Shown: positions 1 to 5,988 of the stretch, in pieces | Layout of the letters: each line of letters starts with the position of its first letter | Position numbering within the stretch: the first letter of the stretch is position 1 | Source of the DNA: a virus | Taxonomy: Duplodnaviria; Heunggongvirae; Uroviricota; Caudoviricetes | DNA length: 5,988 nucleotides | IMG/VR virus record: IMGVR_UViG_2778260995_000009 | Location: 1 to 5,988 of that record | Direction: 5' to 3' (one strand) | Notes under the pieces: model-generated | What the model was told of the DNA's origin: nothing | Seen by the model: only the letters and a program-made list of their open reading frames with translations | Databases searched by the model: none | Program-made: the position numbers and the translations under genes

Positions 1-582
1 GAATTATCGCTGGCTGAATTATCCTGGTGGGCGGTCTGCAATCAGGTGGCGGACGCGCTACCAGAGGCAGCATTACGCCGTTCGCTGGGGTTGCGTGCGG
101 AAAAAATCCGCTCAATGTACCGTGAAAGCGACATCGTACCGGGAGAGCAGACCGCCACCAGCATACTGAAGCAGCGCACAAAAAATATTGCGCCGTTGCC
201 TCACGCCCACCAGCAACAGAATCCACCACAGGAAAAGACGGTGGTCAGCATTGCCGTTGATCCGGAGTCACCGGCTCAGTATCTCCAGCGCCAGAAACCA
301 CAACGGGAAGAGATGCCTGTATACACGCGTTGGGTAAAAACGCAGAAATGCATGACGTGTGGCAATCAGGCAGATGATCCGCATCACATCATGGGTCATG
401 GACTGGGAGGGATGGGAACAAAGGCTGATGATTTGTTTGTTATTCCGCTGTGCCGTAAATGCCATAGCGAACTACACGCCGGGGTAAAAGATTTTGAAGA
501 AAAACACGGCAGCCAGCTGTTGTTGCTGATTCGTTTTTTAATGCACGCGAGAAATTCGGGTGTCCTGAAGTGGAAAGCATGA
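1..582 (+). CDS. NinG/DUF968-like phage protein with HNH-type zinc-finger motif (5' partial; frame is open from base 1)
   Basis: Frame 1 has no stop from position 1, so the gene begins upstream of the window. C-terminal motif CMTCG...DDPHHI...PLCRKCHSELH is a Cys/His HNH-like signature typical of DUF968 proteins found before rusA in lambdoid prophages. Stop TGA at 580-582 overlaps the rusA ATG region. Confidence 0.6.
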   Translation, partial: ELSLAELSWWAVCNQVADALPEAALRRSLGLRAEKIRSMYRESDIVPGEQTATSILKQRTKNIAPLPHAHQQQNPPQEKTVVSIAVDPESPAQYLQRQKPQREEMPVYTRWVKTQKCMTCGNQADDPHHIMGHGLGGMGTKADDLFVIPLCRKCHSELHAGVKDFEEKHGSQLLLLIRFLMHARNSGVLKWKA

Positions 583-948
583 ATGACTGAACGCATAGAA
601 TTTGTTTTGCCTTACCCGCCAACGGTGAACACTTACTGGCGACGTCGTGGCAGCACATATTTTGTATCAAAAGCCGGTGAGCGTTATCGCCGTGATGTGG
701 CGCTTATTGTTCGCCAGCAGCGACTGAAATTAAACCTGTCCGGACGGCTGGCGATAAAGATTATTGCAGAGCCACCGGATAAACGTCGTCGTGACCTGGA
801 CAATATCCTGAAAGCACCACTGGATGCGCTGACGCATGCCGGACTTCTCATAGACGACGAGCAGTTTGATGAAATCAATATTGTGCGCGGTCAGCTCGTT
901 CCTGGGGGGCGGCTGGGCGTGAAGATTTACAAAATTGAGAGTGAGTGA
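583..948 (+). CDS. rusA: Holliday junction resolvase RusA (crossover junction endodeoxyribonuclease)
   Basis: 121 aa, with LPYPPTVNTYWRRRG near the N-terminus, PDKRRRDLDN, DALTHAG, IDDEQ and GGRL matching my recollection of E. coli RusA (120 aa) including the acidic catalytic cluster. ATG at 583 immediately follows the upstream stop. Confidence 0.9.
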   Translation: MTERIEFVLPYPPTVNTYWRRRGSTYFVSKAGERYRRDVALIVRQQRLKLNLSGRLAIKIIAEPPDKRRRDLDNILKAPLDALTHAGLLIDDEQFDEINIVRGQLVPGGRLGVKIYKIESE

Positions 949-1502
949 TCGTAAATATGATATACCCGGAAATTACAGGCAAAAGCGGCGAGCATTTACG
1001 TCTAAAAACGCTGGAAGCCGTCTGGATCCAGGGGAAATTACGGATGTGGGGGCGTTGGTCGTACATAGGTGGTGGCAAACCAGGAAATATGTTCAATCAG
1101 TTGCTGGCATCCAAAACACTTACAAAAACTGCGATCAATGAAGCTCTGCGCAGAATAAAAAAATCAGGGATTGATAAAACTGAGCTGGAAGCGTTTTTGC
1201 GTGAGATGATCAACAGCAAGCAAAAGAGCGGGCTGGCTTATTGTACTGATGCCGAGGCGTTATGTATCGATCGGGTAATTAGTGAAGTGTTGGCAGAGCA
1301 TCCGGGATTGATTTGTATCCTCCGACAAAGATATGAAGGGCTGGGTATGAGCAAGCTGAAAATGGCAGAACAGTTAAAAAAGAATCACCCTGACTGGAGC
1401 CTGAAAACTTGTAGAAATCGCATTGATGTTTGGTTGGCGATGGCTGAAACCATGCTTTTCCTTCCAATGTGCGTGGCACTTCGGTGCTTTTCTGATAACT
1501 GA
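945..1502 (+). CDS. Late-gene antitermination protein Q (phage 82 / DLP12 QuuD-like family)
   Basis: Position directly after rusA. Motifs W..W near the N-terminus, CTDAEALCIDRV and a C-terminal helical region resemble QuuD-type Q proteins. Start is uncertain: GTG at 945 overlaps the rusA stop, alternative ATG at 957. Stop TGA at 1500-1502. Confidence 0.7.
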   Translation: MIVNMIYPEITGKSGEHLRLKTLEAVWIQGKLRMWGRWSYIGGGKPGNMFNQLLASKTLTKTAINEALRRIKKSGIDKTELEAFLREMINSKQKSGLAYCTDAEALCIDRVISEVLAEHPGLICILRQRYEGLGMSKLKMAEQLKKNHPDWSLKTCRNRIDVWLAMAETMLFLPMCVALRCFSDN

Positions 1503-1531
1503 TGATAGAAGTGCATCAGCTATCAATCTTG

Positions 1532-1560
1532 TTGACGTTCATCAAGGTCTGGACAATACT
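1532..1560 (+). promoter_or_regulatory. Sigma70-like promoter candidate: -35 TTGACG (1532-1537), 17-bp spacer, -10 AATACT (1555-1560)
   Basis: Hexamers and spacing read directly from sequence; lies between Q stop and the ATPase start. Could be the cassette's own promoter or the Q-dependent late promoter pR'. Confidence 0.3.
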
Positions 1561-1591
1561 TACGTTAAGTTCCAACATATGGAAGATAAGA

Positions 1592-2782
1592 ATGATATTT
1601 ACACGATTGAGATTTATCAATTTGTACGCTTTTGAGGATGCAGAGCTTAACCTGTCCTATCCAAGGAAACCTGTAAACATGCCTCTTGATGGGGAGTTTT
1701 TGGCTGGACGGCCTAAATTTTACTATAAAAAAGTCTGTATCATAACGGGGGGAAATGCTTCAGGTAAGACGTCACTAGGGCGAATTCTTTGTGGAATTCA
1801 GGTGTTTCTAAGAACCAAAGAGTTGCGGAGTAATCTGCGAGTGAATAATAAAAATAATGATGCTTCGTTTGAAGTGGACTTTGCTACGGAGGATCATTTT
1901 CATCATCGTTTGTATGTACGCTTTGCTACCAGTGAAGGCGGAGCGCACATAATCAAAGAAATTAAATATGGTTTTGTTCAAATAGCATTAAATGATTCTT
2001 GCCATAAAACCACAGAAAAACTGAATCAACTCTTTTCTGGAAGGGCCCCAGAAGATACAGAATATTTTTTTCAGGAACTAGCTACTGATAGCGAACCAGT
2101 TGTATTGGAGTTTTTCAAGCAACTTAAGTTTTTTGGTGGATGGTACTATTTGTTGTCTGAAACTAAAGAGAGTACCACTGCAATTTCAGGAATGAATAAA
2201 AATATTCTTGAAAGGATAATTCGCACTTTCGATTCAAGTATTATAGGAGTTACCGAGATGCTGGAGTCTGAAAGTGACGGGGATGAAAATAAATCATCTG
2301 CGGTTTATCTGATTAAATTTAAAAACTCTGATTCTCTTGTCGTTACCAGTAAAGGTGAAATAATTAACTCAGACCGTCTTTCTCGAGGAACATACGAGGC
2401 AGTGACGGTAGCGCATTTTATAAGCGCTATTATCTCTGATTGTGAAAGACTAGGTAAGCAATCTCTAATACCATCAATGACTTATTTTCTTGACGAGAAA
2501 TTGGCTTATACACATTCAGAGTTAGAGCGTATGATTGTGGCGCTGATTATATCTAATTTGAAAGAAAATACTCAGTTTTTCTATACAACGCATAACATGG
2601 ATATTTTTGAGTTGGATCTGCCTGTTCACTCGTTCATTTTTATTAAAAAAACGAAAGACTATTCGGAGTTTGTTGAAGCAAATTCAGTTGTTAAAAAAAA
2701 TGACCGTAGCATGCGAAACGCTGTTGAGAGAGATGTCTTTGGTGTCTTACCTGACACATCATTAGTATCGGAGCTACTCTGA
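1592..2782 (+). CDS. ABC/OLD-family P-loop ATPase (AAA_15/AAA_21-like), component A of a candidate two-gene defence cassette
   Basis: Walker A GGNASGKTS (codons at 1748-1771), Walker B YFLDE (2483-2497) and H-loop-like YTTHN (about 2581-2595) in the order expected for ABC-type ATPases. N-terminus MIFTRLRFINLYAF fits the usual start of this family. GGAAG Shine-Dalgarno at 1581-1585. The ORF track's 1502 start adds 30 implausible hydrophobic residues overlapping the promoter-like element. Gene is markedly AT-rich. Confidence 0.8.
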   Translation: MIFTRLRFINLYAFEDAELNLSYPRKPVNMPLDGEFLAGRPKFYYKKVCIITGGNASGKTSLGRILCGIQVFLRTKELRSNLRVNNKNNDASFEVDFATEDHFHHRLYVRFATSEGGAHIIKEIKYGFVQIALNDSCHKTTEKLNQLFSGRAPEDTEYFFQELATDSEPVVLEFFKQLKFFGGWYYLLSETKESTTAISGMNKNILERIIRTFDSSIIGVTEMLESESDGDENKSSAVYLIKFKNSDSLVVTSKGEIINSDRLSRGTYEAVTVAHFISAIISDCERLGKQSLIPSMTYFLDEKLAYTHSELERMIVALIISNLKENTQFFYTTHNMDIFELDLPVHSFIFIKKTKDYSEFVEANSVVKKNDRSMRNAVERDVFGVLPDTSLVSELL

Positions 2783-3315
2783 TGGCGGGGTTGTCTAAAA
2801 TAAGAATAATTTTTGTCGAAGGTGAAACAGAAAACTCTCTTTTTCTGAAGATGAAACAACAGAGAGTTATTGATGCCAAATCAATTGTAAAAAGAAACTT
2901 TTGGCAAGAGAGCATAAGAAATTATGCGATTACTATTCCGAAGGGAAGTGATATACTAATTGTCTTTGATAGTGATGAAGTGGAGCAATCTGCAAGATTC
3001 ATTGAAAATGTAAAGTTCCTTAAAAACAGAGGGCATAAAGTTTATCTTTTGCAGCAGAAAAGAAATTTTGAGGAGGAGTTGGCCTGGTGTTGCGGAATTC
3101 CTGTAAAAAAACTAATTGCTGGGTTCTGTGCAAAAAAAACATCGGGTATAAATGATTTCAAGAGAGATTTTATTGCTTGTAACAATCAACTTTCAAAGTT
3201 ACTGAAAATGGGCATGCAGGAAACTAAGTGGTTTACAAGAGATTTACATGCTGTATTGGAGCCTGTTGCAAGTTTTAAGTCATCTTTTTCTAAACATTTC
3301 AGGTTAACAAGATGA
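2782..3315 (+). CDS. Small TOPRIM-like protein (RloB/DUF4276/AriB-like nuclease candidate), component B of the defence cassette
   Basis: 177 aa. N-terminal IIFVEGETE (conserved Glu codons at 2818-2820 and 2824-2826) followed by ILIVFDSDE (DxD) matches the TOPRIM Glu plus DxD metal-binding arrangement. Start ATG overlaps the ATPase stop (TGATGG at 2780-2785); GGAG Shine-Dalgarno at 2770-2773. AT-rich like the ATPase. Confidence 0.7.
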   Translation: MAGLSKIRIIFVEGETENSLFLKMKQQRVIDAKSIVKRNFWQESIRNYAITIPKGSDILIVFDSDEVEQSARFIENVKFLKNRGHKVYLLQQKRNFEEELAWCCGIPVKKLIAGFCAKKTSGINDFKRDFIACNNQLSKLLKMGMQETKWFTRDLHAVLEPVASFKSSFSKHFRLTR

Positions 3316-3597
3316 TTTATTTTCTTTTTTGTTCAGCTGATTGTTTTTGTTTGTAAAATGTCTTGATTTTTTGCCAATAAACTGTTTCAATCCAGCTACG
3401 CTTCGCAAAGCTGTACCGCGAGGCGAATAGCAGACATGGACACCTGAAAGAATCCGCTTTATGCGAGTTTTTTTATGCCTGAAAAACGGCACAGAACATT
3501 AAACGCGCTGGTAGTTGTGAATACTGGTCTTTCAGCTTGCTGGCTTTTTCGACAAGAGGTATTGGTATATCACGTTAACCAGAAAAGGGGAAAAGGC

Positions 3598-3795
3598 ATG
3601 CTAAAACAGCAGGATATGACCGAAACCGCCAGAGTGGTGTTTAATGAATTAAGCGTCACCGAACCGGCGACCGTCGGGGAAATTGCGCAGAATACTTACC
3701 TTTCACGCGAACGCTGCCAGTTAATACTGACTCAGCTTGTTATGGCGGGTCTGGCAGATTATCAGTTCGGTTGTTACAGACGCCTTCCTCAGTGA
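3598..3795 (+). CDS. Small hypothetical protein (65 aa) with predicted helix-turn-helix / winged-helix character
   Basis: ATG at 3598 preceded by purine-rich Shine-Dalgarno AAAAGGGGAAAAGG. Segment TVGEIAQNTYLSRERCQLILTQLVMAGLA looks like an HTH recognition unit. The track's longer ORF from 3475 has no RBS and an implausible N-terminus. Fold assignment is inference only. Confidence 0.45.
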   Translation: MLKQQDMTETARVVFNELSVTEPATVGEIAQNTYLSRERCQLILTQLVMAGLADYQFGCYRRLPQ

Positions 3796-3850
3796 AGGTT
3801 TTTTAATTTGTGGTAATGGGCGGCTGGTGGGTGTTAGCGGCACCTGCCAG

Positions 3851-3899
3851 CCATCTGCTCATGCGTTGGGGTCACAAGCAAACCTCAGGCCCATCTGCT
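3851..3899 (+). repeat. Two direct repeats CCATCTGCT (3851-3859 and 3891-3899), 40-bp period, each followed by (A)TGCG
   Basis: Read directly from sequence; located in the intergenic region between the small HTH gene and the methyltransferase start, so possibly operator-like sites. Confidence 0.3.
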
Positions 3900-3945
3900 T
3901 TGCGCAAAAGCGGTATGAGCCTATCAGAGAAGTGCTTATTGATCT

Positions 3946-4995
3946 ATGGCCAATACTGTAAAAATATCCAGTTGTGAGTTAATCAACGCTGATTGCCTGG
4001 AATTTATCCAGACCTTACCGGAAAATTCTGTCGATCTGATAGTCACAGACCCGCCATACTTTAAAGTGAAGCCCGAGGGCTGGGATAACCAGTGGGAGGG
4101 CGACGATGATTACCTGAAATGGCTGGACCAGTGTCTGGCGCAGTTCTGGCGGGTACTGAAGCCTACCGGAAGTCTTTACCTGTTCTGTGGTCATCGCCTG
4201 GCATCTGACACCGAAATCATGATGCGTGAGCGCTTTAATGTGCTGAACCACATTATCTGGGCGAAGCCGTCCGGACGCTGGAACGGGTGCAATAAGGAAA
4301 GTCTGCGGGCGTATTTTCCGGCAACAGAGCGCATTCTGTTTGCAGAACATTATCAGGGACCGTATCGCCCGAAAGATGATGGCTATGTGGCACAGGGGCG
4401 CGAGCTAAAACAGCACGTCATGGCCCCGCTGATTTCTTACTTTCGTGATGCGCGTAAATCACTGGGAATAACGTCAAAACAGATAGCGGAAGCCACCGGA
4501 AAGAAAAACATGGCTTCGCACTGGTTTGGTACCAGTCAGTGGCAGTTACCGAACGAGGGTGATTACAACAAATTGCAGGCGTTGTTTGCGCGTGTTGCGG
4601 CAGAAAAACATCAGCGCGGGGAACTGGAAAAGCCACACCACCAGCTGGTCAGCACATACAGTGAGCTGAACCGGCAGTATACGGAACTGCTGAGTGAATA
4701 TAAAAATTTGCGGCGGTATTTCGGTGTGACGGCGCAGGTTCCGTACACCGATGTCTGGACGCATAAACCGGTGCAGTACTATCCAGGGAAACATCCGTGC
4801 GAAAAACCGGCAGAAATGCTGCAGCAGATAATCAACGCGAGCAGTCGTCCGGGAGACCTGGTTGCAGATTTTTTTATGGGTTCAGGTTCAACGGTAAAAG
4901 CGGCGATGGCACTGGGGCGTTGTGCGATTGGTGTTGAGCTGGAGACAGGACGTTTTGAACAGACAGTCAGGGAAGTTCAGGATTTAATCGTTTGA
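3946..4995 (+). CDS. DNA N6-adenine methyltransferase (beta-class, motif IV before motif I), phage orphan-type
   Basis: DPPY catalytic motif near the N-terminus (VTDPPYF) and FxGxG SAM-binding motif near the C-terminus (DFFMGSGST). This order and spacing is typical of phage-encoded N6A methyltransferases. An in-frame TGA immediately upstream fixes the start at 3946. Confidence 0.85.
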   Translation: MANTVKISSCELINADCLEFIQTLPENSVDLIVTDPPYFKVKPEGWDNQWEGDDDYLKWLDQCLAQFWRVLKPTGSLYLFCGHRLASDTEIMMRERFNVLNHIIWAKPSGRWNGCNKESLRAYFPATERILFAEHYQGPYRPKDDGYVAQGRELKQHVMAPLISYFRDARKSLGITSKQIAEATGKKNMASHWFGTSQWQLPNEGDYNKLQALFARVAAEKHQRGELEKPHHQLVSTYSELNRQYTELLSEYKNLRRYFGVTAQVPYTDVWTHKPVQYYPGKHPCEKPAEMLQQIINASSRPGDLVADFFMGSGSTVKAAMALGRCAIGVELETGRFEQTVREVQDLIV

Positions 4996-5044
4996 AACGG
5001 ATGAGATTGCAGAATTAATTACGCACCATTATTATTCTGCTCCC

Positions 5045-5120
5045 GGCCCTTTAGCTCAGTGGTGAGAGCGAGCGACTCATAATCGCCAGGTCGCTGGTTC
5101 AAATCCAGCAAGGGCCACCA
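5045..5120 (+). tRNA. ileZ: tRNA-Ile2 (anticodon CAU, lysidine type; ileZ-like), 76 nt with encoded CCA
   Basis: Hand-folded cloverleaf: acceptor GGCCCTT/AAGGGCC, D arm GCTC/GAGC, anticodon loop CTCATAA (CAT at 5078-5080), T arm GCTGG-TTCAAAT-CCAGC. Resembles E. coli ileX/ileY. CAU could also be Met; Ile2 is inferred from similarity. Confidence 0.85.
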
Positions 5121-5127
5121 TCACATA

Positions 5128-5204
5128 CCGCCATTAGCTCATCAGGATAGAGCGCCAGCCTTCGAAGCTGGTTGCGCGGGGTTCGAGTCCTCGATGGCGG
5201 TCCA
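5128..5204 (+). tRNA. argN: tRNA-Arg (anticodon UCG), 77 nt with encoded CCA
   Basis: Hand-folded: acceptor CCGCCAT/ATGGCGG, anticodon stem CCAGC/GCTGG with loop CTTCGAA (TCG at 5162-5164), T arm CGGGG-TTCGAGT-CCTCG. The C1-G72 start is unusual, so the 5' end could be off by 1-2 nt. Gene symbol assigned by position only. Confidence 0.75.
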
Positions 5205-5217
5205 TTATCTGTACCCT

Positions 5218-5294
5218 GCGTTGTTAGCTCAGCCGGACAGAGCAATTGCCTTCTAAGCAATCGGTCACTGGTTCGAATCCAGTACAACGCGCCA
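5218..5294 (+). tRNA. argO: tRNA-Arg (anticodon UCU), 77 nt with encoded CCA
   Basis: Hand-folded: acceptor GCGTTGT/ACAACGC, anticodon stem ATTGC/GCAAT with loop CTTCTAA (TCT at 5252-5254), T arm ACTGG-TTCGAAT-CCAGT. Gene symbol assigned by position only. Confidence 0.8.
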
Positions 5295-5444
5295 CGCTTA
5301 TTTTTCCAGGCTCGCTTTGGCGGGTCTTTTTCATATCCGCGTCACGTCAGGCGCACATCAAACAAACACAGAATCTTTCAGGGGCGGGGTAGTCAGTGTG
5401 ACGTTCTCTGGAGACCTGTCACTTCCGGGGATAGGTGTTTTTAC

Positions 5445-5468
5445 GGGCTGCTGGTGGCCCTTTTTTAT
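5445..5468 (+). terminator. Possible intrinsic terminator: GGGC...GCCC short stem followed by TTTTTTATTT
   Basis: GGGCTGCTGGTGGCCC (5445-5460) then a T-run at 5461-5470. The stem is only about 4 bp, so this is weak. Confidence 0.25.
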
Positions 5469-5485
5469 TTACAGGAGAAAGAAGT

Positions 5486-5878
5486 ATGTCTGAACCCTTA
5501 TCCGGTTCCGGTACGGCTGCGGCGCTCGGCGGGGCGACGGTATTCGGGCTGTTTACCGGAACGGATTTCGGGATTGTGTTTGGTGCATTCGCCGGGGCGT
5601 TGTTCGTGGCCACGATGCCGCAGGCGTTTTCAGGCTGGCGAGTGGCAGCACATTTTCTGGTGTCATTTATTGTTGGCGTGCTGGGTGCACGTGCGTTGTC
5701 AGCCTGGGTTGCATCAAAAACAGGTTATGACGGTACATCGGCGGATGCACTGTGTGCGGTGCTGGTGTCAGTGATGTCGGTAAAGATTCTGGCATTCATC
5801 CACCAGCAGGATATTGCAGCGCTGATATCCGGTTTGTTCTCCCGCCTGCGGAGTGGAGGTGGTGGCAATGCCAGATAA
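5486..5878 (+). CDS. Hypothetical Gly/Ala-rich membrane protein, possible holin-like lysis protein
   Basis: ATG at 5486 with strong Shine-Dalgarno AGGAGA (5473-5478). Several hydrophobic Gly/Ala-rich stretches (GGATVFGLFTG, IVFGAFAGALFVA, FLVSFIVGVLGA). Sits where lambdoid phages place lysis genes. No specific family recognised. Confidence 0.45.
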   Translation: MSEPLSGSGTAAALGGATVFGLFTGTDFGIVFGAFAGALFVATMPQAFSGWRVAAHFLVSFIVGVLGARALSAWVASKTGYDGTSADALCAVLVSVMSVKILAFIHQQDIAALISGLFSRLRSGGGGNAR

Positions 5879-5988
5879 CCTTTCTGAATTACTGAACGTG
5901 GCGTTATGCACGGTTATCGTGCTGACGCTCTTTTTTTATCGTCGCCGTGATTCCAGACATAAACCGCTGGTGTCATGGCTGGCCTGGC
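5866..5988 (+). CDS. Small hypothetical membrane protein (3' partial, runs off window), start overlapping upstream stop
   Basis: ATG at 5866 overlaps the preceding gene's 3' end (stop TAA 5876-5878). Hydrophobic stretch VALCTVIVLTLFFY followed by RRRDSRHK fits a single-pass membrane topology. Not in the ORF track because it is truncated. Confidence 0.3.

Follow-up and report, generated by a model that had tools for sequence, protein, structure and literature searches.

An AT-rich two-gene cassette with a putative AbiL-like defence function between Q and a candidate late promoter of an E. coli lambdoid prophage

Positions ~1528-3315 of the window, the 5,988-nt stretch of viral DNA analysed here, probably form a self-contained, horizontally mobile two-gene cassette that arrived by recombination in an E. 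coli lambdoid prophage, after its antiterminator gene Q and before the candidate pR', and encodes an AbiL/PARIS-like abortive defence system, with an ATPase as sensor and a TOPRIM protein as effector. By sequence comparison, unique junction DNA at 1503-1527 and 3316-3361 is carried as well. The cassette is foreign in composition, missing from sister prophages and present in other contexts. Judged by analogy, it is most likely an anti-phage defence module of the prophage, putative in function and distantly AbiL-like.

Composition, edges and mobility of the island

G+C content in 200-nt windows was 0.32-0.40 across ~1500-3400 and 0.45-0.56 on either side. Over positions 1503-3361 it amounted to 667/1859 (35.9%), compared with 2088/4129 (50.6%) elsewhere (χ2 = 110.8, p = 7e-26), and a two-breakpoint maximum-likelihood fit placed the island at 1488-3391 (35.7% vs 50.8% G+C), beating a uniform model by 60.9 log-likelihood units. 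These agreeing measures confirm the AT-rich island from 1503 to ~3400 that a first-pass annotation had described, and both of its hand counts (15/60 G+C at 2641-2700, 29/60 at 4021-4080) were exact. Third codon positions, examined alongside the sliding windows as had been proposed, were also significantly below the flanks, with GC3 of 0.32 and 0.31 in the two island genes and 0.48-0.56 in six flanking genes (χ2 = 65.7, p = 5e-16). GC2 of the cassette genes is somewhat lower too (0.33-0.34 vs 0.39-0.55), which would fit AT-richness intrinsic to the coding sequences through their amino-acid composition, but the biggest fall is at synonymous third positions, and the non-coding stretches 1503-1591 and 3316-3361 are likewise AT-rich. 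Such an intrinsic bias, or chance, in place of foreign origin is hardly credible; mobility is proven by empty-site alleles and multiple contexts, and the empty-site alleles effectively refute this reading.

The right edge of the island is sharp. Homology with empty-site prophages is back at 3362, after a T-rich tail (3316..3361, + strand; 21.7% G+C) that is unrelated to what follows the cassette in other contexts. The transition on the left is less abrupt, with Q already at 45% G+C and a likelihood surface that is nearly flat over ~1260-1570. Q occupies 945..1502 (+ strand; Pfam DUF1133 8.4e-99, Phage_antitermQ 1.8e-7, PHROG 753), and identity to the empty-site allele is ~100% and then 54-82% past ~1100 inside this gene. 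Over its 3' part (~1101-1502), Q has a divergent allele that occurs exclusively together with the cassette, is inherited with it and is 99.5-100% identical to other cassette-bearing prophages. That the insertion had truncated Q or fused it was rejected, as the Q C-terminus, though divergent, can be aligned to other DUF1133 Q proteins. A left junction spacer follows (1503..1527, + strand), unique to cassette-bearing prophages, and DNA common to independent cassette copies begins only at ~1528. The right junction is at 3361/3362. The left boundary does not, as first claimed, lie exactly at the Q stop codon: cassette-specific DNA starts at ~1528, and the exchanged tract, as aligned with the empty alleles, appears to start inside Q at about 1100-1150.

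The suggested alignment to related prophages did recover empty sites. Closely related E. coli prophages (L001, L004) have 76 nt at the site (L001 2497-2572) instead of 1859 nt, and the event is a replacement of these 76 nt, not a clean insertion. Hundreds of near-identical prophages are without the cassette; the allele is carried by 7 of 5426 complete E. coli genomes, and these seven carriers were the only ones to match window positions 1470-1527. A search for direct repeats at the two junctions, also suggested beforehand, and for target-site duplications found none longer than 6 nt, so that no signature of transposition is present and this route was rejected. Arrival would have been by homologous recombination with another lambdoid phage, with the left crossover in the Q interval given above and the right one at the pR' block, 3362.

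Diverged copies (64-69% nucleotide identity) are held by 10 further E. coli genomes of the 5426. The gene pair was found in at least five other unrelated genomic contexts, always AT-rich and always with the ATPase before the small protein (nin region; potC-int, i.e. att-int, junction; ttcA-usp islet; beside an LPD/MuF giant gene; Erwinia chromosome; end of an Acinetobacter prophage). Relatives carrying the same genes with host-like composition, which the first-pass annotation had named as counter-evidence, were not seen: copies were AT-rich against every host (31-39% vs 47-50% G+C for E. coli; 31% vs 39-44% for Acinetobacter). The plasmid collection contained no match to the island, and the sole match in the phage collection was a 116-nt patch in an Acinetobacter phage. 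The core of the original proposal, a horizontally acquired moron with the ATPase/TOPRIM pair and its own upstream region, is thus borne out by the empty-site alleles, the other contexts, the AT-richness and a promoter-like element that travels with the genes. As in prophage morons, the cassette is missing from close relatives, has foreign G+C (36% vs 51%) and possesses its own conserved promoter-like element.

The ABC ATPase and the small TOPRIM-type protein

The first cassette gene (1592..2782, + strand) encodes an AbiLi-like ABC ATPase of 396 aa, with a PADLOC AbiLi match of 7.6e-26 that spans residues 26-420; it falls into PHROG 5836 ('unknown function'). The ORF can be read from 1502, in overlap with the Q stop, but this start was discarded as a mechanical artefact, as RefSeq and nearly all homologues use the ATG at 1592. 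Further PADLOC matches were to mad3 (5e-11; limited to the Walker A region, residues 76-140) and to AriA models (1.5e-7 and 2e-5), and Pfam AAA_15, AAA_21 and SMC_N all scored below their cut-offs (AAA_15, 29.3 vs 32.1). The Walker A motif GxNxSGKT, the RLSRGT signature, D301-E302 of Walker B and H334 of the H-loop were invariant in 40 ATPase homologues. The AF2 model (pLDDT 85.9) has no long coiled-coil; Foldseek matched it to Rad50, PtuA (Septu/retron), SMC heads and OLD (E ~1e-9), and no AriA structure was among the best 50 matches.

The second gene (2782..3315, + strand) encodes a small TOPRIM-type protein of 177 aa, a putative AbiLii-like nuclease effector. One base of its start codon is shared with the stop codon of the ATPase gene (TGATG), which suggests that the two genes are translationally coupled. 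E13, E17, D63, D65, E97, E99 and K127 were invariant or at least 90% conserved in 45 sequences (29% mean column identity), and at the sequence level their order agrees with E400/E404/D455/D457/E508/K562 of BpOLD. Against the AbiLii model the protein scored E = 0.0015 (17 bits), and no Pfam family was matched by it, the RloB model included. AbiLii was matched by 15/18 and 23/45 of the relatives in two sets (best 2.8e-6), Pfam RloB weakly by 5/18 (best 7e-4) and mad4 by 1/18, at 0.044; OLD-TOPRIM profile matches were also present across the family. DUF4435 (PF14491, the AriB TOPRIM) was not among the 25 most-matched families listed for the 18 (E ≤ 1) and 45 (E ≤ 0.01) relatives. The longest structural alignments were to GajA (137 residues) and class 2 OLD (126 residues), at 16% identity, and DnaG primases were among the fold matches. 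The name 'TOPRIM gene' given by the first-pass annotation is used here on the strength of motifs and weak profile matches, not of a Pfam match to the protein itself. The family comprises 607 clusters at 50% identity, with neither a Pfam model nor a solved structure. PDB sequences searched with both proteins and both family profiles gave no meaningful match, NCBIfam has a family for neither protein, and nothing was found in the literature under the protein accessions or the PHROG number.

Control elements, proposed function and alternatives

A sigma-70-like promoter of the cassette is predicted at 1532..1560 (+ strand; TTGACG, 17 nt, AATACT; 9/12 in the consensus scan). The pattern TTGACG-N17-(A/G)ATACT is kept in six enterobacterial cassettes from six different contexts, with varying spacer sequence, and points to promoter function. 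An inverted repeat, TTCCA-N5-TGGAA (1570..1584, + strand), conserved in five cassettes, overlaps the Shine-Dalgarno region and is a possible operator or translational attenuator; the hairpin predicted there is weak (-3.8 to -4.8 kcal/mol, z -0.3 to -1.4). RNA folding revealed no convincing hairpin of an own terminator in the T-rich tail at 3300-3365 (z = -0.35).

Immediately right of the junction, in the backbone, lies the candidate late promoter pR' (3363..3391, + strand; TTGATT, 17 nt, TTCAAT). TTGnnT-N17-TTCAAT is conserved in five DUF1133-Q prophages, in one of which Q stops 5 nt before the equivalent of window position 3379. The block 3362-3427 accompanies this Q type even where the downstream module differs, and Stx phages with other Q types share sequence only from ~3451 on. 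A consensus promoter scan of the empty allele found no pR', and the candidate is proposed on cross-phage conservation only. The cassette lies upstream of this candidate and so would not be under Q control. Read-through from the cassette in the lysogen would probably stop at a tR'-like intrinsic terminator of the backbone (3445..3476, + strand; A-tract, hairpin, T-run), whose hairpin folds at -11.7 kcal/mol in the window vs -20.3 in the empty allele; two stem substitutions in the window (3453, 3466) are absent from L001-L004.

The window backbone is a Stx-phage-like Q / methyltransferase / tRNA / holin module. A type II-like DNA methyltransferase gene (3946-4995) lies 630 nt downstream of the cassette, with prophage tRNA genes at 5045-5294; the Rfam search returned three tRNAs only. 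Given this neighbour, the pair might be an RloA/RloB-like restriction-modification accessory working with the methyltransferase, a reading that would also suit the RloB matches, RloB being a 'restriction-linked ORF' family, and the partial match of the ATPase to mad3 of the methylation-associated MADS system. We regard it as very improbable, as the methyltransferase belongs to the backbone (present at 95-99% identity in prophages with an empty site and in cassette-free Stx phages), other cassette locations have no methyltransferase nearby, and the mad3 match is confined to the Walker A region.

Service in phage lytic development, through Rad50/TOPRIM-like DNA processing or a primase-like activity expressed by pR read-through, is likewise conceivable from the position directly after Q in the delayed-early operon and in the same orientation, from the resemblance of the ATPase to Rad50/SbcC heads and from the DnaG fold matches. 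But the genes are dispensable, given the hundreds of near-identical prophages without them, and not all copies lie in operons, some being at att-int junctions or in islets of non-phage DNA; together with the own promoter-like element and the ATPase's lack of a long coiled-coil, this makes a lytic role highly unlikely.

The preferred reading is an abortive defence system. Expression in the lysogen would start from the cassette's own predicted promoter, with the phage tR' hairpin as the probable end of the transcripts. The 396-aa ATPase may keep the 177-aa nuclease, with its OLD-type two-metal site and lysine, inactive in a complex. A trigger from a superinfecting phage would then cause ATPase-dependent release or activation of the nuclease and cutting of host or phage nucleic acid; the likeliest target would be tRNA, by analogy with PARIS AriB and P2 OLD, DNA also being possible. 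Infection would be aborted and the lysogen population protected.

Could the pair primarily be a toxin-antitoxin or addiction module, with a TOPRIM toxin and an ATPase antitoxin, that stabilises the prophage or islet? Two coupled genes, the annotation of AAA_21 as an 'AbiEii toxin, type IV TA' family, the type II TA action of PARIS itself and the occurrence of the cassette in small chromosomal islets without an intact phage are in line with this. Such a nature is nevertheless compatible with defence, which most Abi modules of this TA-like kind provide; the cassette favours typical moron and defence sites of prophages, and the system that it matches best by profile is one of abortive infection. 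We consider an addiction module unlikely.

It is quite unlikely, too, that the 177-aa family and its ~400-aa ATPase make up a minimal class of their own among split OLD-like immune systems, perhaps with a separate trigger and target, and are not simply an 'AbiL'. Under that reading the system might, for instance, be a tRNase, with the prophage tRNA genes making good the collateral damage that it does to the carrier phage; the site just upstream of pR' would allow lysogen expression without disturbing Q-dependent late control.

As a defence system, the cassette would be a cleanly delimited natural unit (promoter to stop, ~1.8 kb) from an uncharacterised branch of the ABC-ATPase + TOPRIM superfamily, with AbiL as founding member. 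Its small subunit appears to be a minimal TOPRIM with the full OLD-type catalytic set that Pfam does not detect, and prophage surveys therefore probably count too few systems of this kind. For DUF1133-Q lambdoid prophages, whose backbone is shared with Stx phages, the locus documents a site for cargo that lies after Q and before the candidate pR', and recombination inside Q as an entry route bears on the shuffling of late-region cargo, toxins included, among these phages.

Comparison with known systems

Like other lambdoid morons of the Q-to-lysis region (e.g. stx, downstream of Q-pR'-tR'), the cassette is cargo of foreign composition with its own predicted promoter in the late-regulatory region. 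However, stx is toxin cargo downstream of tR', whereas the cassette would supply defence and lies upstream of the candidate pR'. Morons usually have their own terminator; none was found for the cassette, and tR' may serve instead.

The literature places AbiL, PARIS and MADS3-4 together among the defence systems in which ABC ATPase and TOPRIM are split, and describes PARIS and OLD as tRNases; the mechanism of AbiL is not yet established. MADS (mad1-8) is a multi-gene mad locus with its own methyltransferase, whereas here the mad3 match is partial and the methyltransferase is phage backbone. The OLD family (P2 Old, GajA of Gabija, class 2 Burkholderia OLD) has the same pairing of ABC ATPase and TOPRIM and the same residue set (E, E(i+4), DxD, downstream E, Lys), but OLD classes 1-3 fuse both parts in one polypeptide, and here they are two separate ORFs. 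PARIS (AriA/AriB, class 4 OLD-like) likewise pairs a split ABC ATPase with a TOPRIM nuclease, here a putative one, and is often phage- or satellite-borne. The AriA match of the window ATPase is, however, far weaker than that to AbiLi, and the proteins differ in size (AriB ~35 kDa, the 177-aa protein being about half of this; AriA ~55 kDa vs the 396-aa ATPase). Its logic of a sensor-scaffold and a released nuclease is still the best mechanistic template.

AbiL (AbiLi/AbiLii, PADLOC model) comes from the Lactococcus lactis plasmid pND861, whereas the present cassette sits in an enterobacterial lambdoid prophage; the window's small subunit matches AbiLii only marginally, although most of its relatives match that model. 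Both are carried on mobile elements, and both are two-gene operons that lead with an AAA_15/21-type ABC ATPase, followed by a smaller protein, which in the cassette is putatively RloB/TOPRIM-like. An adjacent, co-oriented pair with the ATPase first was found in every context examined, and the AbiLi-type ATPase has intact hydrolysis motifs.

Composition and junctions of the island

The window covers the late-regulatory part of a lambdoid E. coli prophage whose backbone is Stx-phage-like. By megablast it falls among E. coli prophages (97-99% identity), and the DNA downstream of ~3451 is common to phiP27 and many Stx2 phages. A DUF968/HNH-like gene (46-582), rusA (583-948) and the DUF1133/Q-like antiterminator gene (Q, 945-1502) are followed by the AT-rich gene pair, a hairpin resembling a terminator, a short wHTH-like ORF (3598-3795), a type II-like DNA methyltransferase gene (3946-4995), three tRNAs (5045-5294) and the holin gene (5435-5878). 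At the small ORF, mechanical prediction gave 106 aa (3475-3795) and RefSeq 65 aa (3598-3795); the 65-aa product belongs to PHROG 331 (unknown function) with at best a sub-threshold TrmB-like winged-helix match, and its phiP27 counterpart is annotated as a TrmB-family regulator.

G+C content was 0.32-0.40 across ~1500-3400 versus 0.45-0.56 outside (200-nt windows). The first-pass annotation had noted this island and given two hand counts (15/60 and 29/60), both exact, and quantification upheld it: 1503-3361 has 35.9% G+C against 50.6% in the remaining window (chi2 = 110.8, p = 7e-26), and a two-breakpoint likelihood fit delimited 1488-3391, 60.9 log-units above the uniform model. The fall was steepest at codon third positions (0.31-0.32 versus 0.48-0.56, p = 5e-16) and the non-coding flanks of both genes were likewise AT-rich, so the AT-richness is no amino-acid effect. 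The rare codons ATA, AGA, AGG and CGA amount to 66 per 1000 in the cassette (1592-3315) versus 26 per 1000 in backbone genes. Prophage tRNAs CAU (RefSeq tRNA-Ile), UCG and UCU (within 5045-5294) match these codons and would decode them; the same tRNAs occur in cassette-free relatives too, so the link may be coincidental.

Island-less sister prophages, among them AST19 (L001), E2528-C1 (L004) and many more, provided the empty site: homology returns at 3362, and the distance from the Q stop to this point is 76 nt in empty alleles (L001 2497-2572) versus 1859 nt in the window. Identity to L001 was 99.3% over 3362-5988 and 91.5% over 1-1447. In 50-nt bins the left flank was ~100% identical over 250-1100, after which identity decayed through 90, 80, 74, 70, 82, 72, 58 and 54% to the end of Q. 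Because of this decay, the alignment indicates that the 3' part of the window Q is a different allele from that of L001; the protein is alignable through its C-terminal end, and Q is therefore not truncated. Among 5426 complete E. coli genomes, 1470-1527 was matched by seven cassette carriers alone. EC24 (L002) also carries the cassette but differs in its right flank; identity to it was 98.9% over 100-1100, 99.5% over both 1101-1502 and 1503-3361, and 93.2% over 3362-5331. Since segment identities to L001 and L002 differ in this manner, the window is a mosaic, and the exchanged tract, as delimited by these comparisons, runs from a crossover inside Q (~1100-1150) to 3361/3362. Placing the island exactly at the Q stop, as originally claimed, is fair for the composition step and not for the recombination history. 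A search for short direct repeats at the boundaries gave none >6 nt flanking the exchanged tract. Transposition was rejected as the entry route; the cassette most probably came in when lambdoid phages recombined, homologously or illegitimately.

The nearest match to the window, L003 (NZ_JBRERL010000002.1; 99.2% identity across 5.4 kb and 100% in the cassette), is labelled a 261-kb plasmid, although the matching DNA belongs to the late part of a lambdoid prophage; the label could reflect a phage-plasmid, a large plasmid with an integrated prophage, or a fault of assembly or labelling. Cargo also varies at a second site, after the tRNA genes and ahead of the holin gene (window 5410-5435, L003 6418-7084, L004 4684-5258), where sister prophages carry a TerB-family and a DUF3927 gene (~665 nt), both absent from the window.

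Candidate transcription signals around the cassette

An ORF start at 1502 overlapping the Q stop was rejected as mechanical: RefSeq and almost all homologues begin at ATG 1592, and conservation upstream of it is non-coding in an alignment of independent cassettes. This upstream region contains TTGACG-N17-(A/G)ATACT (1532-1560), conserved across copies; in six enterobacterial copies both hexamers are kept, 17 nt apart, though the spacer itself differs in sequence. Such conservation is the strongest evidence at hand for a putative cassette-borne sigma-70 promoter. An inverted repeat, TTCCA-N5-TGGAA (1570-1584), lies over the ribosome-binding site of the ATPase gene and is conserved in five enterobacterial cassettes; its predicted hairpin is thermodynamically weak, and its role could be that of an operator or of a translational attenuator.

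On the right, immediately beyond the junction, five prophages with DUF1133-type Q share TTGnnT-N17-TTCAAT (3363-3391), and in one of them (L024) the Q stop lies just 5 nt ahead of the equivalent of position 3379. The block 3362-3427 goes with the DUF1133 Q type, even with another lysis cassette downstream (L026), and in Stx phages with other Q types the shared sequence begins at the ~3451 hairpin. Given this conservation and the tracking of Q type, we infer that 3363-3391 is a candidate Q-cognate late promoter pR' and 3445-3476 its terminator tR'; a consensus scan misses the former because its -10 lacks A at position 2. The cassette would accordingly occupy the Q-to-pR' spacer with pR' and tR' both intact, outside Q-dependent control. 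Its own putative promoter may drive it in the lysogen, and read-through from pR may do so when the phage grows lytically. Its T-rich tail gave no terminator, so tR' may end its transcripts. The tR'-like hairpin carries stem substitutions at 3453 and 3466 (C>T, G>A), absent from four related prophages and not compensatory, which weaken the predicted fold (-11.7 against -20.3 kcal/mol).

Spread of the cassette

The exact allele was present in 7 of 5426 genomes, every time after Q, and diverged copies (64-69% nucleotide identity) in ten further genomes. Diverged copies lay in the nin region, ahead of DUF1367-DUF1364-Q (L005), in a second lambdoid prophage between int and potC, the latter on the attachment side (L006, L007, L012-L017), between ttcA-like and usp genes (L018), next to the gene for a polyvalent LPD/MuF protein of 2792 aa (L019-L022), in a chromosomal islet of Erwinia (L023) and at Acinetobacter prophage ends adjoining lysozyme (L008-L011). 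In L019-L022 (5637-10534, minus strand), the 65%-identical cassette stands tail-to-tail with the LPD/MuF gene, near Ead/Ea22-DUF551 early genes. In all contexts the small gene directly follows the ATPase gene, and the cassette has a lower G+C content than the DNA around it (E. coli, 31-39% versus 47-50% G+C; Acinetobacter, 31% versus 39-44%). Homology between copies begins ~5-25 nt upstream of the promoter-like element and stops at the small gene's stop codon. These results indicate that the island is a mobile cassette, and the proposal of a horizontally acquired moron with an ATPase/TOPRIM pair and its own upstream region gained support from the empty alleles, the several other contexts and the conserved element. 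A pure addiction module or a phage lytic function fits this distribution less well, as does a restriction-modification accessory of the adjoining methyltransferase, a backbone gene that occurs without the cassette.

The two proteins and known defence systems

The 396-aa ATPase (1592-2782) matched PADLOC AbiLi (7.6e-26), with weak AriA, mad3 and PtuA matches and Pfam AAA_15, AAA_21 and SMC_N below cut-offs. Walker A (GxNxSGKT), an RLSRGT signature-like motif, Walker B D301-E302 and H334 were invariant in 40 homologues (down to 35% identity), and its AlphaFold model (pLDDT 85.9) matched Rad50, SMC heads, Septu/retron PtuA and OLD at E ~1e-9.

The 177-aa protein (2782-3315) fell into no family of Pfam or NCBIfam, and sequence searches gave no relative of solved structure. 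A profile search recovered 607 clusters (50% identity; members ~165-185 aa). In an alignment of 45 sequences, at 29% mean column identity, E13, G14, E17, D63, D65, E97, E99 and K127 show little or no variation. This set comprises the classical TOPRIM Glu and DxD plus E(i+4), a downstream Glu and a Lys; the additional residues appear to correspond to those forming the class 2 OLD nuclease two-metal site (E400, E404, D455, D457, E508 and K562; PMC6755086). PADLOC AbiLii matched 15 of 18 close and 23 of 45 distant relatives (best 2.8e-6), and a few relatives matched OLD-like_TOPRIM or RloB.

The literature places AbiL, PARIS and MADS3-4 together as defence systems built from a separate ABC ATPase and TOPRIM protein (PMC11464382; FEMS review; OLD preprint). 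The ATPase scaffold of PARIS detects a phage protein and frees the TOPRIM nuclease, resulting in tRNA-Lys cleavage, and P2 OLD was recently reported as a tRNase too. On account of this grouping and behaviour we propose abortive defence, in which the ATPase would be the sensor and the TOPRIM protein the effector. By this analogy with AbiL and PARIS, defence of the sensor/effector kind is the probable role of the cassette; our confidence in any specific target of its effector is much lower. Placement among AbiL-like systems is unsurprising to a specialist; its use lies in a compact, naturally delimited cassette from a branch without mechanistic data and with poor profile coverage. Architecture and ATPase agree with AbiL and the small subunit is marginal, whereas PARIS membership fails on the effector, DUF4435 not being among the 25 families most matched by the 18 close and 45 distant relatives, and OLD classes 1-3 are excluded because ATPase and TOPRIM are not fused. 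The cassette, carried as a prophage moron, is best filed as a candidate member of the AbiL-like ABC-ATPase + TOPRIM branch.

Follow-up and report, generated by a model that had tools for sequence, protein, structure and literature searches.

Morons are autonomous promoter-gene units of temperate phages, with bor and lom of lambda and gp15 of HK97 as examples. In lambda, the late promoter pR' is accompanied by a -10-like element ~6 nt past its -10 hexamer, and in Stx phages such as 933W, tRNA and toxin genes are located downstream of pR'. The late region of lambdoid phages follows the order Q gene, pR', -10-like pause element, terminator and late genes (10.1101/651190; PMC6606751). The Tai/Ati defence unit of phi80 is located in a lambdoid prophage, next to the Q-controlled late operon, and has a constitutive promoter of its own; its interplay with the late transcript has been shown experimentally (PMC11364771).

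The DNA analysed here (the window) is a 5,988-nt stretch of a Caudoviricetes virus record (IMGVR_UViG_2778260995_000009, positions 1 to 5,988) in which a putative anti-phage gene pair lies between a probable Q gene and the presumed late operon. A sequence-only reading of this DNA had noted a promoter-like motif, TTGACG-17-AATACT, 30 nt past the Q stop codon, where we find it as well (1532-1560; TGA at 1500-1502), and had offered two explanations for it: either the motif is the gene pair's own promoter, or pR' had been displaced by, or drives, the inserted genes. Comparison with homologous loci makes it likely that a mobile, two-gene, low-G+C cassette recombined between the Q stop codon and the late promoter and that 1532-1560 is its sigma-70 promoter, with the late unit retained downstream (Table 1).

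The cassette resembles Tai/Ati in that defence-type genes with a promoter of their own (predicted, in the case of the window) are located near a Q-controlled late operon, whereas Tai/Ati occupies a different locus, upstream of the packaging genes, and encodes different proteins. The nearest kin of the cassette proteins are AbiL (AbiLi plus AbiLii) and the split OLD-like systems (AriA/AriB of PARIS and GajA of Gabija), although the partner protein encoded in the window has no Pfam match. As with moron promoters, a predicted sigma-70 promoter lies directly 5' of cargo with atypical base composition, within a prophage, and recurs in unrelated contexts, and the cassette, like morons, is presumably expressed in the lysogen. 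Unlike morons, the cassette has no terminator of its own and would use the phage tR', such that it is not a complete textbook moron, and its leader carries a deeply conserved inverted repeat. The predicted cassette promoter is a further case of the known cargo (moron-type) promoter.

Organization of the window and its cassette

The G+C content is 0.32-0.41 over positions 1500-3400, compared with 0.44-0.56 in the flanks. Within this region, the ATPase was identified as AbiLi by PADLOC (3.4e-25), with Pfam matches to AAA_15 and AAA_21 that fall below their cut-offs. The Toprim-like partner matched no Pfam family, its sole NCBIfam hit scored 15 bits against a cut-off of 115, and its match to AbiLii was marginal. 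We regard the two genes as a putative AbiL-like ATPase plus Toprim-like anti-phage pair. The ATPase begins at 1592 (MIFTRL...) and not at the upstream in-frame ATG at 1502, in agreement with the RefSeq annotation, and in four relatives the frame upstream of the start is closed within 1-16 codons. NCBIfam yielded no significant family for Q, the ATPase or the small TrmB-like ORF, and an Rfam search of the whole window (E <= 1) returned only the three tRNAs, with no family for the cassette leader or the late-unit leader.

To the right of the cassette, the TrmB-like ORF, the methyltransferase gene, the three tRNAs and the holin genes presumably constitute the late operon. Terminator-like hairpins are located at 5308-5327, right after the tRNA cluster, and at 5445-5460, just upstream of the holin gene, and late transcription would need to read through both.

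Table 1. Positions of the genes and predicted control elements of the window
Feature	Position	Strand	Remarks
DUF968 gene	46-582		Window left end
rusA	583-948		
DUF1133 gene, probable Q-like antiterminator	957-1502	+	Distant Q21/Q933W relative; stop TGA 1500-1502
-35 hexamer TTGACG	1532-1537	+	Predicted cassette promoter
Spacer, 17 nt	1538-1554	+	
-10 hexamer AATACT	1555-1560	+	GATACT or GATAAT in most relatives
Predicted transcription start	1567-1568	+	7-8 nt past -10, by position rule
Inverted repeat TTCCA-N5-TGGAA	1570-1584	+	In 25-nt leader; right arm overlaps Shine-Dalgarno GGAAG 1581-1585
ABC/AAA_15-type ATPase gene, AbiLi-like	1592-2782	+	PADLOC; RefSeq start
Toprim-like partner gene, 177 aa	2782-3315	+	Start overlaps ATPase stop (TGATG)
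Non-coding DNA, 282 nt	between Toprim-like partner gene and TrmB-like ORF		
AAAATGTCTTGA, remnant of the 3'-terminal codons (K M S stop) of another Q gene, of L005 type	3355-3366	+	Right-hand cassette junction
Probable pR'	3363-3391	+	TTGATT 3363-3368, 17 nt, TG 3383-3384, TTCAAT 3386-3391
Spacer block ATAAACTG	within 3363-3391		Conserved; candidate Q-binding element
-10-like TACGCT (TAnGCT)	3397-3402	+	5 nt past -10; candidate sigma-dependent pause element
Leader hairpin CGCUUCGC...GCGAGGCG, 8 bp	3399-3425	+	Predicted fold, conserved
Intrinsic terminator, probable tR'	3451-3474	+	Hairpin plus T7
Small TrmB-like ORF	3598-3795	+	First gene past terminator
DNA methyltransferase gene	3946-4995		
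Three tRNAs	5045-5294		
Holin genes	from 5486		

Identity of the DUF1133 gene

The DUF1133 gene, located 3' of rusA and 5' of the lysis genes, is probably Q, as judged from protein family matches and a structural model. Its product matched DUF1133 in Pfam (7.8e-99) and, over residues 69-166, also scored 31.8 bits with PF06530, the Q21/Q933W family, whose cut-off is 26. When a low-confidence AlphaFold model of the protein (pLDDT 64) was compared with the PDB using Foldseek, the top nine matches were all Q21 (probability 1.0, E 5e-3 to 4e-2, TM 0.41-0.56, with only the C-terminal half of the model being confident), and the next match had E > 1. A sequence search of the PDB with the same protein found no Q. 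Some database sources label DUF1133 proteins as antiterminator or late gene regulator. In PMC8136144, the paper recovered by a full-text search for DUF1133, they are listed as 'Q antiterminator (HHPred)', an assignment made by HHpred only.

The last ~100 nt of the Q gene in the window (~35 codons; 1400-1502) have been replaced, on the left of the cassette, by a divergent, intact allele (...VWLAMAETMLFLPMCVA...SDN) that occurs only next to the cassette, both among the E. coli genomes and in the metagenomic contigs L018 and L019. In E. coli, this divergent 3' end never occurs apart from the cassette, so that Q may, formally, have changed its specificity. The C-terminal tail is hypervariable across the DUF1133 family generally, and the TCRNRIDxWL motif of the C-terminal region is kept in the window's allele.

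A hairpin inside the end of Q (1475-1488; GGCAC-UUCG-GUGCU followed by UUUUCU) was considered as an insulating terminator and is probably a chance structure, with a predicted energy of -6.1 kcal/mol (z = -1.1) and no counterpart kept in L018.

A probable late control unit downstream of the cassette

Homology to cassette-free genomes starts at 3355, and the first bases past this junction, AAAATGTCTTGA, coincide with the 3'-terminal codons of a different Q allele. The same bases close the Q ORF of L005 (...QKMS*; L005 1501-1512), where the Q stop codon TGA is located inside the -35 hexamer TTGATT; in L006, the Q stop codon is located inside the promoter spacer of the late unit. The window therefore contains the footprint of a second Q 3' end. 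The segment from 3355 to 3450 matches 1,761 E. coli genomes, where it mostly overlaps the end of a DUF1133 gene, and most late units abut Q directly (evenly spaced sample, 40 rows of the 1,761-genome match list).

Alignments of nine versions of the late unit indicated that the TTG of the -35 hexamer and an ATAAAC block in the spacer are conserved, and that the T, A, G and final T of TAnGCT are invariant, including in the most divergent units (TAAGAT, TATGCT). The terminator is also conserved across the E. coli units, with a predicted energy of -9.4 kcal/mol in the window versus -18.0 kcal/mol in the cassette-free L002. The window's copy carries two substitutions (AATCCGC...GCGAGTT), and the hairpin is intact in the cassette-bearing L018 and L022. 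Transcripts started at the cassette promoter or at the putative late promoter may, in this lineage, leak past the terminator into the genes beyond it (TrmB-like ORF, methyltransferase and tRNAs). Phages of the phage collection, phiP27 and the Stx2 phages among them, have no match to the window's Q region and are homologous to the window only from 3451-3469 onward, and the hairpin that phiP27 carries at this point is a different one. PF03589-type Q genes have yet another unit behind them. Because phages with other Q genes match only from the terminator on, the segment between Q and the terminator is specific to the Q type, as would be expected if the promoter carries its own Q-binding element.

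These data point to 3363-3474 as the probable late control unit (pR'/tR') of the DUF1133 Q. Like the corresponding units of lambda, 21, 82 and 933W, it abuts Q, contains a -10-like element and a short leader, and has an intrinsic terminator upstream of the late genes; the 5 nt between its -10 and the -10-like element resemble the spacing at lambda pR'. It differs from the lambdoid units in that its Q-binding element is a candidate only and in that its proposed -10 hexamer, TTCAAT, has no A at position 2, where this base is nearly universal, a departure that explains why our promoter scan did not list 3363-3391. No direct repeat of the TGAGCA type found in phage 21 was noticed by eye within 3363-3391. 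The sequence-only reading had named 3400-3600 as a region in which a pR'/tR' unit would speak against its proposal; a unit is present at 3363-3474, and in cassette-free relatives it abuts the DUF1133 stop codon. With a predicted promoter, a -10-like element and a terminator in place downstream, the suggestion that pR' had been displaced by, or drives, the cassette finds no support. Delineation of the unit also provides a sequence-level definition of a probable pR'/tR', including TAnGCT, for the widespread and uncharacterised DUF1133 Q family.

An explanation that accepts the cassette promoter but assigns 3363-3474 a different role, for example as a small-RNA gene or an attenuator of the TrmB-like ORF, would place pR' elsewhere, such as within 5295-5485. 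The non-canonical -10 hexamer and the terminator-like hairpins (5308-5327 and 5445-5460) located just before the holin gene are compatible with this explanation, and Q action at 3363-3474 is predicted from sequence only. Nevertheless, we consider it rather unlikely, as the promoter scan gave no + strand site in 5295-5485 and this interval is variable, with extra genes (TerB and DUF3927) in B7A, whereas the sequence at 3363-3474 has what a pR'/tR' unit needs: a physical link to the Q stop codon, variation with the type of Q, and a terminator at its end. The gene order of Stx phages, in which tRNA and toxin genes follow pR', argues against it as well.

Conservation of the promoter-like motif across cassette contexts

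In a consensus scan, the motif at 1532-1560 matched 9 of 12 positions, and seven promoter-like sites of such quality occur in the window, compared with 8.6 +/- 3.2 in shuffled sequences. By itself, therefore, the predicted promoter is a chance-level match, and the case for its reality rests on conservation across cassette homologues.

The cassette is present in 7 of 5,426 complete E. coli genomes. The 3-kb query had partial matches in approximately 2,170 E. coli genomes, for the most part to the flanks on the Q side and the TrmB side, with the cassette absent. Positions 1400-1600 of the window were found only in the seven cassette-bearing genomes, and because the Q end and the motif are identical in all seven, E. 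coli alone provides no comparative signal. Cassette homologues were collected from a large protein database and their genomic contexts were fetched, giving 11 contexts in which ATPase identity ranges from 99 to 46%; one homologue, P0011, was located by motif scan. Column invariance, as given below, refers to these 11 sequences, and pairwise identity figures refer to a 7-sequence alignment. A motif scan of one genome per species yielded a single true cassette, in Erwinia sp. S63, and three look-alikes without an ATPase downstream. The phage and plasmid collections contained only distant ATPase relatives (~32-34% identical) that were unusable for promoter comparison.

The contexts are diverse. 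The cassette follows DUF1133 Q genes in the window, in L018/L019 and in L016, and it follows PF03589-type Q genes in L010/L011 and L012 (Citrobacter koseri and a metagenomic contig). Elsewhere, it adjoins ttcA at a Q-free site that retains an integrase remnant (L009), a prophage integrase bordering the pot operon (L017), or, on the opposite strand, a large MuF-type protein gene (L014) or baseplate genes (L025). It is also located between the portal gene and gpA in a P2-like prophage (L027), and between a dehydrogenase gene and a chemoreceptor gene on the chromosome of Erwinia sp. S63 (L033), in surroundings that contain no phage genes among ORFs of at least 100 aa.

Common to all 11 contexts, upstream of the ATPase start, are TTGAC[GC]-17-[AG]ATA[CA]T and TTCCA-N5-TGGAA. 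In the -35 hexamer, TTGA is invariant and C is nearly so; in the ATACT of the -10 hexamer, the A, T, A and final T are invariant and C is nearly so. The spacer, which is 17 nt in 10 of the 11 contexts (16 nt in L027), varies freely in sequence, and A is nearly invariant at both predicted start columns. In the 7-sequence alignment, the -35 reaches a mean pairwise identity of 0.95 and the -10 one of 0.87, compared with 0.46 for the spacer, 0.37 for the discriminator and 0.34 for the upstream sequence. Conserved hexamers held at a fixed distance by a drifting spacer are the signature expected of a working sigma-70 promoter. In L009, L017, L025 and L033, the neighbouring gene upstream is encoded on the other strand, indicating that the cassette needs its own promoter there. 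Moreover, the motif is conserved with the cassette after an unrelated Q family or in the absence of any Q, so that the predicted promoter belongs to, and travels with, the cassette, in line with the first of the two explanations originally offered for the motif.

Were the motif instead a fortuitous match without function, expression of the cassette would depend entirely on read-through of the Q-containing operon upstream. Such an explanation would fit a 9/12 match that is no commoner than in shuffles, and it would fit the lack of a strong terminator between Q and the ATPase gene, as the hairpin at 1475-1488 is weak and not kept in L018. It is very improbable, however, given that the hexamers and their spacing persist amid varying bases in relatives whose ATPase identity is as low as 46%, and that in several contexts a divergently oriented upstream neighbour rules out read-through.

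It is scarcely credible that 1532-1560 is a Q-dependent pR' and the cassette the first gene pair of a Q-antiterminated late transcript. In favour of this reading, the motif occupies the usual place of pR' after the Q stop codon (10.1101/651190), the divergent Q 3' end and the intergenic region always occur together in E. coli, and a weak -10-like TAAGTT (1566-1571) overlaps the predicted start and recurs, in TAnnnT form, in about half of the 11 relatives. Against it, the promoter-like motif also stands before the cassette at loci with a non-homologous Q family and at loci without Q, no terminator separates the motif from the coding sequence, the unit that abuts the DUF1133 Q in most of the 1,761 genomes is present at 3363-3474, and the window's Q allele keeps TCRNRIDxWL. 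The motif shares with lambdoid pR' only its position after Q and its resemblance to a promoter; unlike a pR'/tR' unit, it has no terminator, is not tied to one Q family (DUF1133 Q, PF03589 Q or no Q) and is located directly 5' of a coding sequence.

A minus-strand promoter-like site at 1620-1592 (TTGATA-17-TATCAT, 10/12), directed toward Q, is probably a chance match. We rejected it because it sits in the conserved codons for MIFTRLRFINL (the first 10 of the ATPase) and its -35 varies with codon changes.

At two related loci of Armatimonadota MAGs (L031 1495-1547 and L032 4323-4375), TTGACT-17-TATACT is followed by TTCCAAGAAATGGAA and a conserved terminator-like tail. These loci have no ATPase downstream and may represent an unrelated small-RNA gene.

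Predicted transcription of the cassette and its leader

In sigma-70 promoters, the position of the transcription start follows from the distance to the -10 hexamer. In the window, the start codon of the ATPase is located 32 nt past AATACT, and the cassette promoter would direct transcription from ~1567 through a 25-nt leader containing TTCCA-N5-TGGAA and the ribosome-binding site, and then through both overlapping genes. The weak leader hairpin would pair the Shine-Dalgarno sequence with TTCCA, and the ATPase and Toprim-like genes would be translationally coupled through their TGATG overlap. The observation that no tR'-like hairpin precedes the ATPase start proved correct, as our hairpin scan detected no terminator-like hairpin on the + strand between 1560 and 1592. 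The same scan detected no terminator-like site on the + strand over the whole of 1560-3451, including the stretch between 3315 and the phage terminator at 3451. Because the cassette has no terminator of its own, its transcript is expected to run on to the phage terminator (3451-3474) and stop there.

At the late unit, Q would load on polymerase at 3363-3402. Because the cassette is upstream of this unit, the Q-modified polymerase would never cross it, and the Q-antiterminated transcript from 3363-3474 would exclude it. For the same reason, it is unlikely that the cassette is the first Q-antiterminated late gene and is subject to an unusual coupling to induction, as had been suggested when the motif was first noted. 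Any coupling to induction would instead take the form of read-through from the early operon past Q into the cassette, which may occur because the only hairpin between them (1475-1488) is weak and not conserved. We infer from the DNA sequence that the promoter is active, where it starts transcription, that the cassette is expressed in the lysogen, that Q acts at 3363-3474 and that read-through from the Q operon follows induction. Wired in this manner, the cassette would be a self-contained cargo unit with its own promoter, not a Q-controlled late gene, that leaves the Q gene and the late control unit intact, and the proposed unusual coupling of a defence system to Q antitermination would thereby fall away.

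The leader repeat is the other deeply conserved element of the cassette's 5' region. TTCCAA and TGGAA are invariant in the 11 contexts, down to 46% ATPase identity, and the loop between them is variable and A-rich. As RNA, TTCCA-N5-TGGAA would form a weak 5-bp hairpin (-3.6 kcal/mol, z = -0.63), and no covariation between the two arms was found among the 11 contexts. The invariance of the repeat could reflect a DNA operator, or it could reflect an anti-Shine-Dalgarno or 5'-end hairpin in which the right arm is fixed by the ribosome-binding site. In either case, the repeat represents a target for studying the regulation of AbiL-like systems.

The gap between Q and the late unit as an insertion point

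In L010 and L012, where the cassette follows a PF03589-type Q gene, the sequence TTGACT...TATGCT is located 3' of the cassette and is followed by a terminator ~50 nt later. In Fels-1 (Salmonella) and in the Klebsiella phage ST16-OXA48phi5.3, TTGACT...TATGCT and a terminator occur ~40 bp after a PF03589-type Q gene. The layouts of the window and of L010/L012 indicate that the same cassette landed between Q and the late unit in two non-homologous modules, such that the junction between the Q stop codon and the late promoter has received it in two Q lineages that are unrelated to each other. With most units of the 40-row sample abutting Q directly, the gap is an occasional insertion point and not a crowded hotspot.

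A broader proposal, which we put forward tentatively and regard as doubtful in its full form, is that the gap between the Q stop codon and the late promoter serves as a recurrent dock for cargo, whatever the Q family. A cassette located there would be expressed in the lysogen from its own promoter and boosted by read-through from the early operon while lying outside the Q-modified transcript, and TTCCA-N5-TGGAA would not be a passive leader but would gate the system, either as an operator or by switching translation.

In E. coli HNSQ2209 (L008 1646-2573), the space between the DUF1133 Q gene and the late-promoter-like unit is filled by a gene encoding an ORF6N-domain protein. In phage Rac-SA53 (L023 3537-3992), the gene annotated as q belongs to the DUF1133 family, and the unit that follows it is diverged (CTTGATT-17-TATCTT, 5 nt, TAAGAT). 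Genes for a pertussis-like toxin, eplBA, lie after this unit and before the holins, so that this cargo is downstream of the unit, as are the stx genes. In phiP27 (L001; 2590-2684 and 3913-4010), a good promoter-like sequence, TTGATT-16-TAAAAT, and a long hairpin are located right after a Q-like gene and before a GIY-YIG gene, and a terminator occurs only after the GIY-YIG gene. In that phage, the late promoter and its terminator may well flank the cargo, as the sequence-only reading had envisaged for the window.

Follow-up and report, generated by a model that had tools for sequence, protein, structure and literature searches.

Several described anti-phage systems combine an ABC ATPase with a nuclease. 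The AbiL system of Lactococcus lactis (AbiLi and AbiLii) consists of an ATPase and an RloB-type TOPRIM protein (PMC11464382, PMC13064643, PMC10440598). In PARIS, AriA holds AriB sequestered until its release, upon which AriB cleaves tRNA-Lys (PMC11464382). P2 Old is a tRNase (bioRxiv 10.64898/2026.07.10.737580), and pairs of an AAA antitoxin with a TOPRIM_OLD toxin have been validated in NetFlax toxicity-neutralisation assays (PMC10440598). The ATPase of such systems can also act as an activator rather than as a sequestering antitoxin, as in WonAB (PMC12137116).

The locus described here is a two-gene cassette in a Rac-like lambdoid prophage of E. coli, in which it is accessory cargo. The window, that is, the whole stretch of DNA that was analysed, has a length of 5,988 nt. 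We read the cassette as an AbiL-type two-gene anti-phage module carried by the prophage and working by the mechanism proposed below, and assign this reading a probability of about 0.65. Very probably it belongs to a known kind of anti-phage system, that of AbiL, PARIS or Old, and is not of a new kind. The features of the region are:

1398-3354, no strand: variable segment (insertion) with the cassette, delimited by BLASTN comparison with the prophage of E. coli E2865, which lacks the cassette
1532-1560, plus strand: possible promoter of the cassette's own, TTGACG-17-AATACT, weak (consensus scan, 9 of 12 matches)
1592-2782, plus strand: gene A, 396-aa ABC-type ATPase (AAA_15/AAA_21, SMC/Rad50/OLD-like), AbiLi-like; predicted sensor or regulator subunit
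2770-2784, plus strand: A/B junction with a GGAG Shine-Dalgarno sequence and a TGA/ATG overlap, read from the sequence
2782-3315, plus strand: gene B, 177-aa compact OLD/RloB-type TOPRIM protein; predicted metal-dependent nuclease effector

Layout and prophage context of the cassette

The open frame of gene A extends from 1502 to 2782 (426 aa) and comprises 396 aa when read from the ATG at 1592. The latter start is supported because the homologues of A are about 395-400 aa long and their Met1 lines up with this ATG in an alignment of relatives. Gene B occupies 2782-3315 and encodes 177 aa. The junction reads CTC TGA TGG: the stop codon TGA (2780-2782) and the start codon ATG (2782-2784) overlap by one nucleotide (TGATG), and a GGAG is found 8 nt 5' of the start of gene B. 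A preliminary description of this DNA had called the two genes translationally coupled. The overlap and the GGAG make coupling plausible. Promoter-like and terminator-like sites do not exceed the counts obtained with shuffled sequences in a scan of the region, so that the site at 1532-1560 is a lead only; the scan gave no clear terminator 3' of gene B. Purifying selection on both genes is strong, as judged from comparison with a homologous pair whose genes are 81% and 74% identical in nucleotide sequence. In this comparison dN/dS of gene A is 0.036, and pN of gene B is 0.127 against a pS of 0.83, which is saturated.

Homology of the window to the E2865 prophage is restricted, by BLASTN, to positions 1-1397 (92.6%) and 3355-5361 (97.0%). 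The segment of about 2 kb between them takes the place of 172 bp of the cassette-less backbone and includes the 3'-terminal ~105 nt of the Q-like gene. Its GC content is 0.364, compared with 0.497 in the left and 0.512 in the right flank, and no repeats of note border it. That the cassette is prophage cargo, as had been proposed, agrees with the absence of the insertion from most backbones: the backbone is present in 2163 genomes, whereas the cassette is rare, with seven carriers among 5426 complete E. coli genomes. The carriers are a small ETEC-type set (B7A and relatives); in B7A the cassette lies at 3296319-3298042 of NZ_CP035812.1.

The cassette is situated between the Q-like gene and a conserved region 5' of a 65-aa gene, ahead of a methyltransferase gene and the tRNAs; three tRNAs are the only Rfam matches in the window. 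The comparison with the slot in which lambdoid prophages carry stx was imprecise, as the cassette is not in that slot. The neighbouring genes are of the nin-region type (DUF968-HNH, RusA, Q-like), and the same prophage carries a ParDE pair. The methyltransferase gene (3946-4995) lies 630 nt 3' of the cassette and is flanked by the same genes in four of five sampled prophages that lack the cassette. The gap between Q and the 65-aa gene was also considered as a general cargo hotspot and was rejected as such; it is empty in all five of these prophages.

The ATPase and the TOPRIM protein

Both genes, with all the motifs that had been quoted for them, are present in the translation, and the quoted residues are invariant or at least 90% conserved among 59 relatives of A and 141 relatives of B. 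The motifs of A are:

1748-1771, plus strand: Walker A (P-loop), G53-GNASGK-T60; N55, G58, K59 and T60 invariant in 59 relatives
2375-2392, plus strand: ABC signature-like motif, R262-LSRG-T267; R262, S264, G266 and T267 invariant in 59 relatives
2483-2497, plus strand: Walker B, Y298-FLDE-302; D301 and E302 invariant; aligned to IFIDE of P2 Old
2582-2596, plus strand: H-loop, Y331-TTHN-335; Y331, T332, H334 and N335 invariant; aligned to STHS of P2 Old

In the translation they appear as GGNASGKTS (residues 53-61), YFLDE (298-302) and YTTHN (331-335). Residues G53, A56 and S57 of the Walker A motif are at least 90% conserved, and the signature-like motif falls on the signature region of P2 Old, RFGHGT, in the hhalign alignment. 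No conserved Q-loop glutamine was identified in A from the 59 relatives.

The best named match of A is the PADLOC profile of AbiLi (PDLC02335; E 3.4e-25, 86.8 bits), which is aligned over residues 3-390 of A and model positions 50-288 of 326. It is followed by mad3 (E 4.5e-11) and AriA (E 6.5e-8). AbiLi is the top match for all 59 relatives (best E 6e-32), which match the AriA profiles as well. In Pfam, AAA_15 reaches 30.3 bits (E 4.4e-7), just under its cut-off of 32.1, and AAA_21 reaches 22.2 bits against a threshold of 27. When the AF2 model of A (pLDDT 88) was compared with the PDB by Foldseek, it matched Rad50 and PtuA (4.4e-10), an SMC head and TsOLD (7e-8). The stretch between Walker A and the signature is predicted to consist mainly of beta strands. 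Among PDB chains searched by sequence there was only a chance-level match to a T4 topoisomerase (E 0.5). NCBIfam has no meaningful match for A or B, and the PHROGs families of the two, phrog_5836 and phrog_10204, have no assigned function. On the profiles and the model, the product of gene A is assigned to the ABC ATPases of the AAA_15/21 group, as are OLD, AriA, PtuA and AbiLi. The earlier designation as an ABC/OLD-type ATPase is confirmed by the AbiLi profile, the Foldseek matches and the invariant motifs.

The conserved sites of B are:

2818-2832, plus strand: TOPRIM glutamate motif, E13-GETE-17, end of strand 1; E13, G14 and E17 at least 90% conserved in 141 relatives
2968-2976, plus strand: DxD motif, D63-S-D65, end of strand 3; D65 invariant and D63 at least 90% conserved in 141 relatives
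3064-3078, plus strand: N95-FEEE-99, N-terminal end of the helix that follows strand 4; N95, E97 and E99 at least 90% conserved in 141 relatives
3160-3162, plus strand: K127, in the helix 123-132; F126 and K127 at least 90% conserved in 141 relatives

The TOPRIM core of B comprises about residues 1-95, with the motifs EGETE (13-17) and FDSDE (62-66), and is followed by a short helical part (96-177). An hhalign comparison aligns B with the P2 Old TOPRIM region and keeps the glutamate and DxD motifs in register, EGETE being paired with VEGKTE and the DxD with DCD. The predicted model, which is confident (pLDDT 90.6), has the TOPRIM strand order and a four-strand Rossmann-like core, in which the glutamate E13 follows strand 8-12 at the end of strand 1 and D63xD65 ends strand 3 (57-63). 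The spacing of E13 and E17 matches that of E400 and E404 in BpOLD (PMC6755086). In the predicted model and the conservation pattern, E17, N95/E97/E99 and K127 follow the order and the secondary-structure elements of BpOLD. Residues N95, E97 and E99 may provide the ligands of the second metal, corresponding to T506 and E508 that open the helical domain of BpOLD, and K127 may be the counterpart of the OLD catalytic lysine, K562 in BpOLD. B thus appears to carry the complete two-metal set (E13, E17, D63, D65, E97/E99, K127) in the layout of the OLD nucleases.

Profile searches with B gave weaker matches. No Pfam family passes its threshold, with no match to RloB; Foldseek against the PDB returned nothing significant, and no PDB chain was found by sequence. 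The longest structural alignments of B are to GajA and BpOLD. The PADLOC AbiLii profile matches B weakly (E 0.0015, 17.2 bits). It is matched by 18 of 22 close relatives (best E 2.8e-6) and by 42 of 141 distant ones (best E 5.9e-7), and is the only recurrent defence-profile match for the family, so that homology of B to AbiLii is likely from the sequences. The relatives also have matches to OLD-like_TOPRIM, RloB, DUF3226 and Toprim, of which those to OLD-like_TOPRIM and RloB are sub-threshold. Those to Pfam RloB (PF13707) reach 16-17 bits against a cut-off of 31.5, cover model positions 2-88 of 195 and occur, at weak E values, in 6 of the 22 and 4 of the 141 relatives. DUF4435 (PF14491) was not found in B at E <= 1 or among the families listed for the 163 relatives (22 + 141), and the AriB model is absent from the PADLOC matches of B and its relatives.

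Each single test for TOPRIM identity is therefore below threshold, and the evidence is convincing in aggregate only. Because the profile matches, the hhalign alignment, the strand order of the model and the residue layout agree together, B is classified, as a prediction from these combined weak lines, as a compact OLD-type TOPRIM nuclease. This agrees with the preliminary description, which had taken the glutamate and DxD motifs of B as the hallmark of a TOPRIM metal-binding nuclease fold. Its view that B is unusually short does not hold: the B family ranges from 165 to 185 aa, and B, with 177 aa, is barely shorter than the RloB model of 195 positions.

The A-B pair in other genomes and the named systems

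Both proteins have large families of homologues. The B family, when clustered at 90% identity, has at least 900 clusters; it is uniform, with members of about 170 aa. The exceptions listed are a few shorter fragments and one protein of 212 aa, and there is no ATPase fusion among the listed members. Any Pfam domain at all is carried by three of 120 listed clusters. In every one of the 30 related loci with upstream DNA, which represent three phyla (Proteobacteria, Fusobacteria and Firmicutes), an A-type ATPase is located directly 5' of the B homologue. Wherever upstream DNA was available in a set of related loci (18 of 18), the A homologue stops where the B homologue starts or runs into it. The order A-then-B is also found in Fusobacterium, Ruminococcaceae and other loci.

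In Klebsiella, the pair occupies the P2 gpQ/gpA hotspot, the same locus where P2 carries old and a published defence hotspot (PMC9122126). It adjoins prophage integrases in E. coli, Gilliamella and Acinetobacter phage Ab105-3phi, a separate complete Gabija in Fusobacterium, and a serine recombinase with Mob, or a transposase, in other cases. The carriers are P2-like, lambdoid and Acinetobacter prophages, Firmicute elements and also plain chromosomal sites; among deposited phages and plasmids, relatives were found only in Ab105-3phi and one Acinetobacter plasmid. The pair is mobile cargo of prophage accessory slots, defence hotspots and other mobile elements. Because the pairing is conserved and the placement in defence hotspots and mobile elements is repeated, the label "candidate defence system" given earlier is the right level of claim.

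Of the systems named at that time, AbiL is the nearest one, by the AbiLi and AbiLii profiles. AbiL and RloA-RloB share with the cassette the order ATPase-nuclease, with overlapping or adjacent genes, and the combination of an AAA_15/21 ABC ATPase with a separate RloB-type TOPRIM protein. The similarity to AbiL is remote, however: A scores 87 bits on AbiLi and B 17 bits on AbiLii, and no relative of B does better than E 5.9e-7. AbiL also differs in host, in carrier (a plasmid, as opposed to the prophage here) and in the phages targeted. Lactococcal AbiLii, with nearly 300 aa, is larger than B; AbiLi, with about 453 aa according to a review, is larger than A. The suggestion of an undescribed variant was overstated, given that a 99%-identical protein in UniRef is already named "RloB domain-containing" and the AbiL architecture is published (PMC11464382, PMC10440598).

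PARIS, likewise a split ABC ATPase and TOPRIM nuclease, is often carried on prophages or satellites in hotspots. AriB is a 35-kDa DUF4435 protein, whereas B has 20 kDa and no DUF4435. AriA has 53-55 kDa and helical insertions that build its hexamer, whereas A has 396 aa and is predicted to be beta-rich between Walker A and the signature. The thresholds used for the PARIS ATPase (AAA_15 32 and AAA_21 27 bits, Rousset et al.) are not reached by A. Membership in PARIS was rejected because DUF4435 is missing.

P2 Old and the Class 1 and Class 2 OLD proteins (TsOLD, BpOLD, GajA) have the same two modules as A and B together, and BpOLD and B appear to share the catalytic layout E, E, DxD, E, K. An OLD protein is one polypeptide chain of about 590-630 aa, whereas the modules of the cassette are separate ORFs with a stop between them, and the catalytic region of B is roughly half as long as the C-terminal region of OLD. 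In Gabija, a Class 2 OLD system, the partner is GajB, a UvrD-type helicase; there is no helicase in this window. Septu (retron PtuA-PtuB) and WonAB / PD-T4-4 share the logic of an ABC ATPase with a small nuclease, and PtuA structures match the fold of A as well as Rad50 does. The nucleases differ, being HNH in PtuB, PD-(D/E)xK in WonB and PD-T4-4_B, and TOPRIM in B, and identity with WonAB or PD-T4-4 was rejected on account of their PD-(D/E)xK nucleases. MADS, a mad1-mad8 locus with a dedicated methyltransferase, and restriction-modification-like systems were rejected as well; only mad3 is matched, in part, and the methyltransferase here belongs to the backbone.

Proposed mechanism, alternatives and significance

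The mechanism proposed here is modelled on PARIS, on P2 Old and on the AAA/TOPRIM pairs of NetFlax. A and B would be co-produced from the overlapping genes and form a complex in which a dimer or oligomer of the ATPase holds the nuclease inactive. The ATPase would sense a signal derived from the phage, which might be one of its proteins or a nucleic acid of aberrant structure, and would then free or activate B. The released nuclease would cleave an essential nucleic acid, most likely a host tRNA with a stop of translation as the result, or alternatively DNA, and the infection by the competing phage would abort. Related systems differ in substrate: GajA and TsOLD act on DNA in vitro, and AriB and P2 Old on tRNA. 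The sequence does not discriminate between tRNA and DNA as the substrate of B. Searching the literature for the RefSeq accessions and PHROG ids gave no publication that cites the accessions and no experimental study of the pair or its family.

If phage DNA were the target, A and B would act on it jointly by cutting or nicking, as is reported in vitro for GajA, TsOLD and BpOLD. The pair would then be an ATPase-nuclease complex rather than an abortive tRNase, and protection might be achieved without cell death. We consider this rather unlikely. The two-metal residue set of B appears to be that of the DNA-degrading BpOLD, the longest structural alignments lead to GajA and BpOLD, and OLD-family enzymes nick and degrade DNA in vitro (PMC10568477). 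However, tRNA is what PARIS AriB and P2 Old cleave, the two members of the family for which the substrate in vivo is established, and B has no extra DNA-binding domain. It is quite doubtful that the cassette is mainly a toxin-antitoxin module which stabilises the prophage or island by addiction, with B as the toxin, A as the antitoxin and no sensing of phage. Such a role would agree with the NetFlax-validated pairs, with the constant location of the pair on mobile elements, and with the ParDE pair that the same prophage already has. The invariance of all catalytic motifs of the ATPase, however, goes beyond what a simple antitoxin needs, and the P2 hotspot and the adjacent Gabija point to defence; moreover, the two roles are not exclusive, as PARIS does both.

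Two further explanations would tie the cassette to neighbouring genes. A service to the prophage life cycle in replication, recombination or DNA processing, comparable to that of the TOPRIM domains of primases and RecR and of neighbours such as RusA, is suggested by the surrounding nin-region-type genes, but is very improbable in view of the rarity of the cassette on its common backbone, the movement of the pair among unrelated elements and the nature of its best profile matches, which are defence proteins. Hardly to be credited is a larger methylation-linked, MADS-like or restriction-modification-like system that includes the methyltransferase encoded downstream. A matches mad3 and a few relatives of B match mad4 weakly, but the mad3 match is limited to the P-loop region (residues 46-110), the methyltransferase is a backbone gene retained where the cassette is missing, and in none of the related A-B loci does a methyltransferase adjoin the pair.

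A separate question is how distinct the AbiL-type module is within its group. It is possible, at somewhat less than even odds, that A and B represent a distinct, widespread, minimal split OLD family with a trigger and a (t)RNA or DNA target of their own, unlike those of PARIS, Old and lactococcal AbiL. Its members would combine a 20-kDa B with the whole two-metal site and an A of about 45 kDa in which a beta-rich insertion replaces the coiled coil of the others. Such a family escapes the current Pfam models, and probably the models of the defence finders too.

The large B family has essentially no Pfam annotation, and surveys of defence systems probably undercount it. If active, the cassette would be a compact, easily cloned member of the ABC-ATPase and TOPRIM group (Old, Gabija, PARIS, AbiL, MADS3-4). 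B would then be about the smallest OLD-type nuclease with a full catalytic set and therefore useful for structural studies of how an ATPase gates a nuclease. The general picture of the ATPase-TOPRIM systems is unchanged by the cassette. In its hosts, an active cassette may shape the phage sensitivity of B7A-type ETEC strains.

The prophage and the inserted segment

The window is a portion of a Rac-like lambdoid prophage, and its positions 1400-3500 are 99.4-100% identical to seven complete E. coli genomes, ETEC B7A among them. Every gene lies on the + strand:

46-582, +, DUF968/HNH gene, 3' end
583-948, +, RusA
945-1502, +, DUF1133 protein (Q-like), which also passes the Pfam Phage_antitermQ threshold
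1592-2782, +, gene A
2782-3315, +, gene B
3598-3795, +, conserved 65-aa gene
3946-4995, +, N6/N4 DNA methyltransferase
5045-5294, +, three tRNAs
5435-5878, +, holin

Homology to the cassette-less prophage of E. coli E2865 ends at 1397 and restarts at 3355, so that 1957 bp stand in place of 172 bp. The GC content is 0.364 in the inserted segment versus 0.497 and 0.512 in the flanks, and a search for flanking repeats around the insertion found none. The replaced stretch takes in the 3' end of the Q-like gene (~105 nt). The last ~35 codons of this gene (1398-1502, +) therefore arrived with the cassette and are unlike those of the cassette-less allele; a short hairpin with a T-run lies within the new 3' end at 1475-1498. 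The sequence TTGACG-17-AATACT at 1532-1560 is a possible promoter of the cassette's own, of a kind no commoner than in shuffled sequence.

Of 5426 complete E. coli genomes, 2163 have the right flank and 7 have the cassette. In five cassette-less prophages the antiterminator gene is followed by the 65-aa gene within about 225-310 nt, and other cargo is absent. The cassette is thus a rare moron-type insertion, not the occupant of a busy hotspot. The preliminary description had assigned it to the slot that carries stx. The cassette, however, precedes the conserved region ahead of the 65-aa gene, the methyltransferase and the tRNAs, and the stx genes of Stx phages sit elsewhere.

The region of the 65-aa gene lies directly after the antiterminator gene and is present in 2163/5426 E. 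coli genomes. The gene product (WP_000917767.1, phrog_331) has weak TrmB/MarR winged-helix matches and is annotated as 'TrmB family transcriptional regulator' in one genome; a longer ORF begins at 3475. The conserved ~240 nt 5' of the gene (3355-3597) may contain a late promoter and a Q-utilisation (qut) site. The methyltransferase (Pfam N6_N4_Mtase, E 6.5e-45; PADLOC MTase_II, E 3.7e-159) is an orphan with no restriction gene adjoining. It occupies the same position in cassette-less prophages and hence belongs to the prophage backbone rather than to the cassette. The B7A prophage (locus L001) also carries a ParE/RelE-ParD toxin-antitoxin pair (9156-9718) upstream of the nin-type region, and immunity genes of the RacR/YdaT type.

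The tRNAs have the anticodon CAT (tRNA-Ile in the RefSeq annotation, Met according to ARAGORN), Arg-TCG and Arg-TCT, and form what we take to be a cluster of the ileZ-argN-argO type, common in lambdoid prophages. Cassette-less relatives have one to three tRNA genes of varying identity at the same position. Effectors of the OLD family can be tRNases, from which phage tRNAs rescue (PMC11464382; bioRxiv 10.64898/2026.07.10.737580). The presence of tRNAs and a possible tRNase effector in one prophage is curious; nothing here connects them.

The ATPase and its TOPRIM-type partner

The coordinates, lengths and motifs in the preliminary description of A and B are all correct. The A stop codon (TGA, 2780-2782) overlaps the ATG of B (2782-2784), which has GGAG 8 nt upstream. 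A 426-aa version of A is common in database records; it starts at ATG 1502, which overlaps the stop of the Q-like gene in TGATG. The start at 1592 is favoured because the homologues are ~395-400 aa long and align from the Met at this position. RefSeq also gives A as 396 aa from 1592.

The assignment of A to the ABC/OLD-type ATPases is borne out by its profile matches, intact motifs and predicted fold. In Pfam, AAA_15 (30.3 bits, cut-off 32.1), AAA_21 and SMC_N are all sub-threshold. In PADLOC, AbiLi, the ATPase half of AbiL, matches nearly the whole protein (E 3.4e-25), followed by mad3 (P-loop region only), AriA, PDC-M12A and PtuA. AbiLi is also the top match for all 59 of the 59 aligned A relatives (35-90% identity). 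The residues invariant in the alignment of relatives are:

Walker A: N55, G58, K59, T60
ABC signature-like motif RLSRGT: R262, S264, G266, T267
Walker B: D301, E302
H-loop: H334

The signature, Walker B and H-loop fall on the corresponding motifs of P2 Old (hhalign); a conserved Q-loop glutamine was not found in the alignment of relatives. The AlphaFold model (pLDDT 88) matches Rad50, SMC heads, PtuA and TsOLD in Foldseek (E 4e-10 to 7e-8). The stretch that links the P-loop lobe to the signature (~115 residues) is predicted to form mostly beta strands and two short helices, and a long coiled coil is not predicted there.

Searches with B itself gave no match in Pfam, NCBIfam or PDB sequences, and the sole defence-profile match of B is a weak one to AbiLii, the nuclease half of AbiL (E 0.0015). 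Among 22 close relatives, AbiLii is matched by 18 (best 2.8e-6), OLD-like_TOPRIM by 12, RloB by 6 and DUF3226 by 3. Among 141 distant relatives, AbiLii is matched by 42 (best 5.9e-7), and OLD-like_TOPRIM, OLD-like_TOPRIM_1, RloB, DUF3226, Toprim, Toprim_2, GajA and ATPase-Toprim_I-B are also found. In both sets every Pfam score is below cut-off. The top PDB sequence match of the family profile is the Toprim protein 1t6t (E 0.068). Alignment of the family to the 586-aa P2 Old (hhalign, E 8.9e-4) places B 8-160 on the TOPRIM region, Old 394-550, with VEGETE on VEGKTE and DSD on DCD.

In the confidently predicted structure of B (pLDDT 90.6), strands and helices follow one another as in a TOPRIM core, with E13 immediately after strand 1 and D63xD65 closing strand 3. 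The residues at least 90% conserved in 141 sequences are E13, G14, E17, N39, D63, D65, N76, Q92, N95, E97, E99, F126 and K127. In order and secondary-structure position, conserved residues match the two-metal site of BpOLD: E400, E404, D455, D457, T506/E508 and K562 (PMC6755086). Several weak lines agree, and we conclude that B is a predicted TOPRIM nuclease of the OLD/RloB type, compact and with a short helical extension, in keeping with the EGETE and FDSDE motifs noted at the outset.

The family and its genomic settings

An exhaustive profile search yielded 602 B-family representatives at 50% identity (368 at E <= 1e-10), and a word-indexed search 927 clusters at 90% identity. They come from Enterobacterales, Pasteurellales, Burkholderiales, Acinetobacter, Fusobacterium, Butyrivibrio and Ruminococcaceae. 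B had been thought shorter than expected; nearly all representatives listed are 160-190 aa, so its size is the family norm, and the Pfam RloB model itself has only 195 positions. In all 18 fetched loci with upstream DNA, an A-family gene runs up to, or overlaps, the beginning of the B-family gene, and the genes called in further related loci have the same A-then-B arrangement. Against a homologous pair (81% and 74% nucleotide identity), dN/dS is 0.036 for A; for B, pN is 0.127 versus a saturated pS of 0.83.

In Klebsiella P2-like prophages the pair is flanked by genes Q (portal) and A (replication); this locus holds old and tin in P2 and was shown to be a defence hotspot by Rousset et al. (PMC9122126). 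Gilliamella, Acinetobacter phage Ab105-3phi and a different E. coli lineage each have the pair beside a prophage integrase; its neighbours in Ruminococcaceae are Mob genes and a serine recombinase, and in one other genome a transposase. In Fusobacterium it is near a complete Gabija, and in Oligella it comes after two other pairs of an ATPase and a small protein. These locations form a pattern typical of mobile defence cargo.

In the Fusobacterium animalis locus (L032, 1-5501), Gabija consists of a 691-aa GajA-like protein (AAA_15 and OLD-like_TOPRIM) followed by a UvrD helicase; the pair (362 + 166 aa) lies ~1.6 kb downstream, beyond two unannotated genes. The Oligella urethralis locus (L005, 991-7706) has three tandem pairs: 427 + 145 aa, an AAA_15/21 ATPase interrupted by an IS element + 166 aa, and the A/B-family pair (395 + 173 aa). 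Of the three small proteins, the 173-aa one alone matches the B-family profile, and the locus looks like a cluster of differing nuclease-ATPase systems. The closest non-identical pair (Logan ERR10124956, L043, 6001-7724) has 90% identity in A and 76% in B, B diverging far faster than A. Its setting is plainly chromosomal, flanked by Usp and ttcA-like ATP_bind_3 genes with dbpA near, a neighbourhood that corresponds to the Rac attachment site of E. coli K-12. No prophage genes were found in this 9.3-kb locus, which reaches 6 kb upstream of the pair and about 1.6 kb beyond it on the downstream side.

Known systems and a possible mechanism

ABC ATPases of the AAA15/21 type with a TOPRIM partner form a group that includes Old, Gabija, retron-linked systems, PARIS (DUF4435), AbiL (RloB) and MADS3-4 (DUF4276) (PMC11464382; PMC13064643). 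AbiL is nearest to the pair, by a strong match of A to AbiLi and a weak one of B to AbiLii; B misses the Pfam RloB threshold. The pair cannot be placed in PARIS, Gabija, Septu, MADS or the Class 1 OLD nucleases, from each of which it departs in defining features. UniRef already lists a protein 99% identical to B under the name 'RloB domain-containing protein', and a literature search found no paper that mentions the A/B proteins.

A and B are co-conserved, overlapping genes which, as judged from sequence, retain an intact ATPase catalytic set and TOPRIM metal-binding set. The pair is under purifying selection and resides in mobile elements and defence-rich positions. A dimer or oligomer of the ATPase would keep the nuclease in check and sense infection; the activated nuclease would then cut tRNA or DNA, and the infection would abort. 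In PARIS, AriB is held by an AriA hexamer and freed by phage Ocr, and the AriB dimer cuts tRNA-Lys (PMC11464382). In P2 Old, the TOPRIM site is opened on activation and tRNA is cut (bioRxiv 10.64898/2026.07.10.737580). Pairs of an AAA antitoxin and a TOPRIM_OLD toxin have been validated (PMC10440598), and WonAB indicates that the ATPase can instead be an activator, not a sequestering antitoxin (PMC12137116). In vitro work on OLD nucleases leaves DNA possible as the substrate (PMC6755086). The pair is filed as a divergent member of the existing group of ABC ATPases with TOPRIM partners, nearest to AbiL; it would not surprise a specialist, and it merits experiment.

Follow-up and report, generated by a model that had tools for sequence, protein, structure and literature searches.

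A gene pair within positions 1448–3361 of the analysed window (the whole stretch of DNA under study, 5,988 nt of IMG/VR record IMGVR_UViG_2778260995_000009) probably constitutes a horizontally acquired anti-phage module of the abortive-infection, toxin-antitoxin-like type, combining an ABC ATPase with an OLD-type TOPRIM nuclease. Its closest counterpart would be lactococcal AbiL, with an overall build resembling that of PARIS. The small protein is always encoded directly behind an ABC ATPase and the pair is foreign cargo in an E. coli prophage, which points most likely to a divergent representative of the AbiL/PARIS-type anti-phage pairs already known, as opposed to a novel type of system.

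Rare cargo in a common prophage backbone

Both genes lie in an inserted segment of ~1.9 kb (1448..3361) that was delimited by blastn against a sister prophage and by the GC profile. The GC content of the insert is 33–39% compared to 47–56% in the flanks, and the insert stands in place of ~128 bp of the sister prophages. In a blastn comparison with sister prophage L041, the window aligned from 1 to 1447 (91.6%) and from 3362 to 5153 (98.7%), with no alignment between. The pair was present in 7 of 5426 E. coli genomes and the RusA and DUF1133 flank in 716; the pair is rare, low-GC foreign cargo in a common lambdoid prophage backbone. No repeats were found at the insertion borders of 1448–3361, and promoter-like and terminator-like matches around the pair did not exceed the level expected by chance.

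Downstream of the insert, the surroundings are those of the backbone. A DNA methyltransferase gene (3946–4995) lies 630 bp downstream of the pair, and an Rfam scan over the window returned three tRNAs and nothing else. The methyltransferase and the tRNAs were considered as parts of the module and rejected, as they are backbone genes that are kept in sister prophages lacking the pair; a 65-aa ORF, also present in such sister prophages, is likewise part of the backbone. In strain B7A, the same prophage region also has a RelE/ParE-ParD pair. The current annotation of the two genes reads only ‘hypothetical protein’ and ‘ATP-binding protein’.

An ABC ATPase followed by a translationally coupled small protein

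The first gene of the pair (1592..2782, plus strand) encodes a 396-aa ABC-type ATPase that is AbiLi-like by PADLOC, and for which a role as sensor and antitoxin is proposed. The first in-frame ATG, at 1502, was tried as the start and rejected in favour of 1592, which is the RefSeq start and agrees with the N-termini of homologues (‘MIFTRL’). In PADLOC the ATPase matched AbiLi (PDLC02335; E = 7.6e-26, 88.9 bits, residues 26–420 of the long ORF), with other matches to mad3 (5e-11) and an AriA model (1.5e-7), while Pfam AAA_15, AAA_21 and SMC_N matched below threshold. The AlphaFold (AF2) model (pLDDT 86.8) has an ABC-ATPase fold, with Rad50/SMC heads, PtuA and Thermus OLD as Foldseek neighbours in the PDB (E = 3e-10 to 2e-8), and neither it, Pfam nor Foldseek indicated a nuclease domain in the ATPase itself.

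Motifs of an ABC ATPase are recognizable on the plus strand in the alignment of homologues. The Walker A/P-loop G53-G-N-A-S-G-K-T60 (1748..1771) has N55, G58, K59 and T60 invariant and G53, A56 and S57 conserved in at least 90% of 58 homologues. An ABC signature-like motif, R262-L-S-R-G-T267 (2375..2392), is invariant at R262, S264, G266 and T267. The Walker B aspartate and catalytic glutamate, D301-E302 within ‘YFLDE’ (2492..2497), are invariant, as are T332, H334 and N335 of the H-loop region T332-T-H334-N335 (2585..2596), in which T333 is conserved in at least 90%.

The second gene (2782..3315, plus strand) encodes a 177-aa protein, a candidate mini OLD-type TOPRIM protein and the proposed nuclease effector and toxin of the pair, as judged from the ORF, its homologues, the AF2 model and weak profile matches. 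The first-pass annotation had described this ORF as carrying two motifs about 50 residues apart and as starting within the stop codon of the ATPase gene, and both descriptions were accurate. The motifs IIFVEGETE and VFDSDE occupy residues 9–17 and 61–66, with 50 residues from E13 to D63. Read directly from the sequence, the TGA of the ATPase gene (2780–2782) and the ATG of the small gene (2782–2784) form a TGATG stop/start overlap (2780..2784, plus strand) with one base in common, an arrangement suggestive of translational coupling, and a GGAG Shine-Dalgarno sequence (2770..2773, plus strand) lies 8 nt 5′ of the ATG within the 3′ end of the ATPase gene. Comparably tight junctions, from −4 to +3 nt, occur at the loci from Clostridiales, Oligella, Klebsiella and Acinetobacter.

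Obligate pairing and genomic settings

An ATPase gene was found directly upstream of the small gene, on the same strand, in 19/19 loci, which span Enterobacteria, Acinetobacter, Oligella, Actinobacillus, Clostridiales and a sponge-associated MAG. A locus search with an 18-sequence alignment yielded only 4 genome loci and 12 viral loci (IMG/VR contigs). In plasmid and phage collections, tblastn of both proteins recovered one Acinetobacter plasmid and one Acinetobacter phage only, and did not find lactococcal AbiL. Several of the settings are mobile or associated with defence. The Klebsiella pair is flanked by portal Q and gpA in a P2-like prophage, the position of tin/old in P2, the Clostridiales pair adjoins a restriction-modification (R-M) system, and the Oligella pair sits beside further pairs of an AAA_15 ATPase and a small protein.

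RloAB is found inside type I R-M loci, and the pair could by analogy be viewed as an accessory of an R-M or methylation-linked system (like RloAB or MADS3-4) that works with the methyltransferase at 3946–4995. The proximity of that gene, the mad3 match of the ATPase, a match of one family member to PADLOC mad4 and the R-M neighbour in Clostridiales would fit such a role. The methyltransferase, the 65-aa ORF and the tRNAs, however, are backbone features found in sister prophages without the pair, and the pairs of Klebsiella, Acinetobacter and Oligella have no methyltransferase neighbour, making a role of this kind extremely improbable.

A large family of small proteins with near-invariant acidic residues

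Homologues of the 177-aa protein with 51–76% identity over the full length were identified in Erwinia, Kluyvera, Leclercia and other E. coli, and an exhaustive profile search expanded the family to 626 representative clusters at 50% identity, nearly all of 160–190 aa. The best 150 of the 626 representatives measure 85–212 aa and are consequently too short for an ATPase domain. Initially regarded as unusually small, the protein proves to be no outlier at 177 aa, ~170 aa being the usual size across the family. By comparison with its homologues, the ORF is confirmed as encoding a real gene product and not a chance reading frame. The family is large and without a curated Pfam or NCBIfam model, and is reached marginally by PADLOC.

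Conservation was counted in an alignment of 140 family members with a mean identity of 23%. In the N-terminal half, E13 is conserved in 139/140 members, G14 in 140/140 and E17 in 135/140 (the remaining 5 have D), and the DxD motif in 138/140 (D63) and 140/140 (D65). E13, E15, E17, D63 and D65 had been named beforehand as candidates for catalytic positions; the near-invariance of E13, E17, D63 and D65 agrees with this suggestion, but E15 is variable (glutamate in 89/140 members, with Q, D or K elsewhere) and falls outside the set. Two invariant motifs, N-[FL]-E-[DE]-E and F-K, lie in the C-terminal half, with N95 in 132/140, E97 and E99 each in 139/140, F126 in 130/140 and K127 in 139/140. This half had been seen as a possible specificity or partner-binding module of unrecognised type and is better read as a counterpart of the OLD ‘helical domain’.

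Predicted active site

In the AlphaFold model of the 177-aa protein (pLDDT 90.1), strands and helices follow one another in the TOPRIM order, strand-helix-strand-helix-strand-helix-strand, before a helical tail; E13 lies where strand 1 ends, and D63xD65 where strand 3 ends. Placed on this model (all coordinates on the plus strand), E13-G14-E15-T16-E17 (2818..2832), the putative TOPRIM glutamate with the acidic residue at E+4, spans the junction of strand 8–12 and helix 15–26, and the DxD motif D63-S-D65 (2968..2976) closes strand 57–63. Conservation and an alignment to P2 Old point to the same two motifs. In hhalign, E13/G14/E17 aligned to E398/G399/E402 of P2 Old and D63/D65 to D453/D455, at a probability of only 8%; the P2 Old relatives from viral contigs are too alike for a deep profile, and the alignment is in the correct register but weak.

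Further along the chain, N95-F-E97-E-E99 (3064..3078) is located at the start of the first helix past strand 4 (helix 96–104) and would, by pattern and spacing, correspond to the second-metal site, while F126-K127 (3157..3162) in helix 123–132 contains a candidate catalytic lysine, its equivalence to K562 of Burkholderia OLD being suggested by the pattern. The two-metal set of Burkholderia OLD, determined by experiment, comprises E400, E404, D455, D457, T506, E508 and K562 (PMC6755086), and the ExxxE / DxD / NxE / K pattern of the family corresponds to the ExxxE / DxD / TxE / K of that enzyme (PMC6755086). The acidic set of AriB is E26, D30, D88, E90 and E122 (PMC11464382), and the 32 residues from D65 to E97 equal the distance from E90 to E122 in AriB (PMC11464382). 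In this comparison of patterns, E17 is the second acidic residue (E+4), like E404 of Burkholderia OLD and D30 of AriB. Since the family pattern copies the OLD two-metal set, the C-terminal half is likely to round off the active site with the second metal ligand N95-x-E97 and the catalytic K127, as the OLD helical domain does. The metal-site and catalytic roles of N95, E97 and K127 would follow from their likeness to T506, E508 and K562.

Profile and structure comparisons

Curated models captured the family poorly. The 177-aa protein had no match in Pfam or NCBIfam, TOPRIM models included, and a weak match to PADLOC AbiLii (PDLC02337; E = 0.0015), a model for which 67/140 members of the family reached E ≤ 0.01, the lowest value being 5.9e-7. 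Other models matched by at least 2/140 members were the TOPRIM-type OLD-like_TOPRIM (10), OLD-like_TOPRIM_1 (4), RloB (4), Toprim (2), Toprim_2 (2) and GajA (2) as well as DUF3226 (3), all weakly, along with the uncharacterised PADLOC candidates HEC-01B and PDC-M38B. The matches to OLD-like_TOPRIM, RloB, Toprim, Toprim_2 and DUF3226 were all below gathering scores, and the sub-threshold matches of family members start at the N-terminus of the models.

Matches to RloB, DUF4276 and AriB, which the first-pass annotation had proposed for comparison, were weak or lacking. For RloB (PF13707), some close homologues aligned over residues 9–90 to model positions 2–103, the best reaching 16.6–17.4 bits against a gathering threshold of 31.5, and 4/140 members matched at E < 0.01; the 177-aa protein itself had no RloB match. 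AriB/DUF4435 was matched neither by the 177-aa protein nor among the families listed for its relatives (PADLOC AriB models, Pfam), and DUF4276 neither by the 177-aa protein nor among the top 25 families listed in the 18- and 140-member scans. No TOPRIM protein emerged when PDB sequences were searched (HMMER) with profiles of the 18- and 140-sequence alignments, only chance matches such as a RAD GTPase, a designed protein and eIF4A. A tblastn search with the family consensus as query gave no match, and a further large protein search, for which the 140-sequence profile was the query, yielded core members only, without Pfam label or name and with no bridge to annotated families.

In a Foldseek search of the PDB with the 177-aa model, nothing was found at E ≤ 0.001, and the best-scoring structural neighbours were generic Rossmann-like folds. 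These neighbours, together with the lack of any curated TOPRIM model above threshold, would suit a TOPRIM-like or Rossmann-like adaptor without catalytic activity, such as a regulator of the ATPase that binds a nucleotide or metal, with the ATPase or an unlinked factor as effector. Such an adaptor is very unlikely: five acidic residues and a lysine are near-invariant over 140 divergent sequences, in the pattern of OLD and AriB, which is difficult to account for unless the protein is catalytic or binds metal, and no nuclease domain is present in the ATPase. The 177-aa protein instead resembles a compact OLD/TOPRIM-type nuclease dependent on metal, a nuclease activity being suggested by analogy with these enzymes. 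The core of the first-pass annotation, a small TOPRIM-type protein coupled to an ATPase as an effector/sensor pair, is supported by the near-invariant E13 and DxD, the P2 Old register, the TOPRIM-type profile matches and the ATPase upstream at every locus.

Relation to known systems and proposed mechanism

Among known systems, the pair is most like AbiL (AbiLi and AbiLii) of Lactococcus lactis, a two-gene operon of an ABC ATPase followed by a small OLD-type TOPRIM protein that is also carried on mobile elements. The AbiLi match of the ATPase is strong and AbiLii is the only PADLOC model matched by many family members, although the effector resembles the AbiLii model only remotely and the setting is an enterobacterial prophage as opposed to a lactococcal plasmid. 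PARIS (AriA and AriB, class 4 OLD-like) similarly separates an ABC ATPase sensor from a TOPRIM effector, is often encoded by phages or satellites, and shares the order of a glutamate, an acidic residue at +4, DxD/E and a glutamate 32 residues on (PMC11464382). In contrast to the 177-aa protein, AriB is ~35 kDa and has DxE in place of DxD, and the score of the ATPase on AriA models is far below that on AbiLi. With the OLD family (P2 Old of class 1; Gabija GajA and Burkholderia OLD of class 2), the pair shares the proposed set of Glu, Glu+4, DxD, [T/N]xE and Lys, the P2 old/tin slot of the Klebsiella homologue and the fold match of the ATPase to Thermus OLD. OLD classes 1–3, however, combine ATPase and TOPRIM in one polypeptide of ~590 aa, whereas here two genes overlap by stop and start, the nuclease part is compressed to 177 aa and sequence similarity is sub-threshold. 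RloB-like proteins (PF13707; RloAB) are also small TOPRIM-type proteins paired with AAA ATPases, yet differ by the low RloB scores given above. By description, the pair is also like the NetFlax TOPRIM_OLD : AAA (D29) pairs, in which small TOPRIM_OLD toxins, toxic in E. coli, are neutralised by the cognate, adjacent AAA ATPase (PMC10440598).

In the proposed mechanism, both proteins would be co-produced by way of the TGATG overlap, and an oligomer of the ATPase would keep the small nuclease inactive while serving as the sensor of infection, in the manner of AriA, which sequesters AriB and releases it upon binding of the trigger (PMC11464382). A phage cue would free or activate the nuclease, which would then cleave nucleic acid by two-metal catalysis, with E13, D63 and D65 coordinating metal A, E17 and N95/E97, possibly joined by E99, coordinating metal B, and K127 stabilising the transition state. 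The preferred target would be RNA of the translation apparatus (tRNA), resulting in a stop of translation and an aborted infection. Sequestration by the ATPase and a defence phenotype are suggested by analogy, and the tRNA target is the step to be read with the most caution. The trigger, the target and an inhibiting as opposed to an activating role of the ATPase are extrapolated from PARIS, OLD and the NetFlax pairs.

An RNA target must be regarded with reserve, given that DNA is the substrate of Gabija and of the Vibrio class 1 OLD. With the module and its chemistry unchanged, the effector could be a DNase or nickase that degrades or nicks phage and/or host DNA, as for Gabija GajA, class 2 OLD and Vibrio class 1 OLD. 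We consider this rather unlikely: PARIS, the closest split ATPase/TOPRIM analogue, acts through AriB as a tRNase, P2 OLD is likewise a tRNase, AbiL is reported to act after phage transcription, and the AF2 model of the 177-aa protein contains no extra predicted DNA-binding domain.

The pair may alternatively be a selfish addiction module, with a TOPRIM toxin and an ATPase antitoxin that stabilise themselves or the prophage and have no part in phage defence. Tight coupling and obligate pairing (19/19) would be expected of such a module, the NetFlax TOPRIM_OLD/AAA pairs behave as toxin-antitoxin systems, one AAA-neutralised NetFlax pair gave no hits when screened against E. coli phages (PMC10440598), and the B7A prophage region holds the RelE/ParE-ParD pair as well. 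Pure addiction nevertheless appears improbable, given that the pair sits in classic defence hotspots (the P2-like old/tin slot, beside R-M, and in a cluster of ATPase pairs) and that all characterised relatives of this architecture (AbiL, PARIS, OLD and Gabija) defend against phage. An anti-phage AbiL/PARIS-type pair remains the preferred reading.

Implications

With this pair, the cargo of E. coli prophages, among them one of the ETEC strain B7A, gains a likely defence module, and the Q-lysis and P2 old/tin hotspots gain one more case of resident defence genes. The family of more than 600 small proteins, which Pfam and NCBIfam do not model, probably provides the nuclease component of AbiL/PARIS-like systems. 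A more tentative idea, which at present seems somewhat doubtful, is that the ~170-aa proteins form a distinct, split OLD-like branch absent from catalogues, a ‘minimal OLD’ with a full two-metal site at about half the size of AriB, represented by >600 clusters (50% identity) in Proteobacteria and Firmicutes and having a trigger and target of its own, unlike those of AbiL, PARIS and Gabija. The finding does not amount to a new class of biology; its value lies in annotation and in a tractable minimal enzyme. With its full OLD-type catalytic signature, the 177-aa protein may serve as a compact model for the control of TOPRIM nucleases by ABC ATPases, from restraint to release, and for what sets tRNA as opposed to DNA as their target.

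A small TOPRIM-like protein family

The 177-amino acid (aa) ORF (2782–3315) carries both of the motifs reported in the first-pass annotation, IIFVEGETE at residues 9–17 and VFDSDE at residues 61–66. Full-length homologues (51–76% identity) occur in Erwinia, Kluyvera, Leclercia, and other E. coli, with remoter homologues in Acinetobacter and Clostridiales; in these genera they are annotated throughout as ‘hypothetical protein’ and have no Pfam domain. When 1.84 billion representatives were searched exhaustively with a profile, 626 clusters were recovered (E ≤ 0.001), 388 of them at E ≤ 1e-10, and nearly all are 160–190 aa in length. Another profile search yielded 543 proteins (E ≤ 0.001), with no Pfam label among the 120 matches listed. 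A size of ~170 aa is therefore family-wide, and the protein, previously described as unusually small, is not a truncated form.

Among 140 family members (mean identity, 23%), G14 and D65 were invariant, and E13 (139/140), D63 (138/140), N95 (132/140), E97 (139/140), E99 (139/140), and K127 (139/140) were nearly so. E17 was present in 135 members, with D in the remaining 5. Of the acidic residues initially put forward as candidate catalytic positions, E13, E17, D63, and D65 are near-invariant, but E15 is kept in only 89 of the 140 and is elsewhere Q, D, or K. Three further positions, N39 (2896–2898), N76 (3007–3009), and Q92 (3055–3057), are kept in ≥90% of the 140 members and are absent from the published OLD and AriB catalytic sets compared; these polar residues may bind substrate or take the place of the glycine that follows strand 2 in TOPRIM proteins.

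A confident AlphaFold2 model built with 18 homologues (pLDDT, 90.1; pTM, 0.85) predicts strand 1 (residues 8–12), a helix (15–26), strand 2 (34–37), a short helix (46–49), strand 3 (57–63), a helix (67–82), strand 4 (86–92), and five C-terminal helices (96–104, 108–115, 123–132, 136–142, and 157–165). As modeled, E13 comes directly after strand 1 and D63xD65 is at the end of strand 3, which are the TOPRIM positions. A Foldseek search of the PDB with this model gave nothing at E ≤ 0.001, a DnaG TOPRIM domain ranking fifth; structure searches alone are not decisive for the fold. No curated model matched the window protein above threshold; there was no match in Pfam or NCBIfam, and PADLOC AbiLii reached E = 0.0015. 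When the 140 members were scanned singly, the models matched by at least two members, all sub-threshold, were PADLOC AbiLii (67 members; best, 5.9e-7), GajA (2), and the uncharacterized candidates HEC-01B and PDC-M38B (at least 2 each), together with Pfam OLD-like_TOPRIM (10), OLD-like_TOPRIM_1 (4), RloB (4), DUF3226 (3), Toprim (2), and Toprim_2 (2). These matches are nevertheless consistent. In close homologues, residues 8–27 map to positions 5–24 of OLD-like_TOPRIM (a model of 67 positions), and residues 9–90 map to positions 2–103 of the RloB model; the register is therefore as expected. A weak hhalign comparison to a shallow P2 Old alignment (E = 0.004; probability, 8%) placed E13/G14/E17 on E398/G399/E402 and D63/D65 on D453/D455.

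The C-terminal half, at first said to match nothing recognized, fits the pattern of the OLD helical domain. In Burkholderia OLD, metal A is bound by E400, D455, and D457 and metal B by E404, T506, and E508, with T506/E508 on the helix that opens the ‘helical domain’ and K562 supplied by a later helix (PMC6755086); the AriB set of PARIS is E26, D30, D88, E90, and E122 (PMC11464382). The family has E13, E17 (+4), D63xD65, N95xE97 where the first helix beyond strand 4 begins, and K127 on a helix further along, and the 32 residues from D65 to E97 equal the distance from E90 to E122 in AriB. From pattern, spacing, and predicted secondary structure, we infer that residues ~95–165 are probably a shortened equivalent of the OLD helical domain and would complete a two-metal active site.

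Linkage to an ABC ATPase

The TGA of the upstream ATPase gene (2780–2782) and the ATG of the 177-aa ORF (2782–2784) have one base in common, the overlap noted at first pass. The ATG is preceded, at a distance of 8 nt, by a GGAG. The ATPase gene starts at 1592 in RefSeq (396 aa), and the N-terminus MIFTRL is common to 58 homologues; both support 1592 over the first in-frame ATG at 1502, which was rejected as the start. In a mechanical ORF list the 1502 ATG overlaps the DUF1133 stop, giving a 426-aa ATPase, a long form also present in one database cluster (P0287). The ATPase matches PADLOC AbiLi at 7.6e-26, with weaker scores for the mad3, AriA, and PtuA models, and possesses an invariant Walker A (G58-K59-T60), a signature-like RxSxGT, a Walker B (D301-E302), and an H-loop (H334). 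Its structural model (pLDDT, 86.8) matches Rad50/SMC heads, PtuA (Septu/retron systems), and Thermus OLD at E = 3e-10 to 2e-8. At all loci with upstream DNA (19/19; E. coli, Erwinia, Klebsiella, Acinetobacter, Oligella, Actinobacillus, Clostridiales, a sponge-associated MAG, and IMG/VR viral contigs), a homologous ATPase on the same strand ends a few bases from the TOPRIM gene start.

Genomic setting

The window represents the late-regulatory region of an E. coli lambdoid prophage, and over the pair it is 100% identical to strain E200086 and 99.9% identical to ETEC strain B7A. The pair lies between genes for a DUF968/HNH-like protein (46–582), RusA (583–948), and a DUF1133 protein related to antiterminator Q (945–1502) on one side and, on the other, a small conserved ORF (3475–3795; RefSeq equivalent about 3598–3795, 65 aa, WP_000917767.1), an N6/N4 DNA methyltransferase (3946–4995), three tRNAs (5045–5294), and a holin-like gene 3′ of the tRNAs. 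The GC content is 33–39% across 1500–3450, compared to 47–56% on either side. A sister prophage aligns to positions 1–1447 (91.6%) and 3362–5153 (98.7%), and the 1.9 kb between 1447 and 3362 stands in place of 128 bp. The RusA and DUF1133 flank was found in 716 complete E. coli genomes and the pair in 7. The 65-aa ORF, methyltransferase, and tRNAs were rejected as module members because they are backbone genes that also occur in prophages without the pair. The insertion boundary falls inside the 3′ end of the DUF1133 gene (1448–1502); similarity to sister prophages ends at 1447, and therefore the last ~18 codons come from the inserted segment.

Several other features of the prophage were observed. 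The 65-aa protein has weak winged-helix matches (TrmB, 0.0076; MarR_2, 0.066), and a terminator-like hairpin (3782–3799) overlaps the end of its ORF. The first tRNA is tRNA-Met (CAT) by ARAGORN and tRNA-Ile for the same gene in the B7A RefSeq; the second and third are Arg(TCG) and Arg(TCT). The B7A prophage (L001, 6054–6616, ~2.4 kb upstream of the window’s left end) also carries a toxin-antitoxin pair (RelE/ParE-ParD) together with a gene for a YdaT-family toxin, and the element holds several toxin-type cargo genes.

Elsewhere, the Klebsiella pair (ATPase and 176-aa TOPRIM; L010/L011, 5001–6758) is flanked by the portal gene Q and the replication gene A in a P2-like prophage. In phage P2 itself this slot is the site of tin and old, and therefore a split, mini-OLD-like module sits in the slot of the founding OLD gene. 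In Clostridiales, a HindVP-type R-M system precedes the pair by a few genes, and the Oligella pair follows a transposase and two other pairs of AAA_15 ATPase and small protein. In Oligella urethralis (L013, 1–4819), these two AAA_15 ATPase genes are directly upstream of the homologous pair, and their partners (145 and 166 aa) do not match the TOPRIM family profile; the locus resembles a small island in which ATPase genes are paired with differing effectors. Overall, the genomic distribution is typical of an anti-phage cargo module.

Placement and proposed mechanism

The kind of system is already known, a two-gene ABC ATPase and OLD-type TOPRIM, as in AbiL, PARIS, RloAB, and MADS3-4. The ATPase falls within AbiLi as defined by PADLOC; the effector is related only remotely to the AbiLii, RloB, and OLD TOPRIM models and belongs to a large family without a curated profile. 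Profile tests did not bear out membership in the RloB, DUF4276, or AriB families, to which comparison had been suggested: RloB and DUF4276 identities were rejected, and PARIS was rejected because no AriB or DUF4435 match was among those reported. The pair is filed as a divergent, AbiL-like member of the known kind, and there is a lesser but appreciable chance that the family merits recognition as a separate, minimal branch of split OLD-like systems that differs in target or trigger.

By analogy to PARIS, where AriB is sequestered by AriA and released upon trigger binding (PMC11464382), an ATPase oligomer would keep the nuclease inactive and free it on a phage cue; in NetFlax pairs, an AAA ATPase neutralizes small TOPRIM_OLD toxins (PMC10440598). 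The freed nuclease would then cut nucleic acid via two-metal catalysis, aborting the infection. Sequestration, release, and cleavage are all proposed for the family members. The favored target would be tRNA or other RNA of the translation apparatus, because AriB is a tRNase (PMC11464382), P2 OLD is a tRNase, and AbiL reportedly acts at a stage following phage transcription. Nicking of DNA, as by Gabija or class 2 OLD, is a serious alternative to RNA cleavage. That tRNA genes lie close to a putative tRNA-targeting nuclease here is probably a coincidence, but PARIS and OLD are countered by phage tRNAs (PMC11464382 for PARIS).

The finding is real and its first interpretation essentially right, with four corrections: the conserved second acidic residue is E17, not E15; the C-terminal half is probably catalytic; the start of the ATPase is at 1592; and the size is typical of the family. 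Its value lies in a helpful annotation and in a compact candidate enzyme from a well-known class of defense systems.

Follow-up and report, generated by a model that had tools for sequence, protein, structure and literature searches.

What keeps a promiscuous DNA methyltransferase silent while the phage that encodes it is a prophage? Methyltransferases of the M.EcoGII type are widely used as tools. M.EcoGII stays silent in lysogens, is deleterious under constitutive expression, and when cloned by itself is both active and harmful (PMC5778455); an M.EcoGI-like enzyme of ST131 has been described as tightly controlled (PMC4659465). We found no description in the searchable literature of how prophages silence enzymes of this type, and none of a regulator or leader for them in the open-access literature. 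The published work on M.EcoGII covers the enzyme, not the region upstream of it, and the word 'upstream' is absent from PMC5778455. Such a gene is present in the window, by which we mean the whole 5,988-nucleotide stretch of phage DNA that was analyzed.

3946 to 4995, plus strand: M.EcoGII/M.EcoGI-family beta-class N6-adenine DNA methyltransferase of 349 amino acids (Pfam N6_N4_Mtase, E 6e-45)

The Pfam match spans residues 29–340. The protein is 89% identical to the enzyme of phage 1720a-02, which is itself very similar to M.EcoGII and likewise 349 amino acids long (PMC5778455). By way of the 1720a-02 enzyme it is a member of the M.EcoGII family, sharing with M.EcoGII and M.EcoGI its length, its domain order and its prophage origin, and it is predicted to be a non-specific adenine methylase. 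The motifs follow the beta-class order (DPPY, then a TRD with an HTH, then FxGxG) and the domain layout is the same as in PMC11551740; an HTH-like stretch at residues 165–193 fits the TRD described there.

The region around this gene opens a lambdoid late (Q-dependent) operon. An AbiL-like island ends near position 3315, and the normal post-Q region is back near 3355. Between there and the methyltransferase lie the following elements, to which a structured leader of ~140 nt must be added, so that the order 3′ of the late terminator is winged-helix gene, leader and methyltransferase gene.

3445 to 3475, plus strand: degenerate tR′-like late terminator, with a weakened stem here followed by seven T
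3533 to 3574, plus strand: conserved 5′-UTR block ahead of the small gene, in which little hairpins co-vary
3598 to 3795, plus strand: gene for a 65-amino acid winged-helix protein, phrog_331 (open reading frame, ribosome-binding site, PHROG match with E 1e-37)

The tR′-like site reads GCCCGCTTTTTGCGGG plus T7 in relatives and CCGCTTTATGCGAG plus T7 at the same place here. A terminator scan made no call on it; homology to phiP27 begins just 3′ of it. The sequence CTTGCTGG..ACCAGAGTTATCTGTATGTCAC is common to the regions upstream of the small gene in 38 loci. No sigma-70-like promoter was found by a promoter scan of 3250–4050. In the window and in annotated relatives, the genes that follow the methyltransferase are tRNAs, stx or lysis genes. 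The initial annotation had offered the small gene as possibly the first gene of host-like composition after the inserted island; given the positions of the island end and the post-Q region this is apt as a description, but it does not serve as an explanation.

The 65-amino acid open reading frame is a real, conserved gene. It starts with ATG, and the good ribosome-binding site originally noted for it is the purine-rich AAAAGGGGAAAAGG at 3583–3596. PGAP calls it either 'TrmB family transcriptional regulator' or 'hypothetical protein'. The protein family comprises 334 clusters at 90% identity and is narrow, with 85 representatives at 50% identity, and the gene is under strong purifying selection (pS 0.6–0.84 versus pN 0.08–0.18). 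The methyltransferase is the next gene in 31 of 34 loci drawn from ~15 genera, and wherever the small frame is intact the spacer between them measures 134–153 nt. In a wider set, leader and methyltransferase adjoin the small gene at ~74 of 80 loci. The module occurs in 2142 of 5426 complete E. coli genomes (~40%), in 1873 of which the small gene adjoins leader and methyltransferase. The small frame and the methyltransferase are in frame here, and we considered their joining by read-through or frameshifting. This was rejected: there are stops at 3793 (TGA), 3814 (TAA), 3835 (TAG) and 3916 (TGA), nor do relatives conserve the relation between the two frames.

What kind of protein is this? An HTH-like segment had been seen in the sequence, with profile and structure prediction proposed as the check, and AlphaFold now gives a canonical winged helix that would be compatible with DNA binding. 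The AF2 model (pLDDT 93.4, pTM 0.81, topology H1-S1-H2-H3-S2-S3) supersedes an earlier poor one made from a shallow alignment (pLDDT 69). Foldseek matches it with probability 1.0 to the winged helices of OhrR, MarR and IclR at TM scores of 0.77–0.80, the closest being OhrR (TM 0.80, rmsd 1.9 Å) with IclR-type proteins at 0.77; the winged-helix domains through which SAM-dependent O-methyltransferases dimerise are also among the top hits. The core H1-S1-H2-H3-wing fold is thus that of the MarR, TrmB and IclR regulators. Unlike them, the protein has just 65 residues, and its model consists of the winged-helix core without the further helices that form the dimer; moreover all Pfam scores, for TrmB, MarR and HTH_24, are sub-threshold (TrmB 18.0 against a gathering cut-off of 25.6 bits, MarR_2 14.7 against 27). 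No NCBIfam model matches the protein, and a PDB sequence search with its profile returned nothing significant. It is acidic (pI ~5) and has two cysteines, C40 and C59, and its best-conserved segment is the putative recognition helix RCQLILTQL. Gp51 of phiKO2 and N15 was examined as a possible relative; this is a small winged HTH protein with no detectable similarity.

The 150-nt 'intergenic' region that follows is a conserved structured mRNA leader. Its identity across genera is 72–83%, compared with 38–59% at the third codon positions of the flanking genes. Over 65 distinct sequences both sides have changed in 25 of 34 base pairs, and 82.6% of cells are paired, versus 28–43% in slid controls. 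None of 500 shuffles reached the observed covariation values, and the seed set agrees; since the sequences are related such shuffles overstate significance, and the slid controls together with the independent double changes are the stronger evidence. The helices were drawn by eye and then tested with these controls, and the de novo consensus of RNAalifold recovers only part of the structure. A covariance model finds exactly one match per locus, and each lies on the same strand as the genes. Folding of the window's leader yields –64.1 kcal/mol (z = –3.5). Neither this leader nor those of nine divergent loci matched Rfam 15 at E up to 1, and the RNA element is apparently undescribed. Its parts are these.

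3782 to 3805, plus strand: P0, a terminator-like hairpin GCCTTC/GAAGGT with the stop codon of the small gene in its loop, followed by a T-run
3815 to 3821, plus strand: r1, AAUGGGC, a nearly invariant switch segment complementary to r2 (3857–3862) or to r4 (GCCCA, 3889–3893)
3822 to 3852, plus strand: P1, a 12-bp hairpin of 3822–3833 with 3841–3852
3854 to 3882, plus strand: P2, formed by r2 (3854–3862) with r3 (3874–3882), with the conserved loop GGUCAC at 3870–3875
3888 to 3921, plus strand: P3/P3a, an irregular hairpin of r4 (3888–3894) with r5 (3915–3921), and within it 3895–3900 with 3907–3912
3933 to 3948, plus strand: expression platform and translation start with ATG at 3946, forming helix HG (pairing in the minimum free energy and centroid structures)

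P0 is called by a pattern scan as a candidate intrinsic terminator (3782–3799 plus TTTTTTAATTT). Its stems co-vary across genera, for example as GCCUCC/GGAGGC, CUGCCA/UGGCAG and CUCCGC/GCGGAG, and it occupies the position of a strong terminator in phages that have no small gene. P1 has changes on both sides in 10 of its 12 pairs and 93% of its cells are paired, and its arms are entirely different in sequence in Proteus, Plesiomonas and the N15-like phages. It contains a Chi sequence at 3823–3830. Double changes are found in six of the nine pairs of P2, one of which occurs as four pair types. For P3 with P3a they affect 3 of 13 pairs in set A2, and in the wider set A4 four of seven pairs in P3 and five of six in P3a; at the base of P3, G-C gave way to A-U on two separate occasions, once in Scandinavium and once in the Proteus clade. 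The helix r1:r2 is paired in 97–99% with every change compatible, and r1:r4 in 100% with one double change.

Several other candidates for the role of these sequences were rejected. A leader peptide could start at the AUG within r1 (3816, inside a 55-aa frame at 3810–3977), but its length is not conserved, being 7 codons in Salmonella, 19 in Proteus and 37 in a phiKO2-like locus. An upstream frame from ATG 3915 fails as well; the ATG or GTG is part of the 3′ arm of P3 and is missing in some Providencia copies. The conserved TGTGAAAAT before r1 was weighed as an extended –10 element, but it is transcribed, paired in the RNA and present also where the small gene is absent. The anti-sRNAs AsxR and AgvB and the RNA StxS are different elements at other positions.

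As r1 can pair with either r2 or r4, the leader is predicted to have two mutually exclusive folds. Constrained folding of the window sequence gives –62.9 and –58.9 kcal/mol; over 62 sequences the median difference is ~–2.5 kcal/mol, and each fold is the minimum free energy structure of some close homologues. In the first, r1:r2 pairing would release the 3′ arm of P2 and the GGUCAC loop for pairing with the segment from –13 to –2 relative to the methyltransferase start, and translation is predicted to be off. In the second, r1:r4 pairing would create a three-way junction with P1 and P2, and P2 would tie up the sequestering arm. The direction of this switch we infer from thermodynamic folding alone.

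ATG 3946 lacks a Shine–Dalgarno sequence at a usable distance, as had been pointed out; the purine run closest to it, GAGAAG, is at about –22 to –17. This absence is conserved in all the relatives examined, and an earlier start is ruled out by the in-frame stops at 3916 and 3940. In the fold predicted to be more stable, 3933–3944 (–13 to –2) pairs with 3870–3880, and the start region is paired in both minimum free energy and centroid structures. Helix HG is paired in 90% and has four double-change pairs; its compensatory variants include AAGC/GCUU, GGAC/GUUC and GGGC/GCCC. The duplex has an energy of –12.0 kcal/mol in the window (z = –2.1 versus shuffles), with z from ~–1.3 to –5 in class-a loci. 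Over all contexts L2-r3 pairs with the start region better than shuffles in 58%, including those with Mom and Com, where GGUCAU pairs with AUGACC. In almost all loci the 3′ end of the leader model is 13 nt from the ATG. In the N15-like phages this complementarity is not significant (z ~0) and an alternative pairing of r5 with the platform predicts a different logic; thus no single mechanism will do for all clades.

How general is the leader? Leader and methyltransferase often occur without the small gene, as in the N15-like phages; in phiKO2 and N15 themselves the leader lies 3′ of the late promoter and terminator. In Vibrio phages the leader is followed by an ORF for a Com-like zinc ribbon (best Pfam match Zn_ribbon_Com, sub-threshold at E 0.0016) and then the methyltransferase. 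It also precedes genes of the Mom family, C5-methyltransferase genes and holin genes, and lambda has a reduced copy 77 nt upstream of S, for which we found no function in the searched literature. Neither DLP12 nor Qin, both prophages of K-12, contains the leader. The distance from leader to start codon is 77–80 nt in the holin contexts and in lambda, which suggests that the function is not restricted to masking the start site. That one leader stands before three unrelated DNA-modification genes and, in reduced form, upstream of lambda S suggests a general and overlooked form of late-gene control in temperate phages.

On balance we think it probable that the leader is a translational gate, with the winged-helix protein as a lineage-specific accessory. 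The leader would act in cis on translation of the first late gene, silencing a cell-damaging DNA-modification enzyme on leaky read-through transcripts and limiting or timing methyltransferase synthesis after induction. A switch-like RNA directly before the start codon is a concrete and testable answer to the silencing of the methyltransferase. The proposal that a small regulator controls the methyltransferase holds in part: the winged-helix gene is real and linked, and the spacer is regulatory in character. The 9-bp repeats on which it was built do not hold, and since leader and methyltransferase are common in phages without the small gene, the control cannot depend chiefly on the protein. Its gene was most likely inserted between terminator and leader in this lineage, where the protein most plausibly modulates the expression or the activity of the methyltransferase.

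The closest parallel is com-mom of phage Mu. There the start of the mom mRNA is masked by an inhibitory stem, an alternative structure can relieve the masking, and Com is the activator that binds the transcript and opens the stem. In both systems a late DNA-modification gene that is toxic to the cell is directly preceded by a gene for a small protein, the start region is masked (here by predicted pairing), and related loci even have a Com-like ORF or a Mom-family gene behind the leader. However, Com is a basic zinc ribbon (pI 9.6) with four cysteines in two CxxC pairs, whereas our protein is an acidic winged helix, and the 140-nt multi-helix leader has no known relation to that of mom. A second parallel is lambda itself. 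Like the pR′-tR′ leader (6S RNA or StxS), our element sits in the interval that runs from the Q-dependent promoter and its terminator to the first late gene, and like sdi of lambda S it would use RNA structure near a start codon to tune the translation of a lethal late protein. Yet it is downstream of the terminator, unlike the short pR′-tR′ transcript, and the sdi hairpin is a distinct element located 3′ of the reduced leader copy in lambda.

A fairly unlikely reading, but the strongest of the others, is that the leader acts alone and that the winged-helix protein has its effect at the level of proteins or somewhere else, as a partner or inhibitor of the methyltransferase, as a sensor of adenine-methylated DNA, or as an unrelated first late protein. 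Its acidity agrees with this, as do the structural matches to the dimerisation domains of O-methyltransferases and the activity and harm of M.EcoGII cloned alone (PMC5778455). [quoted passage not shown] Moreover, intact copies of the small gene are kept in E. coli prophages in which the methyltransferase and most of the leader have been replaced, and we found no feature of the leader specific to loci with the small gene. Against this, it is the putative recognition helix RCQLILTQL that is best conserved, as expected of a reader of nucleic acid with a conserved target.

The gate might also be one case of something larger. We regard it as fairly unlikely, but consequential if true, that the leader represents an unrecognised class of riboregulator, present in lambdoid and N15-like phages and in lambda, that senses an input in trans and licenses lethal first late genes, with the winged-helix protein as the counterpart of Com that is not a zinc ribbon. 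The input could be a metabolite, RNA polymerase itself (its speed, or its modification by Q) or a small protein dedicated to the task, and the licensed gene a promiscuous adenine methyltransferase, Mom, a C5-methyltransferase or a holin.

Alternatively the leader could be an element common to late transcripts whose effect is on transcription or the fate of the RNA rather than on translation, its folding reporting Q-modified RNA polymerase, for instance, or serving RNA processing, stability or protection from Rho. It is always directly 3′ of a late terminator or an equivalent hairpin, is found with several Q families, and is distant from the holin genes that it precedes, with the reduced copy upstream of lambda S. 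But the 13-nt spacing to the ATG is fixed, the start region is complementary to the leader in most contexts with methyltransferase, Mom or Com, and P1 and P3 are not followed by a U-tract that could signal attenuation; we consider this reading decidedly unlikely. A riboswitch, in which the three-way junction of r1:r4, P1 and P2 would bind SAM, SAH or a host-state signal and so select the fold, is quite improbable. The junction segments AAUGGGCG, CAU and ACCAAGGCCCA are invariant while the stems vary, the competing folds are of similar energy with an expression platform adjacent, and SAM is used by two of the downstream enzymes. Yet no Rfam riboswitch matches, the downstream genes include Mom and holins too, for which no common metabolite is obvious, and the alternative pairings by themselves account for most of what is invariant.

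We return finally to the repeats. The 9-mer CCATCTGCT does occur exactly twice in the window, at 3851–3859 and 3891–3899, 40 nt apart, and the initial annotation had read the two copies as resembling operator repeats of a small regulator of methyltransferase expression; in such a model the protein would bind them and, like the C protein of a restriction–modification system, control transcription of the methyltransferase. Their conservation in relatives had been named as a check, and of 65 distinct homologous leaders just 3 have both copies, all of E. coli type; in E. albertii and all other genera the second site reads GCCCACTGCT or GCCCACCGCT. Each copy lies inside co-varying helices, the first forming the 3′ end of P1 (the last two bases of which are its first two) and most of the 5′ arm of P2, and the second the 5′ arms of P3 and P3a. 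Compensatory changes in base pairs show that selection acts on the spacer as a folded RNA and not as a DNA repeat to which a protein binds. C proteins are likewise products of small helix-turn-helix-type genes beside a DNA methyltransferase and are proposed to set its expression, but they are Xre-type HTH proteins of ~80–100 amino acids, whereas this is a winged helix with a β-hairpin wing, with no inverted-repeat C-box and, in the window and annotated relatives, no nuclease gene adjacent to what is an orphan non-specific phage methyltransferase; the 65-amino acid protein is not a C protein. Despite the exact repeat at 40-nt spacing, the tight linkage of the two genes and a predicted fold compatible with DNA binding, the operator model is thus largely refuted by the lack of conservation and scarcely credible, the more so with no sigma-70-like promoter found in 3250–4050 and a spacer conserved also in phages without the protein. 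When the 150-nt spacer alone is shuffled a 9-mer repeat arises in 2.5% of cases, and repeats of this kind are frequent over the whole window: there are four pairs of 9-mers no more than 60 nt apart, where shuffles average 1.7 and 13.6% of them reach four. In Stx phages such as phiP27 and 1720a-02, the leader is carried on a transcript that also carries stx.

The window corresponds to the late-control region of a lambdoid prophage and, over 3560-4100, shares 99.8% identity with E. coli B7A. The features run as follows.

46-582, DUF968 gene
583-948, RusA gene
945-1502, gene for a DUF1133-type Q antiterminator
1502-3315, AT-rich AbiL-like island of two genes (AbiLi, E 2e-25; AbiLii, weak)
3445-3475, late terminator, degenerate in the window where close relatives have a strong GCCCGC...GCGGG-T7 hairpin
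3598-3795 (+), small ORF
3946-4995 (+), DNA methyltransferase gene
5045-5294, three tRNAs, with anticodons CAT, TCG and TCT
5486-5878, holin gene

In island-free relatives Q abuts the position equivalent to ~3355 of the window, and ~120 nt before the small ORF there is a strong terminator, GCCCGCTTTTTGCGGG plus a run of seven T. Such an arrangement is that of a Q-dependent late promoter with its terminator. The degenerate terminator could make late transcription leakier in the window prophage. The island, which resembles the AbiL abortive-infection system, sits between the Q gene and what is left of the 3′ end of another Q allele (~3355-3366). The 5′ UTR of the small gene also contains a conserved block at 3533-3574 (CTTGCTGG..ACCAGAGTTATCTGTATGTCAC in other genera) with small, apparently co-varying hairpins, which may be a second regulatory RNA element.

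Comparative analysis indicates that the spacer between the small gene and the methyltransferase is a structured RNA. A methyltransferase homologue lies 3′ of the small gene in 31 of 34 loci from ~15 genera, ranging from Escherichia to Proteus, Providencia and Plesiomonas, and the spacer measures 134-153 nt wherever the small ORF is intact. Its identity is 72-83%, compared with 38-59% at third codon positions of the flanking genes, and its variation is compensatory. The arms of helix P1 are GGCUGGUGGGUG/CACCCGGCCAGCC in enterics, GACUGUAAAAGUG/CACCUUUACAGUC in Proteus and CUGCAGCAUG/CAUGCUGCAG in phiKO2-like phages. Helices P1, P2, P3 and P3a were drawn by eye and then tested against slid partners and shuffles. 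In an alignment of 28 sequences 84% of cells are paired, against 29-46% with slid partners, and 13 pairs have changed on both sides; the observed values were reached in none of 500 shuffles. A covariance model built from 52 sequences gave exactly one match per locus, always on the gene strand. The resulting alignment of 65 distinct sequences was fitted to the structure and its members are related, so that the weight is carried by the slid controls (82.6% of cells paired against 28-43%) and by independent double changes, with both-side changes in 25 of 34 pairs; the covariation score is 0.294, against 0.12 for shuffled alignments. The leader of the window folds at -64.1 kcal/mol (z = -3.5). Hairpin P0 (3782-3799) holds the stop codon of the small gene in its loop, co-varies across genera and is followed by a T-run. 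A search of Rfam 15 with the window and nine divergent loci left the leader unmatched; it appears to be an RNA family undescribed there and in the literature searched, though such absence is no proof of novelty. A Chi sequence (GCTGGTGG) at 3823-3830, in the 5′ arm of P1, is kept in most Enterobacteriaceae copies, while the P1 sequences of Proteus and N15-like copies are unrelated to the Chi-bearing arm.

The leader can adopt two alternative folds. The nearly invariant segment r1 (AAUGGGC, 3815-3821) can pair either with r2, inside the 5′ arm of P2 (97-99% paired, all changes compatible), or with r4 (GCCCA), in the 5′ arm of P3 (100% paired, with one double change). Pairing of r1 with r2 excludes P2. 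With P2 unformed, its 3′ arm and conserved GGUCAC loop (3870-3880) pair with 3933-3944, that is -13 to -2 relative to the methyltransferase ATG; this start-masking helix, HG, is 90% paired and includes four double-change pairs. In the other fold r1:r4 joins P1 and P2 in a three-way junction. Under constrained folding of the window the r1:r2 state has -62.9 kcal/mol and the junction -58.9 kcal/mol; the median difference over 62 sequences is ~-2.5 kcal/mol, and each state is the minimum free energy structure in some close homologues. In 58% of contexts the duplex that the L2-r3 segment forms with the start region scores better than shuffled controls, and the distance from the 3′ end of the leader model to the ATG is 13 nt in almost all loci. 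GATC lies directly before the ATG (3941-3944, CTGATCTATG) in almost all loci where the leader accompanies the small gene, and the P2 loop (3870-3875) reads GGTCAC or GATCAC. The pairing accounts for these sequences, though Dam methylation might also be involved.

The initial annotation read the 65-aa ORF, with its HTH-like segment, and two 9-bp direct repeats as a possible controller module for the methyltransferase. The ORF with its purine-rich ribosome-binding stretch is present, as are two exact copies of CCATCTGCT (3851-3859 and 3891-3899), and the ATG at 3946 indeed lacks a Shine-Dalgarno sequence. The repeat is weak evidence for operators. The window has four pairs of exact 9-mers no more than 60 nt apart, where shuffles average 1.7 and reach four in 13.6% of cases; for the 150-nt spacer alone P is ~0.025. 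Only 3 of the 65 distinct leaders keep both copies, and outside E. coli the second site is GCCCACTGCT or GCCCACCGCT. The repeats are instead pieces of the RNA fold, copy 1 being the end of P1 and the 5′ arm of P2, and copy 2 the 5′ arms of P3 and P3a. The observation was partly right, and its reading as a regulatory module for the methyltransferase stands in spirit, but the mechanism was wrong, with neither operator repeats nor a C-protein.

The small ORF is a real gene. It matches phrog_331 (E 1e-37), and its protein falls into 334 clusters at 90% identity from Escherichia, Salmonella, Klebsiella, Citrobacter and others, a narrow family that reduces to 85 representatives at 50% identity. In comparisons between genera, saturation is seen at synonymous sites (pS 0.61-0.84), with pN 0.08-0.18. 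The suspected HTH is borne out by a confident AlphaFold model made with a deeper alignment (pLDDT 93.4, pTM 0.81), of canonical winged-helix topology; Foldseek aligns it with winged helices of OhrR, MarR and IclR (TM 0.77-0.80), and also with winged-helix dimerisation domains of SAM-dependent O-methyltransferases. Since the TrmB and MarR matches in Pfam are below threshold and NCBIfam gives none, the PGAP name 'TrmB family regulator' claims too much. Conservation is highest in RCQLILTQL, the putative recognition helix. The protein nearly always occurs with the leader and methyltransferase, but those two often occur without it, and this asymmetry makes it an add-on. Its gene may have been inserted into an ancestral terminator-leader arrangement, consistent with the resemblance of ATGCCTGAAAAACGGCAC, after the late terminator of the window, to the leader start ATGCCTTGAAAATGGGCGC of N15-like phages. 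A simple Com-like role is counted against by the acidity of the protein (pI ~5 in most homologues) and by its intact persistence in some E. coli prophages where the methyltransferase has been replaced by recombination at window position 3834 or 3868. In two such prophages (L003 3220-3506, L004 3220-4266) homology breaks inside the leader, and a DUF3927 gene or an AraC-family regulator comes next. Just 5′ of their late promoter, N15-like phages encode another small protein, gp51 of phiKO2 and N15 (L189 and L190, both 1203-1430), which has 75 aa and carries a winged helix-turn-helix annotation; sequence comparison detects no similarity between it and the small protein of the window.

How widespread is the leader? 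Loci were collected starting from the methyltransferase, and also with a DNA pattern that relies on no protein and whose matches the covariance model filtered. In Enterobacterales and Plesiomonas the leader accompanies the winged-helix gene. The N15-like phiKO2, PY54 and N15 carry the leader but not that gene, immediately behind an annotated 'putative late promoter' and terminator. In Vibrio phages the leader stands before a 38-41-aa Com-like zinc-ribbon ORF (best Pfam match Zn_ribbon_Com, sub-threshold), with a methyltransferase next. It also precedes a Mom-family gene (PF25680, E 5e-7; L200, L228, L264), a C5-cytosine methyltransferase-like gene (weak Pfam match, 68-aa fragment; L230, L191, L217) and, by ~80 nt, holin genes (L223, L212, L193). 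Where Mom, C5-methyltransferase or Com-like genes follow, the loop reads GGUCAU, which complements AUGACC or AUGAC at the start codon.

The most likely role of the leader is to gate, in cis, the translation of the first late gene. Such a gate would protect against expression on transcripts that leak past the late terminator, and would set amount or timing after Q acts. We liken it to com-mom of Mu, an analogy strengthened by the loci in which this same leader accompanies Com-like ORFs or Mom-family genes. The start-masking helix is not evident in N15-like phages or holin contexts, so the switch logic may differ between clades, or the leader may primarily serve another function, such as transcription-coupled folding or an effect on RNA fate. 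What a translational gate would control in the window is a beta-class enzyme of 349 aa, 89% identical to that of phage 1720a-02, an enzyme that Murray et al. (PMC5778455) call very similar to M.EcoGII, itself 349 aa long. According to these authors, M.EcoGII is unexpressed in the lysogen and its constitutive expression damages the cell; upstream control is not discussed in that paper. Tight control of an M.EcoGI-like enzyme has been inferred from the ST131 methylome (PMC4659465).

A reduced copy, made up of P1 and P2 only and including the GGUCAC loop, is present in phage lambda at 45,019-45,108 (L311 1220-1309); it lies 77 nt before S and scores 32 bits with the covariance model. Its r3 (GAACAAATC) can pair with GGATTTGTTC ~27 nt downstream (lambda ~45,117-45,126). 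DLP12 and Qin, both prophages of K-12, have no copy. In front of related methyltransferases (L168, L170, L171, L181, L185, L187) stands a second conserved leader unrelated to the first, GATGCCTTGAGTACCTGAGACCC-hairpin-GGAGAGGAAGC ... GTATTCAAGGC; in Vibrio-phage loci (L162-L166, ~1170-1225) its 5′ half is also found before the main leader. The tRNA cluster of the window (5045-5294) corresponds to the ileZ-argN-argO-type cluster located ahead of stx in Stx phages such as phiP27; here it is followed by the holin only, with no toxin gene.

Follow-up and report, generated by a model that had tools for sequence, protein, structure and literature searches.

A late-regulatory region of a mosaic Escherichia coli prophage with an stx-type tRNA module, two cargo slots and a probable deletion in the second

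In Shiga toxin (Stx) phages, the interval from q to stx always contains tRNA genes, with a Met/Arg/Arg set in the Stx2a, Stx2c, and Stx2d phages and a Met/Arg set in the Stx2e phages (PMC7366253), and some Stx2a phages encode a 352-aa methylase downstream of Q (PMC10462455). Methylase-bearing Stx2a/c/d phages such as Stx2_EH1910 (LC567834.1) possess an HTH gene, the methylase, a tRNA trio, and a hairpin after argO; ~90 bp after argO comes stx2AB, followed by iraM, nanS-p, and a lambda-type lysis cassette. The Stx2e phage phiP27 (NC_003356.1) has the order HTH gene, methylase, ileZ, (argN), argO, hairpin, cargo, holin, holin, where the cargo is stx2eA, stx2eB, and L27. Type II ETEC strains carry Rac-like toxin prophages, among them Rac-SA53 and SerU-LTIIb (Jobling 2016, as cited in PMC5917428). 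In Rac-SA53 (KU052037.1), which is without the tRNA trio, the cargo from Q to the holin is the pertussis-like toxin operon eplBA, while SerU-LTIIb (KU052038.1) has tRNA genes before its holin.

Here, we describe a 5,988-nt stretch of DNA of a member of the class Caudoviricetes (IMG/VR record IMGVR_UViG_2778260995_000009, positions 1 to 5,988), which we refer to as the window. Sequence comparison makes it very probable that the window comes from a mosaic E. coli prophage and covers its late-regulatory region, with a tRNA module of the stx type and two cargo slots, the second of which would have been emptied by deletion. In the order that we propose (Table 1), a DUF1133 Q-like gene, a slot 1 island, and a candidate pR'/tR' precede the HTH gene, methylase, and tRNA trio, after which a hairpin, the empty slot 2, a further hairpin, and two holins would follow.

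The two closest genomes are both from enterotoxigenic E. coli, and each matches a different part of the window. Strain B7A (NZ_CP035812.1) shares its Q, HTH gene, methylase, and island with the window, at 99.5-100% identity over 1448-4995, but differs in having TerB and DUF3927 in slot 2 and a holin that is only 88.6% identical. Strain AST19 (NZ_AP043612.1) has the equal trio, spacer, junction, and holins (99.5-100% over 4996-5988) but, unlike the window, no island. The window itself is a recombinant, B7A-like to ~4995 and AST19-like from 4996 on. In the closest relatives, the prophage combines a Rac-like early region with a phiP27-like lysis and packaging region.

Table 1. Features of the window, with the basis for each call
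Feature	Position	Strand	Basis
Q-like late antiterminator candidate, DUF1133 family, Rac type	945..1502	+	Pfam DUF1133 E 8.4e-99; Phage_antitermQ 31.5 bits, cutoff 26
Low-GC cargo island, slot 1 (between Q and late promoter)	1448..3361	+	
AbiLi-like ABC ATPase	1592-2782	+	
AbiLii-like TOPRIM-motif protein	2782-3315	+	
Candidate late promoter pR', TTGATT-17-TTCAAT	3363..3391	+	inferred from conservation and position
tR'-like intrinsic terminator, weakened in the window	3452..3474	+	hairpin and T-run, positional conservation
Small winged-helix (TrmB-like) protein gene, first of the Stx-phage-like module	3595..3795	+	weak Pfam TrmB match, E 2.7e-3
DNA methyltransferase, N6_N4_Mtase family	3946..4995	+	Pfam E 6.5e-45; PADLOC MTase_II E 3.7e-159
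Promoter-like site before the tRNAs, TTGCAG-17-TATTAT and G+C-rich discriminator	5007..5035	+	read from sequence
tRNA-Ile2 type, anticodon CAU (ileZ homolog)	5045..5120	+	ARAGORN, Rfam, ileX alignment, PGAP label of matching gene
tRNA-Arg UCG (argN homolog)	5128..5204	+	ARAGORN, Rfam, argN comparison
tRNA-Arg UCU (argO homolog)	5218..5294	+	ARAGORN, Rfam, argO comparison
Hairpin and T-run directly after argO, terminator-like; end of the module common with Stx phages	5308..5331	+	terminator scan, 8 pairs
Probable remnant 5' leader of TerB/DUF3927 cassette	5342..5429	+	colinear with B7A sequence up to TerB start codon
Proposed slot 2 deletion junction, ...CCGGGGATAGG/TGTTTTT...	5428..5435	.	comparison with B7A, phiP27
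Second hairpin and T-run, just upstream of holin ribosome-binding site; P27-type right arm start	5445..5466	+	terminator scan, comparison of relatives
Holin 1 (Phage_holin_8), the membrane-protein gene of the preliminary description	5486..5878	+	Pfam E 2.3e-22
Holin 2 (3TM holin), cut by the window end	5868..5988	+	Pfam Phage_holin_3_7 E 5.7e-8

The tRNA trio and its module

ARAGORN called three plus-strand tRNA genes in the window, with anticodons CAT, TCG, and TCT in that order, and the Rfam tRNA model scored the CAU, UCG, and UCU genes at 72.5, 56.0, and 70.1 bits (gathering score, 29), confirming the Ile2(CAU)-Arg(UCG)-Arg(UCU) cluster that the preliminary description had placed downstream of Q. 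A permissive-threshold Rfam search of 3300-5988 returned these three tRNAs and no other match. The trio was also correctly recognized as the ileZ-argN-argO set of Stx2 phages, and it lies, as in an Stx region, between q and the cargo position. The UCU gene shows no differences from Stx2a-phage argO; the CAU gene is identical to the Stx2a-phage copy and one position off phiP27 ileZ; and the UCG gene differs at three positions from argN, a gene that is intact in the window and decayed in phiP27. Host tRNA genes or an attachment-site remnant were considered and rejected, given the position of the trio within the prophage, with the methylase on one side and the holin on the other, and its identity to phage copies.

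The identity of the CAU gene deserves some care. If it encoded an elongator methionine tRNA, the trio would read Met-Arg-Arg rather than Ile2-Arg-Arg; ARAGORN, working from the anticodon, does report tRNA-Met, and this label is found in many Stx2 phage records and in both PMC7366253 and PMC7946995. We consider this scarcely credible, however, since the gene aligns with K-12 ileX at 68 of 76 positions, with its stem changes paired, and is clearly unlike K-12 metT, its match to which is far poorer. Its body is ileX-like, its acceptor stem has the pairs C4-G69 and C5-G68, and PGAP (NCBI) labels the matching CAT-anticodon gene in the closest E. coli records as tRNA-Ile. These two pairs are reportedly TilS determinants, a finding ascribed to Ikeuchi et al. 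in 2005.

The trio belongs to a longer block, 3463-5341, running from the small HTH gene through the methylase and tRNAs to a terminator, that is ~89-90% identical to the Stx2a/c/d phages (~89% in those of the Stx2_EH1910 type) and to phiP27 (90% over 3469-5341). The small winged-helix gene has annotated homologs in Stx2a phages and in phiP27 (L23), and the methylase gene occupies the equivalent place in both; SerU-LTIIb also has a methylase ~88% identical to that of the window. At 89-90% identity, the module was found in 296 phage records, 173 of which are named as Stx-converting. The block, with its hairpin, is the same conserved module as the one that stands ahead of stx2 in the Stx2a/c/d phages and ahead of stx2e in phiP27.

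The hairpin after argO (predicted energy -11.9 kcal/mol) keeps its stem and varies in its loop across six relatives, including phiP27 and an Stx2a phage. Both hexamers of the promoter-like site before the tRNAs are intact in phiP27, an Stx2a phage, AST19, and JNE21-009, which is weak evidence for a promoter because the region is ~90% identical overall. The trio might be transcribed from this site, by Q-modified late transcription, or by both.

The Q-like gene, the late promoter and slot 1

The Q-like gene belongs to the DUF1133 family, homologs of which in Rac-type phages carry the depositors' label "antitermination protein Q"; Rac-SA53 has a Q of this family with 67% amino-acid identity. A sequence search for a solved-structure homolog of the protein returned none. 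With tblastn, it matched 32 of 50,697 phage records, none of them Stx-converting, and by this search the Q of the window is of no type found in Stx phages; Stx2_EH1910-type phages have another Q family and a lambda-like pR' (TAAATT ... AACGAT), and phiP27 has an unrelated 126-aa Q-like gene. The Stx-like Q/methyltransferase/tRNA architecture that had been proposed, therefore, survives for the methylase-tRNA module but not for Q. As judged by these comparisons, the Stx-phage-like part of the window is only the module downstream of the late terminator.

The candidate pR' and tR' are assigned on consensus and conservation. A TTGnnn-17-TTCAAT site, followed by a 30-nt block and a hairpin with T-run, occurs in four prophages with a DUF1133 Q; the putative initial transcribed block (~3399-3428 in the window) is conserved but for one C/T position. 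In E. coli W and C41, the pR' block begins immediately downstream of the Q stop codon, whereas in the window the island stands between the two. A tR'-like hairpin and T-run are found at the equivalent place in AST19, B7A, phiP27, and an Stx2a phage, though the stem sequences differ.

The window alone has two changes in this stem, C3453T and G3466A, which are two of only three differences from B7A over 584 bp; the predicted hairpin energy is -8.5 kcal/mol versus -17.1 in B7A, AST19, and JNE21-009. In lambdoid lysogens, pR' fires constitutively. One might imagine that, if it does so here as well, the weak tR' would allow Q-independent read-through that reaches the three rare-codon tRNAs by way of the HTH gene and the methylase, and that the module has been domesticated by the host as a constitutive methylase and a supply of AUA/AGA decoders. 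We regard this as improbable; if it were true, the supply of decoders would also aid translation of the neighbouring AGA/AUA-rich AbiL-like defence genes.

Slot 1 holds an ABC ATPase gene followed by a TOPRIM-motif gene, a pair that we compared with the AbiL, PARIS, and RloAB defence group. The TOPRIM-motif protein had no meaningful Pfam or NCBIfam match and no solved-structure relative by sequence. In phiP27 this slot contains a GIY-YIG nuclease gene, and in AST19 it is empty. The preliminary description had viewed the island as cargo placed on the Q side of the tRNAs instead of at the toxin position; the "instead" is unsupported because the slot between Q and the late promoter is a separate one, and both slots are filled in B7A. 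The island together with an empty slot 2 was found in none of the complete genomes in the searched collection.

The empty slot 2 and its origin

The spacer from the last tRNA to the holin gene (5295-5485) is 191 bp, in agreement with the ~190 bp first reported. The overlapping Phage_holin_8 and 3TM holins that follow point to a lysis cassette of the P27 type. Holin 1 is 100% identical to that of AST19, and the holin side matches phiP27 only and not the Stx2a/c/d phages, with 86% DNA identity over 5436-5987 and likewise 86% between holin 1 and the phiP27 holin region. Rac-SA53 and SerU-LTIIb have a holin pair of the same type, but they differ in that their tRNA sets are other or absent, DNA identity is 72-82%, and the LT-II genes come after the endolysin. 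As the window is 6 kb, the phiP27-like character beyond the holins is known only from relatives: an M15 endolysin follows holin 2 in AST19 and B7A beyond the window end, a P27-family small terminase, an HK97-type head, and contractile tail genes lie downstream in the closest relatives, and the B7A-phiP27 similarity runs on through HNH endonuclease, terminase, and portal genes at 90-96% (terminase and portal 96%).

The toxin slot is indeed empty, as had been noted. The stretch corresponding to window positions 5341/5354 to 5436 holds stx in phiP27 and an Stx2a phage; the window has no gene there, with no Stx match among the spacer ORFs and no stxA or stxB directly after the tRNAs. Searching the window by tblastn with StxA, StxB, TerB, and DUF3927 gave only chance-level matches (E >= 0.2), none in the slot. 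It had been suggested that the spacer be checked for remnants of an stx promoter or a Fur box, and this check came back negative: the best Fur box match in the spacer was 10/19, equal to the median of shuffled spacers, and no stx promoter remnant was seen there beyond the shared hairpin after argO. A Fur box goes with stx1, not stx2. The spacer as a whole folds no better than its shuffles (z -1.36), and a repeat search within it found only the halves of the two T-run hairpins.

Relatives carry stx2e, stx2a, or TerB and DUF3927 in slot 2, which, on this comparison of contents, is a general cargo site. In B7A, 646 bp (TerB and DUF3927) stand between window positions 5429 and 5435, and in phiP27, 1649 bp (stx2eA, stx2eB, and L27) stand between 5341 and 5436. 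The 88 bp leader that the window retains is that of B7A up to the TerB start codon and is not present in phiP27 or Stx2a phages. On the other side, ~50 bp of extra right arm, including the hairpin AAAAGGCATCTGCGGGTGCCTTT, is common to five cargo-bearing relatives and is missing from both the window and AST19; homology between B7A and phiP27 reaches ~135 bp further left than the window's junction. The microhomology at the junction is 2-3 bp only.

Since the TerB leader is kept and the ~50 bp of shared right arm is missing, the likeliest origin of the empty slot is a deletion of ~650 bp, which would have taken out the TerB/DUF3927 cassette and the hairpin closing the cargo and left the TerB leader fused to the region upstream of the holin. 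The polarity, that is, deletion and not insertion, is inferred from six sequences and not from a phylogeny. One might also suppose that the empty slot is ancestral and that a spacer like that of the window later received TerB/DUF3927, stx2e, and other cargo, each by its own insertion, given that this spacer is short and clean, with no coding remnant of any cargo, and that cargo sites of this kind are usually regarded as insertion sites. We find this unlikely. The five relatives with the same right arm carry unrelated cargo, which counts against ancestral emptiness because independent insertions would not each bring this flank with them; moreover, the window retains the 88 bp that lead up to TerB in B7A, and few genomes have the empty form.

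There is a still smaller chance, in our estimation a very slight one, that the window goes back to an Stx phage of the Stx2e or Stx2a type from which stxAB was deleted. Prophages are known to lose stx, and both the identity of the methylase-tRNA module to Stx phages and the phiP27-like holin side would fit. Yet the homology to Stx phages ends at 5341-5354, where the B7A TerB leader and not an stx leader begins; tblastn found no stx remnant in the window; the argN that is decayed in phiP27 is intact here; and the window's Q type is unseen in Stx phages. Deletion of a TerB/DUF3927 cassette, thus, remains our preferred reading, and it offers a mildly useful by-product, a clear example of a slot that was probably emptied by deletion and then spread via recombination in a conserved module.

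Distribution in E. coli genomes and codon usage

Among 5426 complete E. coli genomes, the trio module was present in 2288 and the argO-stx2A junction in 599, that is, the module is in ~4 times as many genomes. The right arm (from ~5434) was found in 350, the TerB junction in 164, and the empty junction of the window in 19; AST19, which has this junction, is 99.5-100% identical across it. The earlier label of an "stx-free relative" is correct insofar as the module is related to that of Stx phages, but being stx-free is its normal state and not evidence of a lost toxin. A scan for the exact argN-argO pattern with one genome per species yielded a single 2.9-kb contig of a metagenome-assembled genome with the same trio, and is not informative on spread beyond E. 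coli.

The trio directly before the lysis genes is an ordinary piece of E. coli prophage, already known and annotated in many sequenced E. coli genomes. Together with the methylase, ileZ-argN-argO is a widespread and conserved linker module, found in lambdoid and P27-like prophages of E. coli, and not a Shiga toxin phage marker; it is flanked by two independent cargo slots that hold toxins, defence systems, or nothing, depending on the lineage. In surveillance, detection of this module should not lead the researcher to infer a toxin phage or the recent loss of a toxin. Beyond correct annotation, the finding is of little importance.

The trio is expected to read AUA, CGA/CGG, and AGA/AGG, which E. 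coli uses rarely and which are several-fold commoner in the low-GC cargo than in backbone genes. Per 100 codons, ATA, AGA, AGG, and CGA together sum to 5.5-9.0 in stxA, the GIY-YIG gene, and the AbiL-like genes, versus 0-2.3 in the genes for the methylase, holin, endolysin, TerL, and capsid. As TerB and stxB use none of the trio's codons, the tRNAs and the cargo are only partially linked. In the TOPRIM-motif gene, AGA accounts for 10 of the 11 arginine codons.

The tRNA trio and its distribution

Genes were assigned using Pfam, PADLOC and the annotation of near-identical records; the DUF1133 protein is considered to be Q, the antiterminator, by depositors of Rac-type phages.

Features of the window, with the evidence for each
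Feature	Position	Evidence or remark
DUF968/HNH protein, 3' part	46-582	
RusA	583-948	
DUF1133 protein (Q-like)	945-1502	Phage_antitermQ 31.5 bits (cutoff 26)
AbiLi-like ABC ATPase	1592-2782	PADLOC E 7.6e-26
177-aa protein	2782-3315	weak AbiLii match
Late control element 1		TTGnnn-17-TTCAAT, in all four prophages
Late control element 2	3399-3428	30-nt block GCTTCGCAAAGCTGTAYCGCGAGGCGAA, same in four prophages bar the Y (C/T) position
Late control element 3		hairpin + T-run; stem varies among phages
Small winged-helix protein	3595-3795	
N6/N4 DNA methylase	3946-4995	
Three tRNAs	5045-5294	
tRNA, anticodon CAT (putative Ile2 type)	5045-5120 (+)	ARAGORN; Rfam tRNA model 72.5 bits
tRNA-Arg, anticodon TCG	5128-5204 (+)	ARAGORN; Rfam tRNA model 56.0 bits
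tRNA-Arg, anticodon TCT	5218-5294 (+)	ARAGORN; Rfam tRNA model 70.1 bits
Spacer	5295-5485	191 bp
Phage_holin_8 holin	5486-5878	
Two holins	5486-5988	second a 3TM holin, overlapping the end of the first and cut by the window end

ARAGORN calls three tRNA genes and no more, all on the + strand (the gathering score of the Rfam tRNA model is 29 bits). It labels the CAT gene Met from the anticodon, but several comparisons point to an Ile2-type tRNA. The copy in the Stx2a phage Stx2_EH1910 (LC567834.1) shows no differences, ileZ of the Stx2e phage phiP27 (NC_003356.1) is one position apart, and K-12 ileX is the same at 68/76 positions, with paired stem changes; K-12 metT is clearly dissimilar, the C4-G69 and C5-G68 pairs are present, and the PGAP annotation of its counterpart in the nearest E. 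coli records is tRNA-Ile. Between the UCU gene and the Stx2a-phage argO there is no difference, and argN differs from the UCG gene at three positions. The preliminary description had equated the trio with ileZ-argN-argO of Stx phages, with about 190 bp before a membrane-protein gene; ARAGORN, Rfam, and alignments with K-12 and phage genes bear out its positions, isotypes and spacing, the membrane protein being the first holin.

According to PMC7366253, tRNA genes invariably separate q from stx, Met/Arg/Arg being the set of Stx2a/c/d phages and Met/Arg that of Stx2e phages; phiP27 has two tRNA genes in annotation and literature. In our alignment, however, phiP27 keeps a decayed argN between these two: the 101 bp separating ileZ and argO (6652-6752) match argN at both ends, with the anticodon arm replaced.

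Matches to the window occur in 296 of 50,697 phage records (173 of the 296 named Stx-converting) and are limited to 3463-5341/5354 at ~89-90% identity, a segment made up of HTH gene, methylase, trio, and the hairpin right after argO. The start of stx2A lies ~90 bp past argO in Stx2_EH1910, as does that of stx2eA in phiP27, the only phage record also matching the holin side (5436-5987, 86%).

Among 5426 complete E. coli genomes, trio plus hairpin (5045-5341) is found in 2288 (>=80% coverage); with partial matches counted, 3061 genomes have 7597 such places, as many as 13 in one genome. The argO-stx2A junction occurs in 599, the junction of TerB leader and TerB in 164, and the window-type empty junction (5300-5560 contiguous) in 19. 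Given these counts, a trio without stx is the rule, not the exception; the toxin slot is indeed empty and the module Stx-phage-like, but a "stx-free relative" is nothing exceptional. One species-representative genome alone matches the argN-argO junction exactly, a "Proteobacteria bacterium" metagenome-assembled genome whose short contig (JAFAFL010000075.1, 2918 bp) has both the methylase and this trio, at 89% identity; the contig is probably a piece of an Escherichia-type prophage that was binned with that genome.

The P27-type holin right arm (from ~5434) is present in 350 genomes, a sample of which has other tRNA sets and cargo ahead of the same holin: E. coli W has Thr/Gly tRNAs, C41 an AraC-family gene and a single Arg tRNA, and Sx181 Ile/Arg/Thr/Gly tRNAs with a hypothetical gene. 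Rac-SA53 (background in PMC5917428), with the same Q family and holin type, holds the pertussis-like AB5 toxin operon eplBA in its Q-to-holin interval (6998-8229). The stretch ahead of the lysis genes serves as a general site for cargo. In SerU-LTIIb, like Rac-SA53 a type II ETEC toxin prophage, holin1 is duplicated and two tRNA pairs precede the lysis genes.

The feature is real, correctly described and ordinary: a methylase-tRNA module that is conserved as a linker in E. coli prophages, and behind it a cargo slot that was probably emptied by a small deletion.

Mosaic origin and the empty slot

Two ETEC prophages together account for the window. That of AST19 (NZ_AP043612.1) runs colinear with it over 3362-5988 (99.3% identity) and has the same 191-bp spacer, without the island of AbiL-like ATPase and TOPRIM-motif genes; that of B7A (NZ_CP035812.1) is colinear with 1-5429, continues into 646 bp encoding a TerB family protein and DUF3927, and resumes at 5435. 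Identity to B7A is 99.5-100% over 1448-4995 (AST19: 98.8-99.4% over 3362-4995, the island 1448-3361 being absent), 93.7% over 4996-5429 (AST19: 99.5%), and 88.6% over 5435-5988 (AST19: 100%). These piecewise identities show the window to be a recombinant of the two prophage types, B7A-like to 4995 and AST19-like from 4996; the switch places the exchange inside the conserved methylase-tRNA module, with the crossover somewhere in 4996-5340. Each half is already sequenced and annotated, and island and empty slot occur together in none of the 5426 complete genomes.

To the left of slot 2, the interval between trio and holins, argO and a hairpin (AGGCTCGC-loop-GCGGGYCT) with its T-run are common to all relatives, the stem being kept while the loop varies. 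Past ~5341-5354 the stx leader takes over in Stx phages; a different sequence, common to the window, AST19 and B7A, stands there in these three, and in B7A it reaches the TerB start codon. On the right, B7A, phiP27, E. coli W, C41, and Sx181 have in common a stretch of ~50 bp ahead of the holin that contains the hairpin AAAAGGCATCTGCGGGTGCCTTT, and B7A-phiP27 homology begins ~135 bp left of the window's junction. The window and AST19 are without those ~50 bp, their right-side homology starting only at GTGTTTTTACGGG, and the junction reads ...CCGGGGATAGG|TGTTTTT at 5428-5435. Were the empty slot the ancestral site, one would not expect five different cargoes to have the same right flank and the window to miss part of it yet keep the TerB leader, and this reading fits poorly. 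The same observations fit a deletion of ~650 bp from a B7A-like ancestor. Slot 2 holds no coding remnants of stx, TerB or DUF3927, and the Fur box for which the preliminary description would have the spacer checked does not occur there above chance.

Island, late control, and codon use

The island (1448-3361; 34-37% GC, two genes) has a promoter-like site at 1532-1560 and lies in slot 1, with Q on its left and the candidate late promoter pR' on its right; just 7 of the 5426 genomes carry it (>=80% coverage of the window). Its left boundary (1447/1448) cuts into the Q-like gene at the 3' end, so that the last ~18 codons differ from AST19 and E. coli W, although the match still spans the whole DUF1133 profile. 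At this position phiP27 has a GIY-YIG nuclease gene and AST19 128 bp. The suggestion that cargo sits on the Q side instead of past the tRNAs is unsupported: B7A has both slots filled, and the two are independent.

The 177-aa protein has no match in Pfam, NCBIfam or solved-structure sequences. Across 18 homologs, E13, G14, E17, D63, D65, and N95-F96-E97-E98-E99 are invariant (motifs EGxxE, DxD, and NFEEE), a TOPRIM-like pattern. "ATPase/TOPRIM island" is a reasonable label, with AbiL membership only partly shown. One paper puts AbiL, PARIS and RloAB into a single group, that of the ABC ATPase plus TOPRIM/OLD systems, whose mechanism is unknown (PMC13064643).

Downstream of the DUF1133 gene, the three late control elements follow in the same order in the window, AST19, E. 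coli W, and C41, in the latter two right after the Q stop codon. The block GCTTCGCAAAGCTGTAYCGCGAGGCGAA may be a Q-utilisation or pause region for the uncharacterised DUF1133 Q family; it also matches SerU-LTIIb. At the equivalent place a hairpin and T-run stand in phiP27 and in the Stx2a phage, in the latter directly downstream of a lambda-like pR' (TAAATT ... AACGAT). From position and conservation, we infer 3363-3391 as candidate pR' and 3452-3474 as candidate terminator tR'. Two stem substitutions in this tR', C3453T and G3466A, are unique to the window, which has just one further difference from B7A over 584 bp; the two together change the predicted hairpin energy from -17.1 to -8.5 kcal/mol. 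This weakening is the only lineage-specific oddity of the feature, and it is what prompts the quite improbable reading of Q-independent read-through into the HTH gene, methylase, and trio.

Lying downstream of tR', the trio would be included in Q-modified late transcription, alongside a candidate promoter of its own: a promoter-like site (TTGCAG-17-TATTAT, then a G+C-rich discriminator) stops 9 nt short of the first tRNA, and phiP27 and the Stx2a phage have it without change. The trio would read AUA, CGA/CGG, and AGA/AGG; by an old hypothesis, phage tRNAs aid expression of AT-rich acquired genes. Counting ATA+AGA+AGG+CGA per 100 codons gives 5.5-9.0 for the AbiL-like genes, the phiP27 GIY-YIG gene, and stx2A genes, 0-2.3 for methylase, holin, endolysin, large terminase, and capsid genes, and 0 for TerB and stx2aB; in this small sample the counts agree only partly with that idea.
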